Shown here: one piece after another, positions 1-64,000 of the stretch
Layout of the letters: each line of letters starts with the position of its first letter
Position numbering within the stretch: position 1 is the first letter of the stretch
From: Lama guanicoe
Lineage: Eukaryota
Assembly (NCBI GenBank): GCA_013239625.1
Contig: MU053216.1
Coordinates: forward strand, 622,001-686,000
Length of the DNA stretch: 64,000 nucleotides
Reading direction: 5' to 3'
Translations under genes and position numbers: made by a program
The notes under the pieces: model-generated
Told to the model about the DNA's origin: nothing
Database searches by the model: none
What the model saw: the letters and a program-made list of their open reading frames with translations, nothing else

Positions 1-260
1 AAGTCATGAGGCAAAAACGGATAGAACTGAAAGGCAAAATAGCCAAATCCACAATTACAGCTGGAGATTCCACACGTGTCGCTCGATAAGAGAACAAGTG
101 GACAGAAAATCAATACAGATACAGAAGGTCTGAACAATGCTACCAACCAACCAGACCTAACTGGCATTTATCAAACAATATCAGAACACGTTTTCTCAAG
201 TTCACATGGAACATTCACCAAATAGGCCATATGCTGGGCCACAAAACAAACCTGCACTGA
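1..260 (+). mobile_element. Old LINE-1 fragment (ORF2 endonuclease region, degenerate)
   Basis: aaatccacaattacagctggagat...catggaacattcaccaaaataggccatatgctgggccacaaaacaaacct resembles the L1 ORF2 5' consensus. Confidence 0.75.
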
Positions 261-419
261 AAAGCAAATTTGCTTTTCACAGAGGCACGGCTCAGCAATT
301 CTGAAATTACCCTAAACAAATAAGTAAATTATTGTAGATAATGAGAACAAGGCTTCTTACAGTTACAAACAAGGAGAGAGAGCTACTGCCGAGCCTGTGC
401 TGCTGGATGGGAGCTGGAG

Positions 420-1620
420 GCGCTTGTGGTTTTCGTCCTAAACGCACGTGGACAGACCCAGGAATGAACACAGAAGTGAAGTGCATGTGCAGGGTTAGTA
501 CGTTATATGCCTTCCCACTGGACGGGACGAGCAGCAGTGACACCCCTGTAGGAATGAGTACCCTTAACACCCAGATCTGGGTTTCTAAACACTATTCTCT
601 AGTAGAAGGAACTAGGGCTCCCCGGAGAAGAGACTGACTCCAGGGCTGGGGCAAGAAACACAGAAGATGAGCTGGAGCATCTTGTGATACTGGGAAATAA
701 TGAAGTAGTAAAAGAATAAAAATAAAAAACAGTAACAAAAAGTACGCTGCAAGGGCCTCAGAGCTAACCTAAGAGTCCCCAGTGGCCACAGTTAGAACCA
801 CCTGGGCAAACAAGCAGCAAGAGCTGGATTACAGCCCCAAATAACTCGAGCACCGACGAGTCCACGCCGGCACGGACACGGACACGCAGCTGAGTAAACA
901 AGTGAGAGACAGGACAGAAAGGACAGCTCTCCCCTACAGCAAACTCCAGCTAACACAGGTAGAAGGAATGAGAAAACAGGAAATTACCACTAGAACTCCA
1001 GTGCCAAAATCAGTGGGCAAAAGGGTAAGCAAAAAACATGGTATTTGCATAATTTCAAAGTATCTCCCCTCGGATATTAATTACAAAAATGGAAACTAGT
1101 AATCTTATGGTGGATAAAGCCTGCAGACACGACCAGAATCAAGTGTTCAAGGTCACCCTCACCAGCAACGGTTCACACAGACACCATCTGCCCTGGCCTG
1201 AAGAGGGGGCACACCGAGGGGGGGCGGCCACCCGAGAACACACAACTTGAGGAGAAAACAGCAGACAAACCCAAACTGAGGGTGTCTTCAAAAGAGCCAT
1301 CTCTACTCCTCACCAGAATCAAGGCCACAAACAAGGGAAGGCTGAGGACTGCCCAGATGGAAGGGGACAGGATGACCCTGGGACACGGGACAGCGTGCTG
1401 GACCCCAAAACAGACAAGGGACGTCATGGGGGAGAGCAGGGTCCAAACGCAGCCTGTGGCTCAGCTGAGGGGACCATGTGCACAAGGCAGCCGTGCTGGC
1501 TGCGCTCTGCCTACGCGAGCGCGCAGTAGCGGGCAGGGAGGCTGCGTGGAAGGTGTTCTGAACTCTATTTTTGCAGTTTTTCTGTAAAGCTCAGATTATC
1601 TCAAATTAAAACAATGAATT
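420..1620 (+). mobile_element. Old L1M (L1MC/MD-like) 3' region, degenerate
   Basis: gaaggaactagggctcc...gactccagggctggggcaagaa...gatgagctggagcatcttgtg is typical of the L1MC/MD 3'UTR; boundaries approximate. Confidence 0.55.
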
Positions 1621-2803
1621 AAAAACACAAGGAAATACATGGGAGTGATAAGCACCAAATTCAGGGGGGCAGTTAATTGTTGAGGGGCGGCTGGTGCATG
1701 AGACTGGGGAGCTGTACAAAGAAGGCCCCAACTCCGGGAGGAGGGTTCACTCCTTGTGTTGTGTGGACAGTACATGGATTTTTAAAAATTACATGTGTAT
1801 GCCTGAATGTATTTCTTTAAAAACCTTCAGACTTTCAAATTGGGCACAGACACATCTGCATATGGTAATCTAGTCACCTGCCCGATGTTTACAGAGTACC
1901 TATTATAAAACGAGGTTCCTCCCTGCCTCTCCTGTGTTGGCTGCACGGGGTCTACACCACAGCTGCTCAGCAGCAGCAAGACGGCAGCACGGCCACAGCA
2001 AGTGGGTGTAGCCAGGGTTCAGGAAGAGGCCCCTCAGTCCGCTGCCCCGGAGACGGAGCAGATTTAGACAGAGTTCTGAACCCAGCCCGCCACGGGGTGG
2101 AGCTGTGACTGCGGTGTCACAATCTGCAGACTTTCCACACATGAAACAGACGCACTTCCAGCAGCAGGTGCAGCCGAACCCCCTCGTCTTCCAGCCCTGG
2201 CTCAGAAGTTCACAATCGCGTGCCGGCTTCACACAAAGCGTCAGAAACCATGGGAAAAAGGGGAGAAACAGACAGGACCTTCCTGATGGGCATTTCAACC
2301 TTGAGGTGAGGAACTAACTCCACCATTCCACAAAGGGGCTGAGGGAAGCCTCCTTCCTGTCTGCTTGTTTCTGCTGACATTTATTTTGGTAATTAGAACA
2401 ATTTGGTTATTTCACCTTTTATTCTGGGCTCGAGTATACCAGAATTTGCTTTAGAATATTTATTAAACATTTCAAATCACTACTTTAAGATATTTATTAG
2501 AATTTACCTAACTTTCTATTATTTGCTAAACTTAAAACCGTATCCTGTAAAGCTCATCAGTGAGTGTCGTAAACTTTCAGTTTTCTCAGGAAGTGGGGGG
2601 ACAGATGGATACGCACATGGCGACACGAGCGCCGTGCAGAGCTGCCGGGAGCATCCATGGAGCCCACTGCGAGCCTCAGCTTTACAGGCTGATACTCTCA
2701 TTGGGAAACTGGGTACAAAGGGGAGGGCAGAGAAAACAGATGAGCACCAGCCCCTCACAACGTGCCCCTGCCGGGCTGAGAATGACACCAGGACCAGGAG
2801 GGG

Positions 2804-2889
2804 ACGGGGGGGACCTCAGACCCAGGAATGTGCCCGCAAAATACGGGGGGGACCTCAGACCCAGGAATGTGCCCGCAAAACACGGGGGG
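2804..2889. repeat. 39-bp tandem repeat, about 2.2 copies
   Basis: acgggggggacctcagacccaggaatgtgcccgcaaaa(t/c) at 2804 and 2843, partial at 2882. Confidence 0.9.
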
Positions 2890-3654
2890 CAGTTAGAGGA
2901 CGGGGGGCCTGAACACCTGTGCCGGGACGGCGGTGCGCGGTCTCCCCTCCGCCTCCCTCCTCCAGCGCCACACGGGGCGCGCCGGGTGGTTTGCCCACGA
3001 CCTTCAGAACAAGCTGCAGCAGCGGGGCGGACAGACGGCTCCCCGCAGGGCAGAGCCTCTCCCGAGCACGGGAGGAGGGGGCGTCTTTCATCCACCACGC
3101 AGAAGGGCAGCCAGCAGCCTCGGGGTCGACTGGAAAGGCCTTAGGGATTTCCACCTGCTGTCCGGCATAGGGTAGAATTAAATGTCAACCTCTTCAAAAA
3201 GAACTGATTCTCTGTCTTTTTCCAGGCCACCCCTAATTCAGAAAATTCATCTGCAGCCGAGGATTGCTTCCGGTACGCTAAGCTGAAGACACTCAAGAGT
3301 TAACCGATGAAACGGCAAAACCATGCCACCATCACATGAACACTCCCTGCAGAGTCAGAATTCACAAGAAACAACTTAACTTTCCAAAGCGATACAGCAC
3401 TTAGGAGAACAAATTGAGGAGGCCTTAAGAAACGGAAAGCATTTTCCCTGCAGTTCAACATACCCTCAGCCTTGAACTGTTCTTCTGATGAACATCTTGT
3501 GTTTACGACTGGAAGTTAAGAGCTCTGGGCTGGAAGGCAAATGCTGCAAACACACGAACGGCCAGCAGGCACAGTGTCACTTGTCAAGGGGGCAACGCCG
3601 CCCCAGCCACCATGCGCAGCCTTGCCTGCGCTAGATGGCTATCTTTTTTTTTTT

Positions 3655-3965
3655 TTTAATGAAAATAACAGGTGTTGGCGAGGATGTGGAGAAACTGGGA
3701 ACCCTGTGCATTGCTGGTGGGAATGTAAAACGGGGCAGCCGCTGTGGGAAAGTTTGGTGGTTCCTCAAGAAGTTAAACAGAACTACCATTACTGGAAGTT
3801 ACTGTCCAGCGGGAACTAAGTTTATGCCGGCGATGATAAGTCTTAGTTCACATGACGGTGATGGTTACAACACTGCGACTGCGTTTAAATTCCACTCAGC
3901 TGTACACTTACAAGTGGTTAAAATTTTAAGTATTATTTTATGTATATTTTACCACACACACACAA
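3655..3965 (+). mobile_element. LINE-1 3' fragment (ORF2 end joined to 3'UTR end)
   Basis: aataacaggtgttggcgaggatgtggagaaactgggaaccc...ggtgggaatgtaaaa...; ends tttatgtatattttaccac. Confidence 0.8.
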
Positions 3966-4592
3966 AGTAACCCAGCATTAGCAATTAAACGCTTACTGCG
4001 TGTCTGGCGTTGAGTGGAATGTCAGTGTGCGCTCACCACCCACGCGGCCTTGGTTCTCCGTCTCACACACAGGTGGGCGGGTAACAACAGCCTGCCTTCT
4101 GGAAGGCCGCAGGTCACTCCCAATACAATCAGCAAAACGGCCCATTCGGAAGTGCCAATTCGTCTTCCAGGCTCAACCAGACCCCAAATACCCCCTGGAT
4201 GAAGGGCAGCTTCAGGGGACTTGCAGCTCATCAAAAACAGCCTGTGTTCTTTCCCAGGATGCAGTGAACACCACCCCTAGTGCTGCTGTGCCCCCTCGAT
4301 CCTTCCCAGACAGAACAGGGTGCGCTGGAAGGAAGCTCTTTTCAGCCTGGTTTCTGAGGGTTCAGAGTCAAGACACAGCCGTCCCGGAGGTAAAGAGCGC
4401 TGGACTGAAACCCAAAGCCAAGAGGACGCGTACCTGGCAGTGCCTGCAGCGCATCCACACCGCCCGCAGCCGCAGAGGCCGCCCCGCCACTGCCCACCTG
4501 CCGTCGACGGGGCCCACGTCCCGGGCAGTCTGCGGGACTGGAGGGAGCGCTCCGCAGCTGAGCCTGAAAGAACCAGCCATCTCCAGGCGCTG

Positions 4593-4598
4593 TTTATT
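4593..4598 (-). terminator. Candidate TIMM17A polyadenylation signal AATAAA
   Basis: tttatt on the + strand, about 340 nt downstream of the stop codon. Confidence 0.5.
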
Positions 4599-4937
4599 GT
4601 TTGACTAAGAGAGCAAGACCAGGCAGAGAAGCCCCGCAGAATGACAGTTTGCTGTGTGGTCCCTCGTCTTCTCGGCATGCGCCATGCTTCCATGTACGAC
4701 ACTAGGCTGTCACTCTGATCACAAGCGCAATCCAAGTGTGAATAAGTATGTGTGCTCTCCTTCCAGCTCCCACCCCTGCCCCATGCTCCTCTAAGTAGAA
4801 AAGGTGCTGGGTGTCTCTTCAGAGCCTCCGTGGCCACGGCTCTCCCACCCGGGGCTTAAAACAGACTGCAGCTCGGTCTCCCCAGGTCCATTCTGGAACC
4901 GCTGTGCGCTCCGCGAAGGAGCCCCAGGAGCGAGGTC

Positions 4938-5023
4938 CTACTGATACTGCCGGTGGTCTCCGAAGGGTGAGGGCGGCAGCTGGGCTGCAGGCCCCTGGGC
5001 GGCGTCTTCAGCAAAGGCAGGAC
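4938..5023 (-). CDS. TIMM17A: TIMM17A coding exon 6 (GPAFAEDAAQGPAAQLPPSPFGDHRQYQ*)
   Basis: cag|GT CCT GCC ... CAG TAT CAG TAG; the six exons total 516 nt = 171 aa + stop; the RQYQ* terminus identifies TIMM17A rather than TIMM17B. Confidence 0.95.
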
Positions 5024-6965
5024 CTGCGATGAAGGAGAACGGAGACACCACCTAGCTGTCGTGTCATTTACAAGAACCAGTCCCCGGAGGGAGCGAATCG
5101 GTCAGCTCGACCGAAGTAGGTGCCGCGTCAGAACCGGGCCCGAATCCCCACGCCAGGAGAGAGCCGCGCCCTCAGCCCTGCCGGGGGCGGCAGGTGGGCT
5201 CATCGCGGCAGGAAGCAACGCTCAGGCTGCAGAGCAACTGCCAAACAAGCTGCACGTCAGGGCTGGACAGAAGCGCCCGCCTGCCGTGTCCTCAGCAGCG
5301 ATTTTAAAGCTGCAGCGCCAGCGCCGCGTCTCAAGAGGACCCGCGATGCACCTACATGATCAAGTCAGTGAGGACCGGGCTCTGACGCGGGGACAGCCTG
5401 CCCCGGCCTGCAGAGCAGGGGCCACCGTGTTTCATCTCTGAACAAGGAGAAACTGTGGCTCCTTTGAAAAGAGACCTGAATGGGAGCAATCACGCCTTCC
5501 TCAGGGAAACGGAGGCAGACTGCAAGTATCTGGAAGGGACAAAGAGGGCTTTCCAGTGCTCCAGTCACGTCAGTTTTTACTATGAAAACAGCACCCGTTC
5601 ATCACCGCCCGCCTGAGAAGACGTGGGTGAAAAAGACAAAGCTACGGATAACCACTGTCGTCATTTAGACACAGTTGTGAGTGGTTTTCCTCACTGTTTA
5701 AGAACTTCCGCGTGTAAGCTAATTTGAAAAACCTGATTAGTTTTTCAAAGATCCCCCCCACCCCCCAGGTTTCTGGAAACACATCTCCTGTCTAAGATAA
5801 AACACTTCTTTCCCTCTGAGAAAAAAAGCTTAAAGCAACTACACGAGGCTAAATCCCGTAAGACAATGTGACCAAGATCTTGTTTTAGTTCTGAAAACAC
5901 GGAGCTTTCCTGATGTCTTACGGGAAGTCTTTCCCACTAAAGGGTTAAGCAAACCAAAAAGCCAAACGGAGAGTGGTCATCAAGACAGGGCTAATGCCAA
6001 AGTAACGACTGAGAAACAGGAACCCGGGGAACAGGCCCAGGGGCCTGCAGGTCACCGCACGGGCACCTGGCGAGTGGGGCCTGGGAACTCCGTGCCCAGA
6101 ACACATTGAACCTCTCACTCGGGGCCTCGGGAGGATCAAGTCAAACTGGGAGCCGTGACCTGCTCCTAACTCTAGGCTGAATCTTCTCCGAGCTCCAAAA
6201 ATAACTCTCAGTGTGTCTCACTATTCCGCGTGTCCCCCCCACAAACGCCAGGCCCTGCTGTCCGACTGTGACCCTGTGTCTCCTGCTTCCTCCAAAGGCA
6301 AGGAACAGTCCCAAGCAGACAACCGGTGTTTTCTCAGTGACAAACTTCACACGCTAACCGCTGAGCAGATGCTCCAGGACCGTGTGTGACGGCCCACGGG
6401 CGACGGAATGGCCCCTTTTAGCTTTCTCCACAGCAGGGAGAGGACGACAGAAAGTCCTCCAACAAAGTACATCACCAACTTCTCAGAAAGCTCTCCCTTC
6501 CAACCCTGCGGTGACCCCTCACCACCAGCCGCCTTCTCCCTCGCCGCCCACTTTCTCCAAGGCGAGCAACGCGACCACACCACCTCCTCTGCTGCTGGGA
6601 AGCTGGTCCCACACCCGCTGCCCTGCACCTGGGACGGGGCCCACACACATGCGGGCACAAGCTGTCGCCTGCCTGCTGCCACTGTCACACCTCAAGGCCC
6701 TCTCTTCAAGCACCTCCAAAGTGATCAGCATGTCTCAGACGATAAAACCTGAGAACACTAAGGAGAGGTCAAAGGCAATCCTCAGACCGCGGCACTTGGG
6801 CTGCTGTGATGAAACAAGGCTAACTGCATGCGCACCCACCCTGTCCGACGGGCACACGTCTGTGCTCAGTCCCTACACACTGACACACGAGGCAGACCTT
6901 CTCTCTTCACGCCAGGAAGCCACACCAGAACGCTCGAGCCACGGCGCCGGGCAGAGGAGACTCAC

Positions 6966-7076
6966 CACTGGGGAACTGCGCAGAGGCAAATCTCGTCAAC
7001 AGGATGCCGGCTCCTTCGATCAGAGCGAGGAGAACGCCGCCCATCACAGCTGACCCGGCCATGGCCACTGGTCCAT
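6966..7076 (-). CDS. TIMM17A: TIMM17A coding exon 5 ([37 protein letters not shown])
   Basis: ag|AT GGA CCA ... AGT G|gtgagt; 111 nt; lies within ORF 6907..7284(-). Confidence 0.97.
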
Positions 7077-7776
7077 CTGGCACAGTGGTGACAGAGAGGT
7101 TACTTTGGCGGGAATCCAGTTTGATGTCAGGTGTAACAAAGGAAAGAGCTGTCTGGATAGCTCCCTGCCACCACCCTCCCAAACCTCCCGCTCGCTGGCC
7201 AAGACCTGGTCCTGGCCAGCTCACTGTCCACGTGGACCGCGTGCCAGGGGGCAGCCCCGCCATACACGTCTGCACTGCCGCCACTGCTGTCGGGTCAGTG
7301 CAGAGCTGAGCGGCCAGGACGCAGCTCCTCAGCCCACAGGGCCCAACACTCCGACTCCTGGGCCCTGTGCAGAGGAAGCATACTGACCCCTGGCTGGCCT
7401 GCTAAGCCCAGACGAATTCCGGGTTGCTCTCTGTCCCAAAGATCCAAAAGATGGCTCTAGGCTCTTTACTCAGAACAAGGCTATGTGGCCAGGACCCCAT
7501 TAACTCCAGAGACTGGAGAGGAAGCCCAGGCACAAAGGTGTGGTGAACCGGCCACGACCGTCAGCGCAGGGCGGGAAGCCGCACTGCTCCCTGGCCACGG
7601 GGGTTACGTTTAGAGCCCAAGCTCTCTGTTCGCAAACACGCCACATCCAGAGACCCTTTACAGCTCCCCCAGATCACACGCACACTCACGCTTTCCCAGA
7701 CGATGCAACACTCAGTGTTATGCGTCACGTCTGTCACTAAACCCAGATGACCGTGTGTGTTGGCATGACTGCTTAC

Positions 7777-7905
7777 TTCTGGCTGCCAGGATGGCCCCAG
7801 TCAGGGCACCACTGGTGATGGGGTTCCAGGGGTCTTCCTTCCCTCTGACTTGAACCATGCTGCAGTCAATCATGGAGAAGAGACTGCCCCAAACTGCAAA
7901 ACTAC
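7777..7905 (-). CDS. TIMM17A: TIMM17A coding exon 4 ([43 protein letters not shown])
   Basis: ag|GT AGT TTT ... AGA A|gtaagc; 129 nt; lies within ORF 7718..8011(-); contains the Tim17-family RGKEDPWN motif. Confidence 0.97.
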
Positions 7906-7978
7906 CTGTTTTATTTAAAAACAAAAAAGTTTCATTTTTGTATCTTAGATTTAAAATGTTACAATCAAACATAAGTTT

Positions 7979-8134
7979 GGGGGGGAGGGTATAGCTAACG
8001 TGGTAGAGCACATGCTAAGCACACGTGAGGTCCTGGGTTCGATTCCTAGCACCTCTATTAAAAAATAGACAAATAAATAAACCTAATTACCTCCCCCCTA
8101 AAAATAATTTAACAAAAAAATTAAAACAAACAAA
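7979..8134 (+). mobile_element. tRNA-derived SINE (camelid Vic-1-like) with 12-bp target-site duplication
   Basis: ggggagggtatagct..gtggtagagc (A box), gggttcgattcc (B box), A-rich tail; TSD aaacataagttt at 7967-7978 and 8135-8146. Confidence 0.9.
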
Positions 8135-9429
8135 AAACATAAGTTTAAATAACAACACAGTGTAGTCTTAAAACCTCACACTCTTAAACAAACACATGCA
8201 GACAGGCCTGAACAAGCACTGAACAAAAGCCAGAACACATGTGTCTTCAACACAGCTGGGCCTGTGCTGCCCCGCTGGGAACCCGCAGTCCCCAGGCCAG
8301 GCCTGAGAGTCAGGGACACACGCTCGCCCCCCCAGAACCACGCGTCTGTTCAGAAGCCCCTCCTTCCTTCTCCCTCTCCTTCCTCAAAGCTCCACCTGCC
8401 CCGTCTTCCTTCTCTTCAGTTAAGAGCCGCAGAGTGTCTGCTCCATGAAAACCACCAGCAGGAGCAGGAAAGCCAGCTGTTGTGGAACATGTTACAGGTG
8501 GAAGCCAATACACGCTGACGCAAGTGAGGGGTACAAGCGGCCAGAGTTGTGGGAAAACACAGGAATGGGGGGCACCTTTCCACTCTCCTTTCTAGCCTTC
8601 ATTCCTCAAGTATGAAACTTGCAACCACCCCAAATCAGGCTACTTTGCCCGTGAACGCTTCCTAAACAGTCACAATTTCATAAAATAACAACATCCACCC
8701 ACACATACATACACTTAAGTACATGCAAAATCGAGAAAGACAACACCAAGATTTCATCACCGGCACCTCTGGTGACAGGTAACAGGTGACTTAATTTTGC
8801 TGTGCTTTGCTTTATTTTCTAAATCTTCTCCACTGAACACACACGACGTGCACTACAGGAAGAGAGTTCTCGTGCGTGCCAGGACGAGGGAGAGGAGGAA
8901 GGTGGCAGGGGAGCCTCAGGCACGCTGTTTCTTCCTCTCTGAAACCTCATGGCTGCCAGGTGTGTACGTGAGGGCCACGTCCAGGTCTGAGCAAGACTGT
9001 CACCAGCACTCCTCTCCAGCTGTCATGCTGGGGGTGAAATCTGGCTGATACAACCAGCTCAAATACGCATGAGCCTCCTTGTTTCTGTCCAGTGCTAGAC
9101 ATCACACACGACACGAAAGTAAAGCAGCCCTTTCTTCTGATCCAGCGGTTCTGCGCCCTGGGGGAGCAGTGGCGCCAAGGGAAGGGATGCTAGAATTTCC
9201 TGCTTCCTCAAGCAAGGCCCTCCCACTCCCTCGCAAGAGTCGGAAACCTCCACAGTCCCAAGCATGGCACGGGGTGAGCTACGGTGACGGACGAGGGTGG
9301 AAGCTGAGCCCACAGGAAGGACACTCAGGGCATGGAGCATCCCTATGTCCACGTGGAAGGGTGGCCTGCCACCAGGTGCCACAGCCGAAGTGGGGCAAGA
9401 AGGAAGATGTTCGTATGAAAAGAGAAGAA

Positions 9430-9800
9430 TGGACCTGTGGGCTGGATCGACTTTAGAGGTTTATCAGTGTGAACTCGTGATTTCCAGTATGTACACATGT
9501 ATGGATAAAAACCTGTGCACGTATATGGACGGGGTTAGTGTGTGTTCACATACATACATGCACACATTCCTAAGCTCTGCTACGAAGAAGGCCTGGGAAC
9601 TGCAACACCCAACAGTCATGATACACTCTGTGTCCAGACTTTGGCTTCTAAATACCACCCTCAACCGAAAGGAACCAGGGCTCCTTGGGGAAACGGCTGC
9701 CTCTAAGGCTGGGCCGGGGCAGGGGTGGGGGGAGCACACAGGATGAGCCTGGAGCACCTCGTCCCAAGTGCAAGGAAGTGCCTGAAGAGTAAGGCAGACA
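9430..9800 (+). mobile_element. Old L1M (L1MC/MD-like) 3' fragment
   Basis: aaggaaccagggctccttgggga...aggatgagcctggagcacctc is similar to the element at about 600-690. Confidence 0.55.
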
Positions 9801-11309
9801 CATCAAAGCACCTCGTATTTCTGCTATGACAATATAAGACTTCTCAGGACACAATTACGACTGTGCGTTTCCTGGGATCTTAACCGGAAGCTCAGCAAAT
9901 GCTCATTGAACTAAACTGAAAATGCCATCCAGTGCTTTTAAAAGTCAAGACTTCATAAAGATCACTCAATGGTTTCCTTAAAAAGGCCGATTCCCAGGAT
10001 TTGAAATGAACGGTCCCAGCTCACCGGCACTGTGACATACCCTCCCTCCATTCCACCCCAACTGTTGTTTTAAACAAACCTTTAATTTTAGACTAGTTTT
10101 GGAGTTACAGACAAGCTGTGAAGACAGCAGAGTTCCCGAACACCCCACAGCCCGTTCCCCACACGGAGCATCTGACTTGAGTGCTGTGCCCCCGTCTCAA
10201 CCGATGGCCCAACACTGACCCGCTGCTCCCGAAGTCCACACTCACTCCGATCTCCTCGGTCCCAGGGCCTCACTACATTCAGTCCTCTGGGCTCCGTAGA
10301 CTCTTCATGCCTGTGAGTCACCTGATTGTTTTCTTAGTCACTGAAAATGCTTGTGACGGATGCATCCTCTCAAAAGCCTGCAAAACCCACAGGACCGCCG
10401 CCTACGTGGAGGCTCGGGATTTGGCAAGGACTCCGACAGCACGTAGCATCCCCGAACGACACAGCAACCGTTAAGACACAGGAAAACTGGTCACACTGAC
10501 TTTCCAGGCTGTGCAATCACTACAGAGCGAAGACCATCACTTCAACCCTCAGCTTCCTCGCTAGAAGACGGCGAAATAACTACCTCTCGTGTTGCTGAGG
10601 ATGAAGTCCAATATCCTGTGAAAGCCTCCGCAGAGTGCTGGGCGCACAGCCGGCACTCGGTGAACGTTCGATACTAGCTACTCTCCGCTAAAAACAACGA
10701 CAACCACTTCTTCCGACGCACAGCCTCACTCAGCAGGACTGAAAGCACCACGACGTTACCGCGCGGTACACATGGTCTCTTCAGCCCAACGGCGCCTTTA
10801 CAGGCGAAGACGGCCCCCAGGCTTCCTCACCACCTCTTCTCCCAGCTTCTGAACAACCACATTCAAACAGCGGGAGGAACACAGCCCTCTCCGCTGCGGC
10901 ACCGACCTCGGCGCCGTGGCCAAAGCCCGCCGTACAGCCCCTCTCTCACAAACCTCAGCCCTTCAGCTCATTCTCCTCGGCGTGACGCAGCCCGAGGCTA
11001 CCACCTCTGACTCTCACAAACCCGAGCTGTAGGCACGCTGTCTGCCTTTTGGATTAAGAGGGAAAAACAAAACACCACCGAGCGTTTGAAGGACAGGCTT
11101 ATTTTCAATAGGATGCAACAATTTAGGTTAACCTTCCAAGGAAATCATAAATCAAGGCCCTTCAGAGATGTTAAGCTGTGACAAGCTTTTATTTAGACCA
11201 AAGTAAAATGTCTAAGTGGTATAATCTTAAAAAGGAAAAAAACAGAACTTCAGCTTCCAAAAAATGGGAAAGAAATTGTCTGGAGTACAAATGAAAAAAC
11301 TCTGCTTAC

Positions 11310-11373
11310 CTCCCAGCTGTGGGGCTCTGGTTTTAACAGCTGTCAAACTCCCTCGTAGTCTGTGGTTTACTCC
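11310..11373 (-). CDS. TIMM17A: TIMM17A coding exon 3 (GVNHRLRGSLTAVKTRAPQLG)
   Basis: ag|GGA GTA AAC ... GGA G|gtaagc; 64 nt. Confidence 0.97.
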
Positions 11374-11502
11374 CTATACGGAAACCAAAGAAAACTAAAA
11401 TATATTAGAAATATAGTGCATCTCCAACCCAGTGATGGGGCCTGAGTGATGAGCAAACCTAGGTTTCAAGAGCTGACAACATGGGACGCTTCAGCCACTT
11501 AC

Positions 11503-11602
11503 CGCCGGAGAATTGCGAAAGCCTTTGAGTGCCTGAAAGATACCACCACCTATGGTTCCCATTGTAAAGGCTCCACCGCAGTCGTCCACGATTCGCCAGG
11601 GA
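11503..11602 (-). CDS. TIMM17A: TIMM17A coding exon 2 ([33 protein letters not shown])
   Basis: ag|T CCC TGG CGA ... CCG GCG|gtaagt; 100 nt; phase matches exon 1. Confidence 0.97.
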
Positions 11603-12389
11603 CTAGTGGGGGAAGAACAAGAAGGCTGTGTTTCTCATTTATGAACCATAAGACCCTCTCTGCAAACCCAGCAGGCACACAACAGATTCCAGGGCAGGGC
11701 CCACCACAGCCAGGAGCATCTGAACACATTCTGTCTATTCGGCCGAAGCCACCTAAGCGAGAGGGAATGGAACTGGCTTTAGGTCCTGCCTGTTTACAGC
11801 ACTTTATTCACTCGCTCAGCTGCTGGTGTATCTATTCTGAGTCCAACACTGCCCCAAAGCAAATAAATAAGCATGTGGAAAACTACACTGTCATCAGCGA
11901 TGGGGATCCAGCCTCCTGGGGCTGCAAAATTGGAAGCCGAGACCAAAGACCGAAGATTCAACAGGTGCAGAGCATTTGCAACTGCAGCTTGCATGATACA
12001 TTTAGCACATCAGTGTTCTCTAACTCCCATTAATCAGAGGTGAAACTCGTACACCCAGCTTCCAATGCAGCACCCTAACTTATGCGGCTCAGTGAAATCT
12101 GGGGAAGCTCATTAGAACAGAACTGCTGTCCTAGCAGTGTGTCTTATAAAAGTCTGTGAATAGCTAAATTCATCTTCAGCTCACTGTGAATAAACACTTC
12201 TCCTGGTCTCAAGGGTCAAGCCTGCGGGCAACCCACCTGCTCAAGTAACTTGCGAGCTCAGCGCATCGTTGCCGCTGGAGACCCTGAACGAGTAGTTTCT
12301 GACTTTGCCAGACAGGATGCAAAACGCTGAATGAAGCCAAAACACCCATCCCTTCCAAGCATAAGACAAGTCGGGAGCTTGTGAAGAAC

Positions 12390-12580
12390 CACAGCCTCAC
12401 GCAGAGGCTCCTACTGTCAGCCTGCTTCTGCTGTCCTAAAAGCAGAATCAGCAACACCTGGGAGCTCGTTTAACTGCACTCCTGGGAGGTCCCACCCAGA
12501 ACCTACTAAATTCGTTCACAATTTAACACGGTCCACAGGTGACTTGATTTCACTGTAGAAGTTTGAGAAGCAGTGCTCTG
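12390..12580. mobile_element. MER5A-like hAT-Charlie DNA transposon
   Basis: gcagaatcagcaacacctgggagctcgtt...tttaacacggtccacaggtga...aagtttgagaagcagtg. Confidence 0.7.
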
Positions 12581-12639
12581 AGAGCTTTTTCTTACAGAAT
12601 CCCTCATCCTTTACCTTTGGAAAACAGTATTCCTGTCTC

Positions 12640-12765
12640 CTCTCCACTTTACAGATGAACAGAGGCTCAGTAACCTGCCCAAGGGCACACGGGTAATGAC
12701 TAGTAGAGCCAACTTAAATACACATCTAGTACTCCAAAGCCCCCAGATTCCTTCCACTACATCCT
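12640..12765 (+). mobile_element. MIR SINE fragment
   Basis: ccactttacagatgaacagaggctcag..taacctgcccaagggcacac matches the MIR core. Confidence 0.65.
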
Positions 12766-13860
12766 ACAGACTAAGGCTTCTCAAGAGAAAACATAGCTGA
12801 AAGGTGTTTAGGACAATTACGTACCTATGATGCATTAAAGGCTGGAGGAAAGGAAAGCACTGAGGAAGCTACTGTCCAAGACACTAAGGAGGCCAGGTAA
12901 GGTCCTAACAGGAAGTTAAAGGCGGGAGTGCGGAAGAATTCAGACCGCATGTGGGGTTGGGGTGGGGGTGCAGAGGGAGGGGAAAGACGCTTGGATGACT
13001 TCAGAAACGGGTGGCCCACGAAATCCAAGTAGTTCTGAGCACACAACAGACAACCGATGGTACTGCTTCAGGACTAAGAGAAAGCGAAGGGGCACTTAAT
13101 AAGTTAGCAGATGAAAATTTACGTTTCTCGTAACATCTTTAACCCAAATAACTTCCCCTGCTGCTGACCTGTGTCATGACATACCCGAGAGCAGTCGGCA
13201 ACAGCGCACAGGGTCCTGCATACCTGCGCACCACCCAGGAAGGGGTCACTACCTCTGGAGAAAGTAATTTTAAGGAGCTGGGAGCACTGAAACATACGCT
13301 GCGTCTCATTTCGAGGGGCGGGGGGCAGCACAAAGCAGGCAACGTGGTTAGTGCCGGCAAGGCAATAACGCAAAGCGCTGGGCCCTCCGCACAGCTTGAG
13401 GGCACCGTGGCGCGCGCTGACGGGGAAGCCCGGTGACGAGAGCTGGTTTTGCCTCGTGCCCCCAGAGGGAGTACGCGCCTGACCCCGTGGTGCCCTCACT
13501 CCTGGGGCCCCGTGCGGGCGCGGAGCCCCCCATCCCCCGGTAAACGCGGAACGACGGGCTCGCGTCCGCGGTCAGCGGGCGCGCTACTCCCTCCGCACTC
13601 CCGTAACGCCTGCCCACCGGAGCGCCCCGGCACCGCACGCCGTCCTCTCGGGCCAGCTTCCCTCCCCGAGGCGGGGCGAGCCAGGGTGGGCGGCGGGCGG
13701 AGGGGCTGCTCCCGACCCGCCGGGCTGCAGGGCACAGCCGAGCCCGGGCGCCCTCCATCCGCCGCAAGGTCACCGCGCGGCCCCGCCCGAGGAGCCGGCC
13801 GCTCAGGCCTGCGTGCCCTCTGCCCCAGAGCCTGCGGCTGAGGGCGGCCTGCGCCGCGGA

Positions 13861-13905
13861 GGCCGGGCGGCGGGCAGAGGCCGGGCGGCGGGCAGAGGGC
13901 CGGGC
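13861..13905. repeat. 18-bp GC-rich tandem repeat at the start of TIMM17A intron 1
   Basis: ggccgggcggcgggcaga x2 plus a partial copy. Confidence 0.85.
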
Positions 13906-13913
13906 AGGCTCAC

Positions 13914-13939
13914 CAGGGCTCGCGCGCGTACTCCTCCAT
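13914..13939 (-). CDS. TIMM17A: TIMM17A coding exon 1 (MEEYAREPC), mitochondrial TIM23 complex subunit Tim17-A
   Basis: Reverse complement reads ATG GAG GAG TAC GCG CGC GAG CCC TG|gtgag; 26 nt; lies in a CpG island; matches the Tim17 N-terminus. Confidence 0.97.
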
Positions 13940-14684
13940 CTTGACTCCGCGGCGCCAGCGATGCCGGGCGGGCGGGGCGGGGCCTGGCCTGGCGGCGGAA
14001 GTGATCCCGGGAGGAGGGCGTTACACTGAGGGGATTGGATGGTGGCTGCAGGCGGAGGGCGGGGCTCCGCCGGGTCCTGGGTCCTCCGCGTGCGCGCGGC
14101 GGGGCCGAGCGGGAAGCCCAGGTGCGGCGAGGTTCACCTGACCGGACATGCCGAGCCCACACAAACGCGGAGTCACTCGGCTGGGGTTCCCCGAAGCTCT
14201 CGAACTCGTTTCTTTGTTGAGTACTTGGCTGTCGAGTGTGAATTAACGCTGCCTACTTCGCCCTGGGCGGAGCTCCTTTAGGACGGCCGGTGCCTTAGTC
14301 CTTAGTCTCGGCCCGCAGTGCCGTGGGTGTGCCGCCCGTGCTTGTGAACTTCTGGGGTGCCGTGACCCCTGGGGGCCCTCGACGTGGGGGACAGCGACGA
14401 CGGAGCCTCTCCAGGCCTCACTCCACCCCAGGACCCGAGGCTGTCCAGCTCAAGAGAACAGGAGACCCCCGGCCCCTTCGGTTTACCGTCAGCAAAACCT
14501 CGTCGTGTGAGAGCTGCTGCAGGAGCTCTTCTCCACCCTGCGCTGCTGACACTGACTTTAAAATGCAAACGTATGTATTTCTTCGCACACATCATCGTAT
14601 TTAATATATGTAGTAACGCCATAACCCTGTGCAGTATTTTTTTTTCTCTAGGTGGGTACTTTTAAGACCCTCAGTTTCCATCTC

Positions 14685-14790
14685 CTAAGGTTCAGAGAGG
14701 TTAAATGCCTTGCTTGAGGTCACACATCTCAGATTTGAGCCCATGTCATTCGACTCCAGAGGCCATGGCCTTATCTGCCACACTATACTG
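14685..14790 (+). mobile_element. MIR SINE fragment
   Basis: aggttcagagaggttaaatgccttgcttgaggtcacac...atttgagccc. Confidence 0.65.
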
Positions 14791-15909
14791 CCACCCTGTA
14801 TTCCTGAAAATGTGACTTTCCTGGGGTCATTCAGCCCAGATGAGAGCCACCCTGAGCACAAGTTAAACTGGTGCTGCTTCCCTGTGCTTACAGCACACAG
14901 TTTGGCCAGAGCTTGGGTCTCTTTTCCTTCCTTCCTTCCTTCCTCTCCCCATCCATCTCGCACAAGAGTGCTGGTTTTTCTCTGAGGACCAGGCCATCCC
15001 ATAATCCCCTGATACTCAGGATTAACTTGTCTCCGGGGGAAGTGGATTCCAAGCTTGGGTAACCATTGCCGCCCACAGAGTGTGTGGGGCGGTGGTCCGC
15101 CGTTGCAGGGGCTGGAGGAGGCTGTACTCCTGGCTGCGGGTTCCGTAATCCTCCCGCCTGCTGGCCGTGATGCCTTTGGCTTTCAGTCTGCGAGGAGTCA
15201 CACAGAGCCCGGGGCTGCAGGGAGCAAAAGGCGTCAGACTGACGCATCGGAAGAGCCAGCTGTTCGGAACTGTGGGACCGCTTTGCCTTATGGCAGAGAA
15301 GATGCAGGGTTTGTGGTTAGAAACCTTTGGTTAGGAGGCTGTGAGTCCTGTCCTTTAAGTGTGGAAGCTGTGACTTTGTTTTTCGAGTGTGTTCCTAGAA
15401 CCCGAAAGAAGAGACGGCTGCCGAAACCAGGTGGCCTGGGGACTGAATGGCCCCTTCTCGGGGAGAAAGTCCTGGGAGGCTGAAAGAGCTGCTTTCACTG
15501 ACAGGCGACCGATGAGAAGTTGGCTGAGTTGGCTCTGGCGCCGGGCACCCCAGACGGTGATGCCTCTTCTCGGCCAGAGTGCGGGCGGAGGTGCTGTGGG
15601 TGCGGGTGGGGCCCCTTGGCCCCACGCCTCTTCTGGAGCCCGCCTCAGGCCAGCTCAAGGCTCAGCCTGCCCGCCAGGCCACCCACTCCTTCTCCCGAGA
15701 GGTTAGTGTGTCTTCGTTGGGCTCTTGGCAGTCGCTTCTTCCTCTCTTGTTCCGCTTTGCCTTGAAGCACAATTTTTTTACCTCATTAGATTACGCATTT
15801 AAAAGAGAATAACCACTTTGTAAGTCGTTTGTAGCTCTCTCCCTATAGTACCTGGCAGGGCGCCAAATATGCACAGCAGCGTCTGAATAAACGCCTTAAG
15901 GAGTGAATG

Positions 15910-16122
15910 GTGCGCGCGCAAACACGTGAGTGGGTGCGCGTGCGCCTGTGCGTGTCTGTGCGCATATGCCTGTGCGTGCGTGCGTGCATGCTTGCGCCTG
16001 TGCGTGTCTGTGCGCGTATGCCTGTGCGTGCGCGCGTGCGCCTGTGCGTGTCTGCGCGTATGCCTGTGCGTGCGCCTGTGCGTGCGTGCTCCCGTGCGTG
16101 CGGGCGCCGGAGCGAGCGCGCG
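15910..16122. repeat. Alternating purine-pyrimidine (TG/CG) complex repeat
   Basis: Repeated gcctgtgcgtg / tgcgcgtg units. Confidence 0.9.
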
Positions 16123-16534
16123 GGTTGAAGGTGGTTTCTGCGGAAGGACAAGGAAAAAGACGAGAGGAGGCGGGCTTGGAGAAAACCACCCGGGACAAGA
16201 GTAAGTGTGAGCTGTTGCAGTGCCGCTGCCGAGAGTGCGTGTGCACGTTCAGTCTTAACACTGCCTCCCCTCGAGGCGGGGCAGCACTGTCCTTGTTCCA
16301 CAGATGGTGATGGCGAGTCCCGGAGGAGGAAGCAGCCGGAACCCGTGTCGGGTAAGCGGCCGTCCCGGGGCCCAACCAAGCCCGCTGGCCCGGAGAGCCC
16401 GAGCTTTAACCGTGACACCCGCGCGCCTGTTGTGTTTCCCTGGAGCCCCTGGACTTCCGTTTTGAGGCGTTTTGTGAACTCTCTGGTTTCTAATGGATTG
16501 TTTGAAGTTGTGTGTTTATTAACTGTCTTCACTG

Positions 16535-16655
16535 GTAAGACTGTAAGCTTCAGGAAAGCAGGGACCACACTGATTTTCTGTTTAGTTACATCCCTCACTC
16601 TTGGACCAGCGCCTGACACGTGGTCAGCACTCATAAGTGTATGCTCACTGACTCA
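16535..16655 (+). mobile_element. L2 3'-end fragment
   Basis: gactgtaagcttcagga..gcaggga...gcgcctgacacgtggtcagcactcataagtgt. Confidence 0.55.
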
Positions 16656-17267
16656 TCCACAGCCTCTGAAAAACAACCCCCGGGGGGGGGCAGCCCTTCT
16701 CTCACCCTTCCTTTAGGCCTTCCCTCCTGCCCTCTGCACTCCAGTCCCACCTGCCTTAAATGAGAGGGGACTACTGGGCGCTAGACGCCGGGCCAGGTTT
16801 TCCTCCCAGCAAGGGCTGATGGGGTGACTGTGTCCGTCTCAGGATGGACTGGCGCCAGGAAGGATGGAAGCCACTGCGTAATGGGTTACGCGAGGGCTTT
16901 TGGAGGGACTTTGTGGCAGGAGATCGAATGTCCTTGCGCCTTGTGCAGGGCGGCGTGATGGATGAGCAGTGAAAGTCCTCTTACAGAACATGCCAGACCT
17001 GCTGCAATAGGATCCCTCGAACAGCCTGGAGTTATGTTTCCCTGAAGAGGCACCAAGTCATGCTCCAGGCTTACACGCAGTGGGGACCCGCAGGAGGTCT
17101 GTCTCCAGATGCCCCAGCAGAGGAAGGAGCCAAGGAGAGGAAAGAGGTTTGAGCTCTCCTCCCAGGAGCTCAGGGAGGTCGACACCCTGTCAGAGTTTTC
17201 CTGCGTCCGCACATAGCACCTCCTAATGGGAACAGCCCACCAGCTTTCTGTCTGGGGACTCGGGATC

Positions 17268-17389
17268 TTTCTCTCCCCCTCCCCCCTCCCNNNNNNNNNN
17301 NNNNNNNNNNNNNNNNNNNNNNNNNNNNNNNNNNNNNNNNNNNNNNNNNNNNNNNNNNNNNNNNNNNNNNNNNNNNNNNNCTCTCTCCC

Positions 17390-17429
<40 letters not shown>
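17268..17429. repeat. Polypyrimidine/(CT)n tract spanning an assembly gap (N 17291-17380)
   Basis: C/T-only flanks on both sides of 90 Ns. Confidence 0.9.
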
Positions 17430-17432
<3 letters not shown>

Positions 17433-17757
17433 GGCCAAGGCAGCCTGGGGCCTCTGATGCTGGGTCCTCAGGTTCCTAGGCAGAAGAGACTGGGTGGGCG
17501 GGGTAGCTCGGAGCTGCTGGAGTCGAGTCTCGGTTCTGGGGCTGTAAACGCCTGGGAGTCCCCAGCACATTACCAAATACAGTAGAAAGGAGTCAGCGGA
17601 CCAGCGCTGACCACGGCCACGTCCCCCCGGGTGGGGCCGTCACGTGGGCACTTGAGCCCCACGTCCTGTCTGCCTTCCTGCCCTCCCCCACTGCTCTCAT
17701 CTGCTCCTGCCAGCCTCTGCATTTTTGTATCTTTTTCTCATTGCGTGGCCCCCTTGT

Positions 17758-17791
17758 CTTTAAAAGGCTAAATGCTCTGTACTAAATTTGG
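17758..17791. promoter_or_regulatory. Pair of CArG-like (SRF) elements in the LMOD1 proximal promoter
   Basis: CTTTAAAAGG (17758-17767) and CTAAATTTGG (17782-17791), each one mismatch from CC(A/T)6GG, about 370 nt upstream of the ATG; LMOD1 is a known SRF/myocardin target. Confidence 0.6.
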
Positions 17792-18144
17792 TCACACAGC
17801 GCTCCAAGATTCCCTGGAATGTCCTCAAGTTTCAAACAACTCTGACGGCAAGGCAGGCCCGCCCCTGCCCAGGGATTGGCTTCTCTCGTTGGGGCTGGGC
17901 TGTCGTGGGGCCTTATTGGCCGCTAGTTGGACCAGCCCAGGTCCACTAGCCCTAGGCTCGGGGAGGCGGCTGCTCCCAGTCCACACATCGGCACCTGTGG
18001 CAGGCAGGGCAGGGGAGCCTCCGTCCTCCACCAGCTGGGGGTCTGCTCCCAAGCCCACTCCGCCCATCCAGGTCGGCTCGGCCCCCCTCTCCACCCACCA
18101 GAACCCCCAGAGCCCCTGCAAGAGTGGCATCCCATTTTGTCAAG

Positions 18145-18405
18145 ATGTCTAAGGTGGCCAAGTATCGCCGGCAGGTGAGCGAGGACCCTGACATCGACAG
18201 CCTGCTGTCCACCCTGTCTCCCGAGGAGATGGAGGAGCTGGAGAAGGAGCTGGACGTGGTGGACCCAGACGGGAGCGTTCCCGTGGGGCTGCGGCAGAGA
18301 AACCAGACAGAGAAGCTGTCCACGGGCGTGTACAACCGGGAAGCCATGCTCAGCTTCTGTGAGAAGGAGACCAAGAAGCTCATCCAGAGGGAGACGTCCA
18401 CAGAT
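18145..18405 (+). CDS. LMOD1: LMOD1 (leiomodin-1) coding exon 1, 87 aa, tropomyosin-binding N-terminus
   Basis: caagATGtct; MSKVAKYRRQVSEDPDIDSLLSTLSPEEMEELEKELDVVDPDGSVPVGLRQRNQT...; ends GAT|gtgagt; 261 nt, phase 0. Confidence 0.97.
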
Positions 18406-20970
18406 GTGAGTGAGGGAGGGGGCAGGGGACCGATGCCCAGACAAGGATTCTCTTTCCTTAGAAGAAAAGTTGTTGTTGGCAGAGGAGTTAATGTTTCTGG
18501 AATGATTGTCATCCCCTGAACGGCAGAACAGTTCTCACGGGCTGTTTCATGAAGCAGAGGTTGGCTGTGTTGGAGGACCAGCAGCCACGGCATCTGCAGG
18601 GTTACCAATAGTGTGGGAGCCGGAGGGCGCCCTCGGAGTAGTCGTGGTCAAGTTGACTCGTCCCCTCCCGTCAACACCTGGCTTTTCCCTTCCCATCCAC
18701 CATCCTACTGTGAGGGGGGCAGAACTGTAGAACAGGGCTCGCAGTCTCTTGCCAGCCTCCTCCTTGGGGAGAACAAGTGCCCCCCCACCGAGCCCTCTGA
18801 CCTCTGGGCATCTCCTGGCGTGCGGACCGTGCGAGGTGGCTGGTCACATGCGCTTCCCAGGGCAGTGAGCCAGGGCCAGGGTCTGTGAGGTGGGAGCTGT
18901 GCCTTCACCCGCAGCTTCCGTCTCATCCCCAGAAGAGGTGGGGTCTGTGCTTTCTGGAGGAGTTCTTGAGGGAGCAGCCCTCCCCTTGGTGGTAGGACTG
19001 TTACAGGCGTGCGAGGCCCCTTCGCCGTATTTCGCCGTGGGTGTTTTGCCGCCAGGAGGGGCCCAGGGAGGGCCGGAGGGACTGTTCTGGGAACATCTGT
19101 CCTCGCCGAGGGTGGGCTTAAGCAGTCGGCTTTGTGTTGTCCTGGGTTGACGCAGAGTTTCCTCCCCCCGTGTGTTCACATGTGGGCTTCTTGGGACAAG
19201 GTGGACTGGCCTCACTGGAGCTGGACTTTGTAGAACCCCTTGGTCCAGGTCAGGGGTGTCTGGGGGGGAGACCGTGCTGGCCGTGCGCTGGCCCTCCTGC
19301 CCTGCGCTTACTGGCTGCTTCTCTGTGCACCACGCGTCGCTTGTGAGCCCAGGCAAGGGAGGCTCCGTCTCGGCCATCCTTCGTTTGACTCCCGTGACGT
19401 GGCAGCTCTCAGGGGCGATGAGGAAGGCAGCATTAGCAGCACTCCTGTGAAGAGTTCGTCTGGGCCGGGGGTAGTGCGGGTCACCAGCCAGCGCACGCTG
19501 GGGTCATGCGTGGCCCCCCGGAGATGGGGTGTGGGGAGGAGGGGCAGGGTGAGGTGGAGGGGCTTTGCCAGAAGCTAGAGAGTGGGGGTGTCTGTCACGT
19601 GCAGCAGCATCGGAGCCCTGTGCTGGTCACCAGGGACTCGCAGAGAGCTGGGGACCCTGCACTCCGGGGAGAGCTGGGAGAGGGGGCCGGGGTCAGGCGC
19701 CCACCAGCCCTTGGGTGAGGCGCGCTGAGGGGAGACGAGCCAGTGCGGGGCTTGCCGGGAGTCCCCGGCTCTGAGCCCTCGACGGCCTGTGTCCGGCAGC
19801 CTCTGGGCTCGGGAAGGTGCTCTAGAGGCTGAGGACAAACGTGAGACCCTCCTAGTCCCAGGCATGCTACGTAGGCCCAGACTGCGGTGCACCTGGATTC
19901 CTGCAAACAGACCGTTCCTCAGCCTGTGCACACTGGTCTCCATGGCGGAGCCGGGTCGGGGACACAGGGACGCCCTGCTGGGGAGGCCCCCGGAGGCGGG
20001 GGACCCCTGGGGAAGGGCTGCGGTCCACCCACACCTGCTTGCCAAGGCAGAGTCCCCTGTGCGGTCTGGGGGTGGGAGCAAGTGGAGAACGTGGCTCCGC
20101 GAGTAGCCATAGCAGAGTCGCCTGGTCTGACACCCAGCGGCTCTCACGGGCTGGTTACTGAGTGGCCCACAGTTAGCTGACCGGCCTGGTCCCCTCGTCC
20201 AGGGACCAGGGTGGGAGCACCCATCTCGTGGGGCTGGGGCGAAAGCACTCTGCACCCACCTGGGCAGGTAACAAACACACGACCTCCCATCTCAGTTTAC
20301 TGGGTGTAGGAGCCGCAAGGTCAATCAGGGGACAGAGAGCCCCCAGCCCCTCCTGCCCAGTCACCTGGGGGCCTGGAGGTCCCTCTGCACGAAGGGTACT
20401 TGATCACGGTATTGTGCACATGCTCTTTAAAGGAGCCTCATCTTTTAGACCTAAATACTGAAATACTTACGGGAAGAACCTGGCAAAATTAGGGCATTGG
20501 CTTTAAAGTAACTGGGCGAGGGAGGGGCCCGCAGGCATTGCTGGCGTGTTGGAGCAGGGTGGGGAGCCCACGGCGCTCTTGGATGAATCTCTCTGCTTCT
20601 CTGTGGGAATCTCCAGTAGCAAACGTTGTCCTCTGTGATAGGCAGACACTGAGAGGGGGAGGCAGGCCTGATCCTGCTCTTCCTGGGGCCGGGACCCCAG
20701 GACTTGGCTCTGGCTGTGCCGCCAGGCGGGTCTAACTGTGGAAGGGCCTTGCTCTGCCTCTCCCCCTCCTCCCTCATGACTCCCCCTCCACCCCACCCCA
20801 AGCTGCTTCCAGGTCAGCCCCTGTTTGTCCTTGGCTCCCAGACACCACTCACCCCAGGGAGCCTTCCAGACCCCAAGCCCGGCAGGGTCAGGCGCCTCAC
20901 TGAGCTGAGCACGCCAGCCCCATCCCGGCCCACTGGTCCTCGTGTCATGTTGTTGTCGAGCCTGCTTTTT

Positions 20971-21112
20971 GTTGTTGTCGTTTGGGGAGGGGATTAATTG
21001 GGTTTATTTATTTACTTATTTAGTTATTTTAATGGAGGCACCGAAGGTTAAGCCCAGGACCTTGTGCATACTAAGCACGCACTCCACCACTGAGCTCTAC
21101 CCCCACCCTCCG
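20971..21112 (-). mobile_element. tRNA-derived SINE (Vic-1-like) with 13-bp target-site duplication
   Basis: Reverse complement of the same family as 7979; TSD gagcctgcttttt at 20958-20970 and 21113-21125. Confidence 0.9.
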
Positions 21113-21221
21113 GAGCCTGCTTTTTTGTGCAGCTGGTGTGGTCCTGGAGGACAGATGCTAAGCAGGGGTCAGGGTGGGGCGGGGGAGGCTTGACACAGCA
21201 GACCCCTGGCTTCCTTCCCTC

Positions 21222-21231
21222 CCTTTAAAGG
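21222..21231. promoter_or_regulatory. Perfect CArG box in LMOD1 intron 1
   Basis: CCTTTAAAGG, an exact CC(A/T)6GG match; function not shown. Confidence 0.4.
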
Positions 21232-21677
21232 GCCTGGTGTGTGACACCCCAGCCCTCCCGTCCAGGTGGAAGACGGCCCCGAGCAGGTGTGTAGCCAGTG
21301 GTTTAGTGAAACCCTAGTCCTGGCTCAGGTGTCAGGAACTAGATCCCAACAGGTCAACCCGCGTGTTCTCTTTCCTTCCCAAGTGGGAAGGAGACCCCCC
21401 GCCTGCCTTCCCGGCCTCTCCCTGGCGTGGCGGGGCTGGGATTAGCACCTGTGTGCAGCCAGGAGCAGGGCAGCTGAGCTGCGTGGGCAAAGTTCTCTCG
21501 GTCCTCCCTCGGGGTAAACACAGAAGCCCACCAGGACCTCCCCACAAGCCAGCTGCTGGGCCCCAGCTCCCTGAGGTCCCCTCTGCTCGCTGCCCCGTTG
21601 GCAGCCCCTCCCCATCCAGTCCCAGTTCCCAGCCCGTGTCCGCAGTGTTCCTGCGAGGCTGGGATGCCAGGAGGAGG

Positions 21678-21745
21678 CGGGAGCGTAGCCCTCAGACTGC
21701 CCTTTGCCGGGAGCGTAGCCCTCAGTCTGCCCTTTGCCGGGAGCG
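21678..21745. repeat. 30-bp tandem repeat, about 2.3 copies
   Basis: cgggagcgtagccctcag(a/t)ctgccctttgc. Confidence 0.9.
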
Positions 21746-21959
21746 CCCTGCGCAGCACGACTCCTTGCTTAAGGAGACTAACCCCGATGGTGGGGTGCAA
21801 AAGCAGAATGGCCCTGGAGGCCCGGGGGAGAGGGCAGGAGAGGTGCTGGGGGGCTGGTGCCCTGGGGAGGCAGCATCAGGCACCGTCGACAGGCAGAAGG
21901 CTCAGAGCCTCACCCTGGGTCGGTAAGCTGCCTGCATCCAGTTTGGGAGACTTGACTGT

Positions 21960-22185
21960 CTCCTTTTTCTTTCTTCATTGACTTACAGCCACTTTACAAC
22001 GTTGAGTCAGATTCCAGTGTGGAGCACTGTTGTTCAGTCACACGTGAGCATTCGTAGCTCGCCGTCACGTGTGTGTTCGCTGTGAGCTGCACAGGCTTGT
22101 GTGTGCGTGTCCCTGTGCTCCCGGTGTCATCTTGTCTGTCTCCTCGGCGTACGCCTGTCAGTGTCTACAGCTTCTGAAATCGACT
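21960..22185 (-). mobile_element. LINE-1 3'-terminal fragment, heavily GC-shifted
   Basis: tttacaacgttgagtcagattccagtgtggagcac...ctgtgagct...ccctgtgct follows the layout of the artiodactyl/camelid L1 3' end. Confidence 0.55.
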
Positions 22186-24071
22186 TCTTAAACTAGGACG
22201 TGAGATTCACGTGTGTTTGTTTTAATTATTGTTCTTACTCGTTTATTATGGTTTCTTCTGTCTGTGTTGGAATGTTCAGTGTAACCAGTTTTGAGCAAGT
22301 GAAGCATTGGCTCCTGCTCCCGCTCGGCTGACCCCTCCAAGGGGGTAAGAGCCAGGCTGAGTGGGACCTGCGGCGGGGGAGGGCGGATGGCAGGACCACA
22401 GCCGAGGAAGTTCAGCAGGGATGGGGATGGGGCTTCAGAAGCAGGCGCTGGGTGGGTGTCCCGCTGGCTTCTGGCCAGCTGGGGACTCAGGGTCCCCAGG
22501 CTGCACAGGCACCCCAGCTGGGGGTGGAGCCCATGCCCGCCCCCCCGTCTGCCTTCCCTCAGCCTGTCCCTGCACCCGGGAGCCTGGAGAGTGTGTGGCA
22601 GCTGATGTGGCTGCCCACCGGGGTCACGACGTGTGCTGCCACCCGGGTGACTGCCCCAGGACAGGCTCAAAAGCCCGGTGTGGGGGTCCAGGGCACTGTT
22701 CTCCGAGCTCTGAGGTCTGCGGGCTGGGCGCCTGCCCCAGTGACACCAAACAGGGAGCAGGGGCGGGGGAAGTTGATACTCCACACCTGCCCAGTTGGAT
22801 AAACAGGAATAGCCTTTCCAGGGGGGCCTGTGCTGTTTACCGGGCCTCTCGGGGCAAAGCGGACAGAGGAACAGGGTTCCAGATTCAGAGCGTCTGCTCC
22901 CCTCCGTCTCGGGCTCAGCTGGAGGTCGGGGTGGAGCACGCAGCGTTTGGAGCCCGAGGGGTCCAGGTGCCATCCTGCGTGGCCCCTCGCAGGCCGGAGA
23001 ACTCGGCAGGTCCCCTCAGAAGGAAGAACGTTTACTTGCTGAGGACCTTCCAGACAGAAGGCCTCGTGAACGTGGCTTCCGGCTGCTTTACGGGTCAGGC
23101 GACCTTGGAGGGTTACTGAGGGCGGCAGAGACCTTCGCCTCCTCTCCGGAGTTCCACCTCCTGCCTGTGTATGTGCCAAATCAGCTTTTTCTCCCAGTCT
23201 CTCATGGGGTTAAGAAGAATGCCGTGGGTGGGCCTGGGGGCTGACCCGCAGGGCGGGTGTGCAGCTGCCCCCTCAACCGGGGCCTGGTTTCTGTGCCCAG
23301 TTATCTCACACCTGGCTCCAGGGCGGAGCGGAGTGCAGAAGAGGCTGGGGGAGGTGTCAGGACGCCGTTTACAAACAGCCAGGAATCAAGGGCCTCCTGA
23401 CCCCACGCCCTCCTCTCGCCTCCCCTCGCCCACCTCCCTCAGCGGGGTCCCTGGCCTCCTCAGCCTTTCCTTCCTCCTCGAGACCCAGGCTCCTCAGGAC
23501 CCCATCCCCGAGACCTGCCTGTGGAAGGGGAGCACCTTGGAGGCAGGATAAACTGAGTCTAGAGCTTAGGACGGGCAGCCGTCCTAAGGAGAGGCACCCA
23601 AGCCTGGGTTCAGTTGATGCCCTGCAGGTTGCCGGCTATGGGGCTGGGACATGACCCTTTGCCTCTCTGAGCCTGAGATAGCCGTCCACAAATGGAAATA
23701 ACACGGGTCATGGGACAGTGTGAGGCTTAGGCAAAACCATGCCTGGGAGGCACCTGGCAGGCAGGGTGGGTTGGAGACGTGGAGGTGAGGCTGTGAACTT
23801 TGCCCTCCCTTCACTCCTGCCCCCACGGCCCCACTCTTCACAGGCAGGACTCATGAAGCATGGCTTTTGTTTGTAAGGAGGGAGGCAGATCCCAGAAAAT
23901 CATTAATTCTCCAATATTAGTGAGCTCCCTGTAGGTTCTTAATAAACGCCAGGTCAACGCCAGGCCATTAGCCCCAGGGAGCTCACACTAATAGGTGGGA
24001 CACACACACACGCACCCCCCGTGTGTGACGTATCGACATGTAACGTCCTGTTACAAAGAAGTGGTGAGGAT

Positions 24072-24460
24072 TGGGTTCAGGTGATGGGGGTGGGTTCAGG
24101 TGATGCAGGGTGGGTTCAGGTGATGTGGGGCTGGGTTCAGGTGGTGGGAGGTGAGTTCAGGTGATGGGGTGGGTTCAGGTGATGCAGGGAGGGATCAGGT
24201 GATGGGGGGGGGGTCNNNNNNNNNNNNNNNNNNNNNNNNNNNNNNNNNNNNNNNNNNNNNNNNNNNNNNNNNNNNNNNNNNNNNNNNNNNNNNNNNNNNN
24301 NNNNNNNNNNNNNNNNNNNNNNNNNNNNNNNNNNNNNNNNNGCGGGGCGGGTTCAGGTGATGCGGGGCGGGTTCAGGTGATGCGGGGTGGGTTCAGGTGA
24401 TGGGGTGGGTTCAGGTGATGGGGGTGGGTTAGGTGATGCAGGGTGGGTTCAGGTGGTGCA
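24072..24460. repeat. G-rich minisatellite (18-21 bp unit, GGGTTCAGGTGATG core) spanning an assembly gap (N 24216-24341)
   Basis: More than 10 visible copies across both sides of the gap. Confidence 0.92.
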
Positions 24461-25839
24461 GGAACTTACAGGGTAGCTTGCTGGGACAGCATTGGAGGGT
24501 TGAGCGAAGGAGAGACGTGATCTGATCTGTGGGATGTACAGAAGGCAGGAGGGCAGGGCTGGAGGAGGGTGTTGCAGCCGCTCTGGCAGGAGCTCAGGGT
24601 GGTTTGGGGAGGAGGATCAGGCTGGAGAAATACTTTGCAGGCAGCACAGCCGGTGGTGGCTCGCATCTTGTGGGAAAGGGAGGAGTGGGGAGTGGGGGCC
24701 ACGGTCCTGCCTGAGCTACTGGGTTGAGCCTGCTGCCGTCACTGATGTGAGGAGTGACTTTGAGGGAGGGTTTGGACGGGAACAAGCTCGTGGGGCTGAG
24801 TGGCCCCCGCGGTGGGTGCTGGCTTGTGGGGAGCTTGGGGGCGAGGAGGGTCGGTGTGGAGGTGACACTGAAACCCTGAGCCTGGAAGAAGCACTAGGGA
24901 GTGAGGCAGGAGAGGAGCGCCAGCTCAGGGCCACGTGTACCTCCCTCCAGCATCTCGGAGCCGAAGGGAGGAGACAGAGCGGTTTCTCAGACGCAGGTGA
25001 AGGGGGCTCCCAGGTAGGTCCTGAGTGTCCATTCTTGTAATAGGACGAGAACAGAGACTGTGTGGTAGCTGGAAGGACGGAGGCCGCCGGGAGTTCTCGG
25101 TAGGGAGGAGGCCGTGGAGAGGTCTGTGGGTGGAGGAAACAGACTATTTTTTGAGTTTTGTTCTCATGGGGCACAAAGAAGCAGGCTGGAGGCAAACTTG
25201 GATCATGGGAGAAGCTTCGAAAGCAGTTTCTGTGCTGGTGGGGAGTGTCAGGAGAGAGGGGACCTCGAAGGTGCAGGACACACTGCGGTGGGGGGAGGGT
25301 GCAGATGAGTCACACAGGAACGTGGGGAGGGGACAGTGTTGCCACGTGCCCGGTGCTGCTTGGGGAAGACACGGAGGCAGCCAAGCACAGGCTGGACTGA
25401 AGGGAAGTAACCGGGAGGCTGTGGTCAGAGGTTATGCCTCAGGTCCCGAGAAAAATGCTGCGTGCTCCCCGGGTGACGTGGGAAAACAGGAAATGCTCCC
25501 AGATACGAAGCCTGGCCTCTGAACAGTCAGCAGCAACAGCCAGCTGTCAGAGTTGCTTGAAAACCCAGTAGATTGTCACCTCCAGGGCATCCATCTCCTG
25601 TCCGCAAGGCCACCGTGCCCAGCAGGAGGGGAGACTCTGGTCCTCTACTGGCACGTGACCGGCTGGTGGGCTGAGCTCGGGGCTGCAGGCCAAGCAGAGG
25701 TCCTGAGCCCTTCCCGGCTTCACTGCTCACCCGCTGAGCAGCCTCAGATACACGCCGACCGTTTCTAAGCTGTACTTTGTTTTTATTCCTCAATGTCTGT
25801 ATCTCATTGTATTTGACAACAGTGGATTTTTTTCCTAGC

Positions 25840-26310
25840 ACATGTTTTTATTGAAATATAAAATACATACAGAAAAGTGTGCAAAACACCGTATGTAGAG
25901 TTTCCCGGACTCTCAGAAACCGAACAAGAACCAGAACATGGCGACCGGGGAGTCCCTGCACGCCCCCCCGCCACGCTTCCTCCCCCAGGAACCCTGCCCC
26001 GCCGCCCGCGGGCTAGTGCTGCCTGCTTGAAACTACGCAGTCAGACTGTGCGTGCCCCGCTTGGCCTCACGCCTGTGGGGCCCAGCCGTGCCGTCTGTGG
26101 TGGCTTTTACTTTCACTGCTGCACCGTATCCCTTCGTACGAATGCACCGTGATTATGTCTCACGTCACTGTTGACGGACGGGGGTTGGTTTCAGTTTGGG
26201 GTTATTACAAACAATGCCGTGATGTACGTCTCTGGGTGCACTTACGACTTCATTTCTGTTGGGCGTGCACCTGGAGTGGAATTGCTGGGACGTAGGAGAC
26301 GCATGATGAA
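25840..26310 (-). mobile_element. Old L1M fragment
   Basis: tttttattgaaatataaaatacatacagaaaagtg...ttcagtttggggttattacaaacaatgccg...ctggagtggaattgctgg. Confidence 0.7.
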
Positions 26311-29300
26311 GCTTCAGTTTCTTCGCCTGGAGACAGAGGTCGTCCTCCCCGATCTGGTGTCTCTGTGAGACAGAGGCGCTTGGAGAAGGCCCAGCACAGT
26401 GATGAGAAAACAGCATGCATTTCATTAAGTGGTGGCCCATCGGCATGTCTACTGGAGGCCCTCTCGGAGCAACCAGTGCCGTCTCGTCTTGGGACACTTT
26501 CTGCCTCTGTCCTCCTGACCCGGCCTGTTCGGATTTGGACGCTGCACCAAGACCCGGTCGGACTTCTCAACCCCACGCTCGTCCTTTCCAGGGGTCATGG
26601 CCCCTTCCCATGCTTGGCTGACTTCCCCCGTGTGGACAGACTTCCCAGGGCCCAGGCCTTTCCAGCTCTGCTCAGGACTCCCCCGTTGGCTGTTCTCAGC
26701 ATTGTCCCGGTTCTCAGGCGGAGGCCCCCGTCTCATCACCACAGCCCAGTGGGACTAACTGTCGGTGTCCCTGCCCCCACCCCAAGCCACCTCACACCTG
26801 GAGGAAGTAGATGTGTATGTAACCTCGGCCTGGCCCCCGGGCTGCCTGGGGACCTCTGCACCCTGCCGTATTCCAGAGGTAGCCTCTCTACCAGGCCTTT
26901 GCTCCCTCAGCAGGTGCCCTGGCATCATATCTCACTGAGAAACTTGAAGCCTTCGGGTGAGAATACCTTCGAGTTCTTCTTCTGCTGCCGGAAAACTTAG
27001 AGCCCCAGACCAGAGGCCCTTCCGCTCCCCTCTCCTCTCGCGGAGAAGGCGGACTCCTCGGAGACCCTCGTTCCTTTCACCATCTGTTTTCTCTCTGTCT
27101 GTCTGTCCTCTCTGTCCCTCCTCACCCTGCCTTCCTACTGGCTCTTCCTCTCCCTGCCCCCGCCTGGCTCCTTCACAGAGACCACGGGAACAGCTCACCC
27201 ACGCTGGCCGTCACCATGGACCTCGGAGTGGCCACACTCCTCCAGGCGCTCTCCAGCCCTGTCCTGCGAGCTCTCTGTGTTGGCCGACCTCTGCCGGTTC
27301 TCACGCTCAACGTCGCTGCTCTGTGCTCGCTGGTTCCCTCCTCTCCTCTGCCGCTGTCCTCATCCCCTCCCTAGCCCCTCTGCCGCCGGGGCCCAGACTC
27401 GGCTGTTCTCAGGGCTCTGCCCGTCCGGCCCCGCGGACTCCGTGCCACTGAGTGCTCGCACGCTATCTCTGGCCTAGATCTCTGTCCTGAGTTCTGGGTC
27501 ATCCACAATCCTCGGGGCCTCCTCAGGTGTCTCGACTTCAGCTCGTGTGAGATAAATTAATCATCGCCACCCCACTCCACACTTGCCTTCCCCTGTACTT
27601 TGGTGACTAGAAGGTGACTAACCTCTGCCCGTGTCCTCAGTTCTCTAGGGGACAGAACCTGATGCCTCCACCTGTCCCCCTCCTGCCGCCTGGCTCACCT
27701 CTCTGCTCGGAGGATGCCTGACCTTGCCGCCCACCACCCCGCCCTTTCGTCCACCCTGTCTGACCGTCCACCCCGCAGCTACCAGCGCCTTCTAACAAAG
27801 TGAAATTGTGATCCTGACACCGTCCTGCTCGAGAGCCTTGAGTTGCTCAGCGTAACGGCCCTGGTCCAACCCACACGCCTTCGCACAGCCTTGGGGATCC
27901 TGGGCAATTCAGCACCTCCCTGCCCCTCCAGCTGCTAACACTCCTCTCCTTGACCTCTGGCCTCTGCCGCTTCCAGGCCGGACAGCTGGCCCTGACAGGC
28001 ACCGTGCTTATCCTGCGGCCCCTGTGCCTCCCCTGCCTCCGCTGGCCAGGCTAATCCTCGCCCCCCTGAATTCAGCTCAGGGACAGCCAGTCCTGTGCAG
28101 TGCGCCTCCCCCACCCTGCCCAGCAGGCACGGAACGCGATGTTTGGCATTGTCTGTGCTTCCCCCCAACACCTGAGGGCAGGGCCTGAGCCATCCCCTTG
28201 TCCCTGCAGCGGGCGTGGTGCCCAGCTCAGTTGACACCTGGGGAAGAGCTGGGACGAGAGCCCTGCAGATGAACAGTCTGCGTTTCTCTGCCAGGGCGCG
28301 CTCTGCGGAACCAAGCCCATCAGAACGCTGGCTGAGCGACTGACTCCTCTTCCTCCAAAGAGGCACTACCTGGTCCTGTTCTAAACACATGGGCAAGAAA
28401 GCAACTTGTCGCCTGCGCCGATGCCCTAGGGCTGTCTCCAGAGGCCCAGCGGACAAGTGTCCCCAGAGTGGGTCACCCCACGTGCCCCAGCAGCGGGGCA
28501 GTCCCCCTGCCTGTCCCTGCATGTTATTTAGAAACACGTGTTCTCCAAGTCCTGGCCTGGAGCGCTGGAGACCCCCGTGTTCCCACGGTCAGGGCTCTCC
28601 CGCCCTGCACCCTGGCCTGAGGCGGGGGGGAGGAGGCAGCGGTGCGCTGCGGGAGGTGAGCTGCTCCAGAAACTGACTGACTTTTGTGGTGTGATGGGGC
28701 ACCTCGCAGGTGCTGTCAAACATGGGGGAAAAGAGCGAAAGCGAGAGGAGCCGCGTCACCAGCCACGGCTGTCGGCACCGCCGCGTTGCGGAGGAGGCCC
28801 GCACGTGCTCCCTCCTCCGGTTGAGGTCGCCTGACGCGCCAACACGGATTCACGTGATTTGTCTGCTGCTGCTGCTCATTTGCTGTCACGCGATCGTGGC
28901 CATTTCACGCGTCACTGACGATTCTGAACGTCTCGGGGTCGTAATCATCCATTGTGCGGCTGGGGGAGCCTCTGCCTATATTTACAAACTTTGGAGTAAA
29001 TACACTTTCCAGGTCCCCAAAGGAGTCCCCAGACGCAGGCTCCTTCCCCTGGCCTGGGCGCCCGTCCCCAGAGAGATGGAGCCAAACTCGATAAACAGAA
29101 CCATTGACGCGCTGTTCCCAGCTGAGGCTCGTGGCCAGAGGGGCAGGATAGCTCAGAAGGAGAGGAGAGGCTCCCTGGACGCTGGAGACGGAGGGTCCGC
29201 TCCCAGGGCAGGGGACGTGAGGCCGCACAGGCTGTGCTCCGGGGGCTCGAGTTCCTGGTGCCGGCCCCTAGGCCAAACATGGCAGCCCCGCTCCCCCAGG

Positions 29301-29335
29301 CTGTGTCCTCCTGCAGCACCGTGAGCAGTCGCGCT

Positions 29336-29432
29336 GGGGGAGGGGACAGCCTAGTGGTGCAGCTCATGCTGAGCATGCACGAGGTCCTGGGTTCCATCCC
29401 CAGTACCTCCATTTAAAAAAAAAAAGGGAAAA
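29336..29432 (+). mobile_element. tRNA-derived SINE (Vic-1-like, short)
   Basis: agcatgcacgaggtcctgggttccatccccagtacctcc followed by an A tail. Confidence 0.85.
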
Positions 29433-31004
29433 AGAATTTTTTTCTCTACTTGAAAAGAGAATTGAGGCTGCAGCCTTGAGAAATTCCAGGTGTGGGAGGA
29501 CGTCAAGGAGGGAAGGTCACTGTTGCCTCCTCCTACTTCCAAGGTCCTGTGCTAGAGGCGGCCCTGGTACCGGTTCCTCCCCCAAGAAAAGCAGAGGGAG
29601 AGTGTCGGAGCCCAGCAGCCCCCGGGGGGCCCTCAGCTGTCTCGGGACATCCATCTGCAACCCAGCCCGTCCAGGCTGGATGAGAGGACTGAACGCTGCT
29701 GTCACATCTGGGCTCACAGGCCTCCACACACTCGGCCTGAGGTGCGCTCACATCAGCCGTGCAGGGTGGATGGGATAAAGGAACTGGGGCTTAGCGAGGT
29801 TGCCCAGCAGGTGATCGCGGAAGGTCTCTAACTCCTTCTGACTTCAAGTTAACAGGAGAAGAACCTGTCCCTCAGCCTCCTTTCTGGGCCTCCCTTGAAT
29901 GGGGGCCATGTCTGCTGCACGCCCACCTCGGGGACAGGCGCTGGGCAGGCGCCTGGGCTGGCTGCTCCTGCAGCCGTGCTGTGCTCGAGGTGGGGGCTGG
30001 CCTGGCCCCACCCCTACCCCGGCTCGGGTGCCCCTTCCCCCAAGGGTGGGCCCCAGTCCTGCTCACCACCTGCTCTCTGCAGGAGCCAGGCTGTGGGAGG
30101 GGCCGTGGGCCGTCCCGCTTGCCACCTCCAGGTGATGGGGGCCCCCGCGTGTCTGTGGTCGCACGGGGGCTGTGATTTAGGGCGTTTGTTGCTCATCACA
30201 AGCGGGAACAGACAGAAGGAGGCAGAACCGGTTGTCCTGGGTCTGGTCCGTTCGGGGCAGGACCCCCCCCCCGCGCCGCGAGGCTGCCGAATGCTGGGTG
30301 CGTGGCCGGTGGGGGATGAGCGAGCCGCGGTCTGAGTGTGAGGCTCACACCAGGTCCCCACGACTTAGCAGGAGGCACGAATGTGAAGGGAGCTCATTGG
30401 GAGTGCCATTGTTGGTCAGTTGTTGACGTAATTCAGGGATGGCTTTTAAACATTTATGTTTTATTTTAAAAAGCACAGGGTTTATTGGGAAATCTTGCTG
30501 TCAGCGCTTCCTGCCGTGTGTCCCTAACGCACATCTTCACAGAGAGACGCCAGGCGTGGCGCTGGGTGTGCGCGCGTGTGCACGTGTGTGTGCGCGTGTG
30601 AGCGTGTGCCTGGGCTGCTGGGAAGCGGAGAACTGGCTCAAGGTCGTGTTTAGGCAACGCCTGTCACTCCTGCTCAGCCCCTGAGACCTCAGCACAGACG
30701 TCACTCGAGTTTACCTCACTCGTTTCTCCTTCCTTTTGCAAACGTGACCCCTAGAGCGCTTGCGGTGCCTGCAGAGCTTGGAGCTCCCGCTTCCTCTGGG
30801 TGCCGCTTGTCCACGAGACGGCGTCCCCAGCAACCGCCCCGGCACACAGTTGTTTTGGCCTGGTTTTTTATGTTTTCTGTTCTATAGTCTTTATCCTTCA
30901 GAAATTAAAGCAGGAGGAGGTGAACGCAGCAGGTTAGGGAAGGCTTTGCTCAGTGCGCCCCTCCTGTCATCCTGCATGCGATCAGGAGCAGGATCTCTTA
31001 ATTG

Positions 31005-31710
31005 TCGTTTAGATGTTTACTGAGATACAATTCACCTGTAGCTTTTACCCTTTTAAAGTGTGTGCTTCGGTGGGTTTTTACTAATTCATAAGAGATGCTA
31101 CCAATTCCTCTAATTCCAGAATACTTTTTTCACCCCAAAAAGAAACCCCACACCCACCAGCAGTTCCTCCACAGTCCCCCTTCTGCCAGAGCCCGGAAAC
31201 CACTCGTCTGCTTTCCGTCTCTGAACCTGCCTGTTCCGGGCGTTTCACATACATGGAGCCACAGCACGTGGCCTGTGGCTCTGCCTTCCCATCACGTGTG
31301 TCGAGGTTCATCCTGCCGGCGTGCGCCGTCGTTGCTCGTCCGGCTGAATGGCGTTAATTTGTGCGGTTCACCGCGTTGTGTTTGTCTGCTCAGCACTTCA
31401 TGAGTTTTTGGGTTATTTCCACTTTCTTGTTCTTATGAAAGATGCCGCTGTGAACAACCATGGGTTCGTTTTTGTGCGGACATGAGTTTCTGGTCTCCTT
31501 GGACATACACCCGGGAGCGGAATTGCCGGGTCACGGGGCAGCTCTGTGTTTAGCTGTTCGGGAAGCACCAGACGGATTTCAAAGCAGCTGCGCCATTTAC
31601 ACCCCCGCCGGCCGCGGAGGCGAGCTCCGGTTGCTCCGCGTCCTCACTCGGCCTGTCCTCGTCTGCCTTGTCAGCGCGGCCGTCCCTGTCGCTGGGAAGG
31701 GCGCTCACTG
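31005..31710 (-). mobile_element. L1M (L1MB-like) 3' fragment
   Basis: tttactgagatacaattcac...ccagaatacttttttcaccccaaaaagaaaccc...gagcggaattgccgggtca...caaagcagctgcgccatttacac. Confidence 0.8.
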
Positions 31711-33149
31711 AGGTTTTGCTCAGCTCAGCGGGTTTCACTCTATCAAATAATGTGGCAACTCACTTGCTCTTAGCCCTCAAAGCCCCGTCCTCCTCCTGAG
31801 GCTCCCTTGTCCAGAGTCGCCAGATTTGTTCTTGTGGTCTCAGGGCTGCTTGCACACCTGCGGCCCCCAGGGTTGTGTCTCGAGCCCGGATCACGCTCCT
31901 GAGCTACCGGCCCTCATGGGCACTGACTCCTCAGGCATTTAGACATTGGCTCGGCCCCCAACCACCGTCCCAGCCCCTCCTGCCCCCCCATTCCCTCGTC
32001 CTGGTTTTAAGCCTCGCTGTGTCTCCAGTCCACTGAGCTGGAAACCTCGGGGTCACCTCCCAGTCTTCCTGCTGTTCCCCACTTGACCGAGTCTTACTAA
32101 CTGGCCCCCAGAAACATCCACAGACTTCCTCTCCTCGGCTCACGGGCTCAGCCCAGTGCGGTCTAGGCCCTGCCACGTCCTGCCTCAGCTCCTCTCTGCC
32201 AGAGCTGCCGTCCTAGGTGCAAGCCTGATTGTCACCCCTCAGGGTAAAGCTGTGTGCTCTTCCATTGGCCCTCGTGTGACGCCCACACCCCTCAGTGTGA
32301 AGTCCAGGTCAGGTCTCCTCCCCTCCCGCGACCCTGGGGACAGAGAGCATCTCCACGTCCTTGGACAGGCTCATGTGCTCTGCCCGTGAGCGTCCGCTGC
32401 CCGCCTCCTGTGCCCGGACCAGCCCCCTGAAGGGGCCGCCTGGGCAGCTCGCTGTCCCCTCTTCCTGGCCCCCATCGCATGTTCTCCGGGTCCTGCACTG
32501 TGGGGCTCCCGGCCTCCCCGACGTGAGGCTGTGACATCCTCGCTTGCCCCTCTCCTCCCCTATATCTCTACCTTGCCTCTCCCCTCCGTGGAATGACCAG
32601 ACCCACCTCCAGCTGTCCTGGAGCTTGAAGGAGCTAAGTGCTCAGGCCAGTCCCCAGCTCGGATGGACTTCCCTGTGTGTCTCAGAAGGACAGACCCAGC
32701 CTCTTAGCTCAGCTATGAGGGAGTCCCAGCCCTGTCGCTCTGGCACGGGGAGGCCCGGCACCTTCTTGGGTTCAGCTGCAGGAAGGGAGCTGCGTCTGGG
32801 AGTCGTGGTGACCCCGCCACTCACAGGAGGGAACTTTCTAGAACAGTTTGCAGGTGCCCGAAACCCTGGCAGTGTGGCTCAGGGGTGTCGTTTTATTCCA
32901 GAAGCGTCAGCAGTGGGTGGAGGTACAGTGGAAGCCAGCGATTCCCCGCTGAGACGGCAGGGGAGAGCGGAGGAGGCCCCTCGGGACAGCTCCATGGCTG
33001 GCTCGGCGGGGGTCTGGGAGCTCAGGCTCCCGGAGGCTCCTGGCAGGTGCCTGGGAGCTGTCGTCAGTCTGCCTGCCTGGTGGGCGCAAGCACACCTGCT
33101 GGGTCTGCAGACTGTCTGAAGCACAAAGGGACCATGAACTTTGGGTTTG

Positions 33150-33280
33150 GGGTTTTCTTGTTTGTTTTTAAGTTTTTGGGGGCAGTCAGGTTTATGTATT
33201 AGTGGAGGTGCTCGGGATCGAGCCCAGGACCTGGTGCGTGTAAGCACGTGCTCCACCACTGCTCTGTCCATCCTCCCCAC
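33150..33280 (-). mobile_element. tRNA-derived SINE (Vic-1-like)
   Basis: ggaggtgctcgggatcgagcccaggacctggtgcgtgtaagcacgtgctccaccactg. Confidence 0.8.
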
Positions 33281-35584
33281 TACCGTGAGCTTTCAAACAG
33301 CAGAACCCGGATCCAGAAAGTTCTGGTCAGACGGGGTGATGGGCTCAGTGTAGCAGGTGAAAAGAGCACGTGAGGGGAAGAAGGAGGCTGTGCTCCATAC
33401 GACCCAGGGGCAGAACCGGACCCAGAACCAGGAGGACTTTCCGAGATGGAATCAGCTTTAAAAAACAAGAAAAGGCCTGTCTGCCTCTGGGGACTGAGCT
33501 GTCCGTCCCCGGAGGTGTTCAGGTGCGGCCGACCCGGGAGGCACCCTGTAAGCAGGACTGAGATGTCTTCGTTTCATCCCAGTGGTTGTTAAGTGCAGAG
33601 CGTGAGGCCGGGGCCGGGGCCCAAGTAAAGGCTGGCCCTGGCCCTCCCGCCGCCCCCGTCCCGTCCGGGCGCAGAGCAGAGCAGGCAGCGCTCGGCCGGC
33701 CGTGGGCCCGGGGTAGCTGCGGGTCTGCGAGGGGCCCTGGGCCAGGCGCTGACGGCCACCGGCGGAAGCGGTCCGGCTGACGCGAGGCGAGGCCGTGGCA
33801 CAGCTGTCGCTCTTCACAGTTTCTGCCTTGCACAGAAACATGCTGACGAATGTGTGCAGGAAACCATACACCTGGGCTTTGCCCCGGGGTAACGGAGGGC
33901 GGAAGAACACGGGTGGGAGGTGTCTGTGCCTGAGGAGCTGGCCTTGGGGCCTTGAGGTCCCCATGCCGCTTTCCCTGGTTTGGTGCACAGTTGAAGTTCC
34001 CCACAGTAGAGTTAGGAGGAGAGTGAGGAGTTGGGCAGACGGGGGGCAGGACACTCTCAGGTGCAGGGATACAGTCCCCACGAGGGCAGCCAGGCCGCAG
34101 AGAGCGCACGCGTGTCCCACTTGGTGACCGGAGTGCAGGCAGGACACGGGCTTCGTCCCGAGAGCCTGGGGGCTGCTGACCAGACGGACATTTCAGAGCG
34201 AGGGTGTGGGCTATGGTGCGCAGTAGGCTCAAAGAGAGAAGGGAGACAGGGCTGGGGGCCAGTCAGGAAGGTGGGTGGAGGCGGGTGGCCAGGGAGCAGG
34301 AGGAGCAAAGACTGCCGTCCCGAGTCCAGGTCCCCACTGGAGACAGAGGAGGCAGAGGGCTGAGCTCCGCTCCTGTTTCTCTGTTCAGCCTGGGCCTGGC
34401 TGCAGTCTTCAGGACCCGCTGCGGAACAGACACGTGGGGCCCCTTGTTCAAACACCTCTAAGCCCTTCAAGAGCGGGCAGCAGAGCCTGACACCGAGCGC
34501 CGGCCCCCCTGCGTGTGGGGCCCCGAGCAGAGCCCAGTGCTGCCCAGGCCGGCGCGGCCCCGGGAAGAGGACAGCATGTCCCTCCTGCCACCCCTGGGAC
34601 CTAGTGGGACCCGGCGCTGCTGGGGACAGACGGCTTCCACGTCAGGGCTCTCTGCAGGGCCTCCACGCTGGCCGGGCCGTGTCTGCCTGGGGGTCTGGGG
34701 CACGGGAGAGGGCAGAGCGCCCCCCAGACTTGTGTCTACAGAGCGCTTCCCCAGTTTCTCCAAAAATGGGGTTTGCCGCACACTTCCCAGGATGAGTCAC
34801 CCGACCCGGCGGCCAAGACTTAGGTCTGCAGGGAGCACTGGGGCCAAGTCTCCGTCCACCCTGAGCCCTCCTGCCCTGGACAAGGCTTCCCCACAGCCTC
34901 CCAGCTGCCCATGTCGGCCTGGCCGGTGCAGGCCCAGGGCAGTCGTGACCGGCGCCGGGTGACAGCGGACAGGCCCCCTCCCGTCTCGGTACTGCGCCCG
35001 CTGCCTGGTCTCCTTCCCCTGGGTGACACTTGACGTCCCTTCACAAGAAGGCCTTGCCCTCAGACTCCACGCAGTCCGGTGGCCGAGTCTGGTGACACGT
35101 TCGGTGCAGGGGCCCAGCCACCAAGTCTGCACTTTATCGACTTTTCTGGAAGACGCTTCCCCCGCTTCACTCACGGGGCAGAGCAGGTACGGAGGTGGCC
35201 TGGCCTCGCGCTGGACTGCAGTGGTGTCCTGGTCCCGGGCTCACTTAGCTCTGCCCTGCCTTGTCCACCCCTCCGCCCCCAGAGCCTGGGAGGTGAGGTG
35301 CACGTCTCTGTCCACACCGGAGTTGGAGGCTGTGCCGAGACCCTCCGGCCCCTCTGCTGGGCCCGGACGTTCACGAAGTGCTGGCTTTGCGGTCGAGATG
35401 CCGGATCCGACTGAGCCAGGGGCTGGGCTCCAGGGCAGGTCCCTGCGCGAGACCGGGAGCCACCACCCCCTCCTCAGTCCCCGTCCGGCCCTTGTCGCCG
35501 CCACTGGCCTGAGGGGTCTTGGTGTGTTCGTTTTGTTTCCCTTTTTGTTGCTATGAAACTGAAGTTTTAAAAGACAGTTTTTTT

Positions 35585-35705
35585 GGGGGGGAGGGTACAG
35601 CGCAGTGGTAGAGTGCGTGCCTGGCATGCATGCGGTCCTGGATTTAATCCCCAGTACCTATCAAAAACGAACCTAATTACCCCCCCCAAAAAAAGTTTAA
35701 AAAAA
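35585..35705 (+). mobile_element. tRNA-derived SINE (Vic-1-like)
   Basis: ggggagggtacagcgcagtggtagagtgcgtgcct...aatccccagtacct...aacctaattacccccccc followed by an A tail. Confidence 0.88.
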
Positions 35706-38700
35706 GATAATTTTTTAAATGAAACAAGTTTTGTTTTTTTTCTGATTATAAAAATAATTCGGACATTATATATCTGGGGGAAGAAATAAAATCCAGATGA
35801 ATTAAAGATCTACGCTAAGCGCTCTCAAGGCTAAAACTTAGGGTCAGAGTTTACCGGGACAGGAGAGGACAAGCTAAGTAGTCAGACCATCAGTGCAGAA
35901 GCCCAGAGTCTGGTTCCCGCAAGAACCAGGAGTAGCCAGCAGGGGGGGAGTGGGGGCTTGTGTGAAGGACTTCGAGGGAGGAGGGGGCAGGGGGTCCTGG
36001 CTTGGCCGAGCAGGGGTGGCCCTGGGGAGCCGCCTGGAGGTTTCCGGGACGGGGGTGAGTCGGCAGATCTGCACTCCAGGAGGATCCCGAAGGCTGCGGT
36101 GGGAGGCTGTCCTGTGGAGTTCAGGCCTGTTAGAGGCGGTTGCAGTGACCAGGGAGAGGTGTGAGCGCTTGGACCAAGGGAGCATCGGAGACGTTGGGAG
36201 AAGAGTGTTGAGGATGTAGGTCATCTGCGTGTAGGAGACATAGGAATAAAACTTTCTTTTATGAAACAGGTTGATTTCACAGCCGCCCCCCAACCCCTTG
36301 GGCTGGAGGAGGAGTGAGGGCAGAGGGGTCCACGTGCCCCACCACGGGCTACTCTCGCCCTTGCTCATCAGGGCTTCTGATTTGAGCCACTGGCCTGGGG
36401 GCCCACCTGCTCCGAGGAGGGCGGGGATGCCCAGCCCTCTTCAGGAGCCCTGGCCCCCCACGCTGCCCTGATCTGCCGGCCTCCACAGTCTCAGGGTGGG
36501 GGCCGGGGCTGGCTCAGGCCGCAGCAGAGCAAGGACTCTGCCCTTCTGCAGTATGTGCCGGCAGAGCACCCATTCCCGCCACGTCGGCCTCAGGGTTGGT
36601 TTACTCGGCACTCAGTCATCTGTGCACAGCTCCATGTGCTCAGACCCTCCCCGTCTCCATCCTTCCAGCTTCTGGCTTCACCTGTGAGCTGTCCACTCTT
36701 CCCTTCATCTGCCCAGCTGACCACTTGCAAGGCCCTATGCTGTCCTCTGGGGACCCAGTGGATCGGGGAATCACTTTGTGCCCGCAGCCCCATGGGGGAG
36801 AGGGACCAGGGCCGAGTGGTGGGGGCACCGGTGGGGAGGGGCGCAGGGGGGCATCGGAGGTGACTTTCCAGAGCAGACCATGCCTGAAGCTCACGCGGAC
36901 CCTGAGTGGAAGGTAGGGGGAGCTGCTTAGGGGAGGCTGGGAAACGGGGCCTGCTCTGCCCGCTCTGCCCCTCACCCACGTCCTGGCCCTGACGGTCCTT
37001 CAGGATCAGCTGGAGCGTCTGTGCCTTTGGACGGTGCTCCCTCCCTTCCCGAGGGGCTCTGCTCCCGGTCACCTCCGCCGGCAAACCCGCCGGGTTCTTG
37101 CTCCTGTCCAGCCAGTCTCTGCTCCTCATGCGCTGGGGTCGCCCTACCCTTTGGGTTAATTTTTCCAAGCCGGGCTGACTTCTAAGCCTCCCTCTACTTC
37201 ACTTTTGACCCCAAACTTAAACACACAGGCCCTTTGAATTTTGGGGTCTCGTTGCCAAGCAAGGTAGGAAAACTGCAGTGGGGATAGGAAAGCCTTGCAG
37301 GGCTGCGCAGAGGCTGGGTGACAGATCCGCTCCTGCTCAGGTGCAGCTCGGACGTGGCGTGCTTCTGACCTCGGGTTCCTTTCCTCGAGGCTGTTCCCCC
37401 CCAGCCTGCCTTAGCAGAAGCCCCGGAGCCCCTCCCCGAGCCTGGACGTGAAATCCAAGGAACGGGTCGCCACCTCCCTGCCTGGCTTGGGGAGAGTCAC
37501 GCCCTGCCTCTCTCTGCATCCCCAGGGCTGAGCCTGGGGCCTGGGGCCGAGCTGTGCCTCCATGCGTGTCCCAAGGACCAGATGCCCAAGTTGCAAACAT
37601 CAGATGTGCACCACGCGCTTTGCCAGGAGCTCCCGGCTTAGCCGTGATAAAGGGAAGGGCAGTGAAGAGGGGGTGTCAGAGCCCGGGAGATCTGAGCCTG
37701 CCTGTCAGCCCCCCACTTCCATCCACCGCACTGTCTGCAGAGCAGACAGGGTGTTAACATGGACCCCCAGGAGCCACTTGAGTTCGCTGTCCTCGAGGTG
37801 TTGAGTCCTCAGTGCTTTACCTCTGAGATGCTGTGATAATGCGACAGTCATTAAGGGCAGATACAGGCTCAGAGGGACAGGGAAAGGCCGCCCATGAGAC
37901 ACAAGGGAAGGTCATCGCATGTGAGGCCTCCCTCAGCCCCAAGCCTTCTCCTGCTGAGCCTAGAGCCCAGCACGCTCTGCCCACTGGGACAGACGGACAG
38001 GCAGAGCACTGAGGAGTCACTGGACAGACGGCCTGTGTCAAACCCTCAGTGCCCAGTAAGCCCTGGATGGGTGGAGCTGTCACTAACACCTCATCTCTGT
38101 GCTGGGCGACGAGGGGCTCTGGACAGGCGTCCTGGCGGAGGCAGTAAGGTGGAAAGTAGAGAAAGGTTCAGACCCTGGAGCCCGAGCCCCTGCGTCCTCA
38201 GGAGCAGCTTCGAGGCTTGGGGCTTCAGCTCCTTTTGGTCTAAGTGGGGACAGTGGGGCTGGGGGCGTGGGCACTGACCGTGAAGTGCTCACCTGGCTAG
38301 CAGCTGCTGGCTGGACAGGTGGGGGGTCTGAGGCTCCCTGGTTGGGGGTGTTGGGGGAGGAGGCAGACGGTGCCCTTCACAGACATGCCCGAAGCCGCAA
38401 AGTGACCCCTGTTTTGCACCTTCTCTGTTTCCTCACTGGCACGAGGGACTGTGGGTCTGTCTTGCTGCCATCCTGGACCTGCGTCCCCAGACCCGGGCTG
38501 GCCTGTCCCCACCCCGCAGCGGTGCACAGGCTGGGGTAGACAGGTGGCGAGGACGCTGCAGGCACGGCCTCTCGGCGCCTTGATGTTGACCCCTCCGCTC
38601 AGAGCTCACCGTGCGCACGTCCTGGGTGCCAGGCAGGCTGGAGGCTCTCTTTGGGGGGATGAAGGGCACAGCCTGCAGCCCAGCTTGTGGTGGTCGTGGG

Positions 38701-39412
38701 TGGACTCGAGGCCGCGAGTGGGGAGGGGCCCCCCTTGCCTGACGTTTCTGTGCGGACCAGCGAGGGTGGCCCACATGGCCGTCGACGACCGGCAGTGAGC
38801 ACGAGGGGGCCGCGGAGGGGCTCCCACGGAGTGGGAGCCAACCCCGACCCGATGTGGGGAGTTGCGTCTCCAGCCCGCGTCTCTCTCAGGGACTGACGAG
38901 ACGCCAGTCACAGGCAGGAGCCGAGTGTACGCACCAGCCCTGAACACCTAAAGAAGTATGTTTCCAGAGGTGTTACCTGTGGGGGTCGGGTCAGAGCCCC
39001 CCGCCGCCTTCCCCATGGCCTTCCCCTCTCCCAGCCAGCCTCTAAGTTGCAGCTTCCCCACCACCCCCTTACAGCTCCGAGGGACTCCCCGGACTTGTCC
39101 TGCAAGGGCCACGGGGGAGAGTGTGCTCCCCACCCCGGGGGCCCGGAAAGAGGGAGGCTGGCGCAGGGTGATTTGGGGAGGGTCAGGGCTGGGGTTCCCA
39201 GAAAGGGAGCTGCAGGCCGGGCTGGGCGGCAGTGACCCCTGGGTCAGCTGTCAGCCGGAGCGGGAACTTCTGGGAGGGGACGTCTCTCTGTCTGCACCCT
39301 CTGCCACATGCTCTCCGATGTCAGCCTCGTCCCACACCCTCCGCACAGGCAGGACGGTGTCCCAGGGCGCTGTGCAGTCTTGCCTCCTGAGGAGTGAGAT
39401 GGGGGGGCGGGC

Positions 39413-39468
39413 TGGGTAGGGGGAGGGGGGGGGGGGGGGGGGGGGGGCCCCGGGGGGTTTCCGGGGGA
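39413..39468. repeat. Poly-G tract
   Basis: More than 20 consecutive G followed by further G runs. Confidence 0.85.
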
Positions 39469-39959
39469 CTGGCCTAGAGGACAGCTCTGTCCCCCCAGCC
39501 CCACCTAGGACCCAACACTCACAGGTGTCTGGTGCCAGCCGTCACTGTTGGCGGGTGACGCCTGTCCCCACCGCACTCCACCCCTGCCAGGTCCCCACAG
39601 GACTGGGGCGGGGCTAGGGGAGGCTTCCCAAAGCGACCCAGTCCCTCCCCAGCTTCCAGCCCTCCCGCAGCCCCAGGGCTGTGATGTGGTCAGTTTTCAT
39701 GGAAGAAACTAGATGCAGTTCCACTGACTGCTGGGTGCGGGCGGGACTTCACCCCCTGAGCAAGGCTGGGCGACTAAGCGCAGGGCGGGCCGGAGCTGGG
39801 GGGGCGGGGGGCAGGCTCTCCTGCCTGTCCTCACGGCTCGAACACGTTTCATGAGGGAGGGACCCCGAATTGTGGCCGCTTAGCTCCTCTTCAGGCCCTT
39901 CTGGGCATCAGGACCTTTGAGTCCCCTGCTACTTACAACCCAGCGAGGCTCTCCGTGGG

Positions 39960-40100
39960 CTCAGTTCCATTTTGCATATGAGACAGCAGGTCCAGAGAGG
40001 GTAAGTGACTCGCCCAAGGTCACACAGCTGGTCAGGGCACAGCCAGGATTGGCACGCAGGCCAGCTGCCTGCAGAGCCAGTGAATGCCCCTGCTACTCAC
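39960..40100 (+). mobile_element. MIR SINE fragment
   Basis: ccattttgcatatgaga...agagagggtaagtgactcgcccaaggtcacacagctggt. Confidence 0.7.
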
Positions 40101-43100
40101 GGCAGGACTTTCCCAGAACAGCTGGGTTCCTGACAGCCCTGGGGAGAGCCTGTGGCTTTCTCGGGGGGAGACCTGTTGCTACAGAGCTCTGTCTAAGGAG
40201 CTGGCCCGAGCCTCAGCAGGGACTCCTGCCCACAGACCCCCGAGGGACACAGGCACTGCCAGCCTTCCCAGGACGGCCAGCCTAGGAACACAGCTTTCCC
40301 AAAAGGCGTGGGACATTCTGAAGCTTCTTGTCAGGAGGATCTACTAGAATCTTGCTTCCTGGCAGGGGACAATGAGAGTTGCCCTCCGTGCAGCAGGAGC
40401 CTGCGGAAGTGAGCTCCCCGTCCCTCCCCAGGGCCGCCCTATAAGGGAGCCTCTCTCCCGGGCTGTGGTGGCTCCTCCCTGCCCGCCCTTGTAGACAGAT
40501 GGGCCTGGCAGCTGCAGCGCCCAACATCAGGAGGGCACCAGGGCCCCAGCCCTCGGCCACCAGCTCCACAAGAAAAGCAGGAGGTGCGAGCTGGGCTCGG
40601 AGACATGGAGGGGCTTGGGGGCCACTGGTGCAGGACCGGGTGGAGGGGGGTGGGAGTGTGAGCGCAGAAGCAGCCCCCCCCCCCCCCGCCAAGCCTTCCT
40701 GGTAACTGTAACCTTGATCCAGGAGCAAGCAGAAGCCGCCCAGGGCCAGGGCGAACATGCGGTCTCCCGGTGAGCTCCACTCACCCTGCGGCTCTGCGCC
40801 CCCAGGGACTTCGGCGAAGGCCTGGGGACAGGGCACTGACACAGCGTCTGAGCCCCAGCCTGGAGCCTGGGCTGAGCCTTCTGGACACTCCAGACAGAGG
40901 GCCATCAGGGGCCCCCGGCAGCCCCAGGTCGGCGCCACCTCACTCTGGCTCCGGGGGAGGCCCAGGTGCCAGGTGCCCGCCCTCACCGGGCACCCTCTCC
41001 TTCCTTGGCTCCACCCCCTCCAGGCAAGCCGGGGCTCCTGCCCCCCACCTCCTGTTGGAGACACTCCCCCAGGCTCCACCGCCCTCTGGGGGTGCTGCAG
41101 ACCACCCCCCTTACAATTGCCTCAGGCTGGGATTCCTCTGCCGAGAATTATCCACTCAGGTGACAGGTGACAGGAAAGGCAGAGGGGCGCTCAGCGTGAG
41201 CTCAGCATGAACTCCTGGGGCCCGGAGGGCGGGGCTGAGTGCCGCACACGGTTGCGGGCGGGCTCCCGTTTGTTAGGGACCTCCTGATAGACGAGTCCTT
41301 CCGTCTCCTGCTTTGGGAATGGAAGTGGTGGAACGTTCTCTGCTCTGCCCAGTCAGACGAGACTCGCAGAGGGGTAGCAGCAGCCGCCCAGGGTCGGGGA
41401 AAGAGGCTGCCTTCTGCCACCGGAGCTTACCAGACACGTCACCTGGATCCTGACCAAGTGACAGGCACGGGGCAACATCACGTGGCCACGAGGCCTGGAG
41501 GGGTCGGGGGCAGGGCCCTGCATCACCGGTCCTGAGAGGTTTCCAGGGGTCATCCTTTCCAGGCCTCCACCTCCACTGCACAGTGGCTTCTCCCACAGGA
41601 GAGAAGTACTGTCACGAGGGCTCATCCAGGGGCCACAGCCCTTCTCCAGGGAGGCGCTTTGTTACCCTAAAGCCCTCCCAGCTGAGGCAGAGGCTGGGAG
41701 CAGGCAGAACGTAACCTCGGGGGTCACGGGGACGCACCGCCTGTCTCAGAGGCAGATGGCGGCCTGGCGTCCCTCGCGGGCCCGGAGGGGGCAGCTCTGC
41801 TGAGCGCCCTGCAGTCCGCCCCGTGGAGACCTGGGCTCGGGAGGACGCAGGCCTCCTTCTCCTTTTAAGGCAGCGTCTGAGTCTCAGGCTGCGGGAGCAG
41901 CCCCAGCCCCGCTCATTCCTGACTGTTTGGAGGAAACGATGATTAATCACCCCCCCGCCTGTTTTCCATTAGATTCTTTTTAAAGGGTGCCTTGAGCAGA
42001 CACGGGGAGACCCAAGCCCACTAGGACCCTGTGCGGAGGAGCACGTGGCGGGAGGCTGCTGGTGCAGATGGGGAGGGACAGAGTCTGGGGCGCCAGGGCA
42101 GGGAGAGGGCAGACTCGGAGAGCAGTCCCGAAGGGAGGGGACGGAAGCCTGGGTCTGGAAGGGTTTGGGTGGGAGGGGAGGCTGGGGTGCAGTTGCTTTG
42201 CAGGGACACCCAGGGACCAAGGGTGCAGGCAGGTGCAGAGGGGGTGCGTTTGCCCCAGTGGGGAAGGTCGGGGAACGGCACGTCAACCTGGGGCTGCTAG
42301 TGGACAGGCCAGAGCCTCAGTTTTTCCCAAAGGTGGGGTGTTCTCTCGGGGGCCCCAGTTCCCTCTGGTGAGGCTTGTGGGCTCTGCGGAGGCAGCTCGG
42401 CTGCGTCCGGGGGCGATCCGCGGGGCACAGCGTGTGCAGGTCTGGGGAGGTGGGGTCTGACCTCTGTCCGGAGCGTGGGCTGGACTCTCCCTCCCCGGCT
42501 CCTCAAGTATGATGAGACCAGAATCCCTGGACCTGGTGGGGTGGGCGGGGCAGAGGGCCTCCGGTGCTCATGAGCGTCCTCGAAGGGCTGACCCAAGGGC
42601 CCCTCACGGGCCTTCTGTTCACCAGTGCCACGCTCCGTTTCAAAGCCAGGCTCCATCATCACCCCTGGTGCCCCAGCCCCGTGAGTCCCCTGGCGCGGCA
42701 GCCCAGGCCTGCGGGTGGGGAGGGCGGGGGTGCGTGCCAAGGCCCTGTCTCACCGGGCCCTGTGCCCCTTGGCGGCCCCCTGTGATTCTGCCAGAGGCGC
42801 CAAGGACTTCTGCTGCTAAACAAACGGTCCCCAGGGGCCTGTCTGTGGTCCAGGTGCACACCGTTTCCTGGGCCCACCCAGCACCACACTCCCTCTGGGA
42901 CATGGGGTGGTAGAGCATTGCTTCTCTCCCCGCACCCCGGAAACCTCTGACAGTCAGGCCATGGTGCCTTCCTGTTAGAGCTTCAGAAGGTCATGTGGCG
43001 TCCCTGGGGGCCGGCTGCCCTGGGGTCTGGCATTGTCGGACAGAGGACATTGCATCTAACATCTCCTCTTAGGCAGTTCAGCTGCTCCCTCGGCCCCACG

Positions 43101-43519
43101 ACAGGGATGGTAAGTGTGCTCGCAGGATAAGGAGCAGACTCTATGTGGTTTTGTGGAGGTTCAGGGTGGCCACCGGCCCCTCCCACGCCCCCAGCAACCT
43201 GGCATCATTGGGCCCAGTCAGGCAGGGCCCCAAGGTCAGCTGACTGGCTGAGTCCCGGGCTCCTCACAGACAGAGCAGTCCGTAGCAAAGCATTTACTGA
43301 AAAAAATAAGGAAAATGTTGCAGATTTCCCAAAAAGCCACATGTATCTGATGCCGAAAGTCCATCTTTTATTTAGGGCCCCCTTATTTCAATGAGATGAG
43401 GATGGTACTGAATTTATAAATAACCTTAACTGCTAAAATGAAATGTCAGTAGTCCTCAGTGGGTCCCTCTGACCTCTTTGTCCCTGGGGCCAGGGTACGG
43501 CCCTGGTGCTCCCGCCTGG

Positions 43520-43705
43520 AGCGCAGGATGCGAGGGGCCCAGGAGCCCAGAGAGCAAGACAACTGGTGTCTCAGTTAATACTGTAAAAAACCAAATTTAA
43601 CACAAAAAACCCCACAATGAACAAAAACACAAAATTTGAAACAAAGACAGGCCCAGCGTTGGTGAGATTTCCTTCGCCTCCGGCTCCAGCGAGGCTCAGC
43701 CAGCA
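43520..43705 (+). mobile_element. MER53-like hAT DNA transposon
   Basis: caaaaaaccccacaatgaacaaaaacacaaaatttgaaacaaagacagg...ttcgcctccggctcca. Confidence 0.6.
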
Positions 43706-43991
43706 GCCCCTTCCCCGTCACCCCACGGAGGAGGGTAGCTCTGGGTCTGGCCCCTGGGGAGGAACGGCTGCAGCCCCCCAGCCTTCACTTGGGCGTTTCG
43801 CGGCCCTCAGGTCCTGGGAGTGTGCCGTCAGCGCGGTCCGCACAGCTCACACCTGAGTCCCGGCCGCGTCCGCGCAGAGACCGTCCAGAGGCTTTGGGCG
43901 GTTATAGACGCGCCCCCACGCCATCCCCACACCCATCCCTCTCCCTCCGAAGCCAGCCCTTCATGTTTGTTTTTCTTTTCTGAATTCTTAG

Positions 43992-45431
43992 GAGGGCAAG
44001 CAAGTGGAGACCAAGACAGATGCCAAGAGCGGAGAGCAAAGGGGCAGGGGTGCCGGCAGAAAGCCCCTGGGCCCCAGGCAGGACTCGGACCAGGGGAGGG
44101 AGCCACAGAGCGGTGGTTTAAAGAAAAGCTTCTCGAGAGACAAGGAAGAAGCTGAGGGCAAAGGTGCAGAGAGGCCCAAGGAGGAGAAAGTCATCAGGGG
44201 CCTGGAGAAGGGCCGGGTCAGGGCCGCGGTGGACAAGAAGGAGGCCGGGAAGGGGGGGCGGGCAGACGAGGAGACTGCGGCCCCCAGGATGGACGAGGAC
44301 AGGCAGGGGGCTGAAAGGAGTGCGGGGGGGAGCAGAGACAGGGGGCGGAAGGGGGCGGACAGGAAGGAGGCGAGCGAGAGAGAGGAGACTGCAAAGGTGA
44401 AGGGGCCCAGCCAGGGCGCGGGTGCCCGGATGGAGGCCGAGAAGGTGGAGAGAGGGGGTGGCAGCGTGCTCGCCGGGAAGGGGGCCGAGAGAGCCAGGAA
44501 AAACGAGGCCCCCAACCCAAAGGCCCCCGGAGAAGAGGGCAAGACGCCTGCACCAGAGAGGCCGGCCCCCGGGGCCCCCACCAAGGCCGAGGAGGAGGCA
44601 GCCCCCAGCATCTTCGACGAGCCCCTGGAGAGGGTGAAGAACAATGACCCGGAGGTGACAGAGGTCAACGTGAACAACTCGGACTGCATCACCACGGAGA
44701 TCCTGGTGCGCTTCGCGGAGGCGCTGGAGTTCAACACGGTGGTCAAGACCTTCGCCCTAGCCAACACGCGGGCGGACGACCACGTGGCCTTCGCCATCGC
44801 CATCATGCTCAAGGCCAACAAGACCATCACCAGCCTGAATCTGGACTCCAACCACATCACCAGCAAGGGCATCCTGGCCATCTTCCGGGCCCTGCTCCAG
44901 AACAGCTCGCTGACCGAGCTGCGCTTCCACAACCAGCGCCACATCTGCGGCGGCAAGACGGAGATGGAGATGGCCAGGCTGCTCAGGGACAATGCCACCC
45001 TGCTCAAGCTGGGCTACCACTTCGAGCTGGCCGGGCCCCGCATGGCCGTCACCACCCTGCTCAGCCGCAACATGGACCGGCAGCGGCAGCAGCGGCAGCA
45101 GCAGCGGCGGGCACAGGAGGCCGGCGGGGAGAAGGCGCTGCTGGAGGTGCCTGAGGCCAGGGCCCCCGCCAAGGGCTCTCCCAGGCCCTCCCCGCAGCCG
45201 TCCCCCAAGGCCGCCCCCAAGAACTTGCCCGGGAAAGGGGGCGGCCCGGCCGCGCCCCCGCCGCCCCCGCCCCCCCTGGCCCCACCCCTCATCCTGGAGA
45301 AGCTGAGGAACTCGCTGTCGCCGGCTACCCAGCGGAAGATGGGCGACAGAGCCCTTCCCGCCCAGGAGAAGAACTCCCGGGACCAGCTGCTGGCTGCCAT
45401 CCGCTCCAGCAACCTCAAGCAGCTCAAGAAG
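43992..45431 (+). CDS. LMOD1: LMOD1 coding exon 2, 480 aa: charged linker, LRR (ABS2), proline-rich segment and most of the WH2 domain
   Basis: Polypyrimidine tract then tag|GAG GGC AAG; in frame with ORF 44004..45911; tropomodulin-type LRR (NNDPEVTEVNVNN...LNLDSNHIT...LLKLGYHF); ends SRDQLLAAIRSSNLKQLKK. The 3' boundary is inferred from orthology because the donor is non-canonical (TT). Confidence 0.95.
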
Positions 45432-45935
45432 TTAAGTAGCTGCAGCGGGGCTGGCCCCAGGCTGGCCACCCCTGCAGCTCCCCAGGGGAGACTGTCCCTC
45501 CTCCCGGAGAAGCTTCCTTTAGCCCCTCACCCTGCAGCCTCAGGCCTTCCTCTGAGTCCTCCCTCCCCTTCCCAGAACATGGTCTGTTTGCCTGACTCTC
45601 AGAACCAGCCAAGTCCTCAGGTCAGTCTACCCCGAAGGTCTGTAGGAGATTCAGCCTCAGGAGACCCTGCTTGTCGAGGCTCCCTGGGGGCAGATCCCCA
45701 GTCCCCACCGGTCACACCAGAGATAAAGCACCCTCTGACTGTGACTCCAGGGTCATTTGCTATCATCCAGTTTTTACAGAAAAGGGAGAATGCAGGCTCC
45801 GCCCAAACCCCACGTCTCTGTTCTGCAGGCGCACGCACTCTGAGTGTCTGGTCTCCGGAAGGAAGGGAGGTGAGGGATTCCAGGGCCCACATCCGGGACC
45901 CCCTCCTCTAAACTGCCTCTGCTTTGCTCTTGCAG

Positions 45936-45962
45936 GTGGAGGTGCCCAAGCTGCTGCAGTAG
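45936..45962 (+). CDS. LMOD1: LMOD1 coding exon 3 (VEVPKLLQ*)
   Basis: ctttgctcttgcag|GTG GAG GTG CCC AAG CTG CTG CAG TAG; matches the LMOD1 C-terminus and completes the WH2 LKKV motif. Confidence 0.92.
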   Translation: MEVPKLLQ

Positions 45963-47259
45963 GACCGCCACAGGCTGTCAACGCCACGCCACCCAGACCC
46001 TGCCCACCCGCCCGGCTGACCTGCTCTGCACGCCCCTCTCTGCCAGGGGGCAGCTAGAGGCCTGGCCAGCTCCGGGAAGGACGCCTTCTCTCTCCTCACT
46101 TTCCTGTTCTTGTCTCTGAGGCTCTCCAAAAATACCGTTTATAGCCAGAGCTGAGCTTTCAGGACAAGAAGAGTCCCTTCAGACCGAGAAGATGGCACAC
46201 CTGGGGCCCATGTGGCTGGCCAGCTGCCAAAGGCCTATGATCCAGGAAAGATGTCCCACAGGGACCACAGGACCCGCCCGGCCCCACTGCCCACCCAGGG
46301 TCAGGATTCAGGCCTCTGAGGAGCCCTTGGGGCAAAGCTGCTCGGCCAGTCCTCTCTGTGCCGGGCAAGGGCAGAAGGCTGGGGGTCCAAGGGCACAAGG
46401 CGGGAGGGGCTGAGGATACCCCCAGACCCCTCCCAGCTAACGAGAGGACATGACACAGGTAGTGGGCCTGGATGGACGTGCCTGGTGGGGAGCGGGCTCC
46501 AGACGGGAGGAGGGGACAGACTGCAGCTGGACCTGAAGGTTTGATGCCAAAGCAGACACTTCCTCACACCCACCTGCTGTTGTATAAATAGCTGTGTCTC
46601 TGTTTTTCCATAAGATTTTGATAATATATACAAGCCTTTAGCTGTGACGGCTGGGCTCACCTTGTGCTGTCTGGAGGGTCCCCTGCCACGCTACCCCAAT
46701 GGGCCGGGACACAAGCTCCCGTCCACAGAAAGCATGGCGGTGGGGACTCAGAGGGGGATGCTCCCCTGCCCTGGCTGGCCAGGCCCAGGAGAGCTGGCCT
46801 CAGCCGGGGTCCACTTCAGACCAGCCGGGCTGCCTGGGGTCACTGGGCAGAGGTGCTGTCGGTGGGTGGTAGCGGAGTGCAGCTGGGGTGGCTATATTAG
46901 GCATGTTCAGGGGACGCTCAGTCCCTGACTCTTCCTAACTTCAGGATTGGGGCCAGCTGCTCGCCGCAGTCCCAGGCCTGGGAAGGCAAAGAACTGACAT
47001 GACCACTGGGGGGAGGCCCTGTCGTCCCTGCTGCCCGGATCTCCTCTTCTGCCCCCACGCCCTCCATGGCAGGGACATCAGAGGCAACTTTCTGGTCCCA
47101 CTGGCTCCGAGATGGTGCACCCCTGTGGCTCTGGGTCTCGTGTGCGGGCGGGCACGGCAGGTTCCGGTTTCAGGGTGCAAGTGTAGGGCCCCTTCTAGGA
47201 AGCAGCCCCCTGAGCTAGGTCTGGCCGAAAACAGGGCAGGCTAGTGTCCCAGGGCGTGC

Positions 47260-48350
47260 GGCTGCCCCCTGCCTCCACCCTCGTGCCCGTCCCCAGGAAC
47301 CTAACCAAGGCCGCCCGAGCGGGCGCGCGGCTGCGCACTGCCTCTCATGCTGTCCGCCCAGCGGAGCGCAGCGTGCGTGTCTGCGGGGCTGGCGGCGCCG
47401 GCGCGGAGCCTGCCGCTCTGTGAGCTGGTGCCGGCACCGACGTCACCTCCGCGTCGCAGACAAAGCTGGGCCCAGACAGGGTGACGCACAGGTCCGTGAC
47501 CACAGAGCTCAGCCCGGAGACCGAGCTCCGCCCCAGAAGGCTTCTGGCGCCCAGGGAGCCCAGGCCAACCGGACCGCCAGGGTCCGGATCTTGACGCTCC
47601 AGCTGGCCCTGTCGCTGTGGGGCACGGGAACTTAAATCAAGGTCTGGCCGACCGAAAAGCACCTGCAGCGGTCGGCTCGCGGCCGGGGCGTCGCCCCCGC
47701 GCCCCGCCCCGCCCTCCTCCACTCCTTCCCGCCCCTCCCGCTCCGCGGGCGCTGCCGGCCGCTGACGTCATCCCCTCCGAGCTGGGGGGCGGGGCGCAGC
47801 GCCACCTGGCGGACACCTCGGCCCGGGGCCTCCCGCCGCCCCCCCCCCGCGCGCCGCGTCCCGAGCCCCGAGCCCGAGGGTGGGCTGCCGCCTGGGGTCG
47901 GGCGGCCTGGGGCGCGTCCCGGAGGCGTGGGCGCTCAGGGCTCAGCTGAACTGCGGGGAGGGCTCGCAAGGCAGGGCGGCGCGTCCGCCCGCTGCCCACC
48001 TGCCCTTCGGCCTGGGCCCCCACTATGCACCCGGCTGCCCGTCGGAGGCCGGGGGAAGGCGCAGGAGGGAATAAACGACGGTGGAAGAGCGCGAAGGGTG
48101 CAGATGACCTGACAGCTGGTGGATTCGGCCTCAAACCCAGTCTCCCACCGGCCCGGACCAGGAGGCTTCCCAGGGGCCGCCGTCCACCCCTCTCCCCGTC
48201 CAGGGGTCTCTCTGAGTCTCCCGCCCTGGTGAGGGGGCTCCAGGGCTGGCTCCTCGTCGCACTTACTGTCACAGGAGGCCCAGGCTGCAGCTCGGGACCG
48301 TGGCCACTCAGGCGGCTTCTCTGGGACGCCGAAGCTCCAAACGCGGGTCA
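47260..48350. promoter_or_regulatory. CpG island in the LMOD1 3'UTR/3' flank with a palindromic CRE and GC boxes
   Basis: Dense CpG; TGACGTCA at 47763-47770; several CCGCCC/GGGCGG motifs. Confidence 0.7.
48070..48075 (+). terminator. Candidate LMOD1 polyadenylation signal AATAAA
   Basis: First AATAAA I found downstream of the LMOD1 stop, about 2.1 kb away. Confidence 0.45.
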
Positions 48351-50349
48351 GACCATCCATCCGGGAGAGCCACATGCCAGCCTCCCTCGCGCCTCAGGTC
48401 TCAGGACCTGAACCCGCAGGTGTGGGCTTTGCCACCTGTGTCGGGGGGCAGGCTGCTGGCCTGGGGTAGGGGTCGCCCCTCCGCCACCATGCCCTGTGCT
48501 CCACGTGCCCTATCCGACCACGCACCGTCCCGTCTCTTGGCTGCCTCCTGCAGGCCTCTAACCGGCTTTACCCCACGCCGCCCGCACATGGGCTTTCCCA
48601 GCTGCCTTCATTTTACCCCCGCCGGCCGCCTCCCCCAGCGCTCGGGTTCCTGCTAACCTTTCCCTCGGCCCCACGGAATCGCCCGGTATACCTCCGCCCT
48701 CTCTCCTTGCTGTTCCCTCTGAACGCAGCCTCCCCACCACGGGAGGAGGCCCTGCTGCCCCCAGAATGCAGGCCCGTGATTTTGTGTGAACTGCTCCCCT
48801 TCTCCCAGACCCCCTCCGGGTCCTCAATCCAGCCTGGCAGGACCCCGCTCACACCACTGCAGACCCAGTCCTCGAGGGCCACCGCTTCTCCCCCCACACC
48901 ACCTTGTCGGGAGACAGCGGCTTCAGGGGTGCTAGTGGGGAACAGCTGCGCCTTGTGCCCGGTGACGAGCAGGTGAGCTGGGGTCGCCGGAGACACATGG
49001 GTGTTGCCATCTTAAAAACTCGGGGACTGAGGGGCCTCCTCCCTGCTCCCGGTACATGAAAGCTCTACTCTGTCACCATCTCCCCCTTTTCCTTAAAATT
49101 CTCTGTTTTCAGTGCTTTGCAGAGTTAGTTGGTTGGAAATGTTGGAGGGGGCGTCCACCTTGGTGGGGCAGTGGTGCCACCCATCCCAGGCTGCTCGGCA
49201 GTCTGTAACTGGCCCCAGGCTGTTGATTTGAGGATAATGAATTCTGGCTGCTGTGGCCTTGCATCCACTGACACATTTCTTAGAGAAGCTCAAAAACCTT
49301 ATCCTGCCAACCTCCTCTGCCTCCCAGCTTCAGGGGAGATAGTGGTGGGGAACACTGCAGACCTGGAGCTGACCCGGTGACTCTCTCTCCTGACCTGTGA
49401 GGGCAGAACCAGCAGACTGGACACCAGGACCCTCATGGCCCCCTCCCACCTCTCAGCTCGTCCCCTGCAGCAGGTCTGGGTCAGGTCCGGGGCAGAGGTC
49501 TGACCCTGGCCCCTTGGCAGTTGGCCCAGGAGCGCCCCTTCCAGGCTGTGTGACAAGGGCCTCCAGGGGCCCTGGTGAGCACAGTGGCCACACAGACGAG
49601 GCTGCAGGGCCCAGAGGCCTGAGGAGACCCAGAGGGAAGGCAGGTTGCAGTGGGCGGGAGTACCTGCGGGCGGAGGGAAGGGGGCCGAGCAGAGGGCCTT
49701 GGGAGCGGGGACACGGCCAGCGAGGTGGCTTTCCAAGCTGACCTGGCACTTTCCTCACTTGAATCCAAAACTATAAAATTTCCTGTCACCAGACAGGGCC
49801 GAGGGCACAAGGCCTGTTCCTCAGGGAGCAAGGCTGGAGGTGGGGGTGGGGCAGGCACCTGCCTGGCCCAGTTTGGGCCCCGTCTGGGCCGGAGGCCTCC
49901 GGTCTGGGGCTCCCTCTATGGCCCAAGGCAGCTGACAGCACCCTTCCCGGCCCCTTGGGCAGACCAGTCTCTCTCAGCTGCTGGTCAGGAAGACCAGGCC
50001 TCACCGTTTAGAGCCGGTGGGGGACCCGTCGGTCAGATGGGCGTGGGGCCCAAGTGCGAGTCCAAGTGTAGCGGACGGGTAACGTGCCTTCGGGCAGCTC
50101 GAGAGCCCATGTGCGGACTCTGGAAGGCAAACGAGCACCCTCTTCTGGGAAGCAGCACGACCCACCTCCCCAGCTCTGGGAACTGAGAAGCCCTCAGCCT
50201 GGGTGCTTCTGCCTGTGCCCCCAGCCTGGTCCTGCCTTCCCTTGCTTAGGGGACATGGAGCTGGCAGCAGTGAGGGCCCAGCTGAAGACAGTGTACGGGA
50301 GGGGTGGACAAGCCAATGATGTGACTGACAGGAGTTCTGTCTTTAGAGC

Positions 50350-50355
50350 TTTAAT
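50350..50355 (-). terminator. Candidate SHISA4 polyadenylation signal ATTAAA
   Basis: tttaat on the + strand, about 400 nt downstream of the stop codon. Confidence 0.55.
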
Positions 50356-50759
50356 CCAGCCATACAGAGCCCTGCCAGCGGGGCAGCCAGGAGGGCTTCT
50401 GCCGCAGCTGATGGAGCCCCACCCAGCCCCGCCCAGCCCGCAGTGGGCAGACGGGAGGGCCCAGCCTTCCTGGCTGGGGTCGTGGGGGCGAGCAGAAGGA
50501 CTGTGAGAAGGCAGAGCTGTGGCCCAGGCTTTCCTGTCTTCCCCTCACCTCCTGTGAAAACCGTCTATGCACCCAAGCCCTCCCCAGCCTCCCCTCATTC
50601 ATGGCCAAGTTCCAGCTCAGCTCCTGTTCCTCCTCCCTGGGGCCCTGTTCCCAGAAGGTCTCAGGGCTTGGCCAGGAGAGGCCCCCGACCACCCCCAGGG
50701 CCGGATGGAGGTACAGGAGGGAGGCATCCCTGAGGGGCGGCAGAGACACAGCTGGCTTC

Positions 50760-50806
50760 TCAGGCTCCCGGGTAGGAGGGCTGGGGTGGCATGTACGGGG
50801 GAGGGG
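50760..50806 (-). CDS. SHISA4: SHISA4 coding exon 5 (APPPYMPPQPSYPGA*), PPxY motif
   Basis: cag|CC CCT CCC CCG TAC ... GCC TGA; the five exons total 594 nt = 197 aa + stop. Confidence 0.96.
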
Positions 50807-50960
50807 CTGCAAGCCAAGGAGACAGAATGACGGTCAGGGTGGCACAGGAAGTGCAAAGGACCCCCCTACCCCAGGGCATGCAGCATCCATGGAGCAGAGC
50901 CGGCCTGGAAGTCTGGGAGAGGCAGTGGAGTCGGGGGGCAGGAGCAGAGGGCTCACTTAC

Positions 50961-51128
50961 CTGCAGGGTTATAGACAGGGGGCCCTGCCGGGTAGAGTGG
51001 ATACTGGGGCGCAGGACCACTAGGTGGGTACATGAAGCCAGGCTGTGGGGGTGCAGGGCCGGCTTTAGGGTCCTGGGGGTACGGGTACACTGGCTGCACT
51101 GGGATGCCTGTCATTGGAATCTCCTGGC
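50961..51128 (-). CDS. SHISA4: SHISA4 coding exon 4, proline-rich tail (GQEIPMTGIPVQPVYPYPQDPK...VYNPA)
   Basis: tag|GC CAG GAG ... GCA G|gtaagt; 168 nt. Confidence 0.97.
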
Positions 51129-51710
51129 CTAGGTGGGGGAGAAAGACAGGCACTTAGAGCTCTGCCTCTCTAGGAAGCGCCCCCTCCCGCCCAGAGCCCA
51201 AGGTAGGGAGGGTCCAGGCTGGCCACGCTGCCTCTCTCCAGACCTTGCTCCGCAGGGTCCAGCAGGGACCCTGAAGGTGGCCCCGGCGGGTCAGTCTGGG
51301 TTTAGCACTTCGCTCCCCTGAGCCAGAGAGCACAGCCTGGGGAATGTCCTACCTGGGCAAGGAGACGCCAGCTCCAGGGCTGGAATCTTGCAGCCAACCC
51401 CAAGGGGATCCTCCCCAGCCCTTCCCTCCCACATGGTGTCACCGTTCCCACGCCCACCAGCTTTGGGCATGTGTGTGGTCCCACCAACTCAGGCACGCGG
51501 AGCAGCGCCTTCCTGATAAAGGCTGTTACTGCAGACCCTACCCCATGCACTTCCTGGGAGCCATGTGCATGTGCACCATGGCACCACAGTCCAAGGTTCA
51601 TGCTCCCGTCTCTGGGGTTACATGCTGGCATGCATCCTTGAAACCAGTGCCCACCGTGGGGCTCAGCCCAGCCTGTCTCAGGCTCACCACACCCAGCCCC
51701 ACACAGGTAC

Positions 51711-51844
51711 CTTCAAATGGGCTCTGCAGCTGCTGGCGCCGGCGGTACAGGTAGCAGCAGGAACAGAGGAAGCAACAGATGGTGGTGGCAACCACGGCCA
51801 CGAAGAGGATGACGGCTGAGGCGATGCCGGCTATGGTCTTGGGA
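51711..51844 (-). CDS. SHISA4: SHISA4 coding exon 3, transmembrane helix and Cys cluster (PKTIAGIASAVILFVAVVATTICCFLCSCCYLYRRRQQLQSPFE)
   Basis: aag|T CCC AAG ... GAA G|gtacct; 134 nt; lies within ORF 51598..51870(-). Confidence 0.97.
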
Positions 51845-52595
51845 CTTAGAGAAAGAACAGGTTCCCTCACCTTCTGACCTCAAGGAGAGAGGCCTCAGTA
51901 TGGTGACCTGAGAGCTGTGCTTGGACTCCTGGCCGGCAGGGGGCCACAGCGAGCTGAGACTTGGGGTTCCTGGTAAGGTTCTGCCGGACCTTGGAGATTA
52001 GAGAACCTCCATTTCCCGGAATGCTGGGCAGCCTGCTGGCCAGCGAGCGGCATGCCGGGATCCGAAGTGTGTGCCTGGCTTGTACGGCTGAACTGGTCAG
52101 ACTCCCAGCACGTTGGCCCTGACAGGCCCGTGGGAAGTGACCCAGAGCTGTTTTTTGGCTCCCACTTCAGTCAGTCTCCCCGTACCTGCCCATGCCAGTG
52201 GTCCTCTTCAAAAAGAAGTTTGAAAACCACTAATTGTGGCACACCTCAGTTTCACGAAGGGGAAACATGGACCCGCTGGGGGTGTGCCTTCCCCAAGATC
52301 GCACAGCTAGAGAGGAGTGGACCTGGGAATCAGACCCAGTCTGATGCAGCTACACTGCATCTGGGTGCCGACCCGCCACCCCCCCCCTCCGCAAGGCGGG
52401 GCCAACGGGAGGGCCCAGCCCAGCCGGCAGATGACCACATGGCAGTAACTAACGGGCCCTCCGGGAAGTCCCAAGACCCACACTAGCCTCTCGCTTTGTC
52501 CCCAGGCTGGAGTCCTGGGCTTGGGCTAAGAATGTGGAGCGGACAGGGACGGGAGGAGACCTGGGCAGGCCCCTTGGGGGGCAGCCGGAGCCCAC

Positions 52596-52767
52596 CTGAA
52601 GGCCAGGCAGTGCTTCTGCTGCCTCTCCGTGATGAGTAAGGTCAAGTCCCTGCAGCAGTACCGCTGGTAGCAGGTCCCGCAGCAGAAGGTGAAGAACTCG
52701 CAGTTAAAGCCCGGATGCCAAGAGCCATTCCGGTCCAGGTACCACAGGCAGTCCTCGCTGGCCAGCG
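52596..52767 (-). CDS. SHISA4: SHISA4 coding exon 2, Cys-rich Shisa domain (ALASEDCLWYLDRNGSWHPGFNCEFFTFCCGTCYQRYCCRDLTLLITERQQKHCLAF)
   Basis: cag|CG CTG GCC ... TTC AG|gtgggc; 172 nt; Shisa CCGTC..RYCC signature. Confidence 0.97.
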
Positions 52768-53011
52768 CTGCGGGCAGAGGAGAGGGTGCCCAGGGGCCAC
52801 GGCGCCCCGCCTCTGGGCGCCCAGCCCCACTCCCACTCCCCGGCCGCCCGCCCTGGGCCCTGAGCTAGGAGGCCTCTGCCTGGAGCCCCGCCCAGCCCCC
52901 CGGGCCTCCCCTTTCACGGACCCGCAGCTGGGGGCGCCGGCTCCCCCAGGGTCTCCGGGGGCCGCGCGTCGAGGCCGGGCCCTCCCCCTCGGCCGGCGCC
53001 CCCGCCCTTAC

Positions 53012-53084
53012 CCAGGGGCGCCCCCAGCACCAGGAGGGCGATCGCGGCGAGCGGCGCGGCCCCGCGGAGCCTGGTGGGCGGCAT
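53012..53084 (-). CDS. SHISA4: SHISA4 coding exon 1, signal peptide (MPPTRLRGAAPLAAIALLVLGAPL)
   Basis: gccATGccg ... CTG G|gtaagg; 73 nt. Confidence 0.95.
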
Positions 53085-53483
53085 GGCGGGGCGCTGGGAG
53101 CGGCCGCGGGGCGCGCAGGAAGACGCGGCCGCCCAGCGCCGCGGGGCCAGCGCGCCCGCCCGGCTCCTCTCCGCCTCCGCGGGGCGGGGCTCGGCCGGTC
53201 TGCGGTGACCCTGCCCCCGCGCGCCGCCCGGGTCCTCCCGCGGGCCCGCCACCGCCCGCGGCCCCGCGCGGGCTCCTCCCGTCCCAGCCGCCGGCACAGT
53301 GGCCGCGGGGCGCAGTGGCCGCGGGGCCTGCCGCGCCTGGGCCCGCCCCTCGCCTCGGCCCAATCAGTGTCCGGGACCCCAGAAGCCCCGAGCCTGGTGC
53401 CATCTCCGAGTGCCCAGGCACACGGGCCAGCCCTGACCTTCCCTGTGCCGGACCTCCTCTGCCCAGCGTCCAGCCCAGGACGT

Positions 53484-53484
<1 letters not shown>

Positions 53485-53514
<30 letters not shown>
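53485..53514. repeat. (CGG)10 trinucleotide repeat
   Basis: 10 uninterrupted CGG units counted. Confidence 0.95.
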
Positions 53515-54039
53515 GGAGGGAGGAGGCCGGAGCCACCCCGCCCCCACCACGGAACACAGGCGTCCATTGAGAGGCGGCTCAGAGCAGCTTTGTCCTGGGC
53601 CGAGCCCACAGGCCTGGACCCTGCCAGCTGCACTGGCTCCCTGAGCAGCCCCTTCCCCCTCCGAGTGGACAGCGCTGGCACGCGCCAGCCTATGGCCTCC
53701 CCAGTCCGGATGGCAGGCCGCTGGGGCCACCTGGGGCCCATCCAGTCAGACACGCTCGACCGTGAAAACCCCTTTCTTCACAGAGCAGCCCCGCAGAGAG
53801 AGCGCAGGGGCCGGGGAGCACAGGGAAGCCAGAGTTCATTCCAGGCAGACCTGGTTGAGGGCGGGGGAGCCATCAGTGTCCTTACAAGTTTGTTCCCGAC
53901 CAGGAACGTGCAGGGCTCCAGGCTGGTGAGAGAATCCAAGGTCTCCCGTACCCCTCTGGGTGCAGACTCAGGCACTCGGGTGTGTCCCTCGTTTGGGGGT
54001 CCCCACAGTCCCATGAGCTAAACCAGGCTGGCTGGGGTC

Positions 54040-54140
54040 ATCAGTCCATTTTACGGACAGAGAAACTGGGGCTCAGGGAGTTAAAGGACTTGCCCAATGT
54101 AGCAGAGCCAGTAAGTGGCAGAAGCACGCTAACTCCAGGT
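54040..54140 (+). mobile_element. MIR SINE fragment
   Basis: ccattttacggacagagaaactggggctcagggagttaaaggacttgcccaa. Confidence 0.75.
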
Positions 54141-54147
54141 GGCTTCG

Positions 54148-55375
54148 CCTACTGAGTGGAGAAGATATTTGTAAATGACATATCTAATAAGGGTTAATAC
54201 TCAAAATATACAAAGAACTCGTACACCTCAATGTCAAAGCAAAACAACAAGGACAAAAACCCCACGACTGAAGCGGCAGAGGCCCTGATGGACACGTCTC
54301 CCCAGGAGACGCATGGATGGCTGCCCCACGCGCGGAAGGACGCTCAGCATCACTGGTCGTCAGGGAAGCACAAAGGGAATCCACAACTGCCTCACGCCTG
54401 CCAGAAAGACTTTCACCAAACAGAACACAAGTAACAAATGCTGGCGAGGGTGTGGAGCAGAGGGAACCCTCGTACACTGTTGGTGGGAGTGTAAGTTGGT
54501 GCAGCCACTGTGGAAAACAGTATGGAATTCCTCGAGAAGTTGAATATAGAACTACCAAACAGTTCAGCAATCCCACTCCTGGGTATTTGCCAAAAAACAA
54601 AAACACTAACTCGAAAAGACACCTGCACCCTAATGTTCACAGCAGCACTATTTACAACAGCCAAGACGTGGAAGCAACTTAAATGTCTATCAGCAGATGC
54701 CTGGATAAAGAAGACGTGGTGTATATATACAACGGAATACTATTCAGCCATAAAAAAGAATGGAATCTTGCCATTGGCAACAGCAATGGATGGGCCTGGA
54801 GGATATTCCGCTAAGTGAAAAAAATCAGACAGAGAAAGAAATACTGAATGATATCACTTACATGTGGAATCTAAAAAAACAAAACAAATGTACAAGCACA
54901 GCAAAACAGAAGCTGAGTTACAGCTACAGAGAACAGACAGGTGACTACCAGAGGGGAGGGGCTTCCAGGGGGGAAACAGGTGAGCGAGACTAGGAGGTGC
55001 AAACTTCCAGGGACAAAATAAACAAGCCCCGGCTTCGAAATGCACTGTCGGGGTCTAGCCAACGACCGAGCACTAACCTGTGTGTGTGGTGACGGATGTG
55101 ACCAGACGTCTGGTGGCCGTCATTCTGAAATGCACAGAAATATCGAGTCACTGTGTTGTGTAACAGGAGCTGACACAGAGTTGTAGGTCAATTATGCTGC
55201 AAAACAAACACAAACAAATGAACTGACAGAAAGAGAGGCCGGATTTGCGGTATGGAGGCTGTCAGCGGGCACAGACGCCCAGTTCGGAGGTGGATGGCAG
55301 GTCCGCACAGGGCTGCAGCGCGCACAGCAGGAGGGGGACGCTCAGCACTGCTGCACATTCACACATGGACGCTGT
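54148..55375 (+). mobile_element. 5'-truncated LINE-1 (ORF2 C-terminus plus 3'UTR)
   Basis: Degenerate ORF2 C-terminal peptides ([57 protein letters not shown]). Confidence 0.92.
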
Positions 55376-58300
55376 GGAGTGACTGCTCAGTGTTCTTGTC
55401 ACAAGGAGCGATGGCTCCGTCAGCCCGGGGCCCCGTCCCCCAACAGCAGATGGGGGTCTTCCCAGTCCCTGAGGCGAGGCAGCCAGGGCCGCGCGAGAAA
55501 GGCCCTACGTAGTTCAGGGAAGAGTGGCCAAACACAGAGCTGCCCACCCGGGCCCCGTGGATGCGGGCGCCCCACCGCACCAGGAGAGCGGGAGGCAGGA
55601 GGGGGTGGCTGGTGGTCTGCTGGGGGCAAGTGTGCCTCTGTCCTTGTGCAGGGAGGTCGCAGGTGCAGCAGACACTGGAGAGCGTGTCCCTTCCCGCCGC
55701 CTCCTCGCTCCAGACCGACGGCTCGCGTGCAGGGACCAGCAGCCCTGGGCTCACTGCCGTCCCTGCCCTGCGTGCGCTCCGTCGGGGTGGTTGAGGGCCG
55801 CCTCTCTTGCTCTCTTCCTGCCCAGGCTGGCCGCCTGCAGGTGCTCGGACCCCGCCGGGTCTAGCTTGTCTGCAGCGCCCCTCTTCTGGGTCTTTAGTTT
55901 CTCCTTCCTCGGAAGCACCTCAAGTCCCTTCTGTGAAAGCAAAGCGAAGCAAAACGACAGGCTTCTCGGAACTCAGCCCTTTCCAGTTATTTCCCTGCTT
56001 TTCTTCTTTTCCTCCAACTAGCTCTTGTCGCAGCTTACAGCCTGGCTGACACTCCCAGCTCCCTGTGACATCTGGCTGTCACAGCCAGCATCAGTGATTT
56101 TCTAACTGCAACACACTAGGACACTTTTCAGTCCACGGGGTGGGAGGCGGTGAGACGAGGGCAGAGGGTGAGGAAGGGGCTGTGCGCAGGGCAGAGGGGA
56201 GGGACTGGCACTCCTCAGCAGGGGACGCGGGAGCCGGAGGCCAGAGCTGAGCCGACCTTGGCCAGGACAGACCCACGTGCCGCCCAGGGCCACCGGGCTA
56301 GGAGGGAGTGAGGAAGCGGCTTGGGTGGGGAGGCCCGGGGCCCTGGAAGCTGGTTGCACAAATCTTCAGGCCTGGAGGGGCTTCACCCTAGCTGCTGCAG
56401 GCAAAGGCACGCGGGAGCACCCCCTCCTCTGGGCCCGTCTCCTGGCCCTGGCCCTCGGCGAGGGCAGAGGCTCTCCCCCGGGTGCCTGGGGTCTGACGAT
56501 GGTCATACCAACAGCTGACTCCGCAAATGAGTGTCCCCTCGTTCAGATGAGGAAGCTGGAGTTGGAAGAGGTTAGTTTTCCCAGCCCACACGGCTGGGAT
56601 CTGGAACTGGACTTCGGAGATTTCAAAGCCCAGGCCCTTCCGCTCCACCTCCTGCCTGTCCTCGAGCAGGTCCGCACCACTCGGGGTGTGCCCGCACGCA
56701 CACCCACTCCCCCCCAGGAGTCTGGGAGGTGGGGGGAAGGCCTGCAGGGGGGAGGCGGGGAAGCAGGTGGAGGGGAGGGCTGGGACCGGGCCTGTGCCCC
56801 AGTTTGGGCCTGGCCTGGGGCCGCGGGAGGAGTGCTCTGCTGAGTCATCTGCTGCTGGGCCGGGTGACCAGCCCAGGCTTCCCAGACGCCAACCCCTTTC
56901 CCGCTCCTCTTCAGATAGGAGCAGACTGACCTGGGCACCCCCAAGGCCCTCCTTCCCATCTCCGTTCCCGAGGCTCCTGCCCCGCCCCGCTCCCTGGCCC
57001 CATGGTTTGAGCCAGGCCATCCTGAGATCAGAGTAACTCCCTGCCCCTCACTTGCCTGTGGTCAGTCAGGGCTCTCTTCAGAACCCGGGACTAGCCTGCC
57101 CCCCTCCTCCCTGTGGGCCTGTCCACCCAGCTCCTTCAGACAGGTCCTCGCACGGGCCTCTCCTCTGTCTGGTGTAATCTCATTACAGCGAAGGACTGGG
57201 GTCTCCTGGCTCCCACTGCAACACCATAAGCAAACATTTCTCCTCCATTGGAAGTTTTTCCTGGTGTCTAGCTTGAACCTTTCTTGCTGTAAATGGCCCT
57301 CTGAGTGGGAAGGGTGTGGGGAGTGGAGGGGCAGTGGGGATCAGCTCCTGGTCAGGATTTTGATCAATGCCTTTGCAGGGTCACCTCTCCCAGAACGCCA
57401 GGCTTCGGCTTCTTTGCAGAGTCCCAGGACTGTCCGAGCAGAACGTGGGCAGCCAGAGCCCAGGAGAGGGGGTGGAGGGCGGGCGGCCAGGCTGGCTAGG
57501 GTGGCAGCTGTGAACAGCCTGCTCCCGTGGCTGTGGGAGCAGGAGTGGCTCCGGTCCAGCCCAGCAGGCGGGGCCGACGGGGGGGGGGGAGCCAGGTTAT
57601 CTCCCAACCAACCTCACTCAGTATGCAGCCCTGCCCCCCGGGCAGGGTTGGGGCAGACAAGTGCTATTTTGGGACCTGGGGGTAAGAGAGGAGGAGGCTC
57701 TGTTTACAGCTCCCCTCTGCCTGTCCCCGTTCCCTCTCCTGGGAAGGTTTGGGGACATGGGCCTCAGCCTTCCACTGACCTTTTCTACCTGGGGTCTGTT
57801 TTCAGCCTAGCGCTGCGGTAACCCCCTGCACAGGTGGGAACTGGTGGTCTTCCTTGGCGAGACCAGCTTTGTATGGGCAGGTTCAGGCGGTGGGAACTGT
57901 GCTGGACTTGGACCAGACTAACCACAGCCACATGGACACACGAGGCAGCGCTGTGCAGTCAGTCAGTCCGTGCGACAGATGTGACCAGCACACGTTTCTG
58001 CGCACCGGGAGACGAAGGCCTGGATCCTGAAGCAGATGGCCAGCAGAGCCAGGGTGCGTGGCCCATGCTCGGAACCACCAGCCAGGGCAGGAGCCCGGCT
58101 CCACTACTTACTGGCTCTACAGACTTGGAGGAACCGCCTAACTCCTCTGGCCTCAACTTCCTCGCTGGTCAACGGACCAGGGTTCAGTCAAACCCACTGG
58201 AACCCCCAAGTCAGCGGGCAGAGGTGCCCTGGTCCTTCTCTCTCCCTATTCAACGGAAAATGGATTTACTCAAGGTCACAAGGCAGGTCACTGGTAGGAC

Positions 58301-58454
58301 CGGGTGCTCAAGTGAGCGTCCGCCGTGAGGCCAGGGAGCCAGGTGAGGGGCGCAAACACAACACCAGGTGTGCAAGAAACACATTTATTTTCCTTTAATC
58401 AAATTAGGTCAGACCGCGTCTCCATCCTGCCAGCTGGTGGGGAGTTGGCTCTGT

Positions 58455-59134
58455 TGTTACGTAACACAGCAGGACCCTCTGGGCCTTCCTGGGAGACCCC
58501 TCCATGCCCTCCACCTGTCTCTCTGCAGAACTTTAGTCAAAGAATAAATTTAACCAGAGCAGTGAGAAAATACAGAAACAAGGGAAAGCAGTCAAGCAAG
58601 ACAAAACAGTAATCGTTCAGCCATTAAACAAGGTCAAGGACCTTCAGTTCCTCCTCGAGGGCTAGAGATGATATTCCGAGCCGAGGCCTTTGAGCTGTCC
58701 TGCAGACACCTGAAACCCCCACCAGGCAGAAGTTGACCGTGTGCTGACCAGACTGCAGCCATGACAGAAGCTGCCACAATTCCGAGAACTGGCCTCAAGA
58801 AAATGGGAGCCGACCCTGGAGCTGAAGAGTAACTGCACTTAAAACAATCAAGATGCTGCTGACCAGTCACCGCAGGACGGATCTCAAATGCCTGTCAGAG
58901 CGGACCGCGCCCTTCTGCACACAGCCCCTCCCTCCCAGCACCTCTGCACCCCTGAAGCCCCCCTTTAAAAGCTCCTGCCCTGATCGGCAGGGGGAAGCTG
59001 GCTTTTGGACACGTGTCTGGCTTCTTCCTAGGTAGTGGCCTCATGAATAAAAGCAAACTTTCCTTTCCTACCAACACCAGTCTCTTGAGTACTGGCTTCC
59101 TAGTGCAGAGCAGCTGAATCCGAGGTCAGCAACA
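58455..59134 (+). mobile_element. Solo LTR, ERV1-like, about 680 bp
   Basis: Starts TGTTAC and ends GCAACA (imperfect terminal inverted repeat); TATA-like tttaaaa at about 58964; AATAAA at 59046-59051; no clean TSD. Confidence 0.7.
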
Positions 59135-60239
59135 CCACTACGTTTGCTCCGCCTGCCAGGATCAGAAGGCCCCAGGATCTCACACAGCACAAGACGCAGG
59201 GGTGGGCCCTGCAGCCCCGTGCCCACGGGCTCTGCTGATAGAAGCCCCGGGACCCTTGAGGCCCGCACCCTCGGCTCGCTCACACGCCCAGGCAGCCCTG
59301 GTGCCGCGCGTCCAGCCTCCCCAGCGACGCCGCAGGCACATCCTCAGGCAGGTCTCTGCCAGGGGCCGGGCAGGGCCCTCACCACTCACAGGCCCCACCG
59401 ACTTCTGCCCCGTTCTTGTCTTCGGGACCCCTCCCCCTTCCTCTCTCCCTCGTCCTCCAAGACTGTGGGCCTAGTCTCAGTTCACGCCAGCTTTCCACAC
59501 AGGCTCCTGAAGCCAGCTACCCTCGGACAGCTCTGCTTCCCGGGCAAGAGCAACGAAGGCAGGGAAACAAGGAGAGCTCGGCTGCGTCCTCGGAACAAAT
59601 GGAGGGACAAAACCTGGTGAGGACAAACACACTGACCATTCGTAACGTCACGTAGGTGATCGCGTCAAAGCCCTGCTTAGCAGGGGGAAGGCAGGTGCTG
59701 CAGCCACCAACTCTTCTGTCCCCTGCCCCCAGGCAGGGCTGCTGGACCCTCACAGAGGCGGCCTCCCCGAGTCTCACGCAGTCCCCAGTTTAGCAGTGGT
59801 GTCTGTGAAGCTGAACTGAGTCATCAAAGCTGGTGAGTCAGCAAGGCTGTCAAACAGAGCTCTCAGCGACTGGGCGGGGGTCCAGGCCGAGAGTCCCCAC
59901 CCCAGGCTCCTCGGGGAGCCCTTTACTCCCAGCCACAGCCCCGAGGGAGGCATCACTTCCACTTTCCAGCGGAGACCAAGGACCGGGGGCGTCACCAACC
60001 CCAGCCATGACATCATGCCGCAGGGGCTCCCTGGCCCTGCCAATCGGCCTGGGCTCCTCACCGCCTTCCCGCCCGCAGCACACCTGGACAGCTACCGCTC
60101 GAAAGGCCTTGTGTGATCTGTCATTTCAGGAGAACAGTAATGCCACCCCCTTTCCACCTACTCAAAAAAAAAATTGGAACATGAGGTCCTGGGTAGATGG
60201 TTAATGTTGGACATGTACCAACCCATCAGAGAACGGTAA

Positions 60240-63200
60240 ATAATTCACCAATCTCTGAATTTTATTAACAACTTTTTTGGCTGCTTTGTGACTGGACTCC
60301 AGCAAGTGTGGTTAAGGTCTGGTGGGAAGGGGTGTCCCCGCGAGATGCCAAGTCAGCGTCCAGCCCCCGCTGGGCGCCCCCGCCAACAGGCAGGGACTAG
60401 CAGTGCCGTGACGCCCTTCACGGCGGCCGTCCTGTGGGGCCGCTCCTCCCCTCGTCCGGGCGCGCCCAGACTCCCGCTGCTCACCCGCACCGCTGCCGCG
60501 CCCAGACCAGCGTGCACCCCCTCCCCAAGCCGGGGACCCAGTCACCCTTCTGGTCGCATCAGGACTGTCAGAACGCTTTCTAGAACGTAAGCCTCATGTC
60601 ACTTCTCTGCATAAATGCTTGTGAGGTCTCCCGCTCCGGAGAGGACCCTTTACCATCCGGCCCTCCCTTGTGCCTCCAGCTCTTTCTGGCCAAGACCCCT
60701 GTGAGCCAGTACTCTCCCAACACTCCCACCCCACTCTGGAGCTCAGAGCGCAGCTGCACTCCTTCCCGGCCCTCCTCCTCTTTTCTCCGGCAGGTCCCAC
60801 CCCGCCTGACCTCCGGGCAAGGGCACGGGGAGGCAGGGCAGAGGGCTGGTGGACTAGAACCTCTCCTGCCGTGTGACCTCGGGCAGGTTAATACTCAGCA
60901 CCCTCGCACCTCGATGTCATCAACTTGGAAACAAGACAGACACGACCCCCTGCTTTGTAAGGTTATTAGAGCTGACCCTCGACCACCACGGGTCTGAGCT
61001 GCGCGGGTCCACATCCACCTGCACTTTCTCAGTAGTAAATACCACAGGACTGCACCGTCACGGCTGTATCTGCAGACACGGGGGACTGAGCATTATCAGG
61101 GACCGCTCCAACACCCTTCCAAGGGTCAGCTGCAGAAGGCCTAAATGATAACCCAGGTGACACGCAGGACGTCCTAGCCCTGGCGTTTAGCAAGTGCTTC
61201 TGGAATGCCAGCCTGTCTGCCCACCACCTGCACACGCTTACCTCCCCCACCGGCCTCTGCCATCACCACCAACCACTCTGAGCCCAGAACTTACTTCCCA
61301 CACGACACTCCCCACATTTACTGCCCTTCTTCTGATCCCCGAAGGGACTAGCTCCGTGGGGGAGAGGAACAAGGCTCTCCAGCACCCAGCACTGGCCTTG
61401 CTTGTAACAGAGGCTCCACATTTGCTGTAACAGGGCAAAACAGAGTAGCCAGAGACTGGCTTTGTGGTAATCATCCACGCAAAGGCCACAGGCCGCTGGC
61501 TGGGGTGAGAAGTGCGGGCTCCTTCACTGGGCAACTCCCTAACCTTCCAGAGCAGGCTCCTGGTCTTCCTGGTCCTTCGAGCTTCTTTTCTGGACACAAT
61601 TCAGGTCTTCCACCTGGTTTCCTCTTGCAGACGGGCCTCCTCCACCTGGGAGCCCAGGTTGGGCACCAGAACGGAACAGAGCGCTGAGTCCACTGCTGGG
61701 CCCAGGAAGGCCAGATGAGCGTACACGCCGCTCTGGACGGCGTGTCTGCTGCCCCAGCCTCGTCCACGCTGGGGTTTTGTGAAGACACGCAGACAGCTCC
61801 GGCCGCCATCGTGCCCGTTACCGGCGTGCGGGCGCAGGGTGGCTGTTATTCCACTCTCTCTCACAGACGCTCCTGGCAATCTGCGTTTTCAGAGAACTAC
61901 CTCACATAAAGATTCTGCCCATTTTTGCAGCGCACAGGGATATCTGTGCAGGCCCCAAGCGACCACCCTTCCCAGGGCTTTCCTGTTTCTTAAGAGTTGG
62001 ATCAGCACCTCTCCCTCGCCTAGTACGACTCTTGTAAATGGCCTCAAATTCTCCTTTGGAAGAGGCAGGGCCAAAACCCTTCACCAGCCACTCACATCAA
62101 AGGAAGGGCCAGGCTGGGGAGAGCCTTGGGGCACGCCAGACCTGCCCACCACGGGCTCCCGTGCGTCGGACAGCTGGCTACTCACTCCTGCCCTCCTCCT
62201 GCTCCAATTCCCCACATCCAGATCTTATCTGTTCTGCTCATAACATCAGACCCTGAGGCCAGCTCAGCACGACCTGCTCTTCAGTCCTGTCAAGTATCGT
62301 CTATTCAACTCGGTCACTCGCATCCGCCTGAGTCACGGCCGGCTCACTCCTCGCTGGCACCCCGGCCGAGGCAGGCGGCCTCTGCTGGACTTTGGCTCCC
62401 ACCTGCCCTTCAGTTCCCTCCCGAGGAGCTTCCCAGGAAAGCCCTGGTGTCCCAGCTGCCGTCCCCCGGGTCTCAGAACAGCCGCATGTTACCATCATCC
62501 CCCAGCTGTCTTCCCGGGAGCTTCCCCTCCTTCTAACCGAGCGGCTTGCCCTTCCGTGCTGAAGTTAGCTTCCTCTGGCCAAGAAGACAGGACACAAAAG
62601 AGGAGCTAGAGTTCAACTGCCTGTCCCCACAGGGGCCTCCTTTCTGCTCGGACAACGGGCACCACCTCCCAACTCCCTCCCTCGTCAGTGGGATGGGATG
62701 ACGCCCCCACGCATGCACCTGATGTAAAGGCAGATGGGACAGCGAATGTGAAAGCTCTGGAAACATGGGGCCATGCCTGAGCACCACGGGGTCCGAGACC
62801 CTCTGCTCTCAGCCATGGCGTGTCCCGGGGCAGGGCTGGCCCCTAAGGGACGCTAGGACCCTTTCCTTCAGGATTCAAGATCTCGAGGCCCCTGGCCCAG
62901 GGCCGACCTGGAGGCGGGGAGGAGTCGAGGCCCAGAGACGGTCTGGCACCAGACACGACTGCTTCTAACAGGTTGAGGCTGCTGGCATGAGACCGTTCTT
63001 TTGTGCCAAATCAGGGTTGGTTGACTTGACCTCTCGGAACCCAGCTGGCATTGCCTGGAGGTCCGCAACTGTAGAGGGAGCCTCTGGGCACCAGCCAGCC
63101 ATCACTCCCCCAGAATCCGCGGCTCCCCCTGCGCAGGGCAGAGGCAGTGCCGGCCTGGGGACCCAGCCACACTGTGAACACAGGCCCGTAGGCTATTTCC

Positions 63201-64000
63201 ACCCGCCCCCCGCCCCAGAGGTGGGGTGAGCAGCAGGGACACCTACTGGCCCCAGGGCACCACTGGCTGAAGTCCTTGGGCTCCCACAACAGTCCTGCAA
63301 GGGAAGTGCCCACAGGGGGCCCTTTCCTGGAAAACAGTCCAGTTCGCTTCATATTCTGGTTCCTACTTGTGAGACCACCAACCGAAAGAGACATTCTGTA
63401 GCTATTCAGAAAGGGCACTGGGTGTGGGCCCGACCGAAAGGAGCCGGCTCTCCCTTCTTCCCCGTGTTTCATCCTCATTCACCTTTGAATCCACAACAGA
63501 CTAAACTCCTAAGTAGGGGACCGCCCTCAGAGACGCCTGACTGGACACCACCCCGTCTCCGACGGTCATCTCGACAAGGCTTGCTGGAGCGCATGGGGGT
63601 CTGAGCGGCTCTACCTACTCCTCTCCGTGTCCGTGTCTTCCTTCTAAAAGGAATGGGAGGCAGAGGTGCGCAGACACCTTGCACCATGCGGACTAAACTC
63701 GTTTGTAAAGACTGCTTTACTCTCCCAGAAAAATACACGTTGCAGACCTGAGGGCTACACCTCAGCCACCGGGGAGGGTTCCTGAGGAAGCGGGCCCTCT
63801 GCACGTCAGACTGCGCGGCAATGTGGGGAGACATGTTAAATGTAGTTGGGTCAGGAGGGCTTAAAAAAAATGTTTTCCCCAATTTTTTTCTTTCTAAAAA
63901 AGGAAAACCAAGTTGCCATCTGTCTGGCTTGCCCTGTGCACACAGACACGGAGGAACAGCTTCAGGAGGGGCTGCCATGCGACGAGGCAGAACCGACGTC
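60240..64000 (-). other. Possible distal 3'UTR of IPO9
   Basis: Synteny only (IPO9 precedes SHISA4 on the same strand in human and has a long 3'UTR); minus-strand AATAAA at 60261-60266; no IPO9 coding exon seen. Confidence 0.3.
60969..61132. mobile_element. Tigger2-like non-autonomous TcMar element
   Basis: Terminal inverted repeats gagctgaccctcga ... tccaagggtcagctg; internal cacgggtctgagctgcgcgggtccac; TA on the left flank. Confidence 0.75.

Follow-up and report, generated by a model that had tools for sequence, protein, structure and literature searches.

How the last intron of LMOD1 is removed in the guanaco (Lama guanicoe) is a question raised by its first two bases, which are TT where GT would be expected. 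The window considered here is the whole stretch of 64,000 nt which spans positions 622,001 to 686,000 of contig MU053216.1. An earlier note on this DNA had reported that exon 2 ends in CTC AAG AAG at 45431 and that TT occupies 45432-45433; both statements were read directly in the sequence, where positions 45432-45440 are TTAAGTAGC. The options it considered were a natural TT-AG intron, cleavage at a GT one base upstream, intron retention, and a base-call error or private variant.

In the window LMOD1 has three coding exons (Table 1), and exon 1, the GT-AG first intron and exon 2 are all intact. Exon 1 is 98.9% identical across 87 aa to the Camelus ferus LMOD1 model (tblastn). Exon 2 is preceded by ...ttctgaattcttag (...cttag), with a canonical AG in phase 0, and its translation is that of LMOD1: when residues 200-480 were searched, the best match was Camelus dromedarius with 96% identity, and the other mammals showed 85-91% among the 120 matches listed of 1329 (8000 candidates). 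When camel LMOD1 is aligned to the window by tblastn, the match stops at the junction of exon 2 and the last intron. The frame of exon 2 stays open through the first 480 nt of that intron, with a stop at 45909-45911. Compared with the alpaca model XP_072804365, the LMOD1 of the window has two differing residues over 601 aa, which marks the animal as an alpaca or something closely related to it. Both of these differences from the alpaca RefSeq (at 45294 and 45302) are located near the junction, at otherwise invariant residues.

Table 1. LMOD1 features in the window; a slash marks the point of cleavage.
Feature	Position	Strand	Description
LMOD1 coding exon 1	18145..18405	+	87 aa, MSKVAKYRRQ...TSTD; canonical GT donor GAT/gtgagt at end
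LMOD1 exon 2	43992..45431	+	480 aa; final codons ...CTC AAG AAG
Non-canonical 5' splice site AAG/TTAAGTAG	45429..45439	+	positions -3 to +8; TT at +1/+2, GT at +5/+6
Last intron	45432..45935	+	504 nt, 60% G+C, TT...AG
3' splice region	45909..45935	+	putative branch A45912 in tctaaac, pyrimidine-rich tract, cag acceptor 45933-45935
Exon 3, coding part	45936..45962	+	VEVPKLLQ and stop (translated)
Frame if the -1 GT (45431) is used	45937..46119	+	60-aa Cys-rich tail and stop, hypothetical by-product

The 3' side of the intron is ordinary. The acceptor reads ...tgctttgctcttgcag/GTG GAG GTG CCC AAG CTG CTG CAG TAG, with 45936 as the first base of exon 3, and the translation confirms that this exon is intact, as had been claimed. 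The end of the intron has the form ...ctctgctttgctcttgcag/G, with a pyrimidine tract and a YAG and without U12 signals, as in U2-type introns. The last 25 nt are 68% pyrimidines, no AG occurs between 45884 and 45933, and the first AG downstream of A45912 is that of the acceptor itself. Lying 23 nt before the final intron base, A45912 is a plausible candidate for the branch point.

The departure from the norm is confined to the donor. When the TT register is compared with CAG/GTAAGTAT, the site of full complementarity to U1, 8 of the 11 positions match and the mismatches fall at -3, +1 and +8, so that from -2 to +7 the donor is otherwise consensus. As in U2-type TT-AG introns, TT is found at +1/+2 and U1-complementary bases at -2, -1 and from +3 to +6. 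A scan of 45400-45480 for GT returned two dinucleotides only, starting at 45431 and 45436; the former is one base upstream of the in-frame junction, the latter lies in register +5, and both break the frame. No in-frame GT or GC donor is present at this junction. Counted from their own cuts, the -1 GT matches the U1 consensus at 4 of 11 positions and the +5 GT at 5 of 11.

Three other routes to a donor were rejected. The donor box of U12-type introns is RTATCCTT, to which the LMOD1 donor has no resemblance. The GT at 45436 is out of frame, has the 5/11 matches given above, and went unused in the reporters described by Erkelenz et al. 2018 (PMC6280755). A-to-I editing into a canonical donor, mentioned for some sites by Parada et al. 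2014 (PMC4176328), is ruled out at LMOD1, where the non-canonical base is a T.

The same intron is on record for human LMOD1. Its entry in supplementary file 3 of Parada et al. 2014 (PMC4176328) places this last intron at chr1:201867526-201868364 on the minus strand, with a length of 838 nt, the dinucleotides TTAG, the type U2_GTAG and a score of 87.3. It is supported by 7 cDNAs and 12 ESTs as well as by 4077 reads from 14 tissues, and the GENCODE annotation is ENST00000367288.4. The row is present both in the total sheet, where it has the top tissue read count of the 27 TTAG rows, and in the high-confidence U2/U12-like sheet. In all there are 40 TTAG entries in the file, which are those 27 and, by subtraction, 13 in the high-confidence sheet of 184 sites. 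LMOD1 goes unmentioned in the main text, where ETV1 is given as a constitutive TT-AG junction. Among the papers searched, none was found which discusses the non-canonical splicing of LMOD1 in its main text, the record consisting of the supplementary table and GENCODE. The framing of the guanaco junction as a surprising species-level +1G>T change finds no support, since human LMOD1 has the same donor: the TT is a normal, inherited and already catalogued state, not a lineage-specific lesion or defect.

Reporter experiments on TT donors are informative on where such a site is cut. According to Erkelenz et al. 2018 (PMC6280755), non-canonical donors rank in the order GC > TT > AT > GA > GG > CT, and TT sites of the pattern ..G TTAAG.Ag were studied. 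The most U1-complementary of them, CAG TTAAGTAg, was cleaved at both -1 and +1, while the other three variants which keep the GT at +5/+6 were cleaved at +1 only; the primer table gives the four GT-keeping variants as atG, CAG, AAG and CtG. Among natural sites, FBXO9 (aAG TTAAGTAT) was cleaved in both registers and ETV1 (aAG TTAAGTtg) at +1 only. Primer #4650 of the same table, AAG tTAAGTAgc, is identical letter for letter to window positions 45429-45440. From the text and the primer table combined, it can be deduced that the AAG variant belongs to the accurate, +1-only group, and the LMOD1 11-mer itself thus supports accurate cleavage before TT in a reporter with added enhancers. The features which accompany accurate cutting in that study are found in the window, i.e. 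a GT at 45436-45437, an A at -3, a G at +8 and a sub-maximal complementarity to U1. The same article reports that sequence context alters the cleavage register, and it cites Roca et al. 2012 for a FANCC TT site which, in another reporter, was cleaved solely at the -1 GT. The U1 matches of these sites are 8/11 for the window, 9/11 for FBXO9 and CAG TTAAGTAg, and 7/11 for ETV1 or FANCC.

The reading which very probably holds is that the guanaco junction belongs to a natural and constitutive TT-AG intron of the U2 type, the camelid ortholog of the human last intron of LMOD1, and gives LKK/VEVPKLLQ. The gene, the position of the intron, its phase and its flanks are the same as in human, and the LKK/VEVPKLLQ junction is that of 68 of the 101 LMOD1 models bearing a species name. 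A natural TT-AG intron was the first option of the earlier note, and it is strengthened by the heavy RNA support of the human TT-AG ortholog, by the accurate cleavage of the identical 11-mer in the reporter, and by the residues of exon 3, which lie within the WH2 domain as delimited in a preprint and end those 68 models. U1 snRNA would pair with AAG/UUAAGUA in the normal register, through positions -2, -1 and +2 to +7, leaving +1 alone unpaired. By analogy with the human ortholog and the reporter, the 5' cleavage would take place between G45431 and U45432, and the exon would then be ligated to G45936, past the ordinary cag acceptor. The resulting mRNA would read ...CTC AAG AAG GTG GAG GTG..., and the protein end LKK-VEVPKLLQ would complete the WH2 actin-binding motif. 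Splicing in this species is inferred to be the same as in human.

The few residues encoded by exon 3 appear to matter for the protein. A preprint (10.1101/153452) places the WH2 domain at residues 575-600 of human LMOD1 and V595 in the terminal exon, and describes co-segregation of V595A with thoracic aortic disease. As delimited there, the WH2 actin-binding motif would include the exon 3 residues VEVPKLLQ.

The distribution of the junction across mammals was assessed on protein models. The residues following ...NLKQLKK were tabulated in 136 LMOD1 proteins, and the 101 with a species name were classified; TT in human rests on the table of Parada et al. 2014, and the donor dinucleotides of the other species are those implied by the read-through residues. 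The VEVPKLLQ-type end (68/101) is found in all mammalian orders sampled. A Leu-Ser read-through, matching the TTA AGT of the window, characterises 22 of the 101 models, three of them camelid and 19 from other placentals: among primates Homo, Pan, Macaca, Aotus, Carlito, Microcebus and Otolemur, the colugo Cynocephalus, and further Lynx, Hyaena, Canis, Smutsia, Diceros, Desmodus, Orycteropus, Trichechus and Chrysochloris. A frameshifted tail beginning with W(R/K)CP is present in 6/101 (two dromedary models, Ailuropoda, Vulpes, Chlorocebus and Saccopteryx), and a model of this type exists also in Manis pentadactyla. The remaining classes are small: an Ala-Ser read-through in 3/101 (Sciurus, Urocitellus and Acomys), a Val-Ser read-through in 1/101 (Balaenoptera musculus), and a single model (Monodon) which stops at LKK. 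Further LMOD1 sequences read Val when deer-like, narwhal-like or Mastomys-like and Ala when cricetid-like. In human both outcomes coexist, as one protein (P0037, UniProt B3KX20, "unnamed protein product") ends in VEVPKLLQ and the genomic model P0036 reads LSSC; B3KX20 is presumably derived from a cDNA. Two scans of metagenome contigs for the donor DNA of other mammals returned 86 and 175 pattern matches, none of which was confirmed.

Within the camelids, one cluster at 90% identity contains nine LMOD1 models with three kinds of ending. Four end in VEVPKLLQ (C. ferus, an older C. bactrianus model, and the "low quality" alpaca and dromedary models), two dromedary models carry the frameshift LKKWRCPSCCS... 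produced by the -1 GT, and three, two from C. bactrianus and one from alpaca, read through as LKKLSSC.... These three patterns are the output expected from annotation pipelines when an in-frame GT is lacking, which indicates that the state is common to several independent assemblies. The use of the -1 GT in the dromedary models would have been unnecessary had an in-frame GT existed, and the alpaca and Bactrian models have Leu-Ser-Ser-Cys, without Val, after LKK; both facts count against a G at 45432. A search for short camelid transcript fragments of LMOD1 gave seven matches among 346 candidates, none of them camelid. As for sequencing runs, 24 were considered: the share of sampled words contained was 0.93-0.99 in 14 DNA runs under five organism labels and 0.26-0.32 in six runs of RNA or probable RNA, figures which are uninformative on base 45432.

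Several alternatives have to be weighed against an accurate TT-AG intron. The first is that both registers are used, TT being the main one and a minority of cuts (say >10%) occurring at the -1 GT, with a frameshifted isoform which would escape NMD because the intron is the last one. Mixed -1/+1 use is documented for FBXO9 and CAG TTAAGTAg (PMC6280755), and the 8/11 U1 matches of the window sit between those two sites, at 9/11, and ETV1 or FANCC, at 7/11. The exact 11-mer of LMOD1, however, belongs to the +1-only group of the same article, and no transcript-derived protein with the frameshifted tail was found, although this last point is weak since contigs drop rare forms. An appreciable share of -1 cleavage is accordingly regarded as unlikely, if far from fanciful.

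A stronger version would make the GT one base upstream (AA/GTTAAGT, cut after 45430) the main donor, so that the protein would end in LKK-WRCPSCCS..., with a 60-aa tail in place of the last eight WH2 residues. A GT does exist at 45431, the newest NCBI dromedary models (XP_064333398-400) employ it, and so do the models noted above in Ailuropoda, Vulpes, Chlorocebus, Saccopteryx and Manis pentadactyla; in the literature, the exclusive -1 use in FANCC (Roca 2012, via Erkelenz, PMC6280755) and the mixed -1/+1 cleavage of the most U1-complementary TT sites (PMC6280755) point in the same direction. Human LMOD1, however, has the same read-through codons and yields the TT-AG junction with its 4077 reads (PMC4176328), cleavage of the identical 11-mer in the reporter was confined to +1 (PMC6280755), and the -1 register has a mere 4/11 matches to the U1 consensus. 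The cut at 45430/45431 gives the tail WRCPSCCSRTATGC...SCSCL* (WRCPSCCS...), of 60 aa with the stop ending at 46119, which was recomputed and proved identical to what the earlier note had derived. This tail compares with one of 72 aa in dromedary, 30 of the first 34 residues being common and the rest divergent, so that length and sequence both differ. All six matching tail proteins (516 candidates) are genome-annotation models, with no transcript assembly among their sources, a count which is in itself weak evidence. Main use of the -1 GT is on these grounds very improbable.

Under a third alternative, camelids would mostly retain the intron, and their protein would terminate as LKK-LSSCSGAGPRL.... 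The 480 nt of open frame would permit it, and the newest NCBI models of Bactrian camel and alpaca do read through. Against this, the read-through frames of alpaca and Bactrian camel fall out of step, the Bactrian tail ending after 56 aa, and read-through models exist also for human and macaque, in which the spliced form is the documented product; moreover, an intact exon 3 follows an intact 3' splice site. Predominant retention is thus extremely unlikely. As far as the sequences compared can tell, neither alternative tail is conserved, and -1 cleavage and retention, two of the options of the earlier note, survive solely as possible minor by-products.

It has also to be considered that the cuts might really be GT...CA, after 45430 and after 45934. 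Each of the two cut points of the TT-AG intron follows an AG (45430-45431 and 45934-45935), so that the mRNA alone cannot separate the two possibilities, and the entry "direct repeats 2" which Parada et al. list for the human intron (PMC4176328) may reflect this ambiguity. Such an intron would require a CA 3' end in place of a well-formed cag acceptor, and reporters with an unambiguous downstream exon cleave the same 11-mer before TT (PMC6280755), which makes the possibility scarcely credible. Finally, a base-call or assembly error at the TT, or a variant private to the sequenced animal, has a probability close to nil: the window does depart from the RefSeq models of alpaca at the two invariant residues noted above, which means that the assembly or the animal is distinct from the reference, but Leu-Ser-Ser-Cys occurs in the alpaca and Bactrian models, dromedary falls on the -1 GT, the state is implied in 19 non-camelid read-throughs as well, and the human intron is catalogued as TTAG (PMC4176328), so that this option of the earlier note is contradicted by models from several camelid assemblies and from many mammals.

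With TT-AG splicing retained as the preferred reading, the LMOD1 donor can be placed among known systems. It shares with the human last intron the gene, the position after LKK, phase 0, the mini-exon VEVPKLLQ* and the read-through LSSC; the two differ in length (838 nt against 504 nt here) and in that the RNA support lies on the human side. The donors of ETV1, FBXO9 and FANCC c.165+1G>T have in common with it a G at -1, TTAAGT from +1 to +6 and a second GT at +5/+6, whereas they were assayed in reporters of the HeLa type to which SRSF7 enhancer sites had been added (PMC6280755). In addition, the FANCC TT is a disease allele of low efficiency (PMC6280755), while that of LMOD1 is the normal allele.

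Shifted-register 5' splice sites of the form /GUUAAGU, reportedly described by Roca and Krainer in 2009, are said to be cut at the GU. The resemblance is that U1 would pair with the same UUAAGUA and that a GU lies one base upstream of the junction defined by U1. Those sites differ in being cut at that GU, which in LMOD1 breaks the conserved frame, and the human product needs a cut one base later, before the UU. A cut at 45430/45431 removes WH2 residues, and the functional product which membership of the GUUAAGU class would entail is not obtained.

The survey of models also points to other dinucleotides at this donor in some species. The Ala-Ser read-through of squirrel, Acomys and cricetid-like models suggests a GC donor, AAG/GCNAG.., at the same site, hence a GC-AG intron where the window has TT, and the Val-Ser of Balaenoptera musculus suggests a GT donor. 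To judge from the models, most placental orders have TT at the donor, whales and deer-like ruminants have GT, and rodents have either GC or GT. It is an evenly balanced proposition that TT is the ancestral placental state, with independent conversion to GT (whales, deer-like ruminants and some murids) and to GC (squirrels, cricetids and Acomys); afrotherians, primates, colugos, carnivores, pangolins, rhinos, bats and camelids would then have preserved TT over tens of millions of years. If so, one essential splice site shows across mammals all three of the most usable donor dinucleotides, and it offers a natural series for the study of how non-canonical donors are maintained and "repaired". Among the papers searched, none was found which treats such a series at LMOD1 in its main text.

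LMOD1 in the window is a further ortholog in the small known class of TT-AG introns and does not involve a new mechanism. The TT-AG intron is already known in human. The additions made here are modest and consist of the cross-mammal distribution of the donor and the count of model errors. The practical consequences concern annotation. Gene finders which demand GT or GC donors mis-build the C-terminus of LMOD1, canonical-only aligners miss TT-AG junctions (Parada et al. 2014, PMC4176328), and variant-effect tools should not call the reference T at +1 a loss of function. The correct end of the LMOD1 coding sequence in this genome is 45431 joined to 45936, and among the named public models 28 of 101 are wrong at this junction, 22 by read-through and six by frameshift.

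The public LMOD1 models (proteins P0002-P0137) were examined for their endings at the last junction, LKK|VEVPKLLQ, where the intron begins with TT rather than GT at 45432. Among the 101 mammalian proteins that carry a species name, classified by the sequence after LKK, 28 end wrongly, 22 by reading through the intron and 6 with the frameshift tail, W(R/K)CP..., which results from the GT one base upstream. The Diceros model translates 22 intron codons and then splices back to VEVPKLLQ. The 9-mer AAGTTAAGT has its sole other copy in the 64 kb window at 3382, on the - strand.

In the window, the exon 2 frame remains open through 480 nt of the last intron (45432-45911). The 920-aa alpaca RefSeq model translates through this intron and then adds five downstream pieces (see table). 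These fall within the expected LMOD1 3' UTR or beyond it, which makes this model a probable annotation chimera produced by the TT donor.

Coordinates of features in and around LMOD1 (window numbering)
Feature	Position	Strand	Details
Piece chained in 920-aa alpaca model	47280-47396	+	
Piece chained in 920-aa alpaca model	47507-47617	+	
Piece chained in 920-aa alpaca model	48399-48464	+	
Piece chained in 920-aa alpaca model	48808-48972	+	
Piece chained in 920-aa alpaca model	49329-49550	+	
N run	17291-17380		90 bases; just upstream of exon 1
N run	24216-24341		126 bases; inside intron 1
Substitution	45294		A>C (Met>Leu); exon 2
Substitution	45302		C>G (Asn>Lys); exon 2; 8 bases from the first substitution

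At the two substituted positions, the window translates as ...PPLI-L-E-K-L-RNSL. The counterpart in 8 other camelid models, 4 aligned species and a 10-species consensus is I/V/L-M-E-N-L, in which M, E and L are invariant and N is nearly so. The pair constitutes the sole 2 differences from alpaca XP_072804365 over 601 residues. It may reflect genuine variation or, since this stretch is GC-rich, a local fault of the assembly. The two N runs mark assembly gaps.

At the 5' end, a match to an alternative first coding exon, MVMASPGGGSSRNPCR, was observed at 16304-16366. Camel and alpaca X1 models use this exon and join it within exon 1 at 18172, ...cag|GTGAGCGAGGAC (VSEDPD).
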